Source: Halodesulfurarchaeum sp.
GTDB taxonomy: Archaea; Halobacteriota; Halobacteria; Halobacteriales; Halobacteriaceae
DNA length: 64,000 bases
Assembly (NCBI GenBank): GCA_042216015.1
Contig: JBDGUI010000007.1
Location: 33,652 to 97,651 of the forward strand
Direction: 5' to 3'
The notes beneath the pieces are model-generated. The model made no database searches. It was not told the origin of the DNA and saw nothing but the letters and a program-made list of their open reading frames with translations. Each line of letters opens with the position of its first letter. Position 1 is the stretch's first letter. Of the stretch, positions 1 to 64,000 are shown in pieces. Made by a program: the position numbers and the translations under genes.

Positions 1-205
1 AGCAGAGAGAGCGACGCCTGTGGGGACCGGCCCTGCTGGGCGCTCACGGCCACCCCCCTCCGCCGAAGACGCTCCTCGATCGAGGCCGATGTCGTCTCGG
101 GGTCGGATCCATCTTCGCCCGGGTCCCAGGTTGAGCCCCCAGGTTCTTTAGTCCATCCCGATCCGGTCCGGCACGTTCAAGGCCGACCCCCGTGTGTGCC
201 CTGGT

Positions 206-1369
206 ATGACACGCAGCGTCTGGCTCAAGGCCGACGACGAGGTCGGCGACTGGGAGTCACGGAAGCGCCGGATCACCGCCGGTCTCGAGGCCGGGGTCGA
301 CTGGATTCTCGTCGACGAATGGGACGTCGAACGGGTCCGGGAACTGGGAGACGTCAACGTGGCGGCCTTCGTCACGAACGACGTCGACGTGATCGGAGAG
401 CAGGCCGAGGACCTCGGGCAGGCCGACCGCTACATCGTCGGGAAGGACGGAGAGGGCGACGGCACGATCGAACTTCCAGGGGACTTCTCGGGCAGCGCTG
501 ACCTCTCGACGCTCCGTCGGGACGGCGCTGACGGGGCCTACGTGCGGATCTTCGGTCCGGGCTACGAGGAGTTCGCCAGCGAGGCCGCCACGGAGGCCTC
601 ACACACCATCGTGGTCGGCGAGGACTGGCAGATCATTCCCCTCGAGAACCTCATCGCCCGGATCGGGGAGGAAACCGACCTCATCGCCGGCGTCACCACC
701 CCGGAGGAGGCCGAGACGGCCTTCGAGACCCTCGAGTTGGGTGCGGACGGCGTGCTTCTGGATACGGACGATCCGGACGAGATCCGGCAAACGGTGGCCG
801 TCAGGGACGACATCGACCGGGAGCACCTCGATCTCGAGTACGCCGAGGTCACGACCATCGAACCGGCTGGGAGTGCCGACCGAGTCTGTGTGGACACTGG
901 CAGCCTCTTCGACCACGACGAGGGCATGCTGATCGGCAGCATGTCACGTGGGCTCTTCTTCGTTCACGCCGAAACCGCCGACTCGCCGTACGTGGCCTCC
1001 CGCCCCTTCAGGGTCAATGCGGGTGCGGTCCATGCCTACGCCCGACTGCCGGATGGCTCGACGACCTACCTCTCGGAGATCGGGAGCGGGGACGAGGTCC
1101 AGGTCGTCGACACGGCGGGTCACACTCGCGAGGCGGTCGTGGGCCGGGCGAAAATCGAGCGCCGGCCGATGTTCCGGTTGCAGGCAGAGACCGAGGACGG
1201 TGATCTCATCGAGACGCTCATCCAGAACGCGGAGACGATCAAGGTTCAGGCCAAGTCGGGTCGGAAGGCCGTGACGGATCTCGAAGCGGGCGATGCGGTA
1301 CTGGTCTACACCCAGCCCGGTGGCCGGCACTTCGGCGAGTCCATCGACGAACGAATCATCGAGAAGTAG
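206..1369 (+). CDS. 3-dehydroquinate synthase II (archaeal-type)
   Basis: Motifs WQIIPLENLIA, DRVCVDT, SRPFRVNAGAVHAY and GRAKIERRPM; ATG at 206 preferred over GTG at 194; aroD nearby. Confidence 0.93.
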   Translation: MTRSVWLKADDEVGDWESRKRRITAGLEAGVDWILVDEWDVERVRELGDVNVAAFVTNDVDVIGEQAEDLGQADRYIVGKDGEGDGTIELPGDFSGSADLSTLRRDGADGAYVRIFGPGYEEFASEAATEASHTIVVGEDWQIIPLENLIARIGEETDLIAGVTTPEEAETAFETLELGADGVLLDTDDPDEIRQTVAVRDDIDREHLDLEYAEVTTIEPAGSADRVCVDTGSLFDHDEGMLIGSMSRGLFFVHAETADSPYVASRPFRVNAGAVHAYARLPDGSTTYLSEIGSGDEVQVVDTAGHTREAVVGRAKIERRPMFRLQAETEDGDLIETLIQNAETIKVQAKSGRKAVTDLEAGDAVLVYTQPGGRHFGESIDERIIEK

Positions 1370-1379
1370 GCCGACCGTC

Positions 1380-1838
1380 CTACCGTCGAACGGTGCGTTC
1401 GGACTCGGTTTCGTCCCTGTCGAGGCGGGTGGTACACCAGGGACAGAAGTCCAGATCCTCGTCGAGTTCCTTCCCGCACTCCGGGCAGGTGCCTGCCGCG
1501 GTCTCCGTCCCGACCTCGGTCGCTGACTGCTGAAGCCCGGTGAGGTAGGCGTCGATGGCGTTCAGCACCCGGACCACGGCCATGCTCAGGATGACGTCCA
1601 TGGGCAAGTGCTGGCTCGCCTCGATCAGTCCGGAAAGGCCATTGGCCTCGTAGGCTGCATAGGCCGATTCCGGCATCACCATCGCCGCCGCGATGAGTGC
1701 GACGACGAACCACGCGATGGCCCGCAGCCACGCCCGGAGATAGAGGTGACCCAACCCCGGGTACACGAGTGCCAAAACCGAGGCGATCAGCGACCGTCGC
1801 GTGAACCAGGTCCGCTGCACGGGCAAAATTCGGGACAT
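1380..1838 (-). CDS. Membrane protein with C-terminal zinc ribbon
   Basis: PGLGHLY motif and about 3 hydrophobic segments, then CPECG...CPWC. Confidence 0.8.
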   Translation of the reverse strand: MSRILPVQRTWFTRRSLIASVLALVYPGLGHLYLRAWLRAIAWFVVALIAAAMVMPESAYAAYEANGLSGLIEASQHLPMDVILSMAVVRVLNAIDAYLTGLQQSATEVGTETAAGTCPECGKELDEDLDFCPWCTTRLDRDETESERTVRR

Positions 1839-1844
1839 CGACGG

Positions 1845-2558
1845 TTAAGTCTTTAAATCCGATCCGTCCCGCACGCCGAACGTCTCGAGCAGCGAGGCCA
1901 GCGTCTCGAGGTCGAACTGGCCCGGCGCCGTCGCGTCCGTCGCCTCGAGCGGGGCGTACCCGAGCTTCGAGCCATAGAGCGGTGAAACCGCCCGGGTATG
2001 GGCCCCGATTTCACCCATACCCATCGTCGCGACCGTCTTTCCCTCCCGGGTCAGGTCGTGGGTCGCCTGCAGCAGTTCCAGGACCGCCTCGTGGGTTTTG
2101 GGGGTCACGGCGAGTTTTGCGATCGAGCCGAACTGACAGCCCCGATGGGCGAAGTCGACGAGCGTCCGACGCGATGGACCCCGGTCGAAGTCGTGGACCG
2201 AGACCACGACGGAACGGCCCGACTCGCGGGCCGCATCGAGCACCGGGCTCATGTCCGTGATCTGCCCGGTCCCCTCGAGGGCCCGGAGTTCCAGATCGAT
2301 GCCCGTGACTGCCGGCATCGAAAGGGCGTCGAGCAGTTCCTCGCGGCGGTCTGTTCCGTCCGCCCGGTTCCCGCCCTCCCACTCCGGTCGGTTCGTGACC
2401 AGGATCTCGAGTTCACCGTCGTATCGCTCCAGTTCCGCGAGGGGATCCGCTGCAAGGTCCATCCGGAACTCGAGGAGGTCGGCGTGGGGGCGGGCTCGCG
2501 GCTCGGATTCGAGAGTGTTCGTCGAGGCCGCGAGTCGGAACGATTCGAAGTCGATCAT
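1845..2558 (-). CDS. aroD: 3-dehydroquinate dehydratase type I
   Basis: EFRMD, NRPEWEGG, VSVHDF (His), AKLAV (Schiff-base Lys), MGMGEIG. Confidence 0.92.
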   Translation of the reverse strand: MIDFESFRLAASTNTLESEPRARPHADLLEFRMDLAADPLAELERYDGELEILVTNRPEWEGGNRADGTDRREELLDALSMPAVTGIDLELRALEGTGQITDMSPVLDAARESGRSVVVSVHDFDRGPSRRTLVDFAHRGCQFGSIAKLAVTPKTHEAVLELLQATHDLTREGKTVATMGMGEIGAHTRAVSPLYGSKLGYAPLEATDATAPGQFDLETLASLLETFGVRDGSDLKT

Positions 2559-2562
2559 GTCC

Positions 2563-3513
2563 TCAGACCGGAATCGAGTCCTCGGCCTCGAGCAGTTCGT
2601 GATAGCGGTTTCGGATGGTCACCTCGGAGATGTCCGCGACCTCGCTCACGTTCGCCTGGGTGGTCTTCTCGTTGGTCAGGAGGGCGGCGGCGTAGACGGC
2701 CGCGGCGGCGAGACCGACCGGACTCTTGCCGCTGTGAACCCCCTTCTGCTTGGCGTTCTCGAGCAGTTCACGAGCGCGGTGCTGGGCCTCGTCGCTCAAC
2801 TCGAGCGAGGAGGCAAACCGCGGGACGTAACTCGCGGGATCTGCCGGCCTGACCTCGAGGCCGAGTTCCCGGATCACGTAACGATAGGTGCGGGCGATCT
2901 CGTCCTTCTCGACCCGACTGACGTCGTTGATTTCATCGAGACTTCGGGGAACGCCGGCCTGTCGAGCGGCGGCGTAGACACAGGAGGTGGCGACCCCCTC
3001 GATCGACCGTCCCGGAAGCAGGTCCTCCTCGAGCGCCCGGCGGTAGATGACCGAGGCCGTCTCCCGGACGTTATCGGGCAGTCCGAGGGCACTGGCCATC
3101 CGGTCGATCTCGCCGAGGGCCTGTTTCAGGTTGCGCTCCTTGGCGTCGCGGGTGCGAAACCGCTCGTTCCATTTCCGCAGGCGCTGCATCTTCTGGCGCT
3201 GGCGGGAGCCAAGCGAGTTCCCGTAGGCGTCCTTGTTGCGCCAGTCGATGTTCGTCGAGAGCCCCTTGTCGTGCATCGTGTTCGTGGTGGGCGCGCCGAC
3301 CCGGGACTTCTCGTCTTTCTCCTGGGAGTCGAAGGCTCGCCACTCGGGCCCGCGATCGATTCCCTCCTCCTCGACGACCAGCCCACAGTCCGCACACACC
3401 TTCTCGCTGTGCTCCTCGTCGTGGACGACGAGGCCCCCACACTCCGGGCAGCCGTCCGTTCGTTCCGTCTCGGTCTCTTCGGTTTCCCGCGATCTGAGAG
3501 TTGCGTTTGACAT
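2563..3513 (-). CDS. tfb: Transcription initiation factor IIB
   Basis: Zn ribbon CPECGG...CADCG, GPEWRAF B-reader, two cyclin repeats; ATG at 3513. Confidence 0.97.
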   Translation of the reverse strand: MSNATLRSRETEETETERTDGCPECGGLVVHDEEHSEKVCADCGLVVEEEGIDRGPEWRAFDSQEKDEKSRVGAPTTNTMHDKGLSTNIDWRNKDAYGNSLGSRQRQKMQRLRKWNERFRTRDAKERNLKQALGEIDRMASALGLPDNVRETASVIYRRALEEDLLPGRSIEGVATSCVYAAARQAGVPRSLDEINDVSRVEKDEIARTYRYVIRELGLEVRPADPASYVPRFASSLELSDEAQHRARELLENAKQKGVHSGKSPVGLAAAAVYAAALLTNEKTTQANVSEVADISEVTIRNRYHELLEAEDSIPV

Positions 3514-3699
3514 ATGTGTAATCCGTTCGAGCGATGATTCGGTGGCCAATCGGTTTCGACAAAACGAACTTAACTGTTTGGTTATCGTTTCGTAAAACAC
3601 CCGCCCTCGTTCGGACAGCCTTCGAATTTCCTCGACCTGTGGGAATTTTACACGAAATCGGGGCGAAACACTGATTGGCCGGACACCGAACTCTCCCGC

Positions 3700-4215
3700 A
3701 TGCGCGTCGCCGTCGGCAGCACGAACCCGGTCAAACACGCCGCGACCTGCGGGGCGTTCGGTGAGCTGGCCACGACCATTGACTCCGTGGCGGTCGAATC
3801 GGGCGTGTCCGAACAGCCACGATCGACCGCCGAAACCATCGAGGGGGCGAAAAACCGGGCCCGGCGGGCCCGCGCCGCAGGAACCTACGACCTGGGCGTG
3901 GGAATCGAAGGTGGCGTCGCCACGATCGACGGGGTGGAGGGTCAGTTTTTGACCATGTGGACCGCAATCGACGATGGATCACAATGCACACTCGGCTCGG
4001 GTCCACGGCTGTGCCTCCCCGAATCGATCGCCACGGAAATCGTGGACGGGGCCGAACTCGGTCCCCTGTTGGACGAATTGCTCGACAGGGATGGAGTCAA
4101 GGAGGCCGCAGGGGCGGTGGGCGTGTTCACCGAAGGAGCGATCGACCGCGAGGACGCCCTGCGAAACGCCGTTGCCGTGGCCCTCGGGCCGATGATTTCC
4201 GAGCACTACGACTGA
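3700..4215 (+). CDS. Inosine/xanthosine triphosphatase (YjjX/DUF84 family)
   Basis: VGSTNPVK, SGVSEQP, GAKNRA, GIEGG motifs. Confidence 0.9.
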   Translation: MRVAVGSTNPVKHAATCGAFGELATTIDSVAVESGVSEQPRSTAETIEGAKNRARRARAAGTYDLGVGIEGGVATIDGVEGQFLTMWTAIDDGSQCTLGSGPRLCLPESIATEIVDGAELGPLLDELLDRDGVKEAAGAVGVFTEGAIDREDALRNAVAVALGPMISEHYD

Positions 4216-4239
4216 GCGGGCAATCGGTATTCCGGCAGA

Positions 4240-6078
4240 TCAGGACTGCTCCACGGGATCTGGCTGTTCGTCGATGTCCGCAGATCCCTCGATGGCCTCG
4301 GTTAGCGAGACGTTGAGGAGGACCATGGAGCCGGCCCCGCCGATCACCGTGATGGCGTTTTTCACCCCGTGATCGACGATGGCCACTCCCAGGGAAACCG
4401 CCGGTGCGATGGGGGTCATCGCCATGACGAGCACCGTGAACGCCCCCTCGTACAGTCCGATCCCGCCCGGGGAGAGCGGGAGGACCTTGGCGAGGTTCCC
4501 CACGCTCACCGCGAAGAAACTCACCGCGACCAGCAGGAAAGGCGGGACCGAGACCCCGAAGGCCAGGAACACGAGTAGCGCCGTGAGGACGTCGATCACC
4601 CAGATGGCCAGGCTGGCGATCCCCACCCGCGTGAATGCGCGAGGTTCGGCTGCCACCCGCTGGACGTCCGCGACGAACCGCTCGAGGGTCGTCGCGACGA
4701 ACTCGACGTAGGAGTCCTCGGTGGTCCACTCTACCAGGGCCCTGATGCGGTTGCGGTCCGATCTGGCCGAGAGGACGATCAGGAGGACGGCACCGATCGC
4801 CGTCGCTCCGACGGCACTCGCCACGATGACGGCCCTTTGGGCGCTCTCCTGCTGGGGGCCGGAGAGACCCACCCCCTCGAAGAGCGTTCGGCTCAACGAC
4901 TCGACCTGTTCCGGAGCCAGTGCCGCCATTCCCAGTAGCACTCCACCGGCGAGGAGCGTGATCGTGAGCAGGTCGAAGACCCGCTCGACGGCCAGGGACG
5001 CGAAGCCGGTCGTGTAGGGGACGGCTCTGCGGGCCTTGACGACGTAGGCACGGACCGCATCACCCGCTCGTGCAGGGAACACGAGGTTGCCGGTCTGGCT
5101 GATAAAAATCGCCCCCATGAGAAACCCCGCTCGCTCCCGATATCCAAGCCGGGAGAGGATGTCCGCGTACCGAAAGCCACGAATGGGCCAGGAGAGCACG
5201 TAGACCCCTGCTGCGAGGGCGATCATCGCTGGGTCAGCCCGCAGCATTTTCGCCAGGACGGTCCTCGGGTCGAGGTATTCGAACATCAGGGCAATCGCGA
5301 GTCCTGAGAGCAGGAGCCCGGCGACCATTCCCGTCCGGCGATTCGCGTATGGTCGAACCCGAAGTTCCCAGGCGGTTCGGAGGATCTGGCTGCCCATCCC
5401 GAACACGTCCCTGACGAGATCGACCTTCGAATCCCCCTTCGGCGTCCAGTCGACCGCGAACTCTTTCACCCTGAAGCCCCGTCGCTGGGCCTTCACGAGC
5501 ATCTCCGTGTCCCAGAACCAGTGGGTATCCTTCACGACTGGCCGGAGTTCCTCGAAGGCCGCCCGACTGAACGCCTTGAAGCCGGCCTGGTGGTCTCTGA
5601 GTTCCGAACCCAGCAGGGTCCGGACGAGGAAGTTGAACCCCCGGCTCGAGATGGCCCGCTTGGCCGGCCGATCGGCCTCCTCGCCCGGCATCCAGCGCGA
5701 GCCAGTCGCGACGTCGTACTCCCCGGAACGGACGCTCTCGACGAGCTCCGCGAGGTGGGACATGTCCGTCGCGAGGTCCGTATCGAAGTAGGCGAGGGTA
5801 TCCCCGTCGGCGGCATCGAACGCCCGATTCAGGGCCTCGCCGCGACCGAGCCGTTCGTCGCTATGGAAGTGGCGAACCCGTTCGTCTGCGGCAGCGAGTC
5901 GGTCTGCGATCTCGGGGGTTCGATCGGTACAGCCGTCCTCTGCGACGATCACCTCGAACACGCCTTCCGGGAGAAACCCATCGAGCGTTTCGAGCGCCAC
6001 GTCGACCGTCGACTCGATGGTCGCCTCCTCGTTGTACGCCGGGAGGACGACGCTCACCTCGACGGCCGACCGGTGCAT
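4240..6078 (-). CDS. aglD: GT2 glycosyltransferase fused to a flippase-like/LPG-synthase TM domain (AglD-like dolichyl-phosphate glycosyltransferase)
   Basis: VVLPAYNEE, EDG, DTD, DHQAGFKAF and WFWDTE, followed by a multi-TM domain with PARAGD and PGGIGLYE; ATG at 6078. Confidence 0.82.
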   Translation of the reverse strand: MHRSAVEVSVVLPAYNEEATIESTVDVALETLDGFLPEGVFEVIVAEDGCTDRTPEIADRLAAADERVRHFHSDERLGRGEALNRAFDAADGDTLAYFDTDLATDMSHLAELVESVRSGEYDVATGSRWMPGEEADRPAKRAISSRGFNFLVRTLLGSELRDHQAGFKAFSRAAFEELRPVVKDTHWFWDTEMLVKAQRRGFRVKEFAVDWTPKGDSKVDLVRDVFGMGSQILRTAWELRVRPYANRRTGMVAGLLLSGLAIALMFEYLDPRTVLAKMLRADPAMIALAAGVYVLSWPIRGFRYADILSRLGYRERAGFLMGAIFISQTGNLVFPARAGDAVRAYVVKARRAVPYTTGFASLAVERVFDLLTITLLAGGVLLGMAALAPEQVESLSRTLFEGVGLSGPQQESAQRAVIVASAVGATAIGAVLLIVLSARSDRNRIRALVEWTTEDSYVEFVATTLERFVADVQRVAAEPRAFTRVGIASLAIWVIDVLTALLVFLAFGVSVPPFLLVAVSFFAVSVGNLAKVLPLSPGGIGLYEGAFTVLVMAMTPIAPAVSLGVAIVDHGVKNAITVIGGAGSMVLLNVSLTEAIEGSADIDEQPDPVEQS

Positions 6079-6224
6079 GTTTCGGTGCTCGGGGAGGCCG
6101 CGATAAGAACTTTCTGAACCTCGCCACACGTGCAGCCGGCTCGAACGTTTCACGTCTGTCGGCGGTCCCGAAATTAATCCTTCGTACCAAACCGGCTTTT
6201 GTTCCTGCTCCCCATGGTTCGATC

Positions 6225-6473
6225 ATGGGAGCTTCGGCGGCCGAACTGAACCAGGACGGACTGACGCCGAAACAGCGTCGCATTCTCAGCTATCTTCGCG
6301 AGCGGGTTCCAGCGGAGACGTACTTCAAGTCCCGTCTCATCGGCGAGGAACTGGACCTCTCGGCAAAGGAGGTCGGCTCGAACATGCGCGCCATCGCCGG
6401 GGCCGAACACGGACTCGAGATCGAACGCTGGGGCTATTCCTCCTCGACGACGTGGCAGGTCACCACCGCCTGA
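6225..6473 (+). CDS. Small winged-helix-like protein (conserved haloarchaeal type)
   Basis: YFKSRLIGEELDLSAKEVG HTH-like segment; ends WGYSSSTTWQV. Confidence 0.78.
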   Translation: MGASAAELNQDGLTPKQRRILSYLRERVPAETYFKSRLIGEELDLSAKEVGSNMRAIAGAEHGLEIERWGYSSSTTWQVTTA

Positions 6474-6477
6474 GTTG

Positions 6478-7080
6478 TCACGGATCGTAGCTGAAGAGCG
6501 TCTCCGCCCGGGTCGCAAACGATCGTGTCTCCCTGTCGAAGGACGTGGCATACCGGAGCAGAAGGGAGATGACCGTCTCCGGATTGTTCACGCGATAGCC
6601 GTTCTGTCGTTCGAGGAGCCCCTCTTCGGCCATCTCAGCCGCGTATGTGCTGATCGTTGCTGGCGAGACACCGATCGTTTCGGCGAGGGCCGCCCCGGTG
6701 AGCGTCGGGTCCTCGAGGAGCGCGAGGAGCATGGCTCGTGGGGTCTCCCGTCTGAGATATCCGAGGGCCCGCTTTTCGAACCGGGAGAACCCTCCAGCCG
6801 GGACGTAGCGCTTGTAGTCCCCATCCCGCCACATCTCGAGGTCGCCCTCTGACGTGAGCCGTCGCAGGTGATACTGCGTCTCACCCGTCGCGAGCCTGAG
6901 ATCGTCTCTGATCTTCGAGAAGTGGGCACCGGGCGTGGTCTCGACGTATCCCACAATGGCCTCGCGGGCGTCGCTATCGCTCTCGGCACTTTCGCCCTCG
7001 GCGAGCCCCAACAAGGGACTTCCCGCTCCGATGGCGGCGAATTTCCGAAGCGTCGTCCGTTTCTCCTCGTCGATTGTCAC
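6478..7080 (-). CDS. Tandem winged-helix transcriptional regulator
   Basis: PGAHFSKIRDDL...GETQYHL and a second HTH LAETIGVSPATIS; follows the SPFH gene by 7 nt. Confidence 0.85.
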   Translation of the reverse strand: MTIDEEKRTTLRKFAAIGAGSPLLGLAEGESAESDSDAREAIVGYVETTPGAHFSKIRDDLRLATGETQYHLRRLTSEGDLEMWRDGDYKRYVPAGGFSRFEKRALGYLRRETPRAMLLALLEDPTLTGAALAETIGVSPATISTYAAEMAEEGLLERQNGYRVNNPETVISLLLRYATSFDRETRSFATRAETLFSYDP

Positions 7081-7087
7081 GGTCTCC

Positions 7088-8191
7088 TCAGTTGGTCTCC
7101 TCCTCGAGTTCGGCGTCCATTTCCTCGATGACTTCCTCGGCCGGCTTGATCGAGCCGGTTCCCTGACTGAGATCTCCCTCCTCCACGTTCATGGGTGCAC
7201 CGATCTCGTCCAGGATCTCCTCGATGTTGTCGAGCCCGAGCAGTTCTCGGGTCTCCTCGTCGAATTCGAGGCTGTCGAGCCCCTCGGTGGGCTCGGACAC
7301 GTCGCTGTCGGTCAGCTGCTTGCCATACCGCCCCAGCAGTGAGGTGAGTTCCTGTGGGAGGACGAAGGTGGTGCTATCTGCCTCGCCGATGACCTCGAGG
7401 GCCTCGAGCCCCCGCTCGATCACGGCCCGCTCGCCCATGGACTCCGCAGAGCGAGCCCGCAGGACCGTGGAAACCGCATCCCCCTGGGCCTCGAGGATCT
7501 GTGACTGCTTTTCTCCCTGCGCACGGATGATGTTCGAGCGCTTCTCCCCCTCGGCGCGCTCGATTGCGGACTGACGCTCCCCCTGGGCCTCGAGGATCAT
7601 GGCCCGGCGCTTGCGCTCCGCGGAGGTCTGCTGCTCCATCGCCTGCTGGACGTCCTTCGAGGGGTTGACCTCCCGGACCTCGACGGACTCGACCCGGATG
7701 CCCCACTCGTCCGTGGGTTCGTCGAGTTCCTTCCGGATGCGGGCGTTGATCTCCTGGCGCTTGTTGAGCGTATCGTCGAGTTCCATGTCGCCGATGACGG
7801 CCCGGAGCGTGGTCTGGGCGAGGTTCGAGACCGCCCGCTTGTAGTCGTCCACCTCGAGGAAGGCCCGCTTCGCGTTCATCACGCGGATGTAGACGACGGC
7901 GTCGGCAGTCACCGGCGAGTTGTCCCGGGTGATGGCCTCCTGACGCGGGACGTCGATCGTCTGGGTCCGCATATCGAAGATGTACGTGCGGGAGACGAAC
8001 GGGGGGATGAAGTTGATCCCCGGCTCGAGCAGTCCCCTGAACTCCCCGAAAACGGTCAGGGCTTCCTTCTCGTACGCGTCCACGATCTCCACGGCCTGGT
8101 AGACGGCCACGACGAGGAGGATCAGCACCAGCAATCCGACCAGCGTCAGGGACGACACGTTCGGGACCGATTGCAGGGGGAGGAATGGCAT
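7088..8191 (-). CDS. SPFH/band 7 stomatin-like protein
   Basis: N-terminal TM, QEAITRDN, AQTTLRAVIG, WGIRVESVEV, coiled coil with AQGE repeats. Confidence 0.93.
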   Translation of the reverse strand: MPFLPLQSVPNVSSLTLVGLLVLILLVVAVYQAVEIVDAYEKEALTVFGEFRGLLEPGINFIPPFVSRTYIFDMRTQTIDVPRQEAITRDNSPVTADAVVYIRVMNAKRAFLEVDDYKRAVSNLAQTTLRAVIGDMELDDTLNKRQEINARIRKELDEPTDEWGIRVESVEVREVNPSKDVQQAMEQQTSAERKRRAMILEAQGERQSAIERAEGEKRSNIIRAQGEKQSQILEAQGDAVSTVLRARSAESMGERAVIERGLEALEVIGEADSTTFVLPQELTSLLGRYGKQLTDSDVSEPTEGLDSLEFDEETRELLGLDNIEEILDEIGAPMNVEEGDLSQGTGSIKPAEEVIEEMDAELEEETN

Positions 8192-8268
8192 ACGATGACT
8201 AGGCGCCGATCACTGATAAAGGTCCGCCAGCCGGTCACACTCGCCCCGCTTTGGTGGGTCGCAAGCCG

Positions 8269-8862
8269 CTATTCCCTCCTTTCGGGGGCTGACTCGGGTT
8301 CGGCTCGTCCCTCGTGAGCGGACTCGTGCTCGACTCGCCCCTCTTCGTCGGCGGCCCGCTCGAGCTCCCGTTCGAGTTCCCGGTCGATCTCGTCTGCCTC
8401 GCCGATCGCCTCGACCCTCAGGACGTTCCCCCCGCCCGGATCGACCACGATTACCGGGGTCCCTTCGGGGATCTCGCCCTCGACGCTCCGGGCGGCATAG
8501 GTGGGATCGAAGCCCCCCGATTCGATCTTCACCCGTCCCGATCGGGGAGTGACCCGCTCGAGGACGTAGCCCTGTTGGCCGACGAGTTCGGCGGACCCCT
8601 CCGTCTTTCCCCGGTCCGTTCCGGCGTAGAACTCGAAGTGCCGGTAGAGGTATAACGACCCCGCACCTGCGAGCAGAACGGTGAGTCCCAGCACGAGCGG
8701 CGTCGCCAGGGCGGGAACGAGCACGCCGAGCACCCCGGCTGCCAGCAGGGCCACCCCGAGAACGATGAAGTGGGCCCCGGGCGCAAAGCCCTCCAGAACG
8801 GTAAGGAGAAGTCCGGACACGAGGAGGAGTGTGCTCAGCGACTGGCCGAGGAGCGATACCAT
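8269..8862 (-). CDS. NfeD family membrane protein
   Basis: TM segments plus OB-fold tail (GRVKI...YAARS...GGGNVLRVE); canonical stomatin partner. Confidence 0.87.
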   Translation of the reverse strand: MVSLLGQSLSTLLLVSGLLLTVLEGFAPGAHFIVLGVALLAAGVLGVLVPALATPLVLGLTVLLAGAGSLYLYRHFEFYAGTDRGKTEGSAELVGQQGYVLERVTPRSGRVKIESGGFDPTYAARSVEGEIPEGTPVIVVDPGGGNVLRVEAIGEADEIDRELERELERAADEEGRVEHESAHEGRAEPESAPERRE

Positions 8863-8943
8863 GGCACACCATTCGGGCCCGGCGGGGAAAACCGTTACCC
8901 GGAACGCGTGGATTGCCGGATCTCCCGATCGAATGGGGCCCGT

Positions 8944-9096
8944 TCAGAGACTGATGAGTAGCAGCGCGATCGCGAGTCCGACGCCGAACAGGAAGGGGAG
9001 GACGTTCTCGAGCCGGGGGGTCCCCGGTTCGATTTTCGGCTCCTCGGGGTCTGCCTCGGGACCGACCTCGTCGAGGTCGAATTTCCAGTCGCTCAT
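8944..9096 (-). CDS. Small membrane protein, 50 aa (MSDWKFDLDEVG...LLISL)
   Basis: Read manually, below the ORF-track cutoff; ATG overlaps the pyk stop (ATGA); acidic N-terminus and C-terminal hydrophobic helix. Confidence 0.75.
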   Translation of the reverse strand: MSDWKFDLDEVGPEADPEEPKIEPGTPRLENVLPFLFGVGLAIALLLISL

Positions 9097-10862
9097 CGCT
9101 CGGTCCTCCGGCGGGAAAGCGCGGATTTCGTCACGTCACCCTCGTAGACGACCCCGCGCTCGCCGTCGATCGTCACTGTCCGACCCGGCGTGAGGTCTTC
9201 GACGTCGGCCCCGCTGACCATCGGAATCTCGAGTTCGCGGGCCACCATGGCGGCATAACTCGTCATTCCCGACCGGGCGCTGACGAGGCCACCCAGGTTT
9301 TCCACACCGTCGGTCAACTCCTCCTCGAAGTCCGACCGGATGACGGCGATGCTCCCCGGGTCGATGGTCGTCAGGTCGGTCGCGGCAAGTTCGACGATCG
9401 GTCCGGAGACCCGGCCATCGACCACCCCGCGACCGACTGCCAGCGTCTCCGCGGCGACGTGGACTTTGAGCGTGTTGGTCGTGTCCTCGCCCTCGAGTTC
9501 GGTCATCATCCCGGTGAGAACCACGACGGTATCGCCCGGGTCGATCACGCCCGAGTCGAGGGCCGCCCGCACCGAGTCCTGAATGACCGTGGTCGCCGTT
9601 CCCGTCTGCACGTCCGCGTACTGCGCGTTGACCCCCCAGACCAGGCCAAGTTGCCGACGCACGTGGTCACTCGGCGTGGTCGCGACCACCGGGACGCTCG
9701 GGCGGAACTTGGCCACTCGCCGGGCCGTGTAGCCGGATTCGCTGGCGACCACGACGGCGCTTGCATCGACGTCCCTGGCCAGGTACCGGGCCGAGCGGGC
9801 GAGTGCGTCGGTCCGGCTCTCCCCGGAGGCCTCGGGCACCCGCTGCTCGACGATGTCCGCGTACTCCTGGGAGGCCTCGATCTCCCGGACGATCCGGTCC
9901 ATCGTCTCGACGACCCGCGTGGGGTCTGCCCCGATCGCGGTCTCCGCGGAGAGCATCAGGGCGTCGGTGCCGTCGAGGACCGCGTTCGCCACGTCGGAGG
10001 CCTCCGCGCGGGTCGGCCGCGCCTGGTCGACCATCGAATCGAGCATCTCGGTCGCGGTGATCACCGGCACCCCGGCCACCTGGCTCTTCGTGATTATCCG
10101 CTTCTGGATGAGCGGGACGTCCTCCATCGGGAGTTCCACGCCGAGGTCGCCCCGCGCTACCATGATCCCCTGGGCCGCCCCGATGATCTCGTCGAGATGC
10201 GATACGGCGTCGGCGCGTTCGATCTTGGCGATCACGGGAATCTCGCCGTCGAGGGCCTCGATGGCCCGCCCCACCTCGAGCACGTCCGCCGCGTCCCGGA
10301 CAAAACTGGCGGCGACGAAGTCGGCGCCGGATTCGACCGCGAGTTCGAGATCAGCCCGGTCCTTCTCGGTGACGACGTCGACGTCGAGTTCGACGCCCGG
10401 CACGTTCACCCCCTTTCGGCTTTCGAGTCTCCCGCCGCTCACCACGGTCGCGTGCACGAGGTCGTCCTCCACCGACTCCACCCTCGTCTCGATTCGGCCG
10501 TCGTCGAGCAACACCCGATCGCCGGGTTCGACCGGGGAGATATCCGCCGTGAGCCCGATTCGATCGGGGGTGACCTGGGTGGACTCGACGAACGTGACGG
10601 TCGATCCGGTGGCGAGTTCGACCGGCTCGTCGGTCTCGCCAGTTCGGATCTCCGGCCCCTGGAGGTCGACCATGACGGCCACGGGCTTCTCGGTCTCGGC
10701 GTCGACCGCGGTTGCATGCTCGATGAGTTCGGCCCGATCGGCACGGGTCCCGTGGCTGGAATTGATCCGGGCCACGGTCATCCCGGCGTCCGCGAGGGCG
10801 CGTATCGCGTCCCGATCCTCGGTGGCCGGGCCGAGGGTGCAGACGATCTTCGCGTTTCGCAT
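9093..10862 (-). CDS. pyk: Pyruvate kinase with C-terminal PEP-utilising swivel domain
   Basis: KIVCTLGP, DLQGPEIR, IMVARGDLGVE, PTRAEASDVANA; ATG at 10862. Confidence 0.97.
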   Translation of the reverse strand: MRNAKIVCTLGPATEDRDAIRALADAGMTVARINSSHGTRADRAELIEHATAVDAETEKPVAVMVDLQGPEIRTGETDEPVELATGSTVTFVESTQVTPDRIGLTADISPVEPGDRVLLDDGRIETRVESVEDDLVHATVVSGGRLESRKGVNVPGVELDVDVVTEKDRADLELAVESGADFVAASFVRDAADVLEVGRAIEALDGEIPVIAKIERADAVSHLDEIIGAAQGIMVARGDLGVELPMEDVPLIQKRIITKSQVAGVPVITATEMLDSMVDQARPTRAEASDVANAVLDGTDALMLSAETAIGADPTRVVETMDRIVREIEASQEYADIVEQRVPEASGESRTDALARSARYLARDVDASAVVVASESGYTARRVAKFRPSVPVVATTPSDHVRRQLGLVWGVNAQYADVQTGTATTVIQDSVRAALDSGVIDPGDTVVVLTGMMTELEGEDTTNTLKVHVAAETLAVGRGVVDGRVSGPIVELAATDLTTIDPGSIAVIRSDFEEELTDGVENLGGLVSARSGMTSYAAMVARELEIPMVSGADVEDLTPGRTVTIDGERGVVYEGDVTKSALSRRRTER

Positions 10863-10950
10863 TACCCTCCCTTCGGCCGCCCCTCGAATAAAGGTGTTAT
10901 CCGGCCGGTGGCAAAAACGGCCACCTTCGACACGAGCGAGGTGACTGGCC

Positions 10951-13035
10951 CTACTGGATTTTCGTGCCGGGTGGACTGTCGTCCTGCGTGGTGAGGAGGT
11001 CGGCCTTCTCGCCGGCGGCGAGCAACATTCCATTCGACTCGACGCCGAAGAGTTCGGCCCGCTCGAGGTTCGCGAGCAGCACGATCTTCGTCCCGGGAAG
11101 CTCCTCGATGTCGTGGAGCTGTCGGATGCCCGCGACGACCTGCCGGGTCTCCCGTCCGATGTCGACCTCGAGGCGGACGAGCCTGTCCGCGCCCTCGATC
11201 GGTTCGGCGGATTCGATCTCGCCGACGCGCATGTCGAGATCCTGGAACTCCTCGAAGCTGATGCGATCCTCACTGATGGGTTCGATGTCGGTCATGGGTG
11301 TGTCCTCGCTGTCGTCCGCGGTCGTTTCGCCGTCCCCCTCCATGCTGTCGGCGTCCTCGATCTTTTCCTCCAGTGCCTCCTGCCGGTTGCGAACTTGCTC
11401 GTCCTCGATCTTTTCGAATGGCTCCCGCGGCTCGCCGAACGTCGCAGGTGGCGTCTCCAGACAGGCGTCGAGGGTCGCCTCGCTGGCCGTGCCCGATTCG
11501 TTCAGGTCGGCCCAGATCCGCTCGGCGGTCTGCGGGGTGAACGGCTCGAGCGTGATCGCGATGGCTTTCACGAGCTGGACCGTATCCCGGATGACCTGAG
11601 CCGCCTCCTCGGGATCCTCCTCGGTTAGTTTCCAGGGCTCCTTGCGCTGGATGTACTCGTTCCCGTAGCGGGCCAATTCCAGGGGGACCGCTCCCGCATC
11701 CCGGACCGAGTACTCGTTGAGCGCTGCCTGGAAGTCCGCCATCGCGTCCTCGATTTCGGCCTCGACGCCCGAGGTCGGGACCACCTCCGGCGTGCCGTCG
11801 TAGTTTCGACTTGCGAAGAGCAACGCGCGGTAGACGAAGTTGCCCACGTCGTCGGCCAGTTCGGTATTGACCCGCTCCTGAAATGACTCCCAGGAGAAGT
11901 CGATGTCCCGCTCGAACGCACCCGAGGTGGCGATGTAATATCGCAGCAGGTCGGTCTCGAAGGGCGAGTCGAGATATTCCTCGGCCCACACCGCCCGGTT
12001 CCGACTGGTCGAGAAGCCCGCGCCGTCGAGATTGACGAAGCCGCTTGCCATCACCGCTCTGGGCTCGTTGAATCCGCTCCCTTCGAGCATCGCCGGCCAG
12101 AAGACGGTGTGGTGCTGGATGATGTCCCGGCCGATCACGTGGACGATCTCGCCCTCCCCATCGCGCCAGACCTCCTCCCAGTCGTATATGTCCCGCCCCA
12201 CGTTTTCGGTGTACTGTTTCGTGGAGGCGATGTACTCGATAGGGGCATCGACCCAGACGTAGAGCACCAGGTCGGTCTCCTCGCCGTCCCGGTCGGGGTA
12301 GTCGATCCCCCAGTCCAGATCGCGGGTGATACACCAGTCCTGCAACTCGCCCTCGATCCACTCTCTGGGCTGGTTACGGGCGTTCTTCGTTCCCTCGAGG
12401 CGGTCGATGAATTCGGCGAGGTAGTCCTGAAAGGCCGAGACCTCGAAGAACTTGTGCGTCCGCGTCCGGTATTCGGCCGGGTTCCCCGTGAGAATGCTCG
12501 TCGGATTTTCGATCTCGCCGGGCTCGAGGTGCCGCCCACAGCCCTCATCGCACTCGTCACCACGGGCCTGCTCGCCGCAGTACGGACAGGTCCCCTCCAC
12601 GTAGCGGTCCGGGAGGGGCTGATCCTCGATCGGGTCCCAGGCGACCTCGATCTCCTTCTCGTAGACGTGGCCAGCCTCGTCGAGGGTCTCGACGATCTCG
12701 GTGGTCAACTCGACGTTCGCGTCCTGGTGGGTGTGTCCGTAGTGGTCGAAGTCGACGTCGAACTGCGGGAAGGTCTCCTCGTAGGTTTCGTGCCAGTCGA
12801 GGGCGAATTCCTCGGGGGAGACCCCCGCCTCGGCGGCGTTGACCGCGATTGGGGTTCCGTGCATGTCCGACCCCGACACGAAGGCGGTCTCCTGACCGAT
12901 CGTCCGGAGTGCGCGAGTCAGGACGTCGCCGCTCACGTACGTGCGCAGGTGGCCGATGTGGAGGTCCCCGTTGGCATAGGGAAGCCCACAGGTCACCACC
13001 GCCGGGTTGTCCGTGGGGAACGGCTCGTGGCTCAT
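10951..13035 (-). CDS. metG: Methionine--tRNA ligase
   Basis: PYANGDLHIGH (HIGH), Zn knuckle, FSTSR (KMSKS equivalent), C-terminal tRNA-binding OB domain. Confidence 0.97.
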   Translation of the reverse strand: MSHEPFPTDNPAVVTCGLPYANGDLHIGHLRTYVSGDVLTRALRTIGQETAFVSGSDMHGTPIAVNAAEAGVSPEEFALDWHETYEETFPQFDVDFDHYGHTHQDANVELTTEIVETLDEAGHVYEKEIEVAWDPIEDQPLPDRYVEGTCPYCGEQARGDECDEGCGRHLEPGEIENPTSILTGNPAEYRTRTHKFFEVSAFQDYLAEFIDRLEGTKNARNQPREWIEGELQDWCITRDLDWGIDYPDRDGEETDLVLYVWVDAPIEYIASTKQYTENVGRDIYDWEEVWRDGEGEIVHVIGRDIIQHHTVFWPAMLEGSGFNEPRAVMASGFVNLDGAGFSTSRNRAVWAEEYLDSPFETDLLRYYIATSGAFERDIDFSWESFQERVNTELADDVGNFVYRALLFASRNYDGTPEVVPTSGVEAEIEDAMADFQAALNEYSVRDAGAVPLELARYGNEYIQRKEPWKLTEEDPEEAAQVIRDTVQLVKAIAITLEPFTPQTAERIWADLNESGTASEATLDACLETPPATFGEPREPFEKIEDEQVRNRQEALEEKIEDADSMEGDGETTADDSEDTPMTDIEPISEDRISFEEFQDLDMRVGEIESAEPIEGADRLVRLEVDIGRETRQVVAGIRQLHDIEELPGTKIVLLANLERAELFGVESNGMLLAAGEKADLLTTQDDSPPGTKIQ

Positions 13036-13096
13036 GGGTATGGATGCCGGCCCGGCAGGTTAAAGCTCCCCGTTTTGCAGCCAGGGACGAAGCGTG

Positions 13097-14170
13097 TCAC
13101 TTCTCCCGCTCCAGGCGGTCGAGGTCAGCGAGAAACGATTCGAGCATCGACCGGGTCACGTGGGGCATGATGACCAGCCGAATCGCGGCACTTCGGGTCC
13201 GGGCGATTTTCCAGCCCGCCTCCCGGAGGGCCTCGAACTGCCCGTCCGCCGGGTGCCACGAAACCAGCGGGAGCGTCGGTGGCGTGACGTTGTAGCCGCG
13301 GGATTCGAGTTCCGACGCGATCCAATCCGCCAGGTCCATCGTTCGCTCGAAGGCGGCTCGGTAGCCGGCTGGCCAGAGCGCCTCGATCGCCGCGGCTGCA
13401 CTTGCGACGCCGGCCCCACTCCGGGTGCCCCCGAGTGAAACCTGCTTCTCGGAGGCGAGATAGGGTGTTTTCACCTCGAGGGCCTCGAGCGTGGCCTCCT
13501 CGCGGGCGAGGAACCCACCCGCGGGGACCGCTGCCCGACCGGTCTTGTGGGGGTCGATGGTCATGGAGTCGATTCCGGCGTGTCCGAAGTGCCACTCGCG
13601 GTCCGTGAACGGGAGCAGAAACCCGCCGAAGGCCGCGTCGACGTGGCAATGGGCGTCGACGGAATCGGCCAGTGCGGCCAGTTCCGGGATCGGATCGACA
13701 CGGCCGTACTCGGTCGAACCGGCGACACAGAACACGAGCGCAGTTCGCTCGTCTGCGGCCTCGGCCATCGCGTCCGGGTCGGCCCGGTGGGTCGAATCGG
13801 TTTCAACGAATCGAACCTCGACGTCGAGCAGTTCGGCGGCCTTCCGGAGCGAGAAGTGGGCGCTGTCCGGGGCGATCACGTTCGGGTCATCGTGTTTCGA
13901 GCGGTTCCTGGCCGTCCGCACCGCCTGGAGGTTGGCCTCCGTTCCGCCGGCCGTAACATATCCCGATGGGTCTTCGAGTCCGACGATTTCCCCGAGCATC
14001 GTGACGACCGTGGCCTCGAGGTCGGCAGCCGTCTCGAAGGTGGCCGGATCGCCGGGGTTGGTCCCAAGGAACTTCCGAGCGGCCCGCTCGGCCACCGGTG
14101 CCGGCCGCGTGCACATCGAGGAGAGCACCCGATCGAAGGACTGGGGGTCCGAAGACGGGAATCCGGGCAT
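13097..14170 (-). CDS. mfnA: PLP-dependent tyrosine/aspartate decarboxylase
   Basis: VLSSMCT, TNPGDP, GGTEAN, HVDAAFGG, IDPHK (PLP Lys); ATG at 14170. Confidence 0.9.
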   Translation of the reverse strand: MPGFPSSDPQSFDRVLSSMCTRPAPVAERAARKFLGTNPGDPATFETAADLEATVVTMLGEIVGLEDPSGYVTAGGTEANLQAVRTARNRSKHDDPNVIAPDSAHFSLRKAAELLDVEVRFVETDSTHRADPDAMAEAADERTALVFCVAGSTEYGRVDPIPELAALADSVDAHCHVDAAFGGFLLPFTDREWHFGHAGIDSMTIDPHKTGRAAVPAGGFLAREEATLEALEVKTPYLASEKQVSLGGTRSGAGVASAAAAIEALWPAGYRAAFERTMDLADWIASELESRGYNVTPPTLPLVSWHPADGQFEALREAGWKIARTRSAAIRLVIMPHVTRSMLESFLADLDRLEREK

Positions 14171-14240
14171 ATTCAGGATGAGTCGAACCAGCCGCTTATC
14201 GATTGCGCTCCCCCGCTCCGGCATTCCCCCGGCGAACAGG

Positions 14241-15479
14241 TCACCCCTCGGTGAGCTCTCGAATTCGTTCGGGAACGGGCGGATGCCGGTAGTGAAACGT
14301 CTCGTAGAGCGGGTGGGGAAATGGGTTCCCGAGGTTTTCCCGCTGGAGTGTGGCCAGTGCCTGGGCGAGCGGTTCACCCCCGCCGACGACCTCCATCGCG
14401 AAGTCGTCTGCTTCGCGCTCGTTCTTGAGCCAGCGCCGGTTCGACAGCGGCTGGGTGAACTGGGCGATCGGCTCCAGCCAGAGGGTCGCGAGCAGGAGTC
14501 CGGCCGCCGGAACTGCCGGGACGTCGAACATCGCGTAGAGCCACGTCGTTTCCATGAGGAATTGTGCGAGAAACAGGAGGACGCCGGCCTGCAGGACGCT
14601 CACGGCCATTCCCTCCCAGATGTGCCCCTTCTTCCAGTGGGCGAGTTCGTGGGCGAGAACGCTCTGGAGTTCCTCGGTATCCAGTTGGTCGATCAGCGTG
14701 TCGTAGAGGACGACCCGTTTGGCCGCTCCGAAGCCGGTGAAGAAGGCATTCGAGTGACCGGACCTGGTGCTGGCGTCCATCTCGTAGACGTCTTCGCAGG
14801 TGAACCCGGCTCGCTCGAATACCGTCTCGACCGCCTCCCGAAGCTCCCCCTCCTCGACCGGATCGAAGTCGTAGAACAGGGGCATGATCACCCGCGGAAC
14901 CAGCACCTGGCTCGCCAGACTGAAGACGGCGACGACGCCCGTCGCTGCGAGCCACCACCACTCCGGGAACTGCTGGACGACGACCAGGATCGCCCCGCCC
15001 AGCAGTCCGACCAGCACGACCGCCACGGCCGTGCTCACCAGCGCATCACGGACGAACAGCCCCGGAGATTGTTCGTTGAATCCGAACGCCTCCTCCACTG
15101 CGAAGGTTTCGAAGGCGTCGAAGGGGAGCTGAATCACCTGCATGAGGATCGTGGCACTGACGAACAGTGCAACTCCGGCCAGTAGCTGGTTTCCGATCGC
15201 TGCGTCGAGGCCGGTCACCAGATCGCCGAAGAGTCCCGAATACAGGACGAGTAACACCAGTCCGAGCAGGACGACCTGCTGCAACTGCGCGGACGCCGTC
15301 GTCAACCGGTGGTATTCGAGGAGGCGGTCGGGATCCTCGATCCCGAGGGTGTCTACCAGCCAGTCGGCACGGTCGCGGACGGCTCGCTCTGCGTAGCTGA
15401 CGTTCTTCCCCGCGAGCCACAGGAAGAAGGCCGTCGAGCCCACGACCAGGAGCAGGAAAGCGGTGTGAAACGGGAGCAT
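14241..15479 (-). CDS. M48 family (Ste24-like) membrane metalloprotease
   Basis: NAFFTG, VLYDTL, HELAH (HExxH), EREAD, HPPVPERI. Confidence 0.92.
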   Translation of the reverse strand: MLPFHTAFLLLVVGSTAFFLWLAGKNVSYAERAVRDRADWLVDTLGIEDPDRLLEYHRLTTASAQLQQVVLLGLVLLVLYSGLFGDLVTGLDAAIGNQLLAGVALFVSATILMQVIQLPFDAFETFAVEEAFGFNEQSPGLFVRDALVSTAVAVVLVGLLGGAILVVVQQFPEWWWLAATGVVAVFSLASQVLVPRVIMPLFYDFDPVEEGELREAVETVFERAGFTCEDVYEMDASTRSGHSNAFFTGFGAAKRVVLYDTLIDQLDTEELQSVLAHELAHWKKGHIWEGMAVSVLQAGVLLFLAQFLMETTWLYAMFDVPAVPAAGLLLATLWLEPIAQFTQPLSNRRWLKNEREADDFAMEVVGGGEPLAQALATLQRENLGNPFPHPLYETFHYRHPPVPERIRELTEG

Positions 15480-15555
15480 ATGGCTCTGGTAGCACACATC
15501 CCCGAAAACGTCTGTCGTTCCCCGGCGGTCGAGTGCTGTCGGATGCTGGGCAGCG

Positions 15556-17805
15556 CTACCGGACCGAATCCAGCAGGAGGCGCTGTTCGGTCCGCTTGAC
15601 CTCGTGTTGGACGTCCCGAACCGCGTCGATGTTCGCCGAGATGGAGGAGATTCCCTCCTCGACGAGGAAGTCGACCATCTCCGGTTTCGAGCCGGCCTGT
15701 CCACAGATGCTCGTGTCCACGTCGTGTTCCCGGCAGACCTCGATGGTCCGGCCGATGAGCTTGAGTACGGCGGGATGAAGTTCGTCGAAGCGGTCGGCGA
15801 CCCGCTCGTTGTTCCGGTCGACGGCGAGGGTGTACTGTGTCAGGTCGTTCGTGCCGAAGGAGGCGAAGTCGATTCCCTCCCTGGCCATCTCCTCGACGGT
15901 CATCACACTCGCCGGCGTCTCGATCATGACGCCCCACGAGCGCTTTTCGGGGTCGATGCCGACCGCTTCGAGGTGTGCTCTCGCCTGCTCGACGTCCGCG
16001 GCGTCGTTCACGAGCGGGAACATGATCTCCACGTTGTCGTATCCCATCTCGAAGAGGCGCTGGAGCGCCTCGAGTTCGTATTCGAAGATCTCGGGTTCCT
16101 CGAGGCTCCGCCGAATCCCGCGCCATCCGAGCATTGGATTGTGCTCGCTCGGCTCGTCGTTCCCGCCCTCGAGCTGTCTGAACTCGTCGGTCGGTGCATC
16201 GAGGGTCCGTACACGAACCGGCCGGGGGTAGAACTCCTCTGCGACCTCCCGAACGCCGGTGACGATCTCGTCTTTGTAAGCGTCCGCTCCGTGATCCGCG
16301 AGGTATCGCTGTGGGGTCTTGTTCGTCCCGAGGATCATGTGCTCCATCCGAAGCAGGCCTACCCCGTCCGCGCCGGTCGCCGCGGCCCGTTCGGCGGCCC
16401 CGGGGATCGAGATGTTGACCTTCACCTCCGTGGCAGTCATGGGCTTGACGGGGGCCTTGGGTCGTGCCTCCTCGATCGGCTCGCGTTCGGCCTGGGCGGT
16501 GTCTCGTCCCTCCCGAACGTCGCCGCGATCTCCGTCGATCGTGACGACCTGGTCGTCCTCGAGGACGTCCGTCGCGTTTCCGGTTCCGACGACAGCCGGG
16601 ACGCCGAGTTCCCGGGAGACGATGGCGGCGTGACTGGTCATCCCACCCTCCTCGGTGATGATTCCCGAGGCCCGTTTCATCGCTGGGACCATGTCCGGGG
16701 TCGTCATCGGCGTGACGATGATGTCTCCCTCCCCGACCTTGTCGAGCTGGTCGAGCTTGCGGATCGTTCGCACGGCTCCCGAGGCGATTCCCGGGCTTGC
16801 CCCGAGCCCCGACAGCAGGCTTTCGCCGTTCGACTCCTCGTCGTGTTCGCCCTCCTTTCCCTCCTCGATCGTCGTGATCGGGCGGGACTGAAGCATGTAC
16901 ACCGTCCCGTCGGCGATCGCCCACTCCACGTCCTGGGGGGTCCCGTAGTGGTCCTCGACCCGCTCGCCCATCGCGACGAGTTCCTCGATTTCCTCGTCGG
17001 TGAGGACCCGCGCCGTTCGCCTGTCTCCCTCGATCGGCTCGGTGACCGTCTCGCCGGTTTCGGGATCCCGGACCATCTCCAGTTTCTTCTCGGCAACGGT
17101 GGCCTCTTCGAGGTCGCCCGTCTCCCGATCGACGTGGTAGTTATCCGGGGAGACCGACCCCGAGACGACCGCCTCGCCCAGCCCCCAGGCGGCCTCGATG
17201 ATCGTCTTTTTCTTCCCGGTGGAGGGATGGCTGGTGAACAGCACCCCGCTCTTCTCGGCGTCGACCATCTGCTGGACGACGACGGCGATGTCCACCGCGT
17301 CGTGGGCGAATCCCTGTTGCTCGCGGTAGTAGATCGCTCGCTGCGTGAAAAGCGACGCCCAGGCCCGTCGCACGCGGTCCAGGAGCTGGTCACCCCGGAC
17401 GTTGAGGTAGGTCTCCTGCTGTCCGGCGAAACTGGCCTCCGGCAGGTCCTCGGCGGTTCCCGATGAGCGGACCGCGACGAAGGGTTCCTCCCCGTCGAGG
17501 TCCCCGTATGCCGCTATGATCTCCTCCTCGATGGCCTCGGGCACCGGCGTCTCCAGAATCAGTTCCTTCGCGCGCGATTCGGCCTCCGCGAGCGCCCCCG
17601 AGTCCTCGGTCTCAACGTCGACGGCTGCGAACAGCTCCTCGGCGATGCCGGTGTCTTCGATGAACGAGCGATACGTGTCCGCGGTGACGACGAACCCGGG
17701 CGGGACGGGGAGGCCCGCGTCGGTCATCTCCCCCAGGGAGGCCCCCTTCCCGCCGACGCTTTCGATGTCGTCGGTCCGTACGTGATCCAGCCAGCGTACT
17801 GCCAT
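15556..17805 (-). CDS. ppsA: Phosphoenolpyruvate synthase
   Basis: VGGKGASLGE, AVRSS, SFAGQQET, GGMTSHAAIVSRE (phospho-His), FGTNDLTQ; ATG at 17805. Confidence 0.97.
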   Translation of the reverse strand: MAVRWLDHVRTDDIESVGGKGASLGEMTDAGLPVPPGFVVTADTYRSFIEDTGIAEELFAAVDVETEDSGALAEAESRAKELILETPVPEAIEEEIIAAYGDLDGEEPFVAVRSSGTAEDLPEASFAGQQETYLNVRGDQLLDRVRRAWASLFTQRAIYYREQQGFAHDAVDIAVVVQQMVDAEKSGVLFTSHPSTGKKKTIIEAAWGLGEAVVSGSVSPDNYHVDRETGDLEEATVAEKKLEMVRDPETGETVTEPIEGDRRTARVLTDEEIEELVAMGERVEDHYGTPQDVEWAIADGTVYMLQSRPITTIEEGKEGEHDEESNGESLLSGLGASPGIASGAVRTIRKLDQLDKVGEGDIIVTPMTTPDMVPAMKRASGIITEEGGMTSHAAIVSRELGVPAVVGTGNATDVLEDDQVVTIDGDRGDVREGRDTAQAEREPIEEARPKAPVKPMTATEVKVNISIPGAAERAAATGADGVGLLRMEHMILGTNKTPQRYLADHGADAYKDEIVTGVREVAEEFYPRPVRVRTLDAPTDEFRQLEGGNDEPSEHNPMLGWRGIRRSLEEPEIFEYELEALQRLFEMGYDNVEIMFPLVNDAADVEQARAHLEAVGIDPEKRSWGVMIETPASVMTVEEMAREGIDFASFGTNDLTQYTLAVDRNNERVADRFDELHPAVLKLIGRTIEVCREHDVDTSICGQAGSKPEMVDFLVEEGISSISANIDAVRDVQHEVKRTEQRLLLDSVR

Positions 17806-17985
17806 GTGGCAGGTGTATGATTCCGGAGTGGACCCATGAAGGTTGCGGCAATTCGTTCGAGTCATTTTGGAGTCGGCCACGCCGCCCGGGCCCGGCGGTA
17901 GTCAAAGGAGAGGAACCGGTTCGGAAGAGGGGGGTGACTGGATGCGTGGCGGAATATTGAAACCACGTCCGCGCATGGCCCCGAC

Positions 17986-18414
17986 ATGGACCAGAAACGC
18001 TCGCTCCGATGGGCGGTCCGGTACTTCCTCTCCACCACCGCCCTGTCGTTGCTCGGGGTGGCCCTCGTCGGTCTCGGTGGGTACCTCGTCTACAGTGGTC
18101 TCGTGCTGGGTCCGGACACGCTCTTCGGGTTTCGATACCCCCACTTCACGACCCAGAGCTATCTCGGGCTTCTGCCGGTCGTCCTCGGCCTCGCGGTATG
18201 GCGGCTCGGCAAGGCGTGGGCGCTTTATCACACGATGACCGGGGCGATGGAGGAGGAACTGGGGGACACCTTCGACACCGAACACGTCAAAAGCGACATC
18301 GTCGCGGTGCTCGACGACCGCCTCGCGGACATGCAACAGGACCTCCAGTCGGTCAACCGCGAACTCAGGGAGGTCAAGCAGGATGACGACTTCGAATTCG
18401 GGTCCGAGGACTGA
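17986..18414 (+). CDS. Hypothetical membrane protein (2 TM plus acidic coiled coil)
   Basis: Two hydrophobic helices, acidic tail, genome-typical codons. Confidence 0.72.
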   Translation: MDQKRSLRWAVRYFLSTTALSLLGVALVGLGGYLVYSGLVLGPDTLFGFRYPHFTTQSYLGLLPVVLGLAVWRLGKAWALYHTMTGAMEEELGDTFDTEHVKSDIVAVLDDRLADMQQDLQSVNRELREVKQDDDFEFGSED

Positions 18415-18533
18415 CCCGACTCGATTTCTCGACGGACAGGCTTCACGAGCCGAGTCCATCGGCTCGCTCGCCGACCGAGATGGCATGAGTTAAAGTCCGC
18501 GGACACCACGTTTGCTGATGGTGACCGAACCCA

Positions 18534-19229
18534 ATGGCTGAGCTTCCCGAGGAATTCAACTGCACCATCACGAACTGGGATTACATTTACGGCCTCAGTC
18601 GCACCGTCGCGGACCAGGTCAAGGCCGCGGAGTTCGAACCCGACGTCATCGTGGCGCTGGCCCGGGGGGGCTGGTTCTCCGGGCGGGTGCTGTGTGATTT
18701 CCTCGGTCTCGACGACCTGACGAGCCTCAAGATGGAACACTACGTCGGGACGGCCGCGAAATCCGACGAACCGGAGATCCGCTACCCGATGCCCGAGGGC
18801 TCGGTCGCGGACAAGGACGTGCTCATCGTGGATGACATCGCGGACACCGGGGAATCGATCCGACACGCCTACGAGTACGTGACCGACCGTGATTCAGGCG
18901 AGGTCCGGACGGCCACGCTCCAGCTCCTCCAGACGAGCGAGTTCGAGCCCGACTTCGTCGGCGAACGCCTCCAGGAGTGGACCTGGGTCGTCTATCCCTG
19001 GAACTTCATCGAGGACATGATCGACCTCGTCGCCGGCGTCATGGAGAAGGGCGGCGATGGCCCGTACACGAAGACCGAGATTCGAAACCTCCTGTCCACG
19101 TATCACGACGTCGACCGCATCGAGATGGAGATCGCCCAGCCGAACCGGCTGGAGGAGGTTCTCGAGGAGATGGTTCGTCGGGAGGTGATCGTCCGGAGCG
19201 GCGATTCCTGGACTCTCGCCGAGGACTGA
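18534..19229 (+). CDS. Type I (purine-type) phosphoribosyltransferase
   Basis: ALARGG and PRPP loop VLIVDDIADTG. Confidence 0.88.
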   Translation: MAELPEEFNCTITNWDYIYGLSRTVADQVKAAEFEPDVIVALARGGWFSGRVLCDFLGLDDLTSLKMEHYVGTAAKSDEPEIRYPMPEGSVADKDVLIVDDIADTGESIRHAYEYVTDRDSGEVRTATLQLLQTSEFEPDFVGERLQEWTWVVYPWNFIEDMIDLVAGVMEKGGDGPYTKTEIRNLLSTYHDVDRIEMEIAQPNRLEEVLEEMVRREVIVRSGDSWTLAED

Positions 19230-19283
19230 CTCGCCCCGAGCGTGAACCCAACGGTTTAGGTCGAGTCGCGAAAAGAGCACGTT

Positions 19284-20135
19284 ATGATCGGCTTCATCGG
19301 CGGCAGCGGCATTTACGAGGCCCTTCCGCTCGCGAACGTCCGGGAGCGAAACGTCTCGACGCCGTTTGGGGAGCCAAGCGCGCCCGTGACCATCGGCACG
19401 TACGAGGGGACCGGGACCGAAGTCGCCTTCATCCCGCGACACGGGCGCCACCACCAGTACTCACCGACAGACCTCCCCTATCGGGCGAACATCTACGCCC
19501 TCAAGTCCCTCGGCGTCGAACGCGTCATCGCGAGCAACGCGGTCGGGAGTCTCCGGGAGGATCTCGAACCCCGAACGCTGGTGATCCCGGACCAGCTGTT
19601 CGATCGCACTCGTCACCGCGAGTACAGCTTCTTCGGCGAGGGGATGGTTGTCCACCAGGGCTTCGCGGAGCCCTTCTGTCCCGACCTCTCCGGGACGCTC
19701 GTGGCAGCGGCCGAATCGGCGACTGACGCGTCCGTCGCCGACGGCGGCACCTACGTCACGATCGAGGGGCCACAGTTCTCCACCCGCGCGGAGAGCGAGT
19801 TCTACCGGGAACAGGGCTTTGACATCATCGGTATGACCGCCATCCCGGAGGCGAAACTGGCCCACGAAGCCGAACTCTGCTATGCGACGGTGGCCGGCGT
19901 GACCGACTGGGACGTCTGGAAGACAGACAGCACGGTCTCACTCGAGGAGGTGCTGGAGAACGCTTCGCACAATGAGCGCGCGATTCAGGCAGTCGTCGGG
20001 GCGGCGATCGAGTCGCTCGGTGAGCGGGACTGTGACTGCGAGTCGGCCCTCGAGGGCACCATCAACACCGATCCCGAACACGTCCCGAAAGAGACCCTCG
20101 AATCCGTGGAGTTGTTGGTCGAGGACTACCTGTGA
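19284..20135 (+). CDS. mtnP: S-methyl-5'-thioadenosine phosphorylase
   Basis: GFIGGSG, PRHG, YRANIYAL, EGPQFSTRAES, GMT. Confidence 0.92.
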   Translation: MIGFIGGSGIYEALPLANVRERNVSTPFGEPSAPVTIGTYEGTGTEVAFIPRHGRHHQYSPTDLPYRANIYALKSLGVERVIASNAVGSLREDLEPRTLVIPDQLFDRTRHREYSFFGEGMVVHQGFAEPFCPDLSGTLVAAAESATDASVADGGTYVTIEGPQFSTRAESEFYREQGFDIIGMTAIPEAKLAHEAELCYATVAGVTDWDVWKTDSTVSLEEVLENASHNERAIQAVVGAAIESLGERDCDCESALEGTINTDPEHVPKETLESVELLVEDYL

Positions 20136-20207
20136 TCGAAAGCTGACGCTTCTCCGGACCAGCCCGTGTGATCAGTTCGTGGCAGGTGGCTCCTCTCCCA
20201 CATCTGA

Positions 20208-21164
20208 TCAGGAAGCACTCTCCGAATCGGAACCTTTCACCGAATCGGACGGGGGATCCTCCTCGGGGTCTGAATTGGACTCGGGGGGTGTCTCCGATCC
20301 GGAGGCCCCCTCGGAATCGGACTCGGGCTCCTGATAGAGTGTGCCCGAATCCTGCCCGTCGCCGAGTCCGCGATCCTGAATCCACAGGTCCCCGAAGAGG
20401 TCGTCCTGCTCGAGGTACACCTCGCCGCGGTGGGAGAGAAAGAGCAGGGCGAGGAAGGTCTCGATCCGGGACCCGGCGGCTACAGATATTTCGGCATAGA
20501 GCACCTCGGACCGGCCACGATCGTACCGCTTCGCGAGCGCTTCGGCGACGGCCTCGATGAGTTCGTCGATGTCTTCGTCGTGGGCCGTGCCGGTGACGGC
20601 CGATTCGTCCGGCTCACCCTCCGATCGGGTCTCGTCGCCCGACCGATAATCGAGGGTCTGCACCCCGCGGAGAAAGCCGTGGGGCGAGTGCTCCGTGTCA
20701 TAGCTCCGTCCGGTCTTCCACCACGAGCCCCGCTCGGCCTCGCGGAGTTCGCGGACGAGTTCGTCGAGGGTCTCAGGAGTGCCGCGGGCCGAGCGGCGCT
20801 CGAGCCGGCGGTCCATCTCCGCCTCGAGTTCGTCGATCGGATCGCCCACGCCCGGGGTCGGACCGTCGAACCTGGTCGGCTCCTCGAAGGGATCGATCCG
20901 CTCCGGCTCATCGGGCTCGTGGTCGAGATCCTCGGCAAACAGCTCGTCGCTCTTCATCCGCAACAGGACGCTGGCGTAGAACAGCGCCCGCCCCGAGGAG
21001 CGGATCTCGCCGTCGTCGAGGGCCGACAGGAACGCGTCCGTGACCCGGATGATGTCGATGTCCCAGGGGTCGATCTCGCCACGTTCGGCGAGCCCGACGA
21101 GCACCTCGACCGGTTCGACCGGCTCTTCGTCCTCGGGGATGTCAACCGATGCGACCTCAGTCAT
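20208..21164 (-). CDS. scpA: Segregation and condensation protein A (kleisin)
   Basis: IDPWDIDI...LLRMKS N-terminus; FLALLFL...LEQDDLFGDL C-terminus; overlaps the smc end. Confidence 0.9.
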   Translation of the reverse strand: MTEVASVDIPEDEEPVEPVEVLVGLAERGEIDPWDIDIIRVTDAFLSALDDGEIRSSGRALFYASVLLRMKSDELFAEDLDHEPDEPERIDPFEEPTRFDGPTPGVGDPIDELEAEMDRRLERRSARGTPETLDELVRELREAERGSWWKTGRSYDTEHSPHGFLRGVQTLDYRSGDETRSEGEPDESAVTGTAHDEDIDELIEAVAEALAKRYDRGRSEVLYAEISVAAGSRIETFLALLFLSHRGEVYLEQDDLFGDLWIQDRGLGDGQDSGTLYQEPESDSEGASGSETPPESNSDPEEDPPSDSVKGSDSESAS

Positions 21165-24100
21165 CCGCGACCGCCTCCCGACCGGCGAGGTCGATGCCCG
21201 TGACCGCCGAGATGTTGTCCTCCTGCATCGTCACGCCGATGGCGCGTTCGGAGCGCTCGAGCATGGCCGATCGGTGGGAGACGACGACGAACTGGGCCTC
21301 GCTTGCCAGTTCGTCGACCATCTCGCCCACCCGCTCGGCGTTTGCGGCGTCGAGGAACGCGTCGATCTCGTCGAGTGCGTAAAACGGGGCCGGGTTGTAT
21401 CGCTGGATCGCGAAGATGAACGCGAGGGCGGTCAATGACTTCTCGCCGCCCGACATGGCGTCGAGTCGCTGCACGGGCTTGTCCCCGGGCTGGGCTCGCA
21501 TCGTCATGCCCCCCTCGAAGGGCTCCTCCGGATTCTCGAGTGAGAGTTCGCCGGTCCCATCCGAGAGTCGCTCGAAGATGTCCTGGAACTGCTCGTTGAT
21601 CGCCTCGTAGGCGTCCATGAAGTTCTCCCGCTTGAGCCGGTCGTAGCGGTCGATCCGGTCCTCGATGGCCGCTCGCTCCTCGCTCAGTTCGTCCCGCTTC
21701 TCCGTGAGCCGATCGAGGACCGTCTCGACCTTCTCGTAGTCCTCGATGGCCTTCATGTTGACCGGCTCGAGCCGGCTCATCTGGCGTTCGAGGCGTCTGA
21801 CGTTCTTCTCGACGGTGTCCAGATCCGGAATGTCCCCGGGTTCGGTCTCCTCGACGGACTCCTCGAGTTCGGTGATCTCGGCCTCCAGTCGACCGGCCGA
21901 CTGTTCGAGACTCCGGATGCGGTTCTGCAGGCTGTCGACCTCGTTTTTCGTCTCGTCCCGTGTCTTCCGGGCCTCGGCCAGTTCCTCCCGCAGTTCCTCG
22001 CGTTCGGCCTTGAGATTGGCCAGCTCGTCCTCGAGTTCCTCGATCGCGGCCTTCTTTTCCTCGAGTCGCTCCTCGCGGTCCTCGATCTCCGCCTTCAGCT
22101 CGTCGATTCGCTCCTCCTGTTCGGCCTTGGTGTTCTGGGCGGCCTCGACGTCCTCGTGAAGGTCCTCGATCGCCGACTCGGCGTACTCTTTTTCCAGTTC
22201 GAGGCTGTTGAGCTCCCCGTCGATCTCGTCGATCCGGTCCTCGATCTCGGCCACGTCGGCCTGGAGGGATTCCTTTCGGTCGGTGAGTTCGGGGATCTTC
22301 GAGTCCGCGAGTTCGGCCTCCAGGTCCTCGATCTCCGCCCGCTTTGTCTCGATCTCGGAGGTCGTCTCCTCGATCTGCTCGTCGAGTTCGGCCATCTCCT
22401 CGTTGACCGCCTCGCGCTCCTCTTCGAGGTCCTCGATCCGCTGTGTGAGCGAGTCGATCTCCTCCCGTGTGTCTTCCAGTTCCCGCTCGGCGCGACCGCT
22501 TTCGGCCTCGATCTCCCGAACCCCATCGAGGGCGTCGGCCCGCTTCTCCCGGGCCCGCTCGATCTGCTCCTCGAGGTCGTCGATGTCGCCGGCGATTGCA
22601 GCTCGCTCGTCCTCGAGTTCCTCGATCCGCTCGGCGACCCGCTTGAGCTGTCCCTCGCCCGTCGCCTCGAAGGAGTAGCGCGATCCGGAGCCGCTGCCGC
22701 CGGTCATCGCGCCGCTCTTCTCGACGAGGTCGCCCTCGAGGGTCACGAGTCGGTACTCCCCCATGAACTCCCGGGCGGTGCCCATGTCTTCGACGACGAG
22801 CGTGTCTCCCAGAACGTAGGAGAAGACCGGGGCGTATTCCCTGGCGAAGTCCACGAGGTTGTACGCGAAGTCGATTACCCCCGGATGGTCGGGCGGGTCG
22901 GGCAGATACCGGTCGTCCATCTTCGTGATCGGGAGGAATGTCGCCCGACCGGCGTTCCGGGACTTGAGGTACTCGATACAGCGCTCGCCGACCTCGTCAT
23001 CGGCAACGACGACGTGGGCCATTCGCCCCCCGGCGGCGGTCTCACAAGCCGTGGCGTACTCCCGATCGACGCTGCCGAGTTCCGCGATTGCCCCGTGGAC
23101 CCCGTCCATGTCGGCATTGAGGATCGTCGTCACCGAGCGGCCAAAGGAGCTGTCGCCGTTCTCGTCGGCTCGGGCCTCGAGGGTGGCGTACTCCTTCCGT
23201 GCATCCTCGAGGTCCGATTCGATCGATTCGAGGTCCGACTGTCGCTCTGCCTTCTCCGCCTTGAGGTCCTCGATGACGTCCTCGATCTGTGCCTTGTTCT
23301 CGCGGGACTTCTCGAGTTCGCGTTCGAGGTCTCTGATTCTTTCCTCGAGTTCCTCGGCCCGCTCCCGGGCGTCCTCGAGGTCCGATTTGGCGGTTTCGAG
23401 CTCCGTCGAACGCCGACGTGCCTCGTCCAGGTGGCGGTCCTTCTCGCGCTGGAGTTCGTTTCGCTCCGCCTTCTTCTCCTCGAGTTCGGTCTTTACGGCC
23501 TCGAGGTCGGCCTTCAGGTCGTCGAAGGCCGTGTCGACCGCCTCCATTTCGGCCTCCACCTCCTCGATCTCGCCCTCGAGGGTCTGCTTCTCCCCGGCGA
23601 GGGAGGCCTTCTCGACCTTCAGCTCCCGAATATCGCCCTCGAGTTCGTCGATTTCCTCCTGCTTGCGGTCGATCTTGACGAAGGCCTGTCGGCGCGTCTC
23701 GGTCGCTTCCTGGATACGCTCCTCTGCCCCCTCGATGCGATCCTCGAGTCCGGAGATCTCCCCCTTGAGCTCCTCCATCTCGCCCTTCAGTCGGAGTTGC
23801 TCGTCTTCGCCTTTCCGCTCGATTTCGGCGTCGAGGTCCGCGAGATCCTCCGTGAGCCGGGTGACCGTCTCCTCCCGCTCGGCGAGTTCGGCCTGCAGGT
23901 CCGCGAGTTCGTCCTCGCGGGCCTCGATGTCAGCCCGCGTGTCTGCGAGTTCCTGTCGTCGCTCGTCGAGTTCGGCGAGGTCCCGATAAGCCTCGTATTC
24001 CTGTTTCTCCTCGCGGAGTCCCTGATACTCGAGGGCCGTCTCGCGCTCGTCCTCGAGCTGATCGAGTCGCTCCCGCTTCTCCTCGATCCGGAGTTCGGCC

Positions 24101-24729
24101 TCGCCGATCTTCTCGCGGACCGCCTCGAGTTCCGTCTCGGCGTCCGCCTTCTTCCGATCGAACTCCGCGACGCCGGCGATCTCGTCGATGAGCTCCCGGC
24201 GCTCGTGGGGGGTCATCTGGATGATGCCGGTTACGTCGCCCTGCATGACGACGTTGTACCCCTCTGGGGTGACTCCCGCACTCGAGAGGAGATCCTGGAT
24301 GTCAGAGAGGTTGACCGATCGGCCGTTGAGGTAATAATAGGAGTAGTAGTTGTCCTCGGTCTGCTTGATCCGGCGCTTCACCCGGATCTGGTCGACCTCC
24401 TCGACCGTCTCGGTCCCGAGCGCGGCGGCGAGTTGGGAACTCGTGATCGTTCGATCCTCGTTTGCCAGGGTCACCTCGACGTGAGCCTCCCGTGCTCCCT
24501 GGTGGTCGCGGTCTTCCTCGTGGGCCGGGTTGTAGATGAGGTCGGGGAGTTTCTGGGCCCGCATACCCCTGGTCCGGGCCAGTCCCAGCGCGAACAGGAT
24601 CGCGTCGATGATGTTCGACTTTCCCGAGCCGTTCGGTCCGCTAATCGTGGTGAAGTCCTCGTAAAACGGGATCCTGGTGGTTCGTCCGAAGCTCTTGAAG
24701 TTCTCCAGGACGATCTGGTCTATGTGCAT
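21157..24729 (-). CDS. smc: Chromosome segregation protein SMC
   Basis: GPNGSGKSN Walker A, hinge GRATFLP, MSGGEKS signature, LDEIDAFLD. Confidence 0.98.
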   Translation of the reverse strand: MHIDQIVLENFKSFGRTTRIPFYEDFTTISGPNGSGKSNIIDAILFALGLARTRGMRAQKLPDLIYNPAHEEDRDHQGAREAHVEVTLANEDRTITSSQLAAALGTETVEEVDQIRVKRRIKQTEDNYYSYYYLNGRSVNLSDIQDLLSSAGVTPEGYNVVMQGDVTGIIQMTPHERRELIDEIAGVAEFDRKKADAETELEAVREKIGEAELRIEEKRERLDQLEDERETALEYQGLREEKQEYEAYRDLAELDERRQELADTRADIEAREDELADLQAELAEREETVTRLTEDLADLDAEIERKGEDEQLRLKGEMEELKGEISGLEDRIEGAEERIQEATETRRQAFVKIDRKQEEIDELEGDIRELKVEKASLAGEKQTLEGEIEEVEAEMEAVDTAFDDLKADLEAVKTELEEKKAERNELQREKDRHLDEARRRSTELETAKSDLEDARERAEELEERIRDLERELEKSRENKAQIEDVIEDLKAEKAERQSDLESIESDLEDARKEYATLEARADENGDSSFGRSVTTILNADMDGVHGAIAELGSVDREYATACETAAGGRMAHVVVADDEVGERCIEYLKSRNAGRATFLPITKMDDRYLPDPPDHPGVIDFAYNLVDFAREYAPVFSYVLGDTLVVEDMGTAREFMGEYRLVTLEGDLVEKSGAMTGGSGSGSRYSFEATGEGQLKRVAERIEELEDERAAIAGDIDDLEEQIERAREKRADALDGVREIEAESGRAERELEDTREEIDSLTQRIEDLEEEREAVNEEMAELDEQIEETTSEIETKRAEIEDLEAELADSKIPELTDRKESLQADVAEIEDRIDEIDGELNSLELEKEYAESAIEDLHEDVEAAQNTKAEQEERIDELKAEIEDREERLEEKKAAIEELEDELANLKAEREELREELAEARKTRDETKNEVDSLQNRIRSLEQSAGRLEAEITELEESVEETEPGDIPDLDTVEKNVRRLERQMSRLEPVNMKAIEDYEKVETVLDRLTEKRDELSEERAAIEDRIDRYDRLKRENFMDAYEAINEQFQDIFERLSDGTGELSLENPEEPFEGGMTMRAQPGDKPVQRLDAMSGGEKSLTALAFIFAIQRYNPAPFYALDEIDAFLDAANAERVGEMVDELASEAQFVVVSHRSAMLERSERAIGVTMQEDNISAVTGIDLAGREAVADD

Positions 24730-24744
24730 CTGGTGTGGCGTGAG

Positions 24745-25032
24745 TTAGCCGACGAGGATGTCGTCCCCGATGGTCTCGACGTCCTCGAGACCACTCTCTG
24801 CCGATTCCGCGGAGCCTTGCTGCCCCGACTCGGATCCGCCCTCGGCCGCTGCGAACAGTTCCTCCACGGTCTTCGACTCGGTCCCCTCTTCGCCTGCAGC
24901 GTCCGCTCCGTCGAGCTGGGATTCCAGTTCTCGAACCCGCTCCTGCAGGTCGAGCAGTTCGGCCGTCAGGCCGTCGACGGTGGCAGCGAGTTCGTCCACG
25001 CGGGCTGCGGCGGGGTCGTCGCCGTCAGTCAT
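24745..25032 (-). CDS. Small acidic coiled-coil protein upstream of smc
   Basis: Heptad segment VDELAATVDGLTAELLDLQERVRELE, ends DDILVG; 15 nt before smc. Confidence 0.75.
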   Translation of the reverse strand: MTDGDDPAAARVDELAATVDGLTAELLDLQERVRELESQLDGADAAGEEGTESKTVEELFAAAEGGSESGQQGSAESAESGLEDVETIGDDILVG

Positions 25033-25144
25033 GGATAGACGAACCACCGTGAAGGCCTTAAACCGTGTGGCAGACGCGTGTCAGACATCTGCCTCAGCCG
25101 CCCCTTCGTCAGGCCTATAGCCCTCGGCGCGGAACCGATTGCCA

Positions 25145-26635
25145 ATGTCATCGGTCTCCTCGCGGACGAACCTCGCTCCCGTCATCGGCCTCGAGGTCCA
25201 CGTCCAACTCGAGACGGACACGAAGATCTTCTGTGGGTGCTCGACCGACGTCGAAGACGCCGAGCCGAATACCAACACCTGTCCTGTCTGTCTCGGGCTA
25301 CCCGGCTCCCTGCCCGTGCTCAACGAGGTGGCTGTCGAGTCCGCAGTGAAACTTGGCAAGGCAATCGAGGCCGAGATCCCGGAACGCACCCGCTTTCACC
25401 GGAAGAATTACTTCTATCCGGACCTCCCGAAGGGCTTTCAGATCACCCAGTACGACGCCCCAATCTGTGCCGAGGGCCACCTGGAGATTTCCCACGAGGG
25501 CGAGCGTCGCGACATCGGCATCGAGCGGGCCCACCTCGAGGAAGACCCGGGAAGCCTCCAGCACGAGGGGGGCCACATCGACACCGCGGAGTACACCCTC
25601 GTCGACTACAACCGCGCCGGCGTGCCGCTGATGGAGATCGTCACGAGACCGGACTTCCGCGGTCCCGGCGAGGTCAGGGCCTTCCTCTCCAAACTGGAGG
25701 AGGTCCTCGAGTATCTGGGCATCTACGACAGCCAGCGGGACGGCAGCCTCCGCATCGACGCGAACATCTCCCTCGTCGACGAGTCGGAGATCGCGGTCGA
25801 CGGCTCGATCTCCGGAGCGGTCCTCGCCGACGCCAATCGGACGGAAGTCAAGAACATCTCCAGCCACAGGGGGGCCGAAACCGCCCTCGCCTACGAGATC
25901 ACCCGCCAGCGCAACGCGATCGAGCGCGGCCGCGAGGTCACCCAGGAGACCCGTCACTGGGACGAATCCCGCGGCATCACGGTCTCGATGCGGGAGAAGG
26001 AGGCGGAAAAGGAGTACCGCTACTTCCGCGAGGCCGATATCCCGCCCCTCGAGGTCGCTCACTGGAAGGAGGAGATCCCGATCCCGGAACTGCCGGACGC
26101 CAGACGCGAACGGTTCCAGGACGAGTACGGACTCGGCGGGGAGGCCGCCTCGAAGCTCACCTCCACGAAGCAGATCGCGGACTTCTTCGAGGCTGTCGCC
26201 GACCGCTTCGACGCGGACCTCGCGGCGACCTGGGTCTCGGACACCCTCCTCGGCGAACTCAACTACCGCGACATGGCGATCACCGACGTGGAGGACCGCT
26301 TCGACGAGATCACCCGGTTGATCGAACTCGTCGCGAGCGAGGAGATCACCGAGCGCAACGCGAGGGAGGTCGTCCTCCGATCGATGCTCGACGACGGCGA
26401 CGCCCCGGACGAGATCGTCGAAAGCGAGGGGCTCGGCAAGACGGAGGCGGACGAGGTGGTCGCTGCGGTCCAGGCGGCAATCGAGGCGAACCCCGAGGCC
26501 GTCGAGGACGTCAAAGCCGGTGAGGACGGGGCGATCAACTTCCTCGTGGGACAGGTCATGCAGGAGACGGGCGGTCGGGCCGATCCAGGCGACGTGAACC
26601 AGCTGTTGCGTGAGCGATTGCCCGAAGCGGAGTGA
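25145..26635 (+). CDS. gatB: Asp/Glu-tRNA amidotransferase subunit B
   Basis: IGLEVHVQL, RKNYFYPDLPKGFQITQ, HLEEDPG, YRYFRE, NFLVGQVM. Confidence 0.97.
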   Translation: MSSVSSRTNLAPVIGLEVHVQLETDTKIFCGCSTDVEDAEPNTNTCPVCLGLPGSLPVLNEVAVESAVKLGKAIEAEIPERTRFHRKNYFYPDLPKGFQITQYDAPICAEGHLEISHEGERRDIGIERAHLEEDPGSLQHEGGHIDTAEYTLVDYNRAGVPLMEIVTRPDFRGPGEVRAFLSKLEEVLEYLGIYDSQRDGSLRIDANISLVDESEIAVDGSISGAVLADANRTEVKNISSHRGAETALAYEITRQRNAIERGREVTQETRHWDESRGITVSMREKEAEKEYRYFREADIPPLEVAHWKEEIPIPELPDARRERFQDEYGLGGEAASKLTSTKQIADFFEAVADRFDADLAATWVSDTLLGELNYRDMAITDVEDRFDEITRLIELVASEEITERNAREVVLRSMLDDGDAPDEIVESEGLGKTEADEVVAAVQAAIEANPEAVEDVKAGEDGAINFLVGQVMQETGGRADPGDVNQLLRERLPEAE

Positions 26636-26776
26636 GTTTCGGTTCGGTATCGTCGACAGCGCCAGTCGGCGTTTTCGGGGAGCGTGGGTGGGTCGAAATA
26701 TGGTGGTAGATCGTATCAGTCAGAGTTGTTGACTCTGTTTGAATTTGGCAAGGTAATTGATATTGAATTAACTTCA

Positions 26777-26805
26777 GTGCTGACTATAGAGCATGTATTC
26801 AGCAA
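26777..26805. repeat. 29-bp palindromic site 1
   Basis: GTGCTGACTAT-AGAGCAT-GTATTCAGCAA (11-7-11). Confidence 0.7.
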
Positions 26806-26884
26806 GCGCCCCACGTTCGTTTCAGCTTAAATGAAAGCGCTGTCAGGTAGATGTACGTCTATTGCCAGGAACGCTGTCAGAAGC

Positions 26885-26911
26885 GTGCTGTATACAGCGC
26901 GTATTCAACAC
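26885..26911. repeat. 27-bp palindromic site 2
   Basis: GTGCTGTATAC-AGCGC-GTATTCAACAC (11-5-11); each arm has 1 mismatch to GTGCTGAATAC. Confidence 0.65.
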
Positions 26912-27003
26912 GATAGTCTCATATCGGACGGCTGCCGGCGCCAATCGAATGCGTAGCGGATTTTCGAGAACGAATCGTCTCGAATATAAGCGCCCCTGGT
27001 TGT

Positions 27004-27780
27004 TTATTTTCGGCGACGACGGATGACTAGGAGCGTGGTGGCTGTAAGCACTGCGACGACAGCAACACCGATACCGAATCCTGGCGCGCCGGCGCCGCTC
27101 GTCTCATTACCCGCGTCAGTCACGGTTTCGCCCGCTGCGGGTGCAAACACCGTCTCGAACCCCTCGAACTGCGTCGTCGCACTCCACGTCGCGCTGTTCT
27201 GCTGCTGGCTGGTCGGCGTCGGGGTGGCCGTGTCCAGCGCGTAGCCGTCGGGGCCGACGACCCTGAACGGCCGATCAATGTCGAAGCCGCTGGCGAAGGG
27301 CTCCCGGAGCACGAGTCGGTTGCCCTTCTGGGCGGCGAGCCCGTCCCACGTCACCGACAGGCCGACGATGCCGGTGCCATTCTCGGTCGTAAATGTCATG
27401 GCGGGGTTTCGAATCGCCATATCGCGACCGGTGTCGTTTTCGGCCTGGGCTGCGATGGCCCGCATCCGTGTAGCGAACCGGTCCGTTCGCTGTTCTCGGG
27501 CGGTCTCGTTCGCGCGGAGCGCCTCGAACGCGATGCGTTCGCTTTCGGTGGTCAGATCGAAGGTCGTGACCAGCGTCACGCGAGCCGAGCCATCAGCGTC
27601 GAGTGCGACGACGAACGCTGGCTCCGCGGACAGCGACGGTGTCGAATTGGTGGATTGTGCTGTCGTTGCCGTTGCAGCCACAGGCACCATTACGAGCAGG
27701 ACGAGGGCAACGAGTACGCAGCCGAGACGGACGCCCTCCACATCCGCAAGCCGTGTGGTCGAGTCAGTACGGTCAGTCAT
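27004..27780 (-). CDS. Cell-surface protein with PGF-CTERM sorting signal
   Basis: N-terminal hydrophobic signal; C-terminal APGFG + TM + RRRRK; ectodomain similar to that of 29890..31005. Confidence 0.85.
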   Translation of the reverse strand: MTDRTDSTTRLADVEGVRLGCVLVALVLLVMVPVAATATTAQSTNSTPSLSAEPAFVVALDADGSARVTLVTTFDLTTESERIAFEALRANETAREQRTDRFATRMRAIAAQAENDTGRDMAIRNPAMTFTTENGTGIVGLSVTWDGLAAQKGNRLVLREPFASGFDIDRPFRVVGPDGYALDTATPTPTSQQQNSATWSATTQFEGFETVFAPAAGETVTDAGNETSGAGAPGFGIGVAVVAVLTATTLLVIRRRRK

Positions 27781-27876
27781 GGATGAGTATCATAAGTGAA
27801 TGGGAAACGGTCATCGTTGAGTAAACTGGATGCCTGTGCAGTTGATAACCTGAAATCGCGCGAGCCAGGAGGTTAC

Positions 27877-29667
27877 CTAGCTTTCGTCGTCCTTATCAGT
27901 GTCTTCTTCGGGAGTCTCAGTTTCTTCCTCCTCGTCCTCGGCCTTGTCACCGTCGCCTTCATGCGCTTCCTCGGTCTTATCAGTGTCTTCTTCGGGAGTC
28001 TCAGTTTCTTCCTCCTCGTCCTCGGCCTTGTCACCGTCGCCTTCATGCGCTTCCTCGGTCTTATCAGTGTCTTCTTCGGGAGTCTCAGTTTCTTTCTCCT
28101 CGTCCTCGGCCTTGTCACCGTCGCCTTCATGCGCTTCCTCGGTCAAAGTGAGCGAGCCGTTCTGCACGGTGAATTCGAGCTCGGCCTCGAACGCGCCTTT
28201 GACGACCTCGAGATCGAGTTCCTCCGTCGTGTTCGTGTCGATCGTGAACGTGACCGTCCCGTCGAAGCCGGTGGTCCCGACCGCCTGCCCGTTCGCGTAG
28301 ACCGTCGCGTTCGCGACGCTCGAGCCATTATACGAGACGGCCACTGAGACGGTGTCGTCAGCCAACGAGGCATCCACGTTCAGCTGGCGGAAGACCTCGC
28401 TCTCCTCGTCTTCCTCCTCGAATTCAAATTCGAGCTCACCCTCGGCCTCACCCTTCTGGGCCGTAAGTTCCGCCTTGCCGCTCTCGGGGAGCGTCATCGT
28501 CACCGTTCCGTTAGCGTCGGTCGTCCCGACGGCCTGCTCGTTCAGGAAGACGGTGACGTTCTCGGCGGGTGCCCCGTTCGAGAGGACCTTCACCGTCACG
28601 GTCGCGTTCGGACCGGGCGTCCCCTCGGAGACGATGACCGCGAGTTCGCCCTCTTCCGCATCTTCGGCATCTTCTCCTTCTTCGCCCTCGTCCTCACGTT
28701 CCTCTTCGTCCTCCTCGTCCTCGGCGTCGCGGCGTTCGATCTCCTCTTCGAGCGAGAAGACCTCGCCCGAGGACCCGTCGACGCTGACCTCAGCCTCGCC
28801 GGTCTGGTTGTCCGCACCCCGGAGCACGAACGCGAACTCGTAGGCCCCCCCGTCCTGTTTGATTTTTGCCTCCGTGAGTGTCCAGGTGCCGTTCTCCGGT
28901 GTCGAGAGCGCTGCCCGCGCCGTGTCGAGGGCCACAGACTGGTTCACCGTGATATTTCGATTGTCGTCCCGCGGACGCTCGATCTCGCGGGACTGTTCAC
29001 CGTCTTCACTCTCGATTTCGATCGAGAGGCCCTCGGCGGTCTCGAGTTCTATCTCGTCCTCTGACTGGCCAGTGACCTGTTTGAGTAGAGCCGCAGGCCC
29101 AGCGCCGATGACGCTACTCAGGTTTTCGACGGACGCACGCAGCTCCGACTGGTTCACGCCGGCCGCCTGGAGTTCGAGTGCGGAGACGTTCTGGGCGCGC
29201 TTCTGGAGCTGTTCGTAGCTGTTTAGGAGGTTCGTCGCCCGCGCGTTTAGCGTGGCGAGTCGCTGGGCGTACTCGGACTTGCTGATCTCACCTTCTTCGT
29301 ACGCCTCGGTGGCCTCCTCGTAGTCCTCGCGGATGGCCTCAGCGCGGTCACGCAGCTCTTCCGCGCGGTCGGCGATGGCCTCGGCCTGTGCTTCCTCGCT
29401 CGCGCCCTCGACAGACACTTCGAAGGCCGTGTTCTCGAAGTCGGTCTGGACCTCGTCGCTTGAGACGCTGATGACCGTCGAGAGTTGCTGTCCGACGGTG
29501 ACGTTCACGCTCGAGTTATTCGTATTCTCCTGGGCGGTGGCGGCCACCGCCGCGCTCCCATCGGTGGCTGACACGCCATCGGTTGTCGACACTGCCGCTG
29601 CCGGGACAGTCACCCCCACGACGACCACTAGCGTGAGCAGTAGGTATCCGAGTGACTTTGCGTTCAT
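27877..29667 (-). CDS. Large secreted acidic protein (helical region, PepSY-like segment, two Ig-like beta repeats, acidic repeat tail)
   Basis: Signal peptide MNAKSLGY...PAAA; EVSVDGSSGEV PepSY-like; repeated NxTVxxNxQAVGTTxxxGTVT; ATG at 29667. Confidence 0.82.
   Translation of the reverse strand: MNAKSLGYLLLTLVVVVGVTVPAAAVSTTDGVSATDGSAAVAATAQENTNNSSVNVTVGQQLSTVISVSSDEVQTDFENTAFEVSVEGASEEAQAEAIADRAEELRDRAEAIREDYEEATEAYEEGEISKSEYAQRLATLNARATNLLNSYEQLQKRAQNVSALELQAAGVNQSELRASVENLSSVIGAGPAALLKQVTGQSEDEIELETAEGLSIEIESEDGEQSREIERPRDDNRNITVNQSVALDTARAALSTPENGTWTLTEAKIKQDGGAYEFAFVLRGADNQTGEAEVSVDGSSGEVFSLEEEIERRDAEDEEDEEEREDEGEEGEDAEDAEEGELAVIVSEGTPGPNATVTVKVLSNGAPAENVTVFLNEQAVGTTDANGTVTMTLPESGKAELTAQKGEAEGELEFEFEEEDEESEVFRQLNVDASLADDTVSVAVSYNGSSVANATVYANGQAVGTTGFDGTVTFTIDTNTTEELDLEVVKGAFEAELEFTVQNGSLTLTEEAHEGDGDKAEDEEKETETPEEDTDKTEEAHEGDGDKAEDEEEETETPEEDTDKTEEAHEGDGDKAEDEEEETETPEEDTDKDDES
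27892..28144. repeat. 84-bp tandem repeat, 3 copies, in frame (28 aa)
   Basis: Units start at 27892, 27976 and 28060; I see one substitution in the third copy. Confidence 0.95.
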
Positions 29668-29845
29668 CGTGAGATATCCGTATGCGGGATATGTTGATAA
29701 ACCGGCGTGATGTTTGGAGTGATTCGCGGACGTTTGCACTCATTTGCACCCGACGTGTCCGTTCAAACCGCCTTACTGCGAGGTGACATAGGCCCATCCG
29801 CAATCAAGTACACCACGGGTGGGTTGGCCCGCAACCCTTCCGATG

Positions 29846-29860
29846 AACAAACCTTTATAC
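29846..29860 (+). promoter_or_regulatory. Putative BRE/TATA promoter of the TM-HTH gene
   Basis: ACAAACCTTTATAC about 35 nt upstream of ATG 29890. Confidence 0.5.
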
Positions 29861-29889
29861 GTATTTCGTCGGAATCTGGAGCCAACTGA

Positions 29890-31005
29890 ATGACTGAGTC
29901 ACTGCGGAAGCGTTCGATGACTGTCGTTTCGATGTGTGTCATCGGGCTCTTGCTCACAGCGACCTTTCTGCCGATGGCGGCTGTGAACGTTGCAGGACAG
30001 ACGGCACAGCCAGAGGCGGACAACACAGTCACTCGGATTAATGTCTATCCGAATGGGTCGGCGCAGTGGACGATCCAGATTCGAACCCGACTGGACACCG
30101 ACGACCGCGTCGCCGAGTACGAAGCGTTCCAGAAGCGATTCAGAGAGAACACCTCGCGGTATCTCGACCCGTTTCGCCAGCGGATGCAGGGCGTCGTCGC
30201 CAACGCGGCGAACGCAACCGGACGCGAGATGCGTGCCGTGAACTTCACCGCCTCGACGAGCATCCAGGAGGTCCCTCGCCGCTGGGGGCTCGTCACCTAT
30301 CAGTTCATGTGGACGAACTTCGCCGCTCAGCAGAACGAGACGCTCGCCGTTGGCGATGTTTTCCAGGGCGGCTTCTTCCTGGCAGCGAATGATTCGCTCG
30401 AGATCGAGGCTCCGACTGAGTACGAAATCAGTCGTGTGGAACCGACGCCCGACAGCCGGGACGATGGGGTCGTGACGTGGGTCGGTCGCGAGGACTTCGC
30501 CAACCGCCACCCTCGCGTGGTATTCAACCCCACTACAGAGTCGCAGCAGCCCGGTGAGCAGTCACCAACACCCGACGGAGCGACATCGTCGCCATTCGGC
30601 CGTATCGGGCTGGGAGCTGTCTTGGGGGGAGTACTCCTGTTGACCCTCGTCGGCATCGGTGCGTACATCGGCTGGCGCCGACGCACCGATTCTGGCGGCA
30701 CGGAACACCCTGCGTCAACAAGCGCGAACGTAAATCAGGATAGTCCGGCGCAGGCACCGACAGGCGAGGATGCGCCGGGGGATGACACGTCGGCAGGCGG
30801 GGCGGTCATGACCGATCCCGAGCGCGTCCAGGCACTGCTCGAAGCGAACGGTGGGCGCATGCGACAGGCCTCCATCGCCGACGAATTTGACTGGTCGGCC
30901 TCGAAAACGTCACGCGTCATCGGGAACATGGTCGACGAGGGAACGATCGAGAAACTCCAGCTGGGCCGCGAGAACCTGATCGAGATCGCCGACGCTGATG
31001 AGTGA
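29890..31005 (+). CDS. Membrane-spanning regulator: signal peptide, ectodomain, TM helix, cytoplasmic winged HTH
   Basis: TM GAVLGGVLLLTLVGIGAYIGW-RRR; C-terminal GGRMRQASIADEFDWSASKTSRV...GRENLI; alternative start 29917. Confidence 0.85.
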   Translation: MTESLRKRSMTVVSMCVIGLLLTATFLPMAAVNVAGQTAQPEADNTVTRINVYPNGSAQWTIQIRTRLDTDDRVAEYEAFQKRFRENTSRYLDPFRQRMQGVVANAANATGREMRAVNFTASTSIQEVPRRWGLVTYQFMWTNFAAQQNETLAVGDVFQGGFFLAANDSLEIEAPTEYEISRVEPTPDSRDDGVVTWVGREDFANRHPRVVFNPTTESQQPGEQSPTPDGATSSPFGRIGLGAVLGGVLLLTLVGIGAYIGWRRRTDSGGTEHPASTSANVNQDSPAQAPTGEDAPGDDTSAGGAVMTDPERVQALLEANGGRMRQASIADEFDWSASKTSRVIGNMVDEGTIEKLQLGRENLIEIADADE

Positions 31006-31066
31006 CTATATGGGGATCCAACCACATCAACCGGGCCGAGTGGGATCGGAATAAAACGATACTGCT

Positions 31067-31095
31067 GTGCTGCACTCAGACCGTGAATGCAGCAC
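31067..31095. repeat. 29-bp palindromic site 3
   Basis: GTGCTGCACTC-AGACCGT-GAATGCAGCAC (11-7-11). Confidence 0.65.
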
Positions 31096-31189
31096 ATACA
31101 ACCGCAGACCTAATTGATTCCTCGTCTCGACACGTGATAGTGTTAGTCCCGAAATGCTATTACCTGTTCTACGATTTGATTCAGGTACT

Positions 31190-31243
31190 GGGCAATGGAG
31201 TCTGCCTGATCCAACCGCCGAGACCGTCGGCTGATGACTCCTC
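31190..31243 (+). ncRNA. Fluoride riboswitch (crcB motif)
   Basis: GGCAATGGAGTCTGCC...AACCGCC...GGCTGATGACTCCT: stem GGCA/TGCC, stem GCCGA/TCGGC, pseudoknot GGAGTC/GACTCC; ends 16 nt upstream of crcB. Confidence 0.9.
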
Positions 31244-31259
31244 TTCGAGTGATTCAATC

Positions 31260-31652
31260 ATGTCAGACGGAGTTTCGCACCCAATCGCCCGAGTGGAGTC
31301 GGTAGCGCTGATCGCAATCGGTGGCTTTGCCGGATCGAATTTTCGGTATCTCGTTGGCTTCATTCTTCCAGGCATGCCTGGAACTCTCCTGGCGAATGCC
31401 ATCGGGAGCTTTGCGCTCGGGTTCATCCTCTATGAACGAATCTACACAGGCATCATGGCATCCCAGACCCGGATCGCGGTCGCCACGGGCTTCCTCTCGT
31501 CCCTTACTACGTATTCCACCTTCGCGGTCGAATCCGGGCTTGCCGATCCAACGTGGATGGTGACAAACATCGTGGCGAACTACTCGCTCGGGTTCCTCAG
31601 CATCGTGGCCGGTCGTGAACTGGTGCGACATACCCAACGGCGGTGGTCGTGA
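31260..31652 (+). CDS. crcB: Fluoride channel Fluc/CrcB, subunit 1
   Basis: GGFAGSNFRY, GTLLANAIGSF, TGFLSSLTTYSTF; ATG at 31260. Confidence 0.9.
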   Translation: MSDGVSHPIARVESVALIAIGGFAGSNFRYLVGFILPGMPGTLLANAIGSFALGFILYERIYTGIMASQTRIAVATGFLSSLTTYSTFAVESGLADPTWMVTNIVANYSLGFLSIVAGRELVRHTQRRWS

Positions 31653-32017
31653 TGGTGGCACTGGATCCAGCCCATATCGTCGGTCTCGGTGGGGCCGTGG
31701 GTGCGATTCTTCGTCAGTGGGTCAGTCAGCGGGTGGACATCGAAGGCTATCCGACGGGCACATTCACCGTGAACGTTATCGGGACGTTCCTGTTGGGGAC
31801 TATCACGTTCCTCGGCGTCGATTCGACGGTTTCGTGGTTCTTCGGCGTCGGTCTTTGTGGGTCCTTTACCACGTTCTCGTCATTCTCCTTCGAGACGGTC
31901 AGGCTCTGGGAGACCGAGGAACGATGGCGGGCTGTGATGAACTCGTTCGGGAATCTCCTTGGGGCGGGCCTTGCAATAGGATTGTCCTGGTTACTCGTTC
32001 AGGCTCTCGCCGGGTGA
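31652..32017 (+). CDS. crcB: Fluoride channel Fluc/CrcB, subunit 2
   Basis: GGAVGAILR, GTFTVNVIG, GLCGSFTTFSSF; start overlaps the upstream stop (TGATG). Confidence 0.92.
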   Translation: MVALDPAHIVGLGGAVGAILRQWVSQRVDIEGYPTGTFTVNVIGTFLLGTITFLGVDSTVSWFFGVGLCGSFTTFSSFSFETVRLWETEERWRAVMNSFGNLLGAGLAIGLSWLLVQALAG

Positions 32018-32455
32018 TCACTCACCCTCTTCGAGTCGAACGATCTGGATCGGGACCGTGGCTCGCCGAATCACGCGTTCGGTAACGCTCCCGACCAAGA
32101 CCCGATTGAGTCCGGTTCGTCCATGGGTGCCCATCACGATGAGATCGATATCGTTCTCGTCGACGTAATCCAGAATCTCTTCGGCTGGGACACCTCGTGC
32201 GATATCCGTCGTGACGTGGACTGACGCCTCCTCTGCCGTTTCGCGAACAGTCCCGAGAGCACGTTCTGCCTCTTCGGTAAATTCGTCCTCGATGGTGAGC
32301 CACTTGGATTCAGGGAGCACGTTGTAGTCCCGCGTGTCGATGACGTAGAGGCCATGGACGGTTCCCCCGGTGAGTTCGGCAAGGTTGACCGCTTCGCTGA
32401 TTGCCCTTGTGGACCCCTCACTCCCGTCGGTGGGGATCAATATATTCCGATACAT
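32018..32455 (-). CDS. Universal stress protein
   Basis: ILIPTDGS, DLIVMGTHGRTG...GSVTERV. Confidence 0.93.
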   Translation of the reverse strand: MYRNILIPTDGSEGSTRAISEAVNLAELTGGTVHGLYVIDTRDYNVLPESKWLTIEDEFTEEAERALGTVRETAEEASVHVTTDIARGVPAEEILDYVDENDIDLIVMGTHGRTGLNRVLVGSVTERVIRRATVPIQIVRLEEGE

Positions 32456-32501
32456 ACGCGATGATACTGTACCGACTGTAATAGTTCGGTAGGACTTGAG
32501 T

Positions 32502-32530
32502 GTGCTGAATTTGCGCTATGTATTCAGCAC
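32502..32530. repeat. 29-bp palindromic site 4
   Basis: GTGCTGAATTT-GCGCTAT-GTATTCAGCAC (11-7-11). Confidence 0.7.
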
Positions 32531-32689
32531 CACACGCATTTTCCTGATTATTGGGATGTCCCTCGGAAATCGGGATCTGAACGTGCCACTATCAACGTCT
32601 CCCTTCATACCGACCCAACCCACCCCGACGCCGGCGACGAAATCCTTACAAGTGGTCTTGGCCTACGCCCAAGTCAGCCTGGTGGTCCC

Positions 32690-35164
32690 GTGGAACTCAT
32701 CATCACCGAGAAGAACAACGCTGCCCGCCGCATCGCGGAGATCCTGAGCGACGGCTCCAGTCGGACCGAGCGCGTCGGCGGGGTCGATGTCTACGCCTGG
32801 GGCACCCACCGCGTGATCGGCCTCGCCGGCCACGTCGTCGGGGTTGACTTCCCCGAGGAGTACTCGGACTGGCGGGACGTTCGACCCGCCGAACTGGTCC
32901 ACGCCCCGATCGAGACCCGGGTCACCAAACCGGACATCGTCTCCTCGCTGAAGCGCCTCGCCCGCGAGGCCGAAAGCGTCGTCATCGCCACCGACTACGA
33001 CCGCGAGGGCGAACTCATCGGGAAGGAGGCCTACGAACTCGTCCGGGAGGTCGACGAGTCGGTCCCGGTCTCCCGGGTCCGCTTCTCCTCGATCACCGAA
33101 AACGAGGTCAAGACGGCCTTTGCGAACCCGGACGACCTCGACTTCGAACTCGCCGCAGCTGGCGAAGCCCGCCAGCGGATAGACCTGCTCTGGGGCGCGG
33201 CGCTCACGCGATTTCTCTCCCTCTCGGCGGGTCAGCGCGGCAAGGACTTCATCAGCGTGGGTCGGGTCCAATCGCCCACGCTCAAGTTGATCGTCGACAA
33301 GGAACGAGAGATCCAGGCCTTCGACCCGACGACCTACTGGGAGCTCTTCGCTGACCTCGAGGGCGGGGACACCACCTTCGAGGCGCAGTACTTCTACGAC
33401 GATGACGGCTCGGAGGCCGAGCGAATCTGGGAGGAGGGTCACGCCACGGCGGCCGAGGGGGACCTCGAACGGAACGGCTCGGTCACGGTAGAGTCGGTCG
33501 ATCGTCGCCGCCGGACCGACGATCCGCCGGCCCCCTTCGCCACGACGCAGTTCATCAAGGCCGCCGGCTCGCTCGGGTTCAACGCCGGTCGGGCGATGAG
33601 CATCGCCGAGGACCTCTACACCGCCGGGTACATTACCTACCCGCGAACGGACAACACGGTATACCCGGACGACCTCGATCCCGCAGAATTGCTCTCGGTC
33701 TTCGAGGGAACGCCCTTCGACGACGCCGCGACGCTCCTGCTCGATCAGGGTGATCTGGAACCCACTCGGGGCGATTCGGAGACGACCGACCATCCACCCA
33801 TCCACCCGACGCCGGACGTGCCGGCCCGCAAGGACCTCTCCGAGGACGAGTGGCAGATCTACGAACTCGTCGCGAGGCGCTTTTTCGCCACGCTTGCGGA
33901 GCCGGCGGTGTGGGAACACCTCCGGGTCGTCGCGGCCGCGGCCGACCGGTGGCTCAAGGCCAATGGCAAGCGCCTGGTCGAGGAGGGTTACCACGCCGTG
34001 TATCCCTACGTCGATACCTCGGAGAACTACGTTCCCGATCTCGAGGAGGGCGTCTCCCTTCGGATCGAGTCGGTCACTCTCGAGGAGAAGGAGACCAAAC
34101 CGCCCCGGCGCTACGGCCAGTCCCGGCTCGTCGAGACGATGGAGAAACTCGGCATCGGGACCAAGAGCACCCGACACAACGTGATCGAGAAGCTCTACGA
34201 TCGGGGCTATCTGGAGGACGATCCGCCTCGACCGACCCAGCTCGCGATGGCGGTCGTGGAGGCGGCCGAGGAGTACGCCGATCTGGTCGTCAGCGAGGAG
34301 ATGACCCGGGAACTCGAGGAGGAGATGACGGCGATCGTCGAGGGGGAGAAGGAACTCGAGGAGGTCACGACCGATTCCCGCGAGGCGCTGGACCGCATCT
34401 TCGACTCCCTGGCCGAATCCCGGGACGCGATCGGGGAGCATCTCCGGGACTCGCTCAAGGCCGACAGGACGCTGGGTCCCTGCCCGGAGTGTGGTTCGGA
34501 CCTCCTGGTTCGGCAGAGTCGCCGGGGATCGTACTTCGTTGGGTGTGACGGCTATCCCGACTGCGAGTTCACCGCCCCGCTGCCAAACCGGGGCGAGCCC
34601 CAGGTCCTCGATGACGTCTGTGAGACACACGACCTCCATCACGTCAAGATGCTCGACGGCCGGAGCACGTTCGTTCACGGTTGTCCGCTCTGCAAGGTCG
34701 AGGACGCCGACGCGGCAGAGGACGAGGTCATTGGGCCCTGTCCGGAGTGTGGCGAGGAACACGGCGGCGAACTCGCCATCAAACACCTCCGGAATGGCTC
34801 ACGGTTGGTCGGGTGCACCCGGTATCCCGACTGCGAGTACGCGGTTCCCCTGCCCCGACGCGGCGACGTCGAGGTGACCGAAGACCGGTGTGCGGAACAC
34901 GATCTCCCGGAACTCCGGATCCTCGACGGCGAGGAGCCGTGGGAGTTCGGCTGTCCGATCTGCAACTACCGTGAGTACGTCGCCGACCGAAACAGCGACC
35001 TCGCCTCGATCGACGGCATCGGGGAGAAGACCAAGGAGAAACTCCAGGCGGCGGGGATCGAGGACGCGAGTGACCTGCTCGAAATCGAACCCGAAGCGGT
35101 GGCCCCCGAGATCGACGGCGTCTCGGCCGATCGGCTCGGCGAGTGGCAGCGAAGTATCGGGTGA
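32690..35164 (+). CDS. topA: DNA topoisomerase I (type IA)
   Basis: LIITEK TOPRIM, ATDYDREGE, SVGRVQSP, GYITYPRTD active Tyr, Zn ribbons, C-terminal HhH-like segment. Confidence 0.97.
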   Translation: MELIITEKNNAARRIAEILSDGSSRTERVGGVDVYAWGTHRVIGLAGHVVGVDFPEEYSDWRDVRPAELVHAPIETRVTKPDIVSSLKRLAREAESVVIATDYDREGELIGKEAYELVREVDESVPVSRVRFSSITENEVKTAFANPDDLDFELAAAGEARQRIDLLWGAALTRFLSLSAGQRGKDFISVGRVQSPTLKLIVDKEREIQAFDPTTYWELFADLEGGDTTFEAQYFYDDDGSEAERIWEEGHATAAEGDLERNGSVTVESVDRRRRTDDPPAPFATTQFIKAAGSLGFNAGRAMSIAEDLYTAGYITYPRTDNTVYPDDLDPAELLSVFEGTPFDDAATLLLDQGDLEPTRGDSETTDHPPIHPTPDVPARKDLSEDEWQIYELVARRFFATLAEPAVWEHLRVVAAAADRWLKANGKRLVEEGYHAVYPYVDTSENYVPDLEEGVSLRIESVTLEEKETKPPRRYGQSRLVETMEKLGIGTKSTRHNVIEKLYDRGYLEDDPPRPTQLAMAVVEAAEEYADLVVSEEMTRELEEEMTAIVEGEKELEEVTTDSREALDRIFDSLAESRDAIGEHLRDSLKADRTLGPCPECGSDLLVRQSRRGSYFVGCDGYPDCEFTAPLPNRGEPQVLDDVCETHDLHHVKMLDGRSTFVHGCPLCKVEDADAAEDEVIGPCPECGEEHGGELAIKHLRNGSRLVGCTRYPDCEYAVPLPRRGDVEVTEDRCAEHDLPELRILDGEEPWEFGCPICNYREYVADRNSDLASIDGIGEKTKEKLQAAGIEDASDLLEIEPEAVAPEIDGVSADRLGEWQRSIG

Positions 35165-35231
35165 GTGTTTCGAGGGACGGGAGATGGCAGCCCCGAGAGT
35201 TTTAACCCGATCCCGGCCCAAAATCCTTCCA

Positions 35232-36524
35232 ATGCGCCTCGACGAGTACATCGAGGGCTTCCAGCCCGACGAGTCCGCACGCCGTCGCCGACTCGCCGAG
35301 GAGAAGTCCTACGAGATTCTGGACTACGTCGAGGGACTCCAGTCCGAACTCCAGTCCTCCATCTCGGGAGGCTCGCTCGTCGGGAGCACCTCACCCTCGG
35401 TGTTCGTCGGTCGCAGTTCCTATCCGAACGTGAACACGGGCATTCTCGCCCCGGTCGGTCAGGAGGAGCATGCCGCGGAGTTTGCCACGAGTGGGAAGTG
35501 GTACCAGCAGGGGCTGGACATCCAGAACGTCCTCCAGTACCGGACGGGCCTGCTCAACTCCCGGCGGTCCTCGAAGGTCGACGTCGAGGACGTGTGGGAC
35601 GGCTTCGTCGGTACACAGCGGGAGGTGGCCATCGCCGACCGGCCGGTCGACGTCGAACTCGGGCTGCAGGACACCCCGAACATCGATCTCGATCGCTACC
35701 GGGAACCGCAGGTAAATGCCCCGAGTGGACCCAACACGACCGCCGAGACGGCCCTTCTGGGGGAGAACCCGCACGTCCCGACCCAGGTGAAAAAGACCCT
35801 CGAGGACGACGACTGGCAGGCCGAGGGCGCGATGACGTATCTCTACCGCCGGGGTCTGGACGTCTACGACATCAACCAGGTCCTCTCGGTCGGGGCGCTC
35901 GGTCGTGGGGAGAACCGCCGACTCGTACCAACCCGCTGGTCGATCACCGCCGTGGACGACACGGTGAGCAAGTTCCTCCGAGGCCGGATTCGAAACGCCC
36001 CCTCCATCGACGAGGTGCAGGTGTTCCTCAACCAGTACATGGGGAACCGGTACTGGGTCGTACTCGCCCCGGGGAAGTGGGAGTACGAACTCGTCGAGAT
36101 GAAATCCCCCGGGAGCATCTGGAATCCGGAACCCGACGGGAACGTGTTCATGTCGAGCGCCTACGAGGGATACGGGGGCCGAACTGGCTACGTCGAGGAG
36201 ACCGCGGGGGCGTATTACGCCGCCCGACTGGGCGTCCTCGAGCACCTCGAATCCATCGGCCGACAGGCCAAGGCGATCGTGTTGCGGGAGGTCTCCGATG
36301 ACTACTGGGCGCCGGTCGGGGTCTGGCAGGTGAGAGAGAGCGTTCGCAACGCCTTCGAGGATGGACCGAATCCCGACCTGGCGGGAGAGCCGGGCGTGGC
36401 CGAGACCTTCGACTCGGCGATTCGACAGATCGTCCCACACCTCCCGGTGAGCCTGGCCGACCTTCGGCGGAAGTCGACCCTGGTCGAGGGGCGACAGGCC
36501 GGCCTGACCGACTTTCGGGGGTGA
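35232..36524 (+). CDS. nreA: DNA repair protein NreA
   Basis: SVFVGRSSYP, RRLVPTRWSITAVD, PVGVWQVRE, C-terminal PIP box QAGLTDF; ATG at 35232. Confidence 0.9.
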   Translation: MRLDEYIEGFQPDESARRRRLAEEKSYEILDYVEGLQSELQSSISGGSLVGSTSPSVFVGRSSYPNVNTGILAPVGQEEHAAEFATSGKWYQQGLDIQNVLQYRTGLLNSRRSSKVDVEDVWDGFVGTQREVAIADRPVDVELGLQDTPNIDLDRYREPQVNAPSGPNTTAETALLGENPHVPTQVKKTLEDDDWQAEGAMTYLYRRGLDVYDINQVLSVGALGRGENRRLVPTRWSITAVDDTVSKFLRGRIRNAPSIDEVQVFLNQYMGNRYWVVLAPGKWEYELVEMKSPGSIWNPEPDGNVFMSSAYEGYGGRTGYVEETAGAYYAARLGVLEHLESIGRQAKAIVLREVSDDYWAPVGVWQVRESVRNAFEDGPNPDLAGEPGVAETFDSAIRQIVPHLPVSLADLRRKSTLVEGRQAGLTDFRG

Positions 36525-36603
36525 TCGAATAGGACCGGCCAAAATCAGGGGCCGAACGTGGGCTGGGAGAAAGACTCTTCGGGCCGGAATCGAACGTGCA
36601 GAC

Positions 36604-37401
36604 ATGGCCGAAGCCGATCGGTGGGCTCCTCGAACTGAGATCGGGGCGGGGTGGAAACGAGCACTTCTCGGGGCCATCCTGGCCGCCGCAATCGGACTCG
36701 GGGTCGCGTTCGTTCTGAGTAGCGTCGCGGTTTTCGCCATCGCACCGGCTGTCGGTCACCGTTCGCTCGTGGTCATCGTGGCGATCGTGTTCGCCACGGG
36801 CTCACTCGGTTTCATCGCCACGGGCCTGGTCTTTCTCGGGCTCCGGAACCGAAGTTTGCGATCGTATCTCGGCCTCCGAGTGCCCGGGTTCGGCGACTTG
36901 CTTTTCACCGCCGGTGGATACGTCGGGGCCCTCGCACTCGTGTTCGGGGTCGGTGTCCTGTTAACGCTATTCCAGATCGAGGCCGAAACGACGAATCAGG
37001 CCGCCGAACTCGGGATGGAGAACCCGGAACTTCTCCTCTGGTTCGTGCCGCTTTCGATCGTCGTGATCGCACCGGGGGAGGAGCTTCTCTTTCGGGGCGT
37101 CGTTCAGGGACGGCTCCGCGAGGCACTCCCCGTCCGGATCGCGGTTCCGTTGGCCGCTGCCATCTTTGCGACCGTCCATTTTTTCGCCCTGACGGGGGCG
37201 GCGAAGGCCCGATTCGTCGCCATTGCGCTGCTCTTTTTCCCGAGTCTCGTCTTCGGGTACGTGTACGAACGCACCCAGAACCTGCTCGTCCCGATCCTCA
37301 TTCACGGGGCGTACAACTCGACGCTCTTTCTGGCGCTCTATCTGACGGTGGCGATGCGTGCAGACGTGCCGGCTGCGCTCTATGTTTCCTCGGCGGTCTG
37401 A
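36604..37401 (+). CDS. CPBP/Abi family intramembrane glutamic protease
   Basis: EELLFRG, FATVH, HGAYN motifs; multi-TM. Confidence 0.9.
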   Translation: MAEADRWAPRTEIGAGWKRALLGAILAAAIGLGVAFVLSSVAVFAIAPAVGHRSLVVIVAIVFATGSLGFIATGLVFLGLRNRSLRSYLGLRVPGFGDLLFTAGGYVGALALVFGVGVLLTLFQIEAETTNQAAELGMENPELLLWFVPLSIVVIAPGEELLFRGVVQGRLREALPVRIAVPLAAAIFATVHFFALTGAAKARFVAIALLFFPSLVFGYVYERTQNLLVPILIHGAYNSTLFLALYLTVAMRADVPAALYVSSAV

Positions 37402-37667
37402 ACGGGGCCGGTCCCGATCACGCCCTCCACGGCCTCCCGGAATGACTGTCTCGTCGGGAAGTAGGTCTCCTCGATCTCCGCGAGGATCTCCGAGAGCTCC
37501 CGTGGCCCCTCTGGGGTTCGGATCGCCGTCCCTCCCTCCTTGCGATCGATCTCGCTCTTCTGGATCGCCCACGTGAGCCGTTCGGCGACCCGGGAAATCG
37601 GGGCTCCCTCGACATCGGGGCCGCTCCCGAGCTCCACGCCTTCTTCCTCCTCAGCGTCTTCGGCCAT
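37380..37667 (-). CDS. Conserved small acidic protein (DUF5789-like)
   Basis: VEGAPISRVAERLTW...IRTPEGP...YFPTRQSF; ATG at 37667. Confidence 0.72.
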   Translation of the reverse strand: MAEDAEEEEGVELGSGPDVEGAPISRVAERLTWAIQKSEIDRKEGGTAIRTPEGPRELSEILAEIEETYFPTRQSFREAVEGVIGTGPVQTAEET

Positions 37668-37772
37668 GGGGGGAATTTTTCCCGGCCGCCGATTCAAGCT
37701 TTCGATGCGGAGGCCGACCTCGCTTGGAATGTCTGACGTACTGTTATGGTCCCGGGTGGTGTAACGCCCAGT

Positions 37773-38663
37773 ATGCCCAGTCTCGGGGAGACCTACGAGC
37801 GTCGGGTCGGTGTCGCGAGCCGCCAGCAGGTTCTCGTTGGGACGGCCCTCTTCGTCGGCGGTGCCGTGCTCGTGGTCGCCGGCATTCTGTTCGCTGGAAC
37901 CGGCCTCCTCGTCGGCAGCGGATGGGGCGTCCTCGAGAGTCGAGAAATCGCCGGAATTCTGGCAGGCGTGGGCGTCCCGGCCGTCTTCGTCGGCATCACC
38001 ACCGTCCTGCCGGGTCAGGGAACCCACCGGATCACAGCGGGCGTGGGGGCCGGTCTGGCGCTCGCTGGCGTCTGGATATTCCAGTCGGCCTATCCCCAGA
38101 ACTGGTACGCGAGTGCCGGCGTCCCGACGAATCAGGTTCTCCTCCTGCTGCTGGTCTACTTCACCGGCGTGTTGATCACCTTCTGGTCGCTCTTCACCGC
38201 GGTCGCGACGTTCAAGACCCGGAACGATCCCGGGGGAACGGTGTCCCTCCAGGTCGGCTCCGAGGGCCCGAAGATCAGGGTCGTCGAGGCCGTACAGACC
38301 GAGTTCCACAACGCGGGGAAGGCGATTAGCAGCGGGCTGGGTGGGATCGGGACCTTCGGTGGCGAGGCCGACACCCCCGATCTCGGTCCCCAGCCACATC
38401 GCCAGGGGTCGGTCTCGGACGGTGGAACCTCCGCCGACGCAGAGATCGTCGAGCCCGAACCATCGGGGCCGGATCATCCCATGCAAACGGGTGACGATGC
38501 GGAGGTGATGGGTCCGGATCGGATCGGGCCCGATGAGTACTGTGGCAATTGTGTCCACTTCGAGTACGAAACGCCCTCGGAGCGGATGGACCCGTACTGC
38601 GGGCTCTACGACGAGCCGATGGACGACATGGAGGCCTGCAAGTGGTGGGAAGGGAGTAGCTGA
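37773..38663 (+). CDS. Membrane protein (about 4 TM) with C-terminal 4-Cys domain
   Basis: Hydrophobic N-half, disordered linker, C-x2-C-x15-C-x12-C-KWW; ATG at 37773. Confidence 0.8.
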   Translation: MPSLGETYERRVGVASRQQVLVGTALFVGGAVLVVAGILFAGTGLLVGSGWGVLESREIAGILAGVGVPAVFVGITTVLPGQGTHRITAGVGAGLALAGVWIFQSAYPQNWYASAGVPTNQVLLLLLVYFTGVLITFWSLFTAVATFKTRNDPGGTVSLQVGSEGPKIRVVEAVQTEFHNAGKAISSGLGGIGTFGGEADTPDLGPQPHRQGSVSDGGTSADAEIVEPEPSGPDHPMQTGDDAEVMGPDRIGPDEYCGNCVHFEYETPSERMDPYCGLYDEPMDDMEACKWWEGSS

Positions 38664-38672
38664 TCGACTGAC

Positions 38673-39143
38673 TCAGCAGGTCGCGAGTCGCTTTCGCAGG
38701 TTCTCCCAGTGACTGCCCTTCCAGTAGAACTGTCCGCACCGTTGGCACGTCCAGACGGGTTCCGTCGCTGGATCCGGACCCTGCTCCGGCCCATCCACCG
38801 CTCCAGATTCCACCGCTACCCGTTCCAGTTCGCCGTTGCATCGGGAACACCGCCTCGGCTCCGTCAATTCGAGAACAAAGCCGGCCTCGGCCAGTTCGCG
38901 AAGCTGTTCGAGTGGCTCGGTTTCGGTGAGCAGCAGGCTCGCGTCGGCCGCCGAGGCCACTTCCCGGTCCCTGGTGAGTAGCAGTCGATCCTCCCGCTCG
39001 GCAAGCTCGAGGATCGCCTCGTCGCGCTCGATCCCCCGATCGAGCGCGTAGGCCGTATCATACCCGACCATCCGGAGGGTCGAGACGAGGCCGCCGAGCA
39101 TGACGTCGAGACAGAGTCGGGTATCAGCGGGCTCAGTGGTCAT
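38673..39143 (-). CDS. Mut7-C RNase (PIN fold) domain protein
   Basis: LDVMLGGL..LRMVGYD, LLTRD, RCSRCNG, CQRCGQFYWKGSH. Confidence 0.88.
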   Translation of the reverse strand: MTTEPADTRLCLDVMLGGLVSTLRMVGYDTAYALDRGIERDEAILELAEREDRLLLTRDREVASAADASLLLTETEPLEQLRELAEAGFVLELTEPRRCSRCNGELERVAVESGAVDGPEQGPDPATEPVWTCQRCGQFYWKGSHWENLRKRLATC

Positions 39144-40899
39144 TCTCGGCGGTCGAGAGGAAGTCTTGAAGCCCCGTCACGTCCCGGGTGTTCACCACGT
39201 CGGCCGCACTGGCCCAGCCGCGCCGCGCGGTGTGAACGCCGTAGCGCTGATGGGCGAAATCCGCGGGCGCGTGGGCGTCCGTGTTGATGGCGATGGCGGC
39301 CCCCGCATCGATCGCGGTTTTGACGGCCGATCCCCAGAGATCGAGCCGATTGGGGTTGGCGTTGATCTCCAGTGCGACCCCGTTTTCCGCCGCGGCCCGA
39401 CCGATGGCCTCGGGGTCGAACTCCATCCCGGGCCGCTGGTTCAGCAGGCGGCCACTCGGATGGCCGAGCACGTTCACGTCCGGGTGTTCGATGGCAGAGA
39501 CCAGGCGGTCGGTCCGATCCTCGCCGTCACCGAGGTCGGCATGCGGCGAGGCGATCACCACGTCCAGATCGGCGAGGAGTTCGGGATCGGTGTCCCGAAT
39601 CGATCCATCCGCGGCGATGTTGGCCTCGATGCCGGACAGCACCGTGATCGGCGCGTCCGCGTCGATCGTTTCGATCGCCTCGATCTGTTCCCTGATCTCG
39701 TCGTCCGAGAGGCCACTGTCGCCGAAGACCCCCGGCCCCTCGGCGTGGTCGGAGATGACCACGTAGTCGTGGTCGTACTCGTTGGCCCCCTCGACCATCT
39801 CCTCGATCGAGTACTCGCCGTCCGACCAGGTCGTGTGTGCGTGAAGGTCTCCCCTGAGGTCACCCTCCTCGAGCAGATCGGGCAACTCATCGTCGGCCGC
39901 CGCGTCGATTTCCCCGCGGTTCTCCCGGAGTTCGGGTGGGATCCACGGCAGTTCCAAAGCGTCGTAGACCTCATCCTCGGTCTCCCCGGCGATTCGATCG
40001 CCGGCCCGCGTGTCCGGATCGGCCCGTTCGGCGTCGGTGACCTCGAAGACGCCGTATTCGTTGACCTTCATCCCCTCGTCGATCGCCCGGTTTCGGAGCG
40101 CGATGTTGTGATCCTTGCTCCCCGTGAAATACACGAGCGCGCTGCCGAACTCTCCGGCATCGACGAGCCGGAGGTCGACCTGCATCCCCCCCATCCGGAG
40201 GGTCGTCTTCGTCTCCCCCGACTCCATCACCGAGTCGACCCGGTTCCAGTCCGTCACGGTCTCGGTCACGGCCTCCGGGTCGGCGGTTCCGACGAGCACG
40301 TCGACGTCGCCGATCGTCGGGCGCCACCGACGGAGCGAGCCGGCCAACGCGATCGACTCGACCTCCGGCTTCTCGGACAGGAACTCCCGGATCTCCTCGC
40401 CGATGGGCCTGGCCTGCCCGAGCAACGACCGTTTCCCCGCCTCTCTGGCGAAGTCGATGTTGTCGAGGATGTTTTGCTCGGTCTTTTTACCAAACCCGGT
40501 GATATCCCGGATTTCACCGGCCTCGGCCGCGGCTTCCAGATCGTCCAGGGTCCGAATGTCACGTGCCTCAAAGAGTGACTTCACCGTCTTCGGGCCGATC
40601 CCCTCGACTCTCGTGAGCGCGGCCATGTCCACCGGCAACGCCGCTCGCTGGGATTCGAGCTCCTCGATCGATCCGGTCTCGACGTACTCGACGATCTTCT
40701 CCCCGATCGCCTCTCCCACGCCCTCGATCTCCCGGACGGCCCCGGGGCCCTCCTCGACGAGCTCGCTCACCGAGTCGGCGCTCGCCCTGAGGTTGTCGGC
40801 CGCGGTTCGGTAGGCGCGGGGTTTGTACTCGACGTCCTGTGCCTCGAGGAGGTCGGCGAGTTCCTCCAGTCGGTCTGCGACCTCGTCGTTTCTCGTCAT
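39133..40899 (-). CDS. polX: DNA polymerase X / PHP 3'-5' exonuclease
   Basis: HhH motifs, GSLRR, GDVD, VDLR, YFTGSKDHN, PHP HAHTTWSDG; ATG at 40899. Confidence 0.95.
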   Translation of the reverse strand: MTRNDEVADRLEELADLLEAQDVEYKPRAYRTAADNLRASADSVSELVEEGPGAVREIEGVGEAIGEKIVEYVETGSIEELESQRAALPVDMAALTRVEGIGPKTVKSLFEARDIRTLDDLEAAAEAGEIRDITGFGKKTEQNILDNIDFAREAGKRSLLGQARPIGEEIREFLSEKPEVESIALAGSLRRWRPTIGDVDVLVGTADPEAVTETVTDWNRVDSVMESGETKTTLRMGGMQVDLRLVDAGEFGSALVYFTGSKDHNIALRNRAIDEGMKVNEYGVFEVTDAERADPDTRAGDRIAGETEDEVYDALELPWIPPELRENRGEIDAAADDELPDLLEEGDLRGDLHAHTTWSDGEYSIEEMVEGANEYDHDYVVISDHAEGPGVFGDSGLSDDEIREQIEAIETIDADAPITVLSGIEANIAADGSIRDTDPELLADLDVVIASPHADLGDGEDRTDRLVSAIEHPDVNVLGHPSGRLLNQRPGMEFDPEAIGRAAAENGVALEINANPNRLDLWGSAVKTAIDAGAAIAINTDAHAPADFAHQRYGVHTARRGWASAADVVNTRDVTGLQDFLSTAENDH

Positions 40900-41330
40900 G
40901 GCCGCTCTTTCTTCTGTGGGCTCGAATCGTTCCCGGTCACGGATTTCACGAAGGACAGCCACCGCTTCCGATCCGCCTGCTGCTGTCGTTCCGACTCGGC
41001 CTCGATGTCGGTCTCGCCATCGGATTCGAGGATCGTGAGCGCCCGGTCGATGCCGAGGATCGAATCGGCCAGTTCCTCGGCTCTCTCGACGGGCATCTCC
41101 CCCCTCGCGATCTCGTCCCGTCGCCGCGTTCGCTCCGCTCGCAGTCCCCGAATCACCTCCCGAATCCGTTCGTCGGACGGGCCACTGCCCGCATCCCCCG
41201 ACTCGTGGACGAAGGCTGCGAGGTCGACCGTCTCGTTACCGATCGAGAGTCGATCTGGAATCGACGCCCCGACCGTCGCTCCATCCCGGCCGATGCGTTC
41301 GAGCAGCCGGTCGCGCTCGAAGGGTTTCAC
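40896..41330 (-). CDS. Conserved protein (DUF5788-like)
   Basis: KPFERDRLLERIGRDGATVG...ILGIDRAL...DRKRW; GTG start inferred; stop overlaps the polX ATG. Confidence 0.78.
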   Translation of the reverse strand: MKPFERDRLLERIGRDGATVGASIPDRLSIGNETVDLAAFVHESGDAGSGPSDERIREVIRGLRAERTRRRDEIARGEMPVERAEELADSILGIDRALTILESDGETDIEAESERQQQADRKRWLSFVKSVTGNDSSPQKKERP

Positions 41331-41408
41331 GAACGGAAATACGGCGTCCAGTCCCAAAAACCCACCCGGGTCGGGAGTTTTATCCTTCGGACTCTCATAC
41401 CCCGTGGC

Positions 41409-42329
41409 ATGGCGCGATGTGACTACTGTGGGGCCGAAGAGAGCATGCCGTACCAGTGCCGGGGCTGTGGCGGCACGTTCTGTTCGAAACATCGCCTGCC
41501 CGAGAACCACGACTGCCCGGGTCTGGACCAGTGGGGCGACCCGGCCGGGGTCTTCGACTCGGGCTTCGACACTGGCGTCTCCGGGGATACAGGCCGCACC
41601 CGGTCGCGAAGTCGTAGTCTCCTCTCGAAGCTCGGCATTTCAATGGAACCTGGGGGAATCAGTGGGTACTTCCGCCGGAACATGTCCTACGTCTTTCTGG
41701 CGATCATCTGGCTCGTGTATCCGGTCGAACTTCTCGTTCTGACCTTCAGCGGCACCGAACTATTCACCTCGATTTTCACGCTCAACATGGGGAACATCCT
41801 CTACGTCTACCCCTGGTTCACTTCGATCTTCTCTCATTCCCCCTATGGATTCATGCACGTGCTTTTCAACAGCATCGTGCTTTACTTCTTCGGCCCGCTC
41901 GTCGAGCGAAAGGTCGGCTCGAAGACGTTTGCGATTCTCTTCGTCACAAGCGGCGTGGTCGCTGGGCTCGCACAGGTGCTCGTTTCGGCGGCAATGGGTG
42001 GCGCCGCTCCGATTCTCGGGGCAAGTGGCGCCATCATGGCGCTCATGGGTGTGCTCACGGTCCTGAACCCGAATCTCCGGATTTACATCTACTTCATCAT
42101 CCCGATGCCGCTCTGGATGGCGACGTCGCTCTTTGCGGCCTACTCGGTCTTCATGAGTTCGCTTGGCGGCGTCGGGGCTGGTGGGGTGGCCCAGCTCGCT
42201 CACCTTGCCGGGCTGGGAATCGGCCTGCTCTATGGGTTCTACCTCAAGCAGCGGGGAACGCGGGCCCCAAGCCAGCTCCAGATTGGCGGGAGCGGCCCCC
42301 CGGGCGGTGGCCGTCGACGCAGGCGCTGA
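41409..42329 (+). CDS. Rhomboid protease with N-terminal AN1-type Zn finger
   Basis: CDYCG...CRGCGGTFCSKHRLPENHDC; HVLFN, GASG (Ser), AHLAG (His). Confidence 0.93.
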   Translation: MARCDYCGAEESMPYQCRGCGGTFCSKHRLPENHDCPGLDQWGDPAGVFDSGFDTGVSGDTGRTRSRSRSLLSKLGISMEPGGISGYFRRNMSYVFLAIIWLVYPVELLVLTFSGTELFTSIFTLNMGNILYVYPWFTSIFSHSPYGFMHVLFNSIVLYFFGPLVERKVGSKTFAILFVTSGVVAGLAQVLVSAAMGGAAPILGASGAIMALMGVLTVLNPNLRIYIYFIIPMPLWMATSLFAAYSVFMSSLGGVGAGGVAQLAHLAGLGIGLLYGFYLKQRGTRAPSQLQIGGSGPPGGGRRRRR

Positions 42330-42330
42330 G

Positions 42331-43185
42331 ATGAAACCCGTCAACCCGGAATTCCGGCCGGATCCGAACGTCCCACGCGACGAGATGGTGGCCCAGCAGC
42401 GTGACATCGCCGCAGCGGCCGTCTTTTCGGACGACGGCCCTCCGCGTCCGGAGGCGATCGAACTGACGGATCCACTCGACCTCGAGGGGCAGGACACCCT
42501 GCCCGATTCTTTCGATCGGGAGCGCCAGACCGAATCGACTGACTCCCTCGGCCGCGGGGGACGATCGGCCCGATCGACGGCCGCGCCGATCGTCGCCGGC
42601 ATCGACCAGGCCTTCGAGGACGAAACCGCCGTGAGTGCCGTCGTCGCCATTCAGGGCGGCCGGGTCGTGGAGTCGGTCTGTGCCAGGACGCCGCTTTCGA
42701 TCCCGTACATTCCCGGCCTCCTCGCGTTTCGCGAGGGCGAACCGATCGTCGAGGCACTCGCCGCACTCGACGTCGAACCCGACCTTCTCGTCTTCGACGG
42801 CAGCGGGCGGATCCACTACCGAGAGGCGGGAATCGCCACCCACGTGGGGGTCCTCTACGACGTTCCCGCCCTCGGTGTCACGAAGAACCTGCTCTGTGGC
42901 AGGCCGGAACGGTCCCTCGACGACCCGCTCGCGGCGGGGACCCGGATCGCCATCCGGGCGAACGACGAGGTCGAGACCGAGCCGGGAACCCTGCTCGGAT
43001 ACGCGGTCCAGACCAGGCAGTTCCCGAATCCCCAGCGGAGCCACGTCAATCCGGTGTACGCGAGTCCCGGCCACCGGGTCGCGCCGGAGACCGCAGTCGA
43101 CCTGGTTGAGGCACTCGGTGGGGGGTACAAGCTTCCGGAACCGATTCGACTCGCGGATCGGGCGGCCGAGGAGTGCAAGCGTTAA
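42331..43185 (+). CDS. nfi: Endonuclease V
   Basis: AGID, PYIPGLLAFRE, FDGSGRIH, GIATH, YKLPEP; starts 1 nt after the rhomboid stop. Confidence 0.92.
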   Translation: MKPVNPEFRPDPNVPRDEMVAQQRDIAAAAVFSDDGPPRPEAIELTDPLDLEGQDTLPDSFDRERQTESTDSLGRGGRSARSTAAPIVAGIDQAFEDETAVSAVVAIQGGRVVESVCARTPLSIPYIPGLLAFREGEPIVEALAALDVEPDLLVFDGSGRIHYREAGIATHVGVLYDVPALGVTKNLLCGRPERSLDDPLAAGTRIAIRANDEVETEPGTLLGYAVQTRQFPNPQRSHVNPVYASPGHRVAPETAVDLVEALGGGYKLPEPIRLADRAAEECKR

Positions 43186-43209
43186 CTGCCGACCGGGCGA
43201 TGGGACCAT

Positions 43210-44028
43210 ATGGAACGGACCGCACTCATCACCGGCTGCTCGTCGGGAATCGGGCGGGCGACGGCCGAGGCCTTTCTCGAGGAGGGATGGACGGTGGTTG
43301 CGACCGCTCGAGAGACGTCCGACATCGTGGATCTCGAGGCCCAGGGGGCGATCACCCGCCGGCTCGACGTGACGAAGCCCGCCCAGTGCCGGACCGTCGT
43401 GGAGAACGCGATCGAGGAGACCGGTCGACTCGACTGTCTGGTGAATAACGCGGGGTTCGCGCAGTTCGGCCCGGTCGAGGACGTGCCGACTCGACTGGTC
43501 GAGGCACAGTTCGACGTGAACCTCCTCGGCCCGCATCGGCTGATCAGGGCTGCACTGCCCCACATGCGCGAGGCCGAGTCCGGCACGATCGTCAACGTCT
43601 CGAGCGTCTCCGGGCGGTTGTCGGCGCCCGGGATGGGCGTCTATTCGAGCTCGAAGGCGGCCCTCGAGTCGCTTTCGGACGCACTCAGGGTCGAGGCCGG
43701 GGCGTTCGACGTGGACGTCGCCCTCGTCGAGCCCGGCCCGGTCGAGACCCAGTTCGACGAGCGGGCGCAGTCCTCGCTCGACGAACTCGATCGGCGCGAC
43801 GCGTACGCCGACATCTATGCCACCCTCGAGGACTGGGACGTCCTCGGGAGCATGGGTTCGGTCCCGCCGGAGAGGGTCGCTTCGGTGATCCTCGAGGCAG
43901 GCGTCTCCACGGACCCACAGGCGAGGTACACGGTCGGCCCGGGGTCCCGGTACCTGTCGCTGGCCCGGTTCCTCCCGGACGGGCTCAGGGACGCGATCTT
44001 CTCGCTCGTCCGGAGGGTCGCCGGATGA
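43210..44028 (+). CDS. Short-chain dehydrogenase/reductase
   Basis: TGCSSGIG, NNAG, YSSSK. Confidence 0.93.
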   Translation: MERTALITGCSSGIGRATAEAFLEEGWTVVATARETSDIVDLEAQGAITRRLDVTKPAQCRTVVENAIEETGRLDCLVNNAGFAQFGPVEDVPTRLVEAQFDVNLLGPHRLIRAALPHMREAESGTIVNVSSVSGRLSAPGMGVYSSSKAALESLSDALRVEAGAFDVDVALVEPGPVETQFDERAQSSLDELDRRDAYADIYATLEDWDVLGSMGSVPPERVASVILEAGVSTDPQARYTVGPGSRYLSLARFLPDGLRDAIFSLVRRVAG

Positions 44029-45353
44029 CGGCCGTCGAGAACCGTTCGGCACTGGTCCGCTCACCGGCCCACGCGACTGTTCTCGACGCCCTGCTCGCCG
44101 GCATCGAGGCGAGCGATCCAGCCCGGGTCATCGAGGCGACAGTGACCGTCGACGGGTCGGAGTTGACGGTGGAGGGCTCGACCTGGGATCTCGCTGCGTA
44201 CGAGGAGGTCATCGTTCTGGGTGGGGGGAACGCCGCCTCGCAGGTCGCCCGTGCGCTGGAGGACACGCTGGGGGACCGCCTCGATGGTGGCGTCGTGGTC
44301 ACGGACGACCCCGTGGAGACCGAACGCGTGCAGGTTCTGCCCGGCGATCACCCGGTGCCGAACGAGCGAGGGGTGGAATCCACCCGCCAGTTGCTCGAAC
44401 GGGCCCGTGAGGCGGATGCCGACACGCTCGTCCTGGGTGTGATCACCGGCGGCGGCAGTGCCCTCATGGCGGCCCCGGCACCCGGAATCGACCTGGCCGA
44501 GTTGGTCGAGACGACCGACCAGCTCCTCAAAAGCGGCGCTCCGATCCAGGACATCAACGCGGTCCGAAAGCACCTCTCCGCCCTGAAGGGCGGCCAGCTC
44601 GCCGCGCTCGCCGCCCCCGCGACGACCGTCTCACTCGTTCTCAGCGACGTCGTGGGCAATCACCTCGACGTGATCGCGAGCGGGCCCCTCGTCCCCGATC
44701 CGACCACCTTCGAGGACGCCCGCGCGGTGATCGATCGCTTCGACCTCCTGGTTCCGGACTCGGTCGAGAAACGGATCGATGCGGGCGTCGCCGGCGACCT
44801 CGAGGAGACGCCGAAGCCGGGCGATCCGGTCTTCGAACGGGTGAGTACCCACGTCATCGCGGACGGGATGACGGCCCTCGAGGCCGCGGCGACCGTGCTC
44901 GAAGCGGACGGCTATGACCCTCTCGTACTCACCTCCAGGGTGGAGGGCGAGGCCAGCGAGTCGGCGAAGACCCACGCGGCGATCGCCAACGAGATTCGGG
45001 CGACGGGGACTCCGATTGACCCACCGGCTGCCATTCTCTCTGGGGGCGAGACGACGGTGACCGTCGATGGGGGCGGCTCCGGCGGCCCGAACCAGGAGTT
45101 CGCACTCTCGGCCGGGCTCTCCCTCGAGGGCTCGACGGTCGTGGGGGCCGTGGACAGCGACGGCATCGACGGGGCGAGCGACGCGGCGGGCGCCCTCCTC
45201 GACGGATCGGCCATCGACCGACCCGCCGCCCAGGCGGCCCTCGACGTGAACGATTCCGGCGCCTACCTGACCGAGCGGAATCGGGTGATCGTGACGGGTC
45301 AGACGGGGACGAACGTGAACGACGTTCGGGTGCTGCTCGTCAGGGCCGACTGA
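44025..45353 (+). CDS. Glycerate kinase type 2 (MOFRL family)
   Basis: TGGGSAL, RKHLSALKGG, SDVVG, GGETTV, TGTNVND. Confidence 0.9.
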   Translation: MTAVENRSALVRSPAHATVLDALLAGIEASDPARVIEATVTVDGSELTVEGSTWDLAAYEEVIVLGGGNAASQVARALEDTLGDRLDGGVVVTDDPVETERVQVLPGDHPVPNERGVESTRQLLERAREADADTLVLGVITGGGSALMAAPAPGIDLAELVETTDQLLKSGAPIQDINAVRKHLSALKGGQLAALAAPATTVSLVLSDVVGNHLDVIASGPLVPDPTTFEDARAVIDRFDLLVPDSVEKRIDAGVAGDLEETPKPGDPVFERVSTHVIADGMTALEAAATVLEADGYDPLVLTSRVEGEASESAKTHAAIANEIRATGTPIDPPAAILSGGETTVTVDGGGSGGPNQEFALSAGLSLEGSTVVGAVDSDGIDGASDAAGALLDGSAIDRPAAQAALDVNDSGAYLTERNRVIVTGQTGTNVNDVRVLLVRAD

Positions 45354-45415
45354 TCGTCGGGTGCTGGTTCAGGTCGACAGATCATCGGGTGCTGCTCGTC
45401 GAGGCGGACCGATCA
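45326..45415. repeat. Three degenerate ~30-bp copies of the glycerate kinase 3' end
   Basis: TCGGGTGCTG...GATC units start at 45326, 45357 and 45385. Confidence 0.7.
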
Positions 45416-45437
45416 CTCATCACGAACCCGACAGAAA

Positions 45438-46463
45438 TCACTCCAGACAGGCCCCAACGAGCCCGAGCATCTCGGTTCCGGTCACCTCCTCCGCGAAGAG
45501 CGGAACCCGCTTCACGTCGTAGTCCATGAACAGCGACTGGGCGCGTTCGAGGGCGGTTTGCTGGACCTCCCAGCGCCGGGCGCAGAACGGACAGTCGCCG
45601 AGATGTGGGGCGACGTACTCGCCCGCCTCGATCTCGGGAACGATGTTCTCCACGGGCTCCATCACCCGATTGACGACGACGGTCGAGACCGGAATGCCGA
45701 ACTCGGCGAGGCGCTCGTCGAGGCGCTTTGCCTCCACGACGGCCATCTCCTCGGGGACGGTGACGATCCGGAAGTCCGTCCGGGTCGGGTCCGTGAGGAG
45801 GCCACGGAGTCGCTCGATCCGCGCGGCCTGCTCCTCGAGCTTCGGATCCGACGCTGCGTCGGGGCTCTCCGCACCGAAGAGCCCGGCGAATTGCGAACCG
45901 AGATCGGCGAGTCGCTCCCGAAACGCGGCGACCCGACCGACCATCGTCTCCATCAGTTCGGGCAGTTCGAGGAGTCGAAGCGTGTGACCGGTCGGGGCGG
46001 TGTCCACGACGATCCGATCGAATCGGTCGTCGTCGAGGTACTCGAGAAGGAGTTGCATTGCGGCGGCTTCGTCGGCCCCGGGGAACTGCCCACCCATGAG
46101 CGGGTCGATACCGGCGTCCCCGAGCAGATTTTCGAGCCCGCCCAGGGCCTGGTCGCCGCCAAAGAGGTCCACCTCACTGAGGGCGGCGTCCGGATCGATC
46201 TCGACGGCGTAAAGCGGCGCGTCGTCTCTGATTCGGGTCGGCGACCCGGAAATCGTGGTTCCGAAGGTGTCTCCCAGCGAGTGGGCGGGGTCCGTCGAGA
46301 CGACGAGCGTCTCGGTCCCATCGAGCGCGCTCGCGAGGGCCGTCGCGGCGGCCATCGTCGTCTTGCCGACGCCCCCCTTGCCGCCGTAGAGCACGTATTC
46401 GGCGGTCCCCTCGCTGGCACCGGGTTCGATCGAGTCGACGGCTTCCACCTCGATGTCGTCCAT
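45438..46463 (-). CDS. ArsA/Get3 (TRC40) family ATPase
   Basis: GGKGGVGKTT, STDPAHSL, DTAPTGHTLRLL, CPFC; ATG at 46463. Confidence 0.92.
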   Translation of the reverse strand: MDDIEVEAVDSIEPGASEGTAEYVLYGGKGGVGKTTMAAATALASALDGTETLVVSTDPAHSLGDTFGTTISGSPTRIRDDAPLYAVEIDPDAALSEVDLFGGDQALGGLENLLGDAGIDPLMGGQFPGADEAAAMQLLLEYLDDDRFDRIVVDTAPTGHTLRLLELPELMETMVGRVAAFRERLADLGSQFAGLFGAESPDAASDPKLEEQAARIERLRGLLTDPTRTDFRIVTVPEEMAVVEAKRLDERLAEFGIPVSTVVVNRVMEPVENIVPEIEAGEYVAPHLGDCPFCARRWEVQQTALERAQSLFMDYDVKRVPLFAEEVTGTEMLGLVGACLE

Positions 46464-46558
46464 GGTCGTGCTTCGCACGGACGGCCGTGTATCCGTCGGT
46501 TCGCTGCTGGCGGGGTGTTGGCCCATACCTTCTTGTACGATCCCCGAGGAAGGTCGGC

Positions 46559-47071
46559 ATGGACGGATCCGGAGCGGATCCCGTCGAGGAACGAATCGGG
46601 GTGCTGCTCGATGAGGCCGGTGACACGCTCGCGACCGTCGAATCCTGTACCGGCGGGCTCGTGGGATCGCTCGTGACCGACGTGCCGGGCTCGAGTGCCT
46701 ACTACGACCGTGGCTATGTCACCTACTCGAATCGGGCGAAACTCGACCTCGGCGTCTCCCGGGAGGCCATCGACGAGCATGGCGCGGTGAGCGAACTGGT
46801 GGCCCGCGACATGGCACGGGCCGCACGGGACGCCGCCGGCACGACCTGGGCGGTCTCGACCACGGGCATCGCCGGCCCGAGCGGTGGAACTCCGGAGAAA
46901 CCGGTCGGGACCGTCTTCGTCGGCGTTGCACGCGCCGGCGAGTGGGGCAGTGGCGACACTGACTCGTGGGTCACGCGACGGAACTACGAGGGCACCCGGA
47001 CCGAGATCAAACACCGCATCGCCCGCGGCGCGCTCCAGCACCTGCTCGAGGTGATCGAGGACCGAAACTGA
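46559..47071 (+). CDS. CinA C-terminal / PncC family protein
   Basis: ESCTGG, PGSS, TYSN, GAVS, TGIAGPSGG, KPVGTV. Confidence 0.9.
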   Translation: MDGSGADPVEERIGVLLDEAGDTLATVESCTGGLVGSLVTDVPGSSAYYDRGYVTYSNRAKLDLGVSREAIDEHGAVSELVARDMARAARDAAGTTWAVSTTGIAGPSGGTPEKPVGTVFVGVARAGEWGSGDTDSWVTRRNYEGTRTEIKHRIARGALQHLLEVIEDRN

Positions 47072-47107
47072 GTTTGCCACCCCGCCTCGAGAACCGGTAC
47101 GGTCGGT

Positions 47108-47860
47108 TCAGTACACGGAAACGTCCTCGAAGCGCCCACCGTAGGCGATGTGGTCCGGATGTGTCGGCTCCGTTCCGGAGAGGAAGAGTCGGTCGAACTT
47201 CTTCCAGGTGTTCTCCCAGCCGAGGTGGGCGAACTCGGCCGCGCGTCGCAGATCGTGTTCGCGGCCGTTCCGGTGCTCGACCCGTCGGCTTGCACCCGAG
47301 CGAAGCGCCTCGAGGAGATCAGCTTCCCCCTCGATTTCGGTCTCGAACGAGGTCCAGACCTCCCCGACTGTGGACGTCCGATGTGCGTAGGAGGAACCGA
47401 ACGGTCCGGTGTCGATAGCGTCGGCAAGTTCGAGGGCCCGTCGATTGTGCCTCGGGAGATGTTTCGGATTGTAGACCTCGAGGCCGTCGATCTGCGAATC
47501 GTACTGCGTGAGGTCCTCGCTGGTTAGACTCACCGTCAGGAACTCGGGGTGTGGGGCCAGGACCGTCGCGTCCTGTCGGTCGAGTTCCGCCATGGCCCCC
47601 TCGAGGGTGATGAAATCCGGGACCGGCTTCTCGAGGCCCAGTGCGAGGACGTGCTTCCGGTTTTTCCAGTCCCCAGTAAAGATCTCGCGGGCCGGGACGA
47701 CGACCAGCTCGTCGTCGCTGAACCGCTCGGCTCGTTCCTGCACCGTCGGCAGTCTGGTGAAATGTGGTGCATAGACCAGCACGTCGATGCCCCGGGCCTT
47801 CGCCCGTTCGACGACCTGATCGTCGAGGATCTTGACGTGCGGGTCGACGCGTTCTGGCAC
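47108..47860 (-). CDS. PHP-family metal-dependent phosphoesterase
   Basis: DPHVK, YAPHF, PHP, EVYNP, SSYAH; start uncertain (GTG at 47860 or 47902). Confidence 0.8.
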   Translation of the reverse strand: MPERVDPHVKILDDQVVERAKARGIDVLVYAPHFTRLPTVQERAERFSDDELVVVPAREIFTGDWKNRKHVLALGLEKPVPDFITLEGAMAELDRQDATVLAPHPEFLTVSLTSEDLTQYDSQIDGLEVYNPKHLPRHNRRALELADAIDTGPFGSSYAHRTSTVGEVWTSFETEIEGEADLLEALRSGASRRVEHRNGREHDLRRAAEFAHLGWENTWKKFDRLFLSGTEPTHPDHIAYGGRFEDVSVY

Positions 47861-48023
47861 ACGCGAGTTTGTACGTACCCCCCCTTGGGACTTGTGAATC
47901 ACCGCTGAGACATCGAAGCGAGGGAGGAGGGCCCTCTATCTCCGTCGAACCCACGCGGGGGGTTGCCGTCGACCCGCTCCACGCGTGGGAAATCGTTATG
48001 GGCGCGCCACGCGAGTTCGAGGT

Positions 48024-48311
48024 ATGTCCCGCTGGGTCTGTGCGATCGAGGGGTGTCTCTCGCCCTTCGAGAACGTCGAGTCCCTCCTCACCCACCAGAG
48101 AGACGACCACGACGGTCACACGTGCCGTGTCTGTGGTGAGACGATCTCGGCCGGCTTTTTCGCCATCAAACACGCCTTCGAGGAGCACACCCGGGCCGAA
48201 TACGTTCGGCACTACGACGCGGATTCCGACGAGATTCGCTGGCGAGAGCAGATTCTCGAGCGCGTCGAGGACACCCGTGAAGAGGAGTCACGGGAGTGGA
48301 CCTCGGACTGA
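48024..48311 (+). CDS. Small C2H2-type zinc-finger protein
   Basis: CAIEGC...HQRDDH and CRVCG...HAFEEH; ATG at 48024. Confidence 0.8.
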   Translation: MSRWVCAIEGCLSPFENVESLLTHQRDDHDGHTCRVCGETISAGFFAIKHAFEEHTRAEYVRHYDADSDEIRWREQILERVEDTREEESREWTSD

Positions 48312-48322
48312 CGTGTCTATCG

Positions 48323-48760
48323 CTATCGCTCGTCGCTGTCCAGAACCCGGATCTGGTCGCCCCGGACGGTCACCGGGATCGGAACGGTCGCCTCGTAGAG
48401 TTCGACGGTGACCTGGTCCTTGCCCTCGTCGATGCGCTGGACCTGGGCCTTTTCTCCCTTGAACGGACCCGCGATCAACTCGACGATATCGCCCTCCGCA
48501 ATCCCCTCCACGTCGGGTTTGGGCGAGAGGAAGTGTTCGACCTCGGCGATCCCACTCTCGCCGGGGACGATGCTGCGTGCGTGGGGGATGTCCTCGAGGA
48601 CCCGTTCGAGAACTCCCGTGTCCTCGGCCTCGACCATGACGTAGCTGGTGAGCGATTCCGGGGCGAGCACGGCGTGCACCTTCTCCTCCTCGCGGTTCGC
48701 GATCATGCTCGCGACGGTCTGTTCCTGGCTGGCCGTGGTTTTGACGGCGAATATCGACAT
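48323..48760 (-). CDS. spt5: Transcription elongation factor Spt5
   Basis: NGN domain (AVKTTASQE) and KOW ([13 protein letters not shown]). Confidence 0.96.
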
Positions 48761-48762
48761 GA

Positions 48763-48933
48763 TCAGGCCCCCGGGAGGACGCTCATGACCAGGAAGATGA
48801 AAAAGCCGATAAAGCCGATGAGGAGGATGCCCGCCGCTGCGATCAGCGAGATGCGGGAGAACTCCTCCCAGTCCGGCGTGCTGGCCAGTTTGAGCACGCG
48901 GGTGTAGGCGTTCAACTCGTATGGGACGTCCAT
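48763..48933 (-). CDS. secE: Protein translocase SecE / Sec61-gamma, 56 aa
   Basis: Read manually: [16 protein letters not shown]...[10 protein letters not shown]; canonical ftsZ-secE-spt5 order. Confidence 0.93.
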
Positions 48934-49008
48934 GCCCACCCGTTCGAGACCGGTGCTTTTCTATCTATTGAAAACAGCCCTTGGGGGTCTCGACCGATGT
49001 CGGCACAG

Positions 49009-50121
49009 TCACTCCACGTAGTCGAAGCCCTCGATCTGCTGGGCCGAGGCCTCCTCCTGTCGCCCGTAAATCTGTGGGGACTGGACCCCGGTGACGACCA
49101 CCATCGTTCGCATGTGGCCGTCGAGTTCCTCGTCGATGGACGTCCCCCAGATGATCCGAGCGTCCGGATCGATCCGGTCGTAGATCTCCTCGACGACCCC
49201 CTCGGCCTCCTCGATGGACATGTCCGGCCCGCCGGTGACGTTCACGAGTGCGGAGTTCGCCCCGGCGATGTCCACGTCGAGGAGCGGCGACCGGAGTGCC
49301 TCCTGCACGGAGGCCTTGGGCGTGCCGTCCGCGTCGGCGTCTCCCAGCCCGATCATCGCGACGCCACCCTTCTCCATGACGGTCCTGACGTCGGCGAAGT
49401 CCAGGTTCACCAGTCCAGGCTTCGTGATTAGTTCGGTGATGCCCTTGACCGACCGCATCAGGATCTCGTCGGAGACCTTGAACGCCTGTCTGACCGGCAG
49501 TTGACCTACGGAGTCGAGGAGTCGATCGTTCGGCACCACGATGACGGTGTCCGCCACGTCGCGGAGCCGCTCGAGGCCGGCCTCGGCGTTCGTCCGGCGG
49601 ACCTCGCCCTCGGCCGTGAACGGCGTCGTGACGACCGCGATCGTCAGGGCGTTCATCTCGCGGGCGGCCTTCGCGACGACCGGGGCGGAACCGGTTCCCG
49701 TGCCACCGCCAAGCCCGGCGGTTACGAAGACCATATCGGAGGTGGCGATGCTATCCCTGATCTCGTCCTGACTCTCGAGGGCGGCCTCCTCGCCGACCTG
49801 CGGCAGTGAACCGGCACCCCGTCCCTGGGTCTTCTCCCGTCCCATCAGGATCTTCCGGTCGGCCTGGATGTCCACCAGGTGCTGGACGTCGGTATTGGCG
49901 GCCACGAGGGAGGCCCCGTGAATCCCCTCCTCGTACATCCGGTTGATCGTGTTGCTTCCGGCACCGCCACAGCCGACGACGGTGATCTCGGTCTGGAGGT
50001 CCTCGAGAATCGCCTCGAGTTCCTCGTCGGTCATGTCGCCGGTCGGGTGGGCCCCGTCGGCTTCCGATGGGTCGGCCCCCGTTTCGGCTTCGTCGATTGC
50101 GTCCTCGACGATCGAGTCCAT
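49009..50121 (-). CDS. ftsZ: Cell division protein FtsZ (FtsZ1-type context)
   Basis: [22 protein letters not shown]. Confidence 0.97.
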
Positions 50122-50179
50122 CTTGGGTATCGCTTACCGATGGAGCTTAATTACCTTTCCCCTCTCCGTCATTCGGGCG

Positions 50180-51466
50180 TCACACCTGGAATCGGCGGGT
50201 TTCCCGGGTGTGGACGGCTTCCGGATCGACGCGTTTGCCGTCGACGGTGACGGACTCGCCCGCACTGAGCCTGCCGAACAGCGGTCCCTCGGGAACGCCC
50301 GCGTCCGTCGCGAGGGACGGATCGAAGGTTTCCCGCTCCGCGACGACGGCGTCCGTCCGCCGTTCGACGGTTTCGTACTCCCGTTCGAGAATCGTGGCAA
50401 GGGCGTCGACGAGGTCGCCGTACGAATCCCTTCCGTCGAATGCCGCTCGGTTTCCCACCCGGTTGCCGTTCTCTGCGGTCTGGTAGGCGACGGTGTGGGC
50501 GGCGACCGTTTCGACCGTTTCCCCGGGATCGATGGCCGCACAGGCGTCGATCAGATCGGTGGGGAGCGAGCGAATCTCCGGCTCGTCGGTGGTCCCCTCG
50601 CCGAACCGGAGGCCCGATTCGACCGTTCCGAGGGAGGTTTCGAGTGCCTCGACGAGGCTCGGGTCGGTCCCGGCCGTCTCTCTAACCCAGGTTTCGCTCA
50701 CGACCTCGTATCCGAGGGAGTCGATCACGGCCGCAACGGCCGGCCAGTCGCCGTCGATCAGCGCCCGCTCGGTCCCGCTCTTCTCGAACATGGCCTCGAT
50801 CACGTCGCGGTTTGCCTCGGGATCCCCGAGTTCCTCGATGCTCCAGTCCGCCGCGACGTGGCCGACGGCGACGTCGGTCTCGAGCAGCACCCGGGTCGGC
50901 TGTGGGGCGTAGTGATTGCCGCCGAATGCGACGACGGTTCGCTCGATCCGGGGTGCAGTCCCCCGGAGTTCCAGGACCGCCCTGGCGACGGCCCGTGCGC
51001 CGACCTCGTCGGTCCACTGCGCCGGGCCGCTCCCCAGTTCCACGAACAGTCCCGGCGCACCGAAGTCGGTCGGCCCGTGATGGGTGCACTCCATCGAGAC
51101 GTCGTAGGGTTCGGGGGCGATCGCCGCGAGTTCCCGGATGACGCGTTTGAGTGCCCCAGGGGCCGGCTCGACGAGCTCCCTGGCCGACCCGCCGTACGCC
51201 CCCTCACCGAAGTTGCCGGTGAAATGAGCGCTCAAGAGCGGTCCAGTGTCCCCGGAGTGCTTCGAGACCACGACGACGAACTCCGGATCATCGAAGGCCG
51301 AAGCGACCCCGTCCAGTTCGAGGTGCAGGTCCTCGAACTCCCTGAGTTCGAACCCCTCTCGACGGTAGACCCCCGGCCCGGTTCTCGTCCAGTCGGCCAC
51401 TTCGCGCAACTGCTGGCCGATGGTGGCAGAGGCCCGGTCTGCGGTACTGACGACGATCCCGATCAC
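50180..51466 (-). CDS. dtdA: D-aminoacyl-tRNA deacylase (DTD2)
   Basis: SKHSG, LSAHFTGN, ECTHHGPT, FVELGS, GGNHY; GTG start at 51466 inferred. Confidence 0.88.
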   Translation of the reverse strand: MIGIVVSTADRASATIGQQLREVADWTRTGPGVYRREGFELREFEDLHLELDGVASAFDDPEFVVVVSKHSGDTGPLLSAHFTGNFGEGAYGGSARELVEPAPGALKRVIRELAAIAPEPYDVSMECTHHGPTDFGAPGLFVELGSGPAQWTDEVGARAVARAVLELRGTAPRIERTVVAFGGNHYAPQPTRVLLETDVAVGHVAADWSIEELGDPEANRDVIEAMFEKSGTERALIDGDWPAVAAVIDSLGYEVVSETWVRETAGTDPSLVEALETSLGTVESGLRFGEGTTDEPEIRSLPTDLIDACAAIDPGETVETVAAHTVAYQTAENGNRVGNRAAFDGRDSYGDLVDALATILEREYETVERRTDAVVAERETFDPSLATDAGVPEGPLFGRLSAGESVTVDGKRVDPEAVHTRETRRFQV

Positions 51467-51573
51467 GGTCGAATCCAGGATTGCCCCGCGATTAAGCCCA
51501 TCGAAGTCCACGATCGGCCTGGGAGGGCCATCGTGTGGAGTGACATTAAGGGCGATCCGGACGAAGCGTGGGC

Positions 51574-51765
51574 ATGGCCCGACGACAGACATTCGAAGTG
51601 TATGAGGACTCCGCGGGGCAGTGGCGCTGGCGGCTCGTCGCGCCGAACGGGAACATCGTCGCGGACAGCGGGGAGGGGTACCGCTCGAAACAGGGCGCAA
51701 AGCGCGGGATCGAGAGCGTCAGGGAGGGCGCCCCGGAGGCCGATATCGAGGTCCTCGAGGGGTGA
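51574..51765 (+). CDS. YegP/DUF1508 family small protein
   Basis: FEVYEDSAGQWRWRLVAPNGNIVADSGEGY. Confidence 0.88.
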   Translation: MARRQTFEVYEDSAGQWRWRLVAPNGNIVADSGEGYRSKQGAKRGIESVREGAPEADIEVLEG

Positions 51766-52042
51766 CCGATCGCGGCACCGATCGGACAGACCGTCCACGC
51801 CAGCCGAGCAATCTATCCCCTCTCTCTGCTCTGTAGCCCACCTTCCGAGGCTCAGCCGTCGAAATTCGTTCAGACCCGCGTCAGTCCGCAGATCGAAGAC
51901 AGACCGGACCGCTGGGATGGCTCCGTTCGATGTCGGCATATCTTGTGGCTTATAAGGGTCGGCGGTCACAATCCCGTAGAGACCGATGAAAGTGGCGTGT
52001 TGGCACTCTCGGGAATGGCCCCACCGGGCCGCACGGAGAGAG

Positions 52043-52157
52043 GGAGAACACGATGAACCGGGAGGGGATCGTGATGAACCGGAGGAGAACGCGATGAACC
52101 GGCGGACGATGAATTGGGTGATAACGCGATGAACCGGAGGAGAACGCGATGAACCGA
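52043..52157 (+). repeat. ~20-bp degenerate tandem repeat (GGAGAACGCGATGAACCG) at the antiporter start
   Basis: ATGAA at 52053, 52074, 52094, 52109, 52129 and 52149. Confidence 0.85.
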
Positions 52158-53477
52158 CGAACTGCCGGCGCCCTGCTCGGCGCGATCGGGTTGACGATTC
52201 CGTGGTTTTCCTACTGGCTTCTGACACGCTTTACTGCGCGGACGGTCGAGGGGCTCCCGACCAACTTGACCGTCCTCATCAGCGGCCTCTCCGTGCTCGG
52301 GGCCGCTTTCCTCCTCGCCTGGGCGGCCGAAACCGCCGAGCGGGACGTGCCACGGCCCTTTGCAATCGCCGTACTGGCCGTCCTCGCCGTCGCCCCGGAG
52401 TACTCCGTCGACGCCCTCTACGCCTGGAATGCTGGGGCCTTTGCCGGGACAGCCAGGGGAATCGAGGCTGGCAACCTCGCCGTGGCGAACATGACCGGTG
52501 CCAACCGAATCCTGATCGGTATCGGATGGGCCGGAATCGCTCTGTTCACGGTCTATCGACGCGGGGCAGCGGCCGATCCCTCGGTCACGGATCGGGCGGG
52601 TCGGCTGACCGACGCGGTTCAGGTCGACAGGGATCTCGCATTCGACATCGTCTTTCTGATGGCGGCGACCCTGTGGGCCTTCGTCGTCCCGTTCTTCGGC
52701 GGCATCGACGCCCTCGATATGGTCGTACTCGTGGGGCTCTACGTCACCTACATTCTGGTGGTTCTTCGGGGGGACATCGAGCCAGTCGAGGAACACGTCG
52801 GCGTTCCGGCCGCGCTGCAGGCCCAGCCGAAGTGGCGGCGCGTGCTTTCGGTACTCGTCCTTTTCGGGTTCTCGGGCCTGTTGATTCTCACCGCCGTAGA
52901 GCCCTTCGCCCACGGGCTCGAAGCGATCGGAACCGCCATCGGGGTCCCCCCGTTCTTCATGATCCAGTGGATCGCGCCCCTGGCCTCGGAGGCCCCGGAA
53001 CTCATCGTCGTGGTCTATCTCGTGAACAAGGCGCGGTCGACTGCCGGATTCAACGCCCTCATCTCCTCGAAGCTCAACCAGTGGACACTCCTGATCGGGA
53101 CCCTCGTGATCGTCTACTCGATCGCCTACGGGCAGTATGGCGTGCTCCCCTTCGACGCCAAACAGGCCGCGGAGATCTGGCTGACCGCCGCCCAGTCGTT
53201 TTTCGCCCTGTCGATTCTCGTGAACTTCGAAATATCGGTCCGGGAGGCACTCGGTCTCCTGGGGCTGTTCGTCTCGCAGGTGGGACTCGAATTTCTCATC
53301 ATTAGGGGGACAATCCCGTTCCCCCTGACGAGCCACGAACTGTTGCTCGCCTACACCGGGGTGTATCTCGTTCTGGGCACCGGCCTCTTCCTCAGCAGAC
53401 GGAAAGCGACGGTCGTGCTCTTCCGCCGGGCCGGGCAGACGATACGGGCTGCACTCCCGGCACGTCGCTCGGATTGA
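52149..53477 (+). CDS. Sodium:calcium antiporter (CaCA family)
   Basis: Alpha repeats AVAPEY...ANMTGAN and ASEAPE...ISSKLNQ; multi-TM. Confidence 0.87.
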   Translation: MNRRTAGALLGAIGLTIPWFSYWLLTRFTARTVEGLPTNLTVLISGLSVLGAAFLLAWAAETAERDVPRPFAIAVLAVLAVAPEYSVDALYAWNAGAFAGTARGIEAGNLAVANMTGANRILIGIGWAGIALFTVYRRGAAADPSVTDRAGRLTDAVQVDRDLAFDIVFLMAATLWAFVVPFFGGIDALDMVVLVGLYVTYILVVLRGDIEPVEEHVGVPAALQAQPKWRRVLSVLVLFGFSGLLILTAVEPFAHGLEAIGTAIGVPPFFMIQWIAPLASEAPELIVVVYLVNKARSTAGFNALISSKLNQWTLLIGTLVIVYSIAYGQYGVLPFDAKQAAEIWLTAAQSFFALSILVNFEISVREALGLLGLFVSQVGLEFLIIRGTIPFPLTSHELLLAYTGVYLVLGTGLFLSRRKATVVLFRRAGQTIRAALPARRSD

Positions 53478-53529
53478 GCACACTCTCTCCGCCGACAACG
53501 TTTAACCCGGTCCGTCCCGACCGCCCGCC

Positions 53530-54345
53530 ATGGACGTGTACGGACTTCTCGGGAATCCGGTGGGACACTCGGTTTCGCCCGCGCTTCACGAGGCGGCATA
53601 CGAGGTTCTGGGCCTCGATGCCACGTACGTGACCCTCGAACCCGAGCCCGACCGACTGGGCGAGGCGATCGAGGGAGCCGACGCGCTTGGTATCGCCGGG
53701 CTGAACGTGACGATCCCGTTCAAGGAGGCCGTCCTCGATTACGTCGAACCCGACGAAGCGGCCGCTCGGATCGGGGCTGTCAACACGATCGACTTCTCGA
53801 GTGATCCTCCGAGAGGATTCAATACCGATGCGGCTGGCGCGCGACGTGCCCTCGAACATCACGGCGTGAATCCGGGGGCCCGAACGGCAGTCCTCATCGG
53901 TGCGGGCGGGGCGGCCAGAGCCATCGGATGGATGTTAACCGACGCCGGGGCCACAGTCCACGTGGCGAACCGGACCGAATCCCGCGCAGCGGACCTCGCG
54001 GCCGATCTGAATGCAACGGGGCATCCTCTCGAAGCGGTTCCGGAGCTCGCCGAGCGCGCCGATCTCCTGATCAATGCGACGAGCGTGGGGATTGAAGCGG
54101 ACAAATCACCGGTCCCGTCGTCGGTGTTTCACGGAGGTCTGACCGTCATGGACGCCGTGTACACGCCACTCAAAACCCGGTTCCTTCGCGAGGCCGCCGA
54201 CGCCGGAGCCACCACGATCGACGGTGCCTGGATGTTGCTCTATCAGGGAGTCGAGGCCCTCGAACGCTGGACCGGCGAGACGGCCCCGGTCGAGGCGATG
54301 AACGAGTCACTCAGGGCGGCGCTCCGCGGTGACGGCTCCCGATGA
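53530..54345 (+). CDS. aroE: Shikimate dehydrogenase
   Basis: HSVSP, NVTIPFKE, GAVNT, NTD, GAGGAA, MLLYQG. Confidence 0.95.
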   Translation: MDVYGLLGNPVGHSVSPALHEAAYEVLGLDATYVTLEPEPDRLGEAIEGADALGIAGLNVTIPFKEAVLDYVEPDEAAARIGAVNTIDFSSDPPRGFNTDAAGARRALEHHGVNPGARTAVLIGAGGAARAIGWMLTDAGATVHVANRTESRAADLAADLNATGHPLEAVPELAERADLLINATSVGIEADKSPVPSSVFHGGLTVMDAVYTPLKTRFLREAADAGATTIDGAWMLLYQGVEALERWTGETAPVEAMNESLRAALRGDGSR

Positions 54346-54536
54346 GTTTCAGGGAGCTTCTGGCCTGGGTTCGATCCGCGATGAACCGCTCGTCTGGCGC
54401 CGAACGAACAAGTGACCTCGAACCCGCGACGGCTTCGGAACGGGCCGTCAAGGCCCCGTATTCCGAGATCGAGGATTCGGAAGGGGACGATCGGTCGAAC
54501 GGTGCCGAATCGGGACCGACGCGTTTCGAGGAATGA
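54342..54536 (+). CDS. Small hypothetical protein
   Basis: ATG overlaps the aroE stop (ATGA); acidic; no motif. Confidence 0.4.
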   Translation: MSFRELLAWVRSAMNRSSGAERTSDLEPATASERAVKAPYSEIEDSEGDDRSNGAESGPTRFEE

Positions 54537-54609
54537 GGCCGGGCCATCCATCGATTCGGTCCGTTCGTGGATGAAAAAGGACTTAGGAGATCCCCGGGAG
54601 GGTAGGGGT

Positions 54610-55578
54610 ATGGATGCCGTCGTACTTGCGGGGGGATATGCGACCCGCCTGTGGCCGATCACGAAACATCGTCCCAAGATGTTCCTCCCGATCGGCGAGG
54701 AGACGGTCGTCGACCGGATTTTTTCGTCCCTGGAGGCCGACGATCGCGTCGAGACCGTGTACGTGAGCACGAACGAGCGCTTTGCGCCCGACTTCCGCGA
54801 GCACCTCGATGGCTCGGACTACGAGAAACCCCAGCTCTCCGTCGAGGAGACGACCGCTGAAGCGGAGAAGTTCGGCGTGATCGGGGCGCTCGCCCAACTC
54901 GTCGACCGGGAGGGTGTCACGGACGACCTCGTCGTACTGGCCGGGGACAACCTCATCAGTTTCGACGTGAGTGAATTCGTTGACTTCTTCGAGAAGCGAC
55001 GGACCCCGACGATCGCCGCCTACGACGTCGGCAGCCGGGAGCGAGCCAAATCCTACGGCCTGGTCGAACTCGAGGGGACCGAGGTCAGGAACTTCCAGGA
55101 GAAACCGGCCGATCCACAGAGCACGCTCGTGTCGATCGCCACCTACGCGTTCCCGGCAGACTCGCTGTCGCTGCTCGAAACCTATCTGGACGGGGACAAC
55201 AACCCGGACGAACCCGGGTGGTTCATCCAGTGGCTTCAGGGGCGCGGCCCGGTCCATGCCTTCACCTTCGACGGCGCGTGGTTCGACATCGGCACGCCGG
55301 AGAGCTACCTCGATGCCGTCCGCTGGGCCCTGGACGGCGAGCAGGTCGTCGCCGAGGACGCCGTCCTCGAGGAAACGACGTTGGGCGAAAACGTTCACGT
55401 CATGTCCGGGGCAACGATCGAGGACTCCCACGTCACCGACGCCGTCATCTTTCCGAAGGCGACCATCAGGAACTGCACGGTCCGAAACTCGATCATCGAC
55501 GAACAGACCCGCATCGAAAACATCGACTTCTCCGGCGCGCTCATCGGCGCCCACACCGAAATCTCGAGTTCGAGCTGA
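54610..55578 (+). CDS. Sugar-phosphate nucleotidyltransferase
   Basis: VLAGGYATRL..PK, AGDN, FQEKP, WFDIG, C-terminal beta-helix; ATG at 54610. Confidence 0.92.
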   Translation: MDAVVLAGGYATRLWPITKHRPKMFLPIGEETVVDRIFSSLEADDRVETVYVSTNERFAPDFREHLDGSDYEKPQLSVEETTAEAEKFGVIGALAQLVDREGVTDDLVVLAGDNLISFDVSEFVDFFEKRRTPTIAAYDVGSRERAKSYGLVELEGTEVRNFQEKPADPQSTLVSIATYAFPADSLSLLETYLDGDNNPDEPGWFIQWLQGRGPVHAFTFDGAWFDIGTPESYLDAVRWALDGEQVVAEDAVLEETTLGENVHVMSGATIEDSHVTDAVIFPKATIRNCTVRNSIIDEQTRIENIDFSGALIGAHTEISSSS

Positions 55579-55619
55579 GTGGTTTTCCGGGAGCTCACCG
55601 GCGATCGCCTGGATCCGGA

Positions 55620-56330
55620 TCAGCCGAGCGTCGCCGATGTGATCTCCAGGTGGCCCCGCGTCCCGTCCCAGACCGTCTCGTACTCGATCTCGATCCGGCG
55701 GCGCATGTGTGGCCCGTCGGTCACGAGTGTCTCGTACTCGCCGCCCTCGCCAAGCACGTGGACGCCCGCGGAGTCGTGCAGTTCCTGGAGTTCCTCGAGG
55801 GCCCTCGTATCGAGTGTCCGACCCAGCCAGGAGTCATCGAGTCCGGCCGCCGCGACGGCCACGATCCGTATTTCGAACCCCGATTCGACGAACCACCTCC
55901 CGAGTTCGACCGGGTCCTCCTGCCAGAGTGGGGCGTACATGTCGATTCCCAGCCGTCGGCACATCTTCCGGACGCGTGAGGCCTGGTAGTCGCTCTCGAT
56001 CGCCCCCACGGTCACCCCCTCGAGTCCGTCCTGAAATTCACCGTCGAGCTCCGCGAGCGCTCGCTCGAGCGGTTCGATCTCCCGATCGCCACGCGTGCCG
56101 GCGTCATGACCCGAGACATCGGCCCCCTCCACGGCGGTGACGGGCACCCCGATGCTCTCGGCGGCGAGGTCGACGAGTTCCGTGGCCGGGACGTGATACA
56201 GGTAGGAATCCCCCTCCGAATGGACCGTCACGAGCCGGTCGACGGACAGGCCGTCCTCGCGGGCCCGGTGGAACGCCCCGACGGAATCTTTCCCGCCCGA
56301 AAAGAGACTCACCCAGCGGCCATCGCTCAT
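55620..56330 (-). CDS. dph6: Diphthine--ammonia ligase
   Basis: SGGKDS PP-loop, GAIESDYQ, PLW, GEGGEYET. Confidence 0.9.
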   Translation of the reverse strand: MSDGRWVSLFSGGKDSVGAFHRAREDGLSVDRLVTVHSEGDSYLYHVPATELVDLAAESIGVPVTAVEGADVSGHDAGTRGDREIEPLERALAELDGEFQDGLEGVTVGAIESDYQASRVRKMCRRLGIDMYAPLWQEDPVELGRWFVESGFEIRIVAVAAAGLDDSWLGRTLDTRALEELQELHDSAGVHVLGEGGEYETLVTDGPHMRRRIEIEYETVWDGTRGHLEITSATLG

Positions 56331-56368
56331 ATTTCGGATTTGGACCGGGCGGGGATATATCGCCCGGG

Positions 56369-57508
56369 TCAGGAGGACACGTCGCTCTCGACGGGCTCCG
56401 TGCTGAGCCGCGAGGCGACCCAGATTCCGATCAGGCTGACGAGGATCCCCAGCAGGACGAATCCAGCGAGGCGGTGTTCGGGAGCGAGCGCGATCCCCTG
56501 GATCGTGATCGCCCCGATGTTCGTCGGTTCGATGACGATCCCCTCGATGAGATTTGCCCGTTCGAGGAAGTACGCCGAAAACCCGCGCACCACGAGTCCC
56601 ATGGCGAGTGCACCGAACGGAAGGTTCAGCGAGGCCGTTCGGAGGCGGTCGTCCCGGAGCAACTCGTCGACCAGTCGACCGATGGTCGCGGCGATGGCAG
56701 CCAGGGCGATCCAGGGGACGCTGTAGTAGGCAAACGCCATGCCCGTGACGAGCTGGAGTCGATCAAGCCCCAGCTCGGAGGTGCCAAGCACACCCACGAA
56801 GATCCCGACCAGCGCGAGCCCGGCGGCGATGACCGAGGTCACGATGGAGATGCGACCGGAGTAAAGGGCGTCTCGGGCCTGGTTCGAGAGGGTGGCGAGG
56901 TGCTCGTCGATTCCGAAGCCGCGATAGAGGAGGAAGGTCCCGATGACGGCCGTGATCGCCCCCACGGCGACGGCCACGTCGCTGAGCATGAGGATGGCCG
57001 GGAAGACGAGCATCACGATCCCGATCGGGACGAGGACCGTGCCACGCAACTCCTCGTCCGCGAGGAACTGCTTGAGAAGGTAGTAGGTGGATTCGAGGTC
57101 CCGCGCCTGGCGCACGACCACCCGGTCCACCGAATCCACCCGGATCCGGCTCTCGATGATCGGCAACAGGCGTTCGTCCTCGGTGCTGTCGATGACGACG
57201 ACCGCCGAGTCGGGATCGTACTCCTCGAGCAACTCGTCGACCTGGTCCGCGATGGCCTGATCGGCCGAGACCACTCCGTCGGCGTTCCCGGAGACGACGG
57301 CCACGACGGCCGAATCACCGTCACGTTCGATGTCGCGGGCGACGGCGAGGGCCTCGAGAAGGGTGTTGACCGTGGTGTCCTCCGGGTCGGCCATCCCGAG
57401 TTCGACGATCAGATCCGAGACAGTCTCGGCTCCGGAGAGCGGGAGGGACACCTCGGTCTGTCCCGGCACGTCGCCGGTCCGGTCGATACTCACGACCAGG
57501 GTCTGCAT
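56369..57508 (-). CDS. DUF373 family membrane protein
   Basis: DPED..N, VVVRQARDLESTYY, C-terminal TM bundle. Confidence 0.85.
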   Translation of the reverse strand: MQTLVVSIDRTGDVPGQTEVSLPLSGAETVSDLIVELGMADPEDTTVNTLLEALAVARDIERDGDSAVVAVVSGNADGVVSADQAIADQVDELLEEYDPDSAVVVIDSTEDERLLPIIESRIRVDSVDRVVVRQARDLESTYYLLKQFLADEELRGTVLVPIGIVMLVFPAILMLSDVAVAVGAITAVIGTFLLYRGFGIDEHLATLSNQARDALYSGRISIVTSVIAAGLALVGIFVGVLGTSELGLDRLQLVTGMAFAYYSVPWIALAAIAATIGRLVDELLRDDRLRTASLNLPFGALAMGLVVRGFSAYFLERANLIEGIVIEPTNIGAITIQGIALAPEHRLAGFVLLGILVSLIGIWVASRLSTEPVESDVSS

Positions 57509-57591
57509 CCGACTGTCCAGTCATCCCGACGGGATAAAAACCTCCGGTGTCCGCAGTCCTCGGGTCCGGCGATCCTGTCGTTCCCCGTCCC

Positions 57592-58491
57592 TTAGAGGTG
57601 ACCGCTCTTCTGGAGCTTGCGGAGGTCCTCGGTGTCGAGCGTCTCGCCCTCCTTGAACCGCTCGTAGATCTCCTCTGCCTCCTCGCGGGCCTCCTCCCGC
57701 TTGGCGTCACGCTTGTCCTTGCGCTTTTCCTCCTCCTTCTTGTCGAGTTCACGGAGGCGCTTTTGGACCTCCACGAAGGCCTGGTGGTGGGCGTCGGCGG
57801 CCTCCTGGGCCTCGACGAACTGCTCGTGGGTCTCGTCGGCCCGGTCGCGGACGTCGTCGGCCTCCCGGTAGGCCTCGATCATCTTGTTGTGGTGTTTCTG
57901 GGCCCGATCGGCCAGTTCGGTGACCTTCTCGTGGTGTTTCGAGGCCTCGGCCCGCACCGTCTCGGCCTCCTCGACGAGTTCTTCGAGGTCGTCGTTCTGG
58001 TCGAGTTTGGCCTTTCGTTCCTGGTACTCCTCGCGTTTCTCCTCGATTTCCTCGATGAGTTCCCGCTCGTCCTCGGTCGAGAGGACCTCGGTCTGCTGTT
58101 TGAACTCGAGGTCCTCGATCTCGGATTTGAGCTGCTCGAGGTCCTTGCCCTCGTCGAGTTCGAGGTCGGCCTTCATCGACTCGACCTTCTCGAAGAGGTC
58201 ATTCGCCTTCGCGTTCAGCTCGTTTCGCACCGACTTGTGTTCCTGGACCCGGTCGTTCAACGTATCGCGGGTCTCGCGGTGTTCCTGGGCGGCGTCGACC
58301 TTCTCGCGGGTCTTCGCGTTCAGTTCGTCACGCTTTGACGCCCGGGAACTGGCGAGTTGATTCAACTCGTTCCGGCGATCCCTGAACTGGCCGGCCTTTT
58401 TGATGAGCTGACCCTTTGATTTTTCCTGAAGCTCCTCTTCCGTGATGAGTTCTTCCACACTCGATACCGTGATTTCAACTTGTTCTGCCAT
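57592..58491 (-). CDS. Conserved archaeal coiled-coil protein
   Basis: KRDELN repeats, LEFKQQTEVLS, ends FKEGETLDTEDL. Confidence 0.85.
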   Translation of the reverse strand: MAEQVEITVSSVEELITEEELQEKSKGQLIKKAGQFRDRRNELNQLASSRASKRDELNAKTREKVDAAQEHRETRDTLNDRVQEHKSVRNELNAKANDLFEKVESMKADLELDEGKDLEQLKSEIEDLEFKQQTEVLSTEDERELIEEIEEKREEYQERKAKLDQNDDLEELVEEAETVRAEASKHHEKVTELADRAQKHHNKMIEAYREADDVRDRADETHEQFVEAQEAADAHHQAFVEVQKRLRELDKKEEEKRKDKRDAKREEAREEAEEIYERFKEGETLDTEDLRKLQKSGHL

Positions 58492-58724
58492 TGGTTGGCC
58501 CTCGATTCCATACTGTCACGACGTTCGCATGGCAACGGCTCGTCGGTCCGTAACCAGTCTGAGAACCGTCTTCGGTTGTCGGGCTGTGCGCGAACACTCG
58601 TGACCTTCTGGTATTTGCGTATATCCAAGCACTGTGATTAAGTGTTTCGCTGTGTCCGCGAACACTTTCACTTTCACTCCACACCTGGCTCGCATTGACG
58701 GGGTCTGGCTTCCAATCGTGAGCT

Positions 58725-58898
58725 ATGCTTCCCGACCTCTCGCTCACTTGCACCCGGTGTGGCGACGAATTGGAACCCCCGGATCGGAAGCTCTCGATGG
58801 AGACGGCGGAGGGATTCCGCCACGCTTACGAGTGCTCCTGTGGGGCGATCACGATCACCGTCTCGACCGAACGGGCCCCGCTCGTTCACGAGGCATGA
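58725..58898 (+). CDS. Small zinc-finger protein, 57 aa
   Basis: Read manually: MLPDLSLTCTRCGDE...YECSCGAITITV...; below the ORF-track cutoff. Confidence 0.7.
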   Translation: MLPDLSLTCTRCGDELEPPDRKLSMETAEGFRHAYECSCGAITITVSTERAPLVHEA

Positions 58899-58953
58899 CT
58901 GTGGCTCACGTCGAGTGAAACCACTAAACCCCCTCCCTCGATAGCTACCGGCA

Positions 58954-59373
58954 ATGGCACTCGAAGAACGGGTGACTGCGACGGGCCACGAGAACGTCCT
59001 CGCCGAGCACTCGAGCACGTTCGAGGTGACGACGGAGGACTTCCTCACGAGGGCCGGTGATTGCATTCTCGCCATCGGGGCCGACCGGGCCCCTGCCGAC
59101 TTCGATGCGGCGTTCGTCGAGGCTGCCCAGGACCGCACGACCACCATCGCGGCCATCTTCGAGGCGGGCGATTCCACGGTCGAAATCCGGGGTCGTGGCG
59201 ACCCACAACTCACCTTCGAGAACGAGGTGAGCCTGGTGGGGCGTACGAGTGACTACGTCGACGACCGGACGATCATGGTCGAGGCGAACGCGGCGGCCGC
59301 CGACCTGGATCGCGAATTCGTGACGGCGCTGGGCCAGGGCGCCGAACTTTCGCTCACACTCCGGGTGGAGTGA
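58954..59373 (+). CDS. DUF371 family protein
   Basis: GHENV.AEH.STFEVT, GDCI, RTSDYVDDRT. Confidence 0.88.
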   Translation: MALEERVTATGHENVLAEHSSTFEVTTEDFLTRAGDCILAIGADRAPADFDAAFVEAAQDRTTTIAAIFEAGDSTVEIRGRGDPQLTFENEVSLVGRTSDYVDDRTIMVEANAAAADLDREFVTALGQGAELSLTLRVE

Positions 59374-59565
59374 CTGTAAAGCCGGGCCGATGTGCGGTCG
59401 CAAACTGGTCAGGGATACCGCCCCGATCCATCGAGACGACTCCGCCGACCCATCCAGACAACTCCACTGAACCAGCGAGATAATGCCGCCAGACAAACCA
59501 GACAACCCCGCTGACTCATCGGGACAACCGTCACGTTTGAACCCGAGCAGGTCGGAGTCAGTGCC

Positions 59566-60408
59566 ATGACCGATTCGGGCGAACCGGCACACAACATCGC
59601 CGGGGGAGAACCCCTCGATGAACGTGATGCCACCACCGAGTCTGGCAATGGAAGTGATGCCACCACCGAGTCTGGAGACCCAGTCACGAGGGCAGAGGCA
59701 GTCGTCGACCGGCTCGGTGAACTGTTCTGGCGGACCTCCTATGGTGGACAGCACGCCTTCGAGTCGCTGGTCCGGACGATTCTCTCACAGAACACGAGCG
59801 ACCAGGCCAGCCAACCCGTCCACGATGCCCTCGTGGATCGGTTCGGGCGCGGAGAGGTGGGACTCGCCGAATCTCTCGCCTCGGCCGAGCGAGCGGAGAT
59901 CGCCTCGGTCATCGAACCGGCCGGCCTCTACAATCAGAAGTCCGCGGTCATCCAGCGCGTCGCCGAGCACGTTCTCGATACCTACGGCAGTGCTGACTCC
60001 TTCGATCGATACGTCAGGGAGGAGGATGCCGTCGAGGTCCGTGACGCGCTTCTCGAACGCAAGGGCGTGGGACCGAAAACCGCCGACTGTGTCCTCCTGT
60101 TCGCCGGGGGAAGGGATGGCGTCTTCCCGGTCGATACCCACGTCCATCGCATCTACCGCCGGCTCGGCATTGCGCCGCCCGACGCCGACCACGAGGAGGT
60201 CAGGGAGGTGCTCGAGACCGAAGTCCCACCCGACAAATGCGGGTACGGTCACACCACGAGCATTCAATTCGGTCGAGAATACTGCACGGCCCGAGATCCG
60301 GCCTGTCTGGCCGGTTCGGATTCCTGCCCGCTTTTCGACCGCTGCGATCGGGTGGGGGTGGACCTGGAGTCAGGTGACGTCGTGGATCCGGCAGAAGCGG
60401 CCGATTGA
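59566..60408 (+). CDS. nth: Endonuclease III family DNA glycosylase
   Basis: ILSQNT, HhH GVGPKTA, VDTHVHR, C-terminal 4-Cys Fe-S motif; start uncertain. Confidence 0.88.
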   Translation: MTDSGEPAHNIAGGEPLDERDATTESGNGSDATTESGDPVTRAEAVVDRLGELFWRTSYGGQHAFESLVRTILSQNTSDQASQPVHDALVDRFGRGEVGLAESLASAERAEIASVIEPAGLYNQKSAVIQRVAEHVLDTYGSADSFDRYVREEDAVEVRDALLERKGVGPKTADCVLLFAGGRDGVFPVDTHVHRIYRRLGIAPPDADHEEVREVLETEVPPDKCGYGHTTSIQFGREYCTARDPACLAGSDSCPLFDRCDRVGVDLESGDVVDPAEAAD

Positions 60409-60437
60409 GCGGGATCGATCCGGTCGAAGCGCTTTCG

Positions 60438-62354
60438 CTACACGAACCGGAACGTTTCGAGGTTCTTGGGTGCGAACGTCCGGATGTCGTACTTGTGGTA
60501 CAGCGCGGAGGAAAGCTCCTGGGTCGAGCGTTCGTCCCCGTGCACACAGAGGATCTTCTCCGGACGTGGATTCATGGTCTTCACGAAGTCCTCGAGCCCC
60601 TGCCGGTCGGAGTGGCCGGAGAACCCGTCGACGGTCTCGACGTCGATGTCCAGGCTCACGCGCTCGCTCCGGCCACCACCCTTCGAGAGTGGCACCTCGT
60701 CCCAGCCGCTCTGGATCCGGCGCCCGAGGGTTCCCTGAGCCTGGTAGCCCACGAAGACCATCGTCGAATCCCGATCCGGCCCGAGATGCTCGAGCCAGGA
60801 CATGATCGGGCCGCCGGTGACCATCCCCGAGGTCGAGAGGACGATCGCCGGGTCGCCGTTGGTGATTTCCCGTCGCTCGTCCTCCCCACCGTCGACCTGG
60901 TTGAACTGTTCGGCGAGGAACGGATTCGCGTCGTCGTGAAAGATCCGGTCCCGAAGGTCGTCCCGGAGGTACTCGGGATAGGTCGTGTGGATCGCCGTGG
61001 CCTCCCAGATCATGCCATCGAGGTGGATCGGGACCTCCGGAATCTCCCCGGACCGCATCGCCTCCTCGAGAACCAGCATGATCTCCTGAGACCGGCCGAC
61101 GGCAAAAGCGGGAATGAGCACCTTGCCCCCTTCGTCGATCGTCTCATTGACGAGCCGCTTGAGGTTCTCTTCGGCATCCGCCTGGTCGGTCTGGTAGTCG
61201 TTTCGACCGCCATAGGTCGACTCCATGACCAGGGTCTCGACGCGCGGGAAGTCGTTGACGGCGCCGTTGAACAGTCGGGTGTCCTCGTAGTGAATGTCCC
61301 CCGAGAAGGCGACATTGTAGAGACCATCGCCGACGTGGAAGTGGGCGACCGAGGATCCGAGGATGTGTCCGGCGTTGTGAAGGGTGAGTTTGATGTCCGG
61401 CGCGATGTCGGTCACGTCACCGTATTCGAGCGGGATCGTGTGTTTGATCGCCTCCCTGACCATCTCTGACTCGTATGGCGGCGTTCGTCCCTCCTTTGCG
61501 GCCACATCCAAATAATCCAGGGTTAGAAGGCCCATGAGGTCCCGCGTCGGCTCCGTGGTGTAGATCGGACCATCGTAGCCGTACTTGAAGAGCAGCGGGA
61601 CCAGCGCGGAGTGGTCGAGGTGTGCGTGGGTCAGGACGACGGCGTCGATGTTCGTGGGTCCGGCCCCGAGCGCTTCGGGAACTTGCAGGTAGGGAACTTC
61701 GTCAGATCCGGGCTTATCGCCCGCGTCGACGAGGATGCGGGTTTCCGGTGTCGAGAGAATGAATGCCGCCCGGCCGACCTCCCTGGAACACCCGAGGGTC
61801 GTGATGCGAACCCACTCCTCGTCGGCCATCTTCTCGCGGTGGATCTGGCGTCCGACCCGCTCGAGGATGTCACGGCGCTCCTCCCGCTCCTGTTTGAGGA
61901 AGTTCCGGACGTTCGAGACCGTCGAGGACTCGATGGGTGGGGTGCGGACGACCTCAGGGGTCCACCCCGACTCCTTGGCAATCTCCCGGAGCGTGCTTCC
62001 ATGCCTGCCGATCACGAGGCCCGGTTTCGCCGCCTCGATGACGACCTCGCCGGTGTCCCTGTGGAAGTCCAGGTCCGTGACCCCCGCGTCCTCGGGGATG
62101 ACGGACAGAATGTCCTCCCGGGCCGCTTCGGGACGTGAAAGCACGGCTGGATCGGGTCGGACGGTGATGCGTTTTCGGAGCTGGCTTGCGAGGTCCCGAA
62201 TGAGGTCCCCGTTTCGGGCGAACCGCTTTGGATCTCGCGTGTAGACGACCAGTTCCGGGCCCTCGTATTTCACCTCGGTAACTGAGATGTCGTCGGGGAC
62301 GGATTCGGTGATCGTCTCCTGAAGGTCTTCGAGTTGCCGGTCTACAGCACTCAT
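60438..62354 (-). CDS. fttA: Beta-CASP ribonuclease aCPSF1 / termination factor FttA
   Basis: KH domains, THAHLDH, AGHILGS, MESTYG, FSGHSD, HGD. Confidence 0.95.
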   Translation of the reverse strand: MSAVDRQLEDLQETITESVPDDISVTEVKYEGPELVVYTRDPKRFARNGDLIRDLASQLRKRITVRPDPAVLSRPEAAREDILSVIPEDAGVTDLDFHRDTGEVVIEAAKPGLVIGRHGSTLREIAKESGWTPEVVRTPPIESSTVSNVRNFLKQEREERRDILERVGRQIHREKMADEEWVRITTLGCSREVGRAAFILSTPETRILVDAGDKPGSDEVPYLQVPEALGAGPTNIDAVVLTHAHLDHSALVPLLFKYGYDGPIYTTEPTRDLMGLLTLDYLDVAAKEGRTPPYESEMVREAIKHTIPLEYGDVTDIAPDIKLTLHNAGHILGSSVAHFHVGDGLYNVAFSGDIHYEDTRLFNGAVNDFPRVETLVMESTYGGRNDYQTDQADAEENLKRLVNETIDEGGKVLIPAFAVGRSQEIMLVLEEAMRSGEIPEVPIHLDGMIWEATAIHTTYPEYLRDDLRDRIFHDDANPFLAEQFNQVDGGEDERREITNGDPAIVLSTSGMVTGGPIMSWLEHLGPDRDSTMVFVGYQAQGTLGRRIQSGWDEVPLSKGGGRSERVSLDIDVETVDGFSGHSDRQGLEDFVKTMNPRPEKILCVHGDERSTQELSSALYHKYDIRTFAPKNLETFRFV

Positions 62355-62876
62355 AGTCGAATAGGACGGATTCGGTGTTCGGTCATAGCATCAGTGACAG
62401 GGTTCCGATCGTCGGTCCAGCGCCCGGTCCATGTGGTGTCGGAAAGAACACAGACCAAGGCCGTGGCGGGTTATCGACCGGAAGCACCCGCGTTATCGGC
62501 GTATTGTCGGTCCCTGATATAAAAGTCTTCCCAACGAGCCCCCGGTTCAGGCCATCGAGGCCACCCAGGCGATGTACACGAGCCATTCGAGATGGGGCGA
62601 CAATGCCCAGCTCCTCGACCCTCCCCTCGTCCGTGAAGTCGAGATTCTGGGGCTAAGAACGGATCCCACCGCGATCTCCGCCGGGTCCCGTGTAGGCACA
62701 TGGATCGCGGTTGGGACGACCGAGACATGAATCCTCCTCGAACTGGCGAGCGTGGCGAGTCATTTACCGAAGGAGATCACTCTCTCGCAGCCGAAGACGG
62801 AGACCGGATACGTCGGACGATTTAAGTGCTTCATCGTTGCATACCTGGGTATGAAACACACGTGGAGGGGGTGCCC

Positions 62877-64000
62877 GTGAACGAGGAATCCGTCGTGGTC
62901 CGAAACGGGGTCACAGTGCGGAAGTCCTTTTCCGCCGATGACTTTCCCGTCCCAGCCGTGACCTTCGAGGTGGCCTCCACGCGGGAGGAGCCGGTCGATC
63001 TTCGAATCACGGACACCATTCCGGAGGGGTTCGGGGTCGAACAGATCGGGTTTCATCCCGACTACGGGAGCGAGCACTGGACGGCGACCGGCGACGGCGG
63101 CGTCCGGTTCGAGCGGTCAGTCGATCCGGGGGAGGAATTCACCACCGTGTACGGCGTCAGGATGCGTGCGGAGGACCAACCCGGCGTCTTCCTCGAAGAG
63201 CCGGACGTCGAGGTGGATCCGACGGAAGCGGCCGAAACCGCTGAGGTGGTTCCCGAGGAGAGCTCATCGGTGGTTCGAGAATTGGCCCGTGGGGAACGCG
63301 AAACCGTGCCCGGTCTCGAAGGCGACGAAACGGACGCCGCCGGGCCGGAACCCGAGGCGACGGTGAGCGAACCCGGGGACGTCGCATCCGCGGGGGTACC
63401 CGATTCCGACACAGGCGCCGACACGGGGCCCGAGGGGGCGGCCGACGAAGGGGACGCTCTGGAGCAGCGCCTCGAGGACGCCGAATCCGACTCCGAGTCA
63501 GGTTCTGGGACCGAATCCGGGGAATCACCGGAGGGGGAATCACCCCCCGGTACCGAATCGGGCGCGGGATCGGACACCCAGTCGGCAGCAGAAACGATGA
63601 CCCCAATCCAAGAGGAATCACCGGACGAGCCCCGGGACGACACCGAAGCGGCGGAATCGGCGACGCGAAAATCGACCGAAACGAGGACTGGGGAATCGAC
63701 CGAAACGAGGACTGGGGAATCGACCGAAACGAGGACTGGGGAATCGGCCGAATCGACGACCGAGGCGGTCGACACGGACACCCAATCCCCGTCCGAGCAG
63801 ACTGCCGTCTCGCCGGAATCCACCACCGACCGATCCATGCACTCCGAGACCGACTCCATCGTCGCCGCATTTGCCGCAGAGATCGAGGCTGGAACCATCG
63901 ACGACGCGAATCTCGCGGTCATCCGGGAGGCCCTCGAGGAGGATCGCCCGAACCAGCAAGTCCGACTTGCACAGAGCGACCAGGTCCGACTCGAACACCT
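62877..64000 (+). CDS. Large acidic protein, runs off the window end
   Basis: GGAGGGG then GTG at 62877; globular N-terminus (DDFPVPAV...IGFHPDYGSEHW) then low-complexity acidic region; absent from the ORF track, consistent with no stop in the window. Confidence 0.78.
   Translation, partial: MNEESVVVRNGVTVRKSFSADDFPVPAVTFEVASTREEPVDLRITDTIPEGFGVEQIGFHPDYGSEHWTATGDGGVRFERSVDPGEEFTTVYGVRMRAEDQPGVFLEEPDVEVDPTEAAETAEVVPEESSSVVRELARGERETVPGLEGDETDAAGPEPEATVSEPGDVASAGVPDSDTGADTGPEGAADEGDALEQRLEDAESDSESGSGTESGESPEGESPPGTESGAGSDTQSAAETMTPIQEESPDEPRDDTEAAESATRKSTETRTGESTETRTGESTETRTGESAESTTEAVDTDTQSPSEQTAVSPESTTDRSMHSETDSIVAAFAAEIEAGTIDDANLAVIREALEEDRPNQQVRLAQSDQVRLEH
63670..63746. repeat. 24-bp tandem repeat, 3 copies (STETRTGE)
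   Basis: AATCGACCGAAACGAGGACTGGGG at 63670, 63694 and 63718. Confidence 0.92.

Follow-up and report, generated by a model that had tools for sequence, protein, structure and literature searches.

Gene flow among haloarchaea is very high and is known to run through plasmids, viruses, insertion sequences and homologous recombination; the IS1595/ISH4 family of insertion sequences generates 8-bp target duplications. Accessory DNA can also be rearranged at short dedicated sites. Integron attC sites are 55-140 bp long and lie in direct order, while the sfx sites of the shufflon (Rci, plasmid R64) have one conserved and one variable arm on either side of a 7-bp spacer, with inverted sites bounding serial segments that are alternative gene ends and undergo inversion only. 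The pdif modules of Acinetobacter (XerC/XerD) have, in the available part of their description, inversely oriented sites of which one arm is more conserved, and no recombinase inside (PMC6449649). For archaeal dif sites the hallmark, as given in the accessible sections of the source, is TAA-N6-8-TTA at the inner arm ends (PMC11840125). Among small mobile elements, MITE classes are annotated in Halobacterium (PMC7002104, available portion), and haloarchaeal IS605-type elements and PATEs carry conserved near-terminal palindromes, with 52-bp terminal-only remnants, as far as the accessible text of PMC3119063 goes.

Here we consider a 64-kb window (the whole stretch of DNA analysed, 64,000 nt) of Halodesulfurarchaeum sp., in which four related palindromes, s1 to s4, all lie within a 6-kb accessory island between gatB and topA. 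The best explanation of the whole, which we hold with moderate confidence, is that s1-s4 are conserved haloarchaeal 29-bp cassette-junction sites and that the island is a partly decayed array. The features of the locus are the following.

25139..26635, + strand: gatB, the left backbone gene (Pfam; synteny).
26731..26744, + strand: GACTCTGTTTGAAT, possibly a transposon terminus in degenerate form, ending 46 nt short of where s1 lies.
26777..26805, + strand: s1 palindrome, 11-7-11, with the centre AGAGCAT, the same as in the plasmid sites; nhmmer E 1.9e-3 against the profile of the plasmid unit.
26885..26911, + strand: s2 palindrome, 11-5-11, its centre 2 nt shorter, in the orientation of s1; nhmmer E 2.5e-3 against the same profile.
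27004..27780, - strand: module A gene 1, a secreted DUF7345 protein with a PGF-CTERM-like tail (Pfam PF24036, E 1e-23).
27877..29739, - strand: module A gene 2, an acidic secreted DUF7096 protein (Pfam).
29890..31005, + strand: module A gene 3, a membrane-anchored DUF7345 + DUF7343 winged-helix protein (Pfam PF24036, PF24034).
31067..31095, + strand: s3 palindrome, 11-7-11, outer arm on the left, the left joint of module B; nhmmer E about 1 against the profile, the weakest of the four.
31182..31250, + strand: fluoride riboswitch heading the crcB pair (Rfam RF01734, scoring 44.9 bits where the gathering cutoff is 34).
31260..32017, + strand: the crcB pair of module B, fluoride-channel genes (31260-31652 and 31643-32017; Pfam PF02537 in both).
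32018..32455, - strand: universal stress protein gene of module B, usp (Pfam PF00582, E 5e-40).
32502..32530, - strand: s4 palindrome, 11-7-11, reversed, outer arm on the right, the right joint of module B; nhmmer E 2.6e-6 against the profile.
32690..35164, + strand: topA, the right backbone gene (Pfam; synteny).

A sequence-only reading of this DNA had placed four inverted repeats at these positions, three of them 11-7-11, and direct letter-by-letter verification in the 64-kb window bore this out; all have arms of about 11 bp (11-7-11 in 3 of 4, 11-5-11 in one). The pattern GTGCTG-N17-CAGCAC, with at most one mismatch, was observed three times in the window against 0.02 expected, and none of 100 shuffles attained three matches; the palindrome 11-mer with at most two mismatches was observed 19 times against 5.5 expected. 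The four palindromes are far beyond chance. A scan of the whole window for pairs of half-site PWM matches returned s1-s4 and one weak match at 62834, compared with 0-2 matches in each of 10 shuffled controls, and placed s1-s4 only at the joints of the island, in keeping with the earlier reading, which had noticed none in the backbone. The repeat common to the four sites is confined to about 29 bp within the window. ORF positions confirmed that all are intergenic: s1 lies 142 bp past the gatB stop, s2 93 bp past the stop of a converging 258-aa gene, s3 62 bp past the stop of a 371-aa gene and 87 bp before the fluoride riboswitch, and s4 47 bp upstream of the ATG of usp and 160 bp ahead of topA. 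The island had further been described as integrase-free, and integrase or transposase domains were found in none of the 58 window ORFs scanned.

The gap between gatB and topA is variable elsewhere in haloarchaea, ranging from 124 bp to 3.5 kb. The palindrome motif was absent from at least about 30 haloarchaeal GatB loci (at most 77% identity) among the matches listed, and the extended unit described below was absent from 36 chromosomal gatB loci. Module A (window positions 27012-31006) is 85.4% identical to the Halobaculum roseum (H. roseum) plasmid NZ_CP082287.1; the plasmid homologue of its first gene bears the annotation PGF-CTERM sorting domain protein, and its second gene contains three 84-bp tandem repeats (27883-28144). 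The module A copy on NZ_CP082287.1 has no adjoining sites, and a search for sites next to other copies of module A or of crcB-usp was likewise negative on the H. roseum plasmid and on a Halorubrum plasmid. In Haloprofundus a single unit lies close to crcB and points away from it.

On plasmids, the 29-bp site is conserved, its centre included, across dozens of genera of haloarchaea. When 53 nt around s4 served as the query, 26 plasmid records matched, 24 of them haloarchaeal; the matches span exactly 29 bp, and almost all fall in DNA without annotation. Over these 29 nt, s4 is 96.6% identical to a site on a Salinibaculum plasmid. A query with the conserved unit of ~65-70 nt found 161 places on 102 haloarchaeal plasmids and no match in the phage collection. 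The plasmid sites are 11-7-11 (consensus ...AATAC-N7-GTATT...): their outer arm, GTGCTGAATAC, is conserved, the 7 bp of the centre start with AGAG on the side of that arm, and the inner arm varies. Two classes of inner arm recur, spread across unrelated cargo; about one third of the plasmid units have no recognisable inner arm, and conservation of the repeat often ends at AGAG. The sites adjoin 5' and 3' gene ends irrespective of gene direction. A literature search by motif and by topic, with subscription papers and ISfinder outside its scope, returned no account of this site system.

What the sequence-only reading had not foreseen is that the sites prove to be the inner part of larger inverted repeats with 8-bp duplications: on plasmids, the terminal inverted repeats are ~85 bp long, end in GGCTCTGTTGAAAC and have the site at their inner edge. 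All 15 of the frames examined had inward-facing inverted site pairs around functionally unrelated cargo (ion channels, transporters, regulators and enzymes, for example), with 1-4 genes between the sites, and in none of the 15 was a transposase or recombinase annotated as cargo, separate IS insertions aside; four further frames enclosed cargo alone and no transposase. Perfect 8-bp direct repeats accompanied 6 of the 12 frame pairs with both termini (5 independent), and one further pair had an 8-bp repeat with a single mismatch. Along plasmid arrays the site orientation alternates, and internal back-to-back doublets, which occur without transposon termini, had a 37-nt spacer in five of five cases. 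Since such doublets stand between neighbours, each 1-4-gene cassette lies between two inward-facing sites. A complete frame is present on the Haloferax volcanii plasmid pHV1, while the pNRC100 region with MITEHsal1 and ISH4 lacks the unit. No integrase gene was found beside the plasmid arrays examined, a matching transposase was found among none of 10 cargo or neighbouring proteins scanned, and this small sample of frames and replicons yielded no recombinase and no autonomous transposase that could be tied to the elements.

The terminal inverted repeats and target duplications, together with a frame terminus that is alike in 11 of 16 bases to the ISH4/IS1595 end on the same plasmids, favour an alternative explanation, namely that the palindromes are subterminal transposase-binding parts of non-autonomous transposon repeats, with swaps by homologous recombination or gene conversion and with decayed copies in the window. 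The frequent stop of repeat conservation at AGAG points in the same direction. On the other hand, this explanation does not account for the constant spacing of the terminus-free doublets, and the recurrence of both inner-arm classes across unrelated cargo argues against it.

Exchange of cargo was assessed in two independent comparisons, each of which gave both the same frame with new cargo and the same cargo in a new frame. H. roseum and Haloarcula litorea have flanks that are 98% and 94% identical and different cargo; on the left, identity ends after ...AATACAGAG, and on the right it begins at CTCTATATTC.... H. roseum and Halorussus halophilus carry the same cargo (98.3% identity over 2362 nt), the identity stops at the outer edges of both palindromes, and the repeat segment and target duplication differ. 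In the second comparison, the flanks of Hfx. volcanii pHV1 and Hfx. gibbonsii are 96% identical around cargo of 3.1 kb and 0.86 kb, respectively, and Hfx. volcanii and Hfx. larsenii likewise have the same cargo in a different frame. Judged from these alignments, cargo has been exchanged between frames, with the joints in or at the palindrome. One of the four resolved breakpoints is off-centre: at the left of the Hfx. volcanii/Hfx. gibbonsii pair, identity already falls some 13 nt beyond the outer arm, within the second conserved block. Recombination within a short conserved block accounts for this breakpoint no worse, and perhaps better, than strict site-specific exchange, and the breakpoint supports the transposon-repeat explanation. 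Against that explanation, frames with the same cargo have nothing but the 29-bp palindrome in common, a very short stretch for homologous recombination to act on.

Within the window, s1, s2 and s3 are oriented alike and s4 is reversed, and the only inward-facing canonical pair is s3/s4, around the riboswitch-crcB-crcB-usp segment (module B). Module A is flanked by s2 and s3, which are co-oriented and hence not an inverted pair. The window contained no 37-nt doublet of sites, no right transposon terminus detected next to any site, and no perfect 8-bp target duplication (near-matches occurred at about the chance rate, 1.9 expected); alignments of the window site flanks with the plasmid repeat were not significant. 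The window sites nevertheless retain both arms although their flanks are unrelated, which again argues against decayed transposon repeats, and we consider that explanation unlikely, if worth serious attention. Because the outer arm and AGAG centre of s1 are on its left, its cargo is expected rightward. Near s1, GACTCTGTTTGAAT occupies the place where the plasmid elements have GGCTCTGTTGAAAC, and it is the only such candidate beside any of s1-s4; with one edit allowed, CTCTGTTGAA has two matches in the window, about three being expected by chance, and one of these is at the expected distance from s1. Its role as a transposon terminus is suggestive only; s1 may be a worn left terminus.

It is improbable that these are true Xer/dif-type sites, an archaeal form of pdif on which XerA, the host's resolvase of chromosome dimers, would act. 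The 11-7-11 arm-spacer-arm geometry speaks for such sites, as do the inverse sites around modules, one arm better conserved and no module recombinase, all shared with pdif in the available part of PMC6449649; but TAA-N6-8-TTA, the hallmark in the accessible sections of PMC11840125, occurs in none of the four window sites nor in the plasmid consensus, the spacer has 7 bases, not 6, and the sites are embedded in transposon repeats. The sequence-only reading had proposed a pdif/cassette-like system moved in trans: its cassette joints are upheld by the cargo swaps, and no recombinase is encoded, whereas its Xer/dif identity is not supported, the archaeal hallmark being absent.

Near-terminal hairpins of IS200/IS605-type (TnpB) transposons, or of their transposase-free PATE derivatives, were considered because of tnpB neighbours, 3 of about 9 H. 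roseum plasmid sites being less than 500 bp from tnpB; conserved near-terminal palindromes are moreover known in the haloarchaeal members (PMC3119063, available text). This candidate was dropped once inverted repeats and target duplications had been seen, and it is set apart by the PATE descriptions, which in the accessible part of PMC3119063 are without inverted terminal repeats or target duplications, while the present elements have both. Moreover, none of the frames includes tnpB, and one of the tnpB copies is an insertion of its own that H. litorea lacks; we regard this origin as very improbable. Least credible of all are transcription-factor operators (e.g., of the island's membrane-anchored winged-helix protein) or RNA hairpin terminators, for although s4 precedes a TATA-like box of usp by 17 bp, s1 to s3 are downstream of gene ends and the RNA fold of s3 is good (z -3.7), the divergent promoter of module A has no site, the position of the sites relative to promoters is not constant (5' ends, 3' ends, between converging genes), conservation is of sequence and not structure (6 of 7 folds unremarkable), no Rfam family matches the sites (the fluoride riboswitch is the sole Rfam match), the breakpoints of the cargo swaps are left unexplained, and the earlier remark that s1 and s2, between convergent gene ends, fit an operator poorly agrees with sites at both gene ends and cargo swapped at palindromes on plasmids.

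The cassette-joint idea is therefore supported, from the plasmid frames, the doublets and the cargo exchange. In the mechanism that we propose, a trans-acting site-specific recombinase, most likely a tyrosine recombinase, would cut and rejoin in the centre of the site, and the inner arm would travel along with the cargo. Because the flanking sites are inverted, cassettes would be swapped by two crossovers or flipped, not excised. The frames themselves would be mobilised by a DDE-type transposase provided in trans, and the island in the variable gatB-topA gap would be a partly decayed cassette array in which s3 and s4 bound module B canonically. Taken as a whole, a natural haloarchaeal cassette exchange, in which a recombinase acting in trans swaps or flips cassettes across plasmids, chromosomes and genera and the gatB-topA island is one chromosomal landing, is a tentative proposal whose chances we place a little short of even.

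If true, such exchange would account for the movement of individual accessory genes among unrelated replicons and genera with almost no footprint left behind. It would be the first archaeal analogue of pdif/integron-type shuffling outside integron-integrase systems and would match pdif modules, integrons and shufflons in function. The fixed 29-bp joint, the 37-bp doublet spacing and the transposable platforms together provide a signature for genome-wide searches for cassettes, and a recombinase acting on the 29-bp site could serve as a genetic tool in halophiles. With its pHV1 frame, Haloferax volcanii makes the cassette question directly testable.

In comparison with known systems, the haloarchaeal sites resemble pdif, within the available description, in being short arm-spacer-arm sites, inverted around accessory modules, with several modules in series (PMC6449649). 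They differ in length and sequence (29 bp, 11-7-11, and unrelated to the 28-bp, 11-6-11 pdif), in missing the archaeal dif hallmark, in lying inside terminal inverted repeats with 8-bp target duplications, and in that neighbours are parted by a 37-bp site doublet, where pdif neighbours are parted by one shared site. Inverted repeats, 8-bp duplications and the lack of an internal transposase are shared with MITEs and non-autonomous TIR transposons of IS1595/ISH4-like type; here, however, the repeats are ~85 bp long with an inner palindromic site, cargo is replaced between fixed repeats, and internal site doublets occur without transposon termini. Haloarchaeal IS605-type elements and PATEs likewise have palindromes near their ends, occur in many genera and are often beside tnpB, but PATEs are described, in the accessible text, without the inverted terminal repeats and target duplications present here (PMC3119063). 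Integrons are similar in that promoter-independent cassettes of accessory genes follow one another in arrays, with imperfect palindromes as joints and, as proposed here, crossover inside the joint, whereas the haloarchaeal sites are 29 bp, alternately inverted and have no adjacent integrase gene, and a simple reaction between inverted sites cannot excise cassettes as circles. Finally, the haloarchaeal sites are like those of the shufflon in combining a conserved and a variable arm with a 7-bp spacer and in bounding, in inverted orientation, several segments in series; but where shufflon segments are gene ends, the haloarchaeal segments comprise entire, unrelated genes, which are exchanged from one replicon or genus to another. 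The sites thus look like an apparently undescribed archaeal counterpart of the bacterial cassette-shuffling systems.

The four palindromes claimed by the sequence-only reading were read directly in the window with the sequences it gave; three have an 11-7-11 geometry over 29 bp and the second (s2) is 11-5-11. Allowing up to one mismatch, the window holds 3 copies of the motif GTGCTG-N17-CAGCAC versus 0.02 expected. All eight arms were used to make a half-site matrix, which recovered only s1-s4 as strong pairs in the 64 kb (10 shuffles gave 0-2 hits), in agreement with the sequence-only reading, which noticed no such repeat in the backbone. The likeness among the four sites is limited to about 29 bp.

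Features of the smc-topA stretch of the window (coordinates, strand, identity)
21157-24729, minus: smc
25139-26635, plus: gatB
26777-26805: s1
26885-26911: s2
27004-27780, minus: module A, DUF7345 protein
27877-29739, minus: module A, DUF7096 protein
29890-31005, plus: module A, DUF7345 + DUF7343 winged-helix membrane protein
31067-31095: s3
31182-31250, plus: module B, fluoride riboswitch (RF01734, 44.9 bits)
31260-32017, plus: module B, crcB and crcB
32018-32455, minus: module B, usp
32502-32530: s4
32690-35164, plus: topA

Elsewhere the window carries chromosomal housekeeping genes, among them scpA, metG, pps, pyk, tfb, polX and ftsZ. The island had been described as integrase-free, and indeed no integrase or transposase domain was detected in the 58 scanned ORFs of the window, nor was any tRNA found in it. 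The fluoride riboswitch, absent from the earlier reading, precedes the crcB pair, so that the promoter of these genes falls between s3 and the riboswitch. In module A, the DUF7345 domains of the 258-aa secreted protein (27004-27780) and of the N-terminal half of the 371-aa protein (29890-31005) are paralogous, the 371-aa protein also having a transmembrane segment and, on the cytoplasmic side, a DUF7343 winged helix; the arrangement is suggestive of a transmembrane regulator and its soluble decoy or partner. At its 3' end, the 620-aa gene carries three tandem 84-bp repeats (27883-28144, 96-100% identical) coding for an acidic repeat at the C-terminus of the protein, and its Halobaculum roseum homologue is shorter (1770 vs 1863 nt).

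A GatB query against genome contigs matched at least about 30 haloarchaeal loci (best identity 77% among the matches listed), and 17 of the ~30 haloarchaeal loci listed contain both gatB and topA, in unchanged order. The gap between them measures 124 bp, 182 bp and 225 bp at three compared loci (L015, L018 and L013, respectively), ~1.2 kb in Halobacterium, 3.5 kb in Haloferax and 6.05 kb in the window. The island genes are absent from the gaps of the 17 compared loci, and the motif is absent from all 80 loci searched (1.35 Mb). Given this variable gap and the lack of island genes in other gaps, the island is, on this comparison, accessory DNA in a hot spot.

The scan of haloarchaeal plasmids proposed in the sequence-only reading did recover the motif: a 53-nt query around s4 matched 26 plasmid records, 24 of them haloarchaeal, with matches that span exactly 29 bp and lie nearly all in unannotated DNA. 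The centre is conserved along with the arms (e.g., GTGCTGAATACAGAGCGCAAATTCAGCAC in Salinibaculum), the outer arm and AGAG are near-invariant and the inner arm is variable; because a conserved arm and centre are joined to a variable arm, the site has polarity, and by the outer-arm/AGAG criterion s1, s2 and s3 point rightward and s4 leftward. The plasmid comparisons show that the window palindromes are members of a plasmid site family. Copy alignment and a profile search defined a unit of about 85 nt, consisting of GGCTCTGTTGAAAC, then ~25-30 nt with TGAyAGG, then the site. A query containing the unit core matched 161 places on 102 haloarchaeal plasmids, whereas neither 36 chromosomal gatB loci nor the phage collection contained the unit.

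In all 15 frames examined (Natrialba, Haloferax, Halobaculum, Haloplanus, Salinibaculum, Salinigranum, Haloarcula, Haloglomus, Halorussus), the units form inward-facing inverted pairs enclosing a cargo of 1-4 genes with unrelated functions, including a formate/nitrite transporter, TrkA-C, an MFS transporter, a cytosine permease plus dihydropyrimidinase, a regulator plus a nickel-binding protein, an ester cyclase plus a cupin, and small hypothetical proteins; no transposase was found as cargo in these frames. Of the 12 pairs having both termini, 6 lie between perfect direct repeats of 8 bp (AAACCTTC; ACCAGGCC, in two pairs from orthologous loci; GGACTTGC; AACTAGGA; CTAAAAAT), and one further pair has a single mismatch. 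These flanking repeats show that the frames transpose with 8-bp duplications. ISH4/IS1595 copies on frame-bearing plasmids end in CGCTCTTGTGTAGCAC, 11 of whose 16 bases agree with the frame terminus; this family presumably also makes 8-bp duplications, with some members carrying passenger genes. Other elements have entered frames, with ISHvo12 inside a cassette of Haloferax volcanii pHV1 (L091 13191-14581) and an IS5-family element splitting a right terminal repeat in two in Halorussus (L097 5705-6556). The terminus GGCTCTGTTGAAA also occurs with no palindromic site behind it (L084 4131, L086 37439, L089 46141), in one case adjoining a copper and heavy-metal ATPase cluster; such termini may belong to related frames that have no cassette site.

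Frames with several cassettes contain internal doublets of back-to-back sites, whose outer arms face each other across exactly 37 nt in 5/5 cases from five genera, so that site orientation alternates along the array; the 37-nt spacer is similar to the repeat segment minus the transposon terminus. The inner arms fall into two recurring classes, the outer-arm complement (...AGTTCAGCAC) and a variant (...GAGTCGGTCAC), and we counted about 10 of 16 cassettes in which both classes are represented.

The proposal of a cassette-like system held on the plasmids, where cargo is swapped with joints in or at the palindrome. H. roseum and Haloarcula litorea have an insertion and its duplication ACCAGGCC in common, with 98.0% identity over 1.78 kb of left flank and repeat and 94.4% over right repeat and flank, whereas their cargo differs (fnt + trkA-C vs ester cyclase + cupin). 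Identity stops after GTGCTGAATACAGAG on the left and resumes at CTCTATATTCAGCAC on the right, both breakpoints being at the palindrome centre. Halorussus halophilus also has the fnt + trkA-C cargo, 98.3% identical; there homology is bounded by the outer edges of both palindromes and the frame has other repeat segments and another target duplication (CTAAAAAT). As a second replicate, Hfx. volcanii pHV1 and Hfx. gibbonsii have flanks and repeats 96% identical around unrelated cargo (3.1 kb vs 0.86 kb), with the order of the inner-arm classes swapped, and Hfx. larsenii carries the volcanii cargo, 93-95% identical and without the ISHvo12 insertion, in a different frame. The right joint of the Haloferax comparison is at the palindrome centre; on the left, identity falls about 13 nt outside the outer arm already. 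These comparisons show that the site family marks cassette joints and that frames trade cargo, the breakpoints falling in or at the site. A 1.45-kb tnpB (IS605-type) element of H. roseum (L088 18026-19478), adjoining a truncated polB start, is precisely missing from the orthologous H. litorea locus (L094), a clean insertion polymorphism that can be used to define the element ends.

We infer that a trans-acting site-specific recombinase would catalyse exchange in the site centre; with inverted sites on either side of a cassette, the expected products would be double-crossover replacement or inversion, rather than excision. The main rival, in which the palindrome is merely the transposase-binding part of the repeat and swapping proceeds by homologous recombination in short conserved blocks, is favoured by the off-centre breakpoint on the volcanii/gibbonsii left side, but fits poorly with the limitation of sequence common to different frames to 29 bp, with the recurrence of the inner-arm classes and with doublets fixed at 37 nt. 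General properties of archaeal tyrosine recombinases are described in PMC8371274; the Xer/dif identity proposed earlier is unsupported, since the archaeal dif hallmark TAA-N6-8-TTA, as given in PMC11840125, is absent from the sites. An IS605/PATE reading (PMC3119063) is at odds with the inverted repeats and duplications of the frames, and the tnpB genes adjoining some sites all lie outside frames, one being a separate insertion. Operator readings (already judged a poor fit for s1 and s2) and RNA readings do not agree with the site positions or with the Rfam and fold results.

Searching the window with the plasmid profile gave significant matches confined to the palindrome part (E = 2.6e-6, 1.9e-3 and 2.5e-3 at s4, s1 and s2, respectively, against about 1 at s3). 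Sites s3 and s4 enclose the riboswitch-crcB-crcB-usp cassette in the canonical inward-facing arrangement, and a terminus-like CTCTGTTTGAA lies 46 nt upstream of s1, the expected distance; a right terminus, a 37-nt doublet and a target duplication were looked for in the window and none was found. Module A (27012-31006) has a counterpart of 85.4% DNA identity on an H. roseum megaplasmid (NZ_CP082287.1 54415-58389, L081/L087), with homology stopping at the gene ends, a likeness that points to a fairly recent transfer between chromosome island and plasmid and is a hint that the source of the window is a related genus. The plasmid copy has no sites within 4 kb, nor are there any beside the crcB-crcB-usp set of that plasmid. 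Because of the missing right terminus, doublet and duplication and the site-free plasmid copies, the island has the look of an array that is partly decayed or atypical. An 8-base string (TGACTATA, within 31001-31012) that equals the core of the s1 outer arm overlaps the 371-aa stop codon, at the very point where module A homology to the plasmid copy stops; this could be coincidence or a leftover half-site. Some 400 bp upstream of its own riboswitch-crcB unit, the H. roseum plasmid has a second sequence that is 85.7% identical to the window riboswitch (L086 46762-46817); with Mg-transporter and TrkA-C genes nearby, it may represent a riboswitch duplication.

The literature searched, by motif text and by topic, yielded no description of a haloarchaeal system of this sort; ISfinder, subscription journals and PATE supplements may have relevant annotations. 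MITE classes, the ISH4 class among them, are annotated in Halobacterium (PMC7002104), and the unit is absent from the pNRC100 region with MITEHsal1 and ISH4. The double-crossover and inversion logic envisaged here is that proposed for pdif modules, and the haloarchaeal sites would belong among recombination-site-bounded cassette systems.
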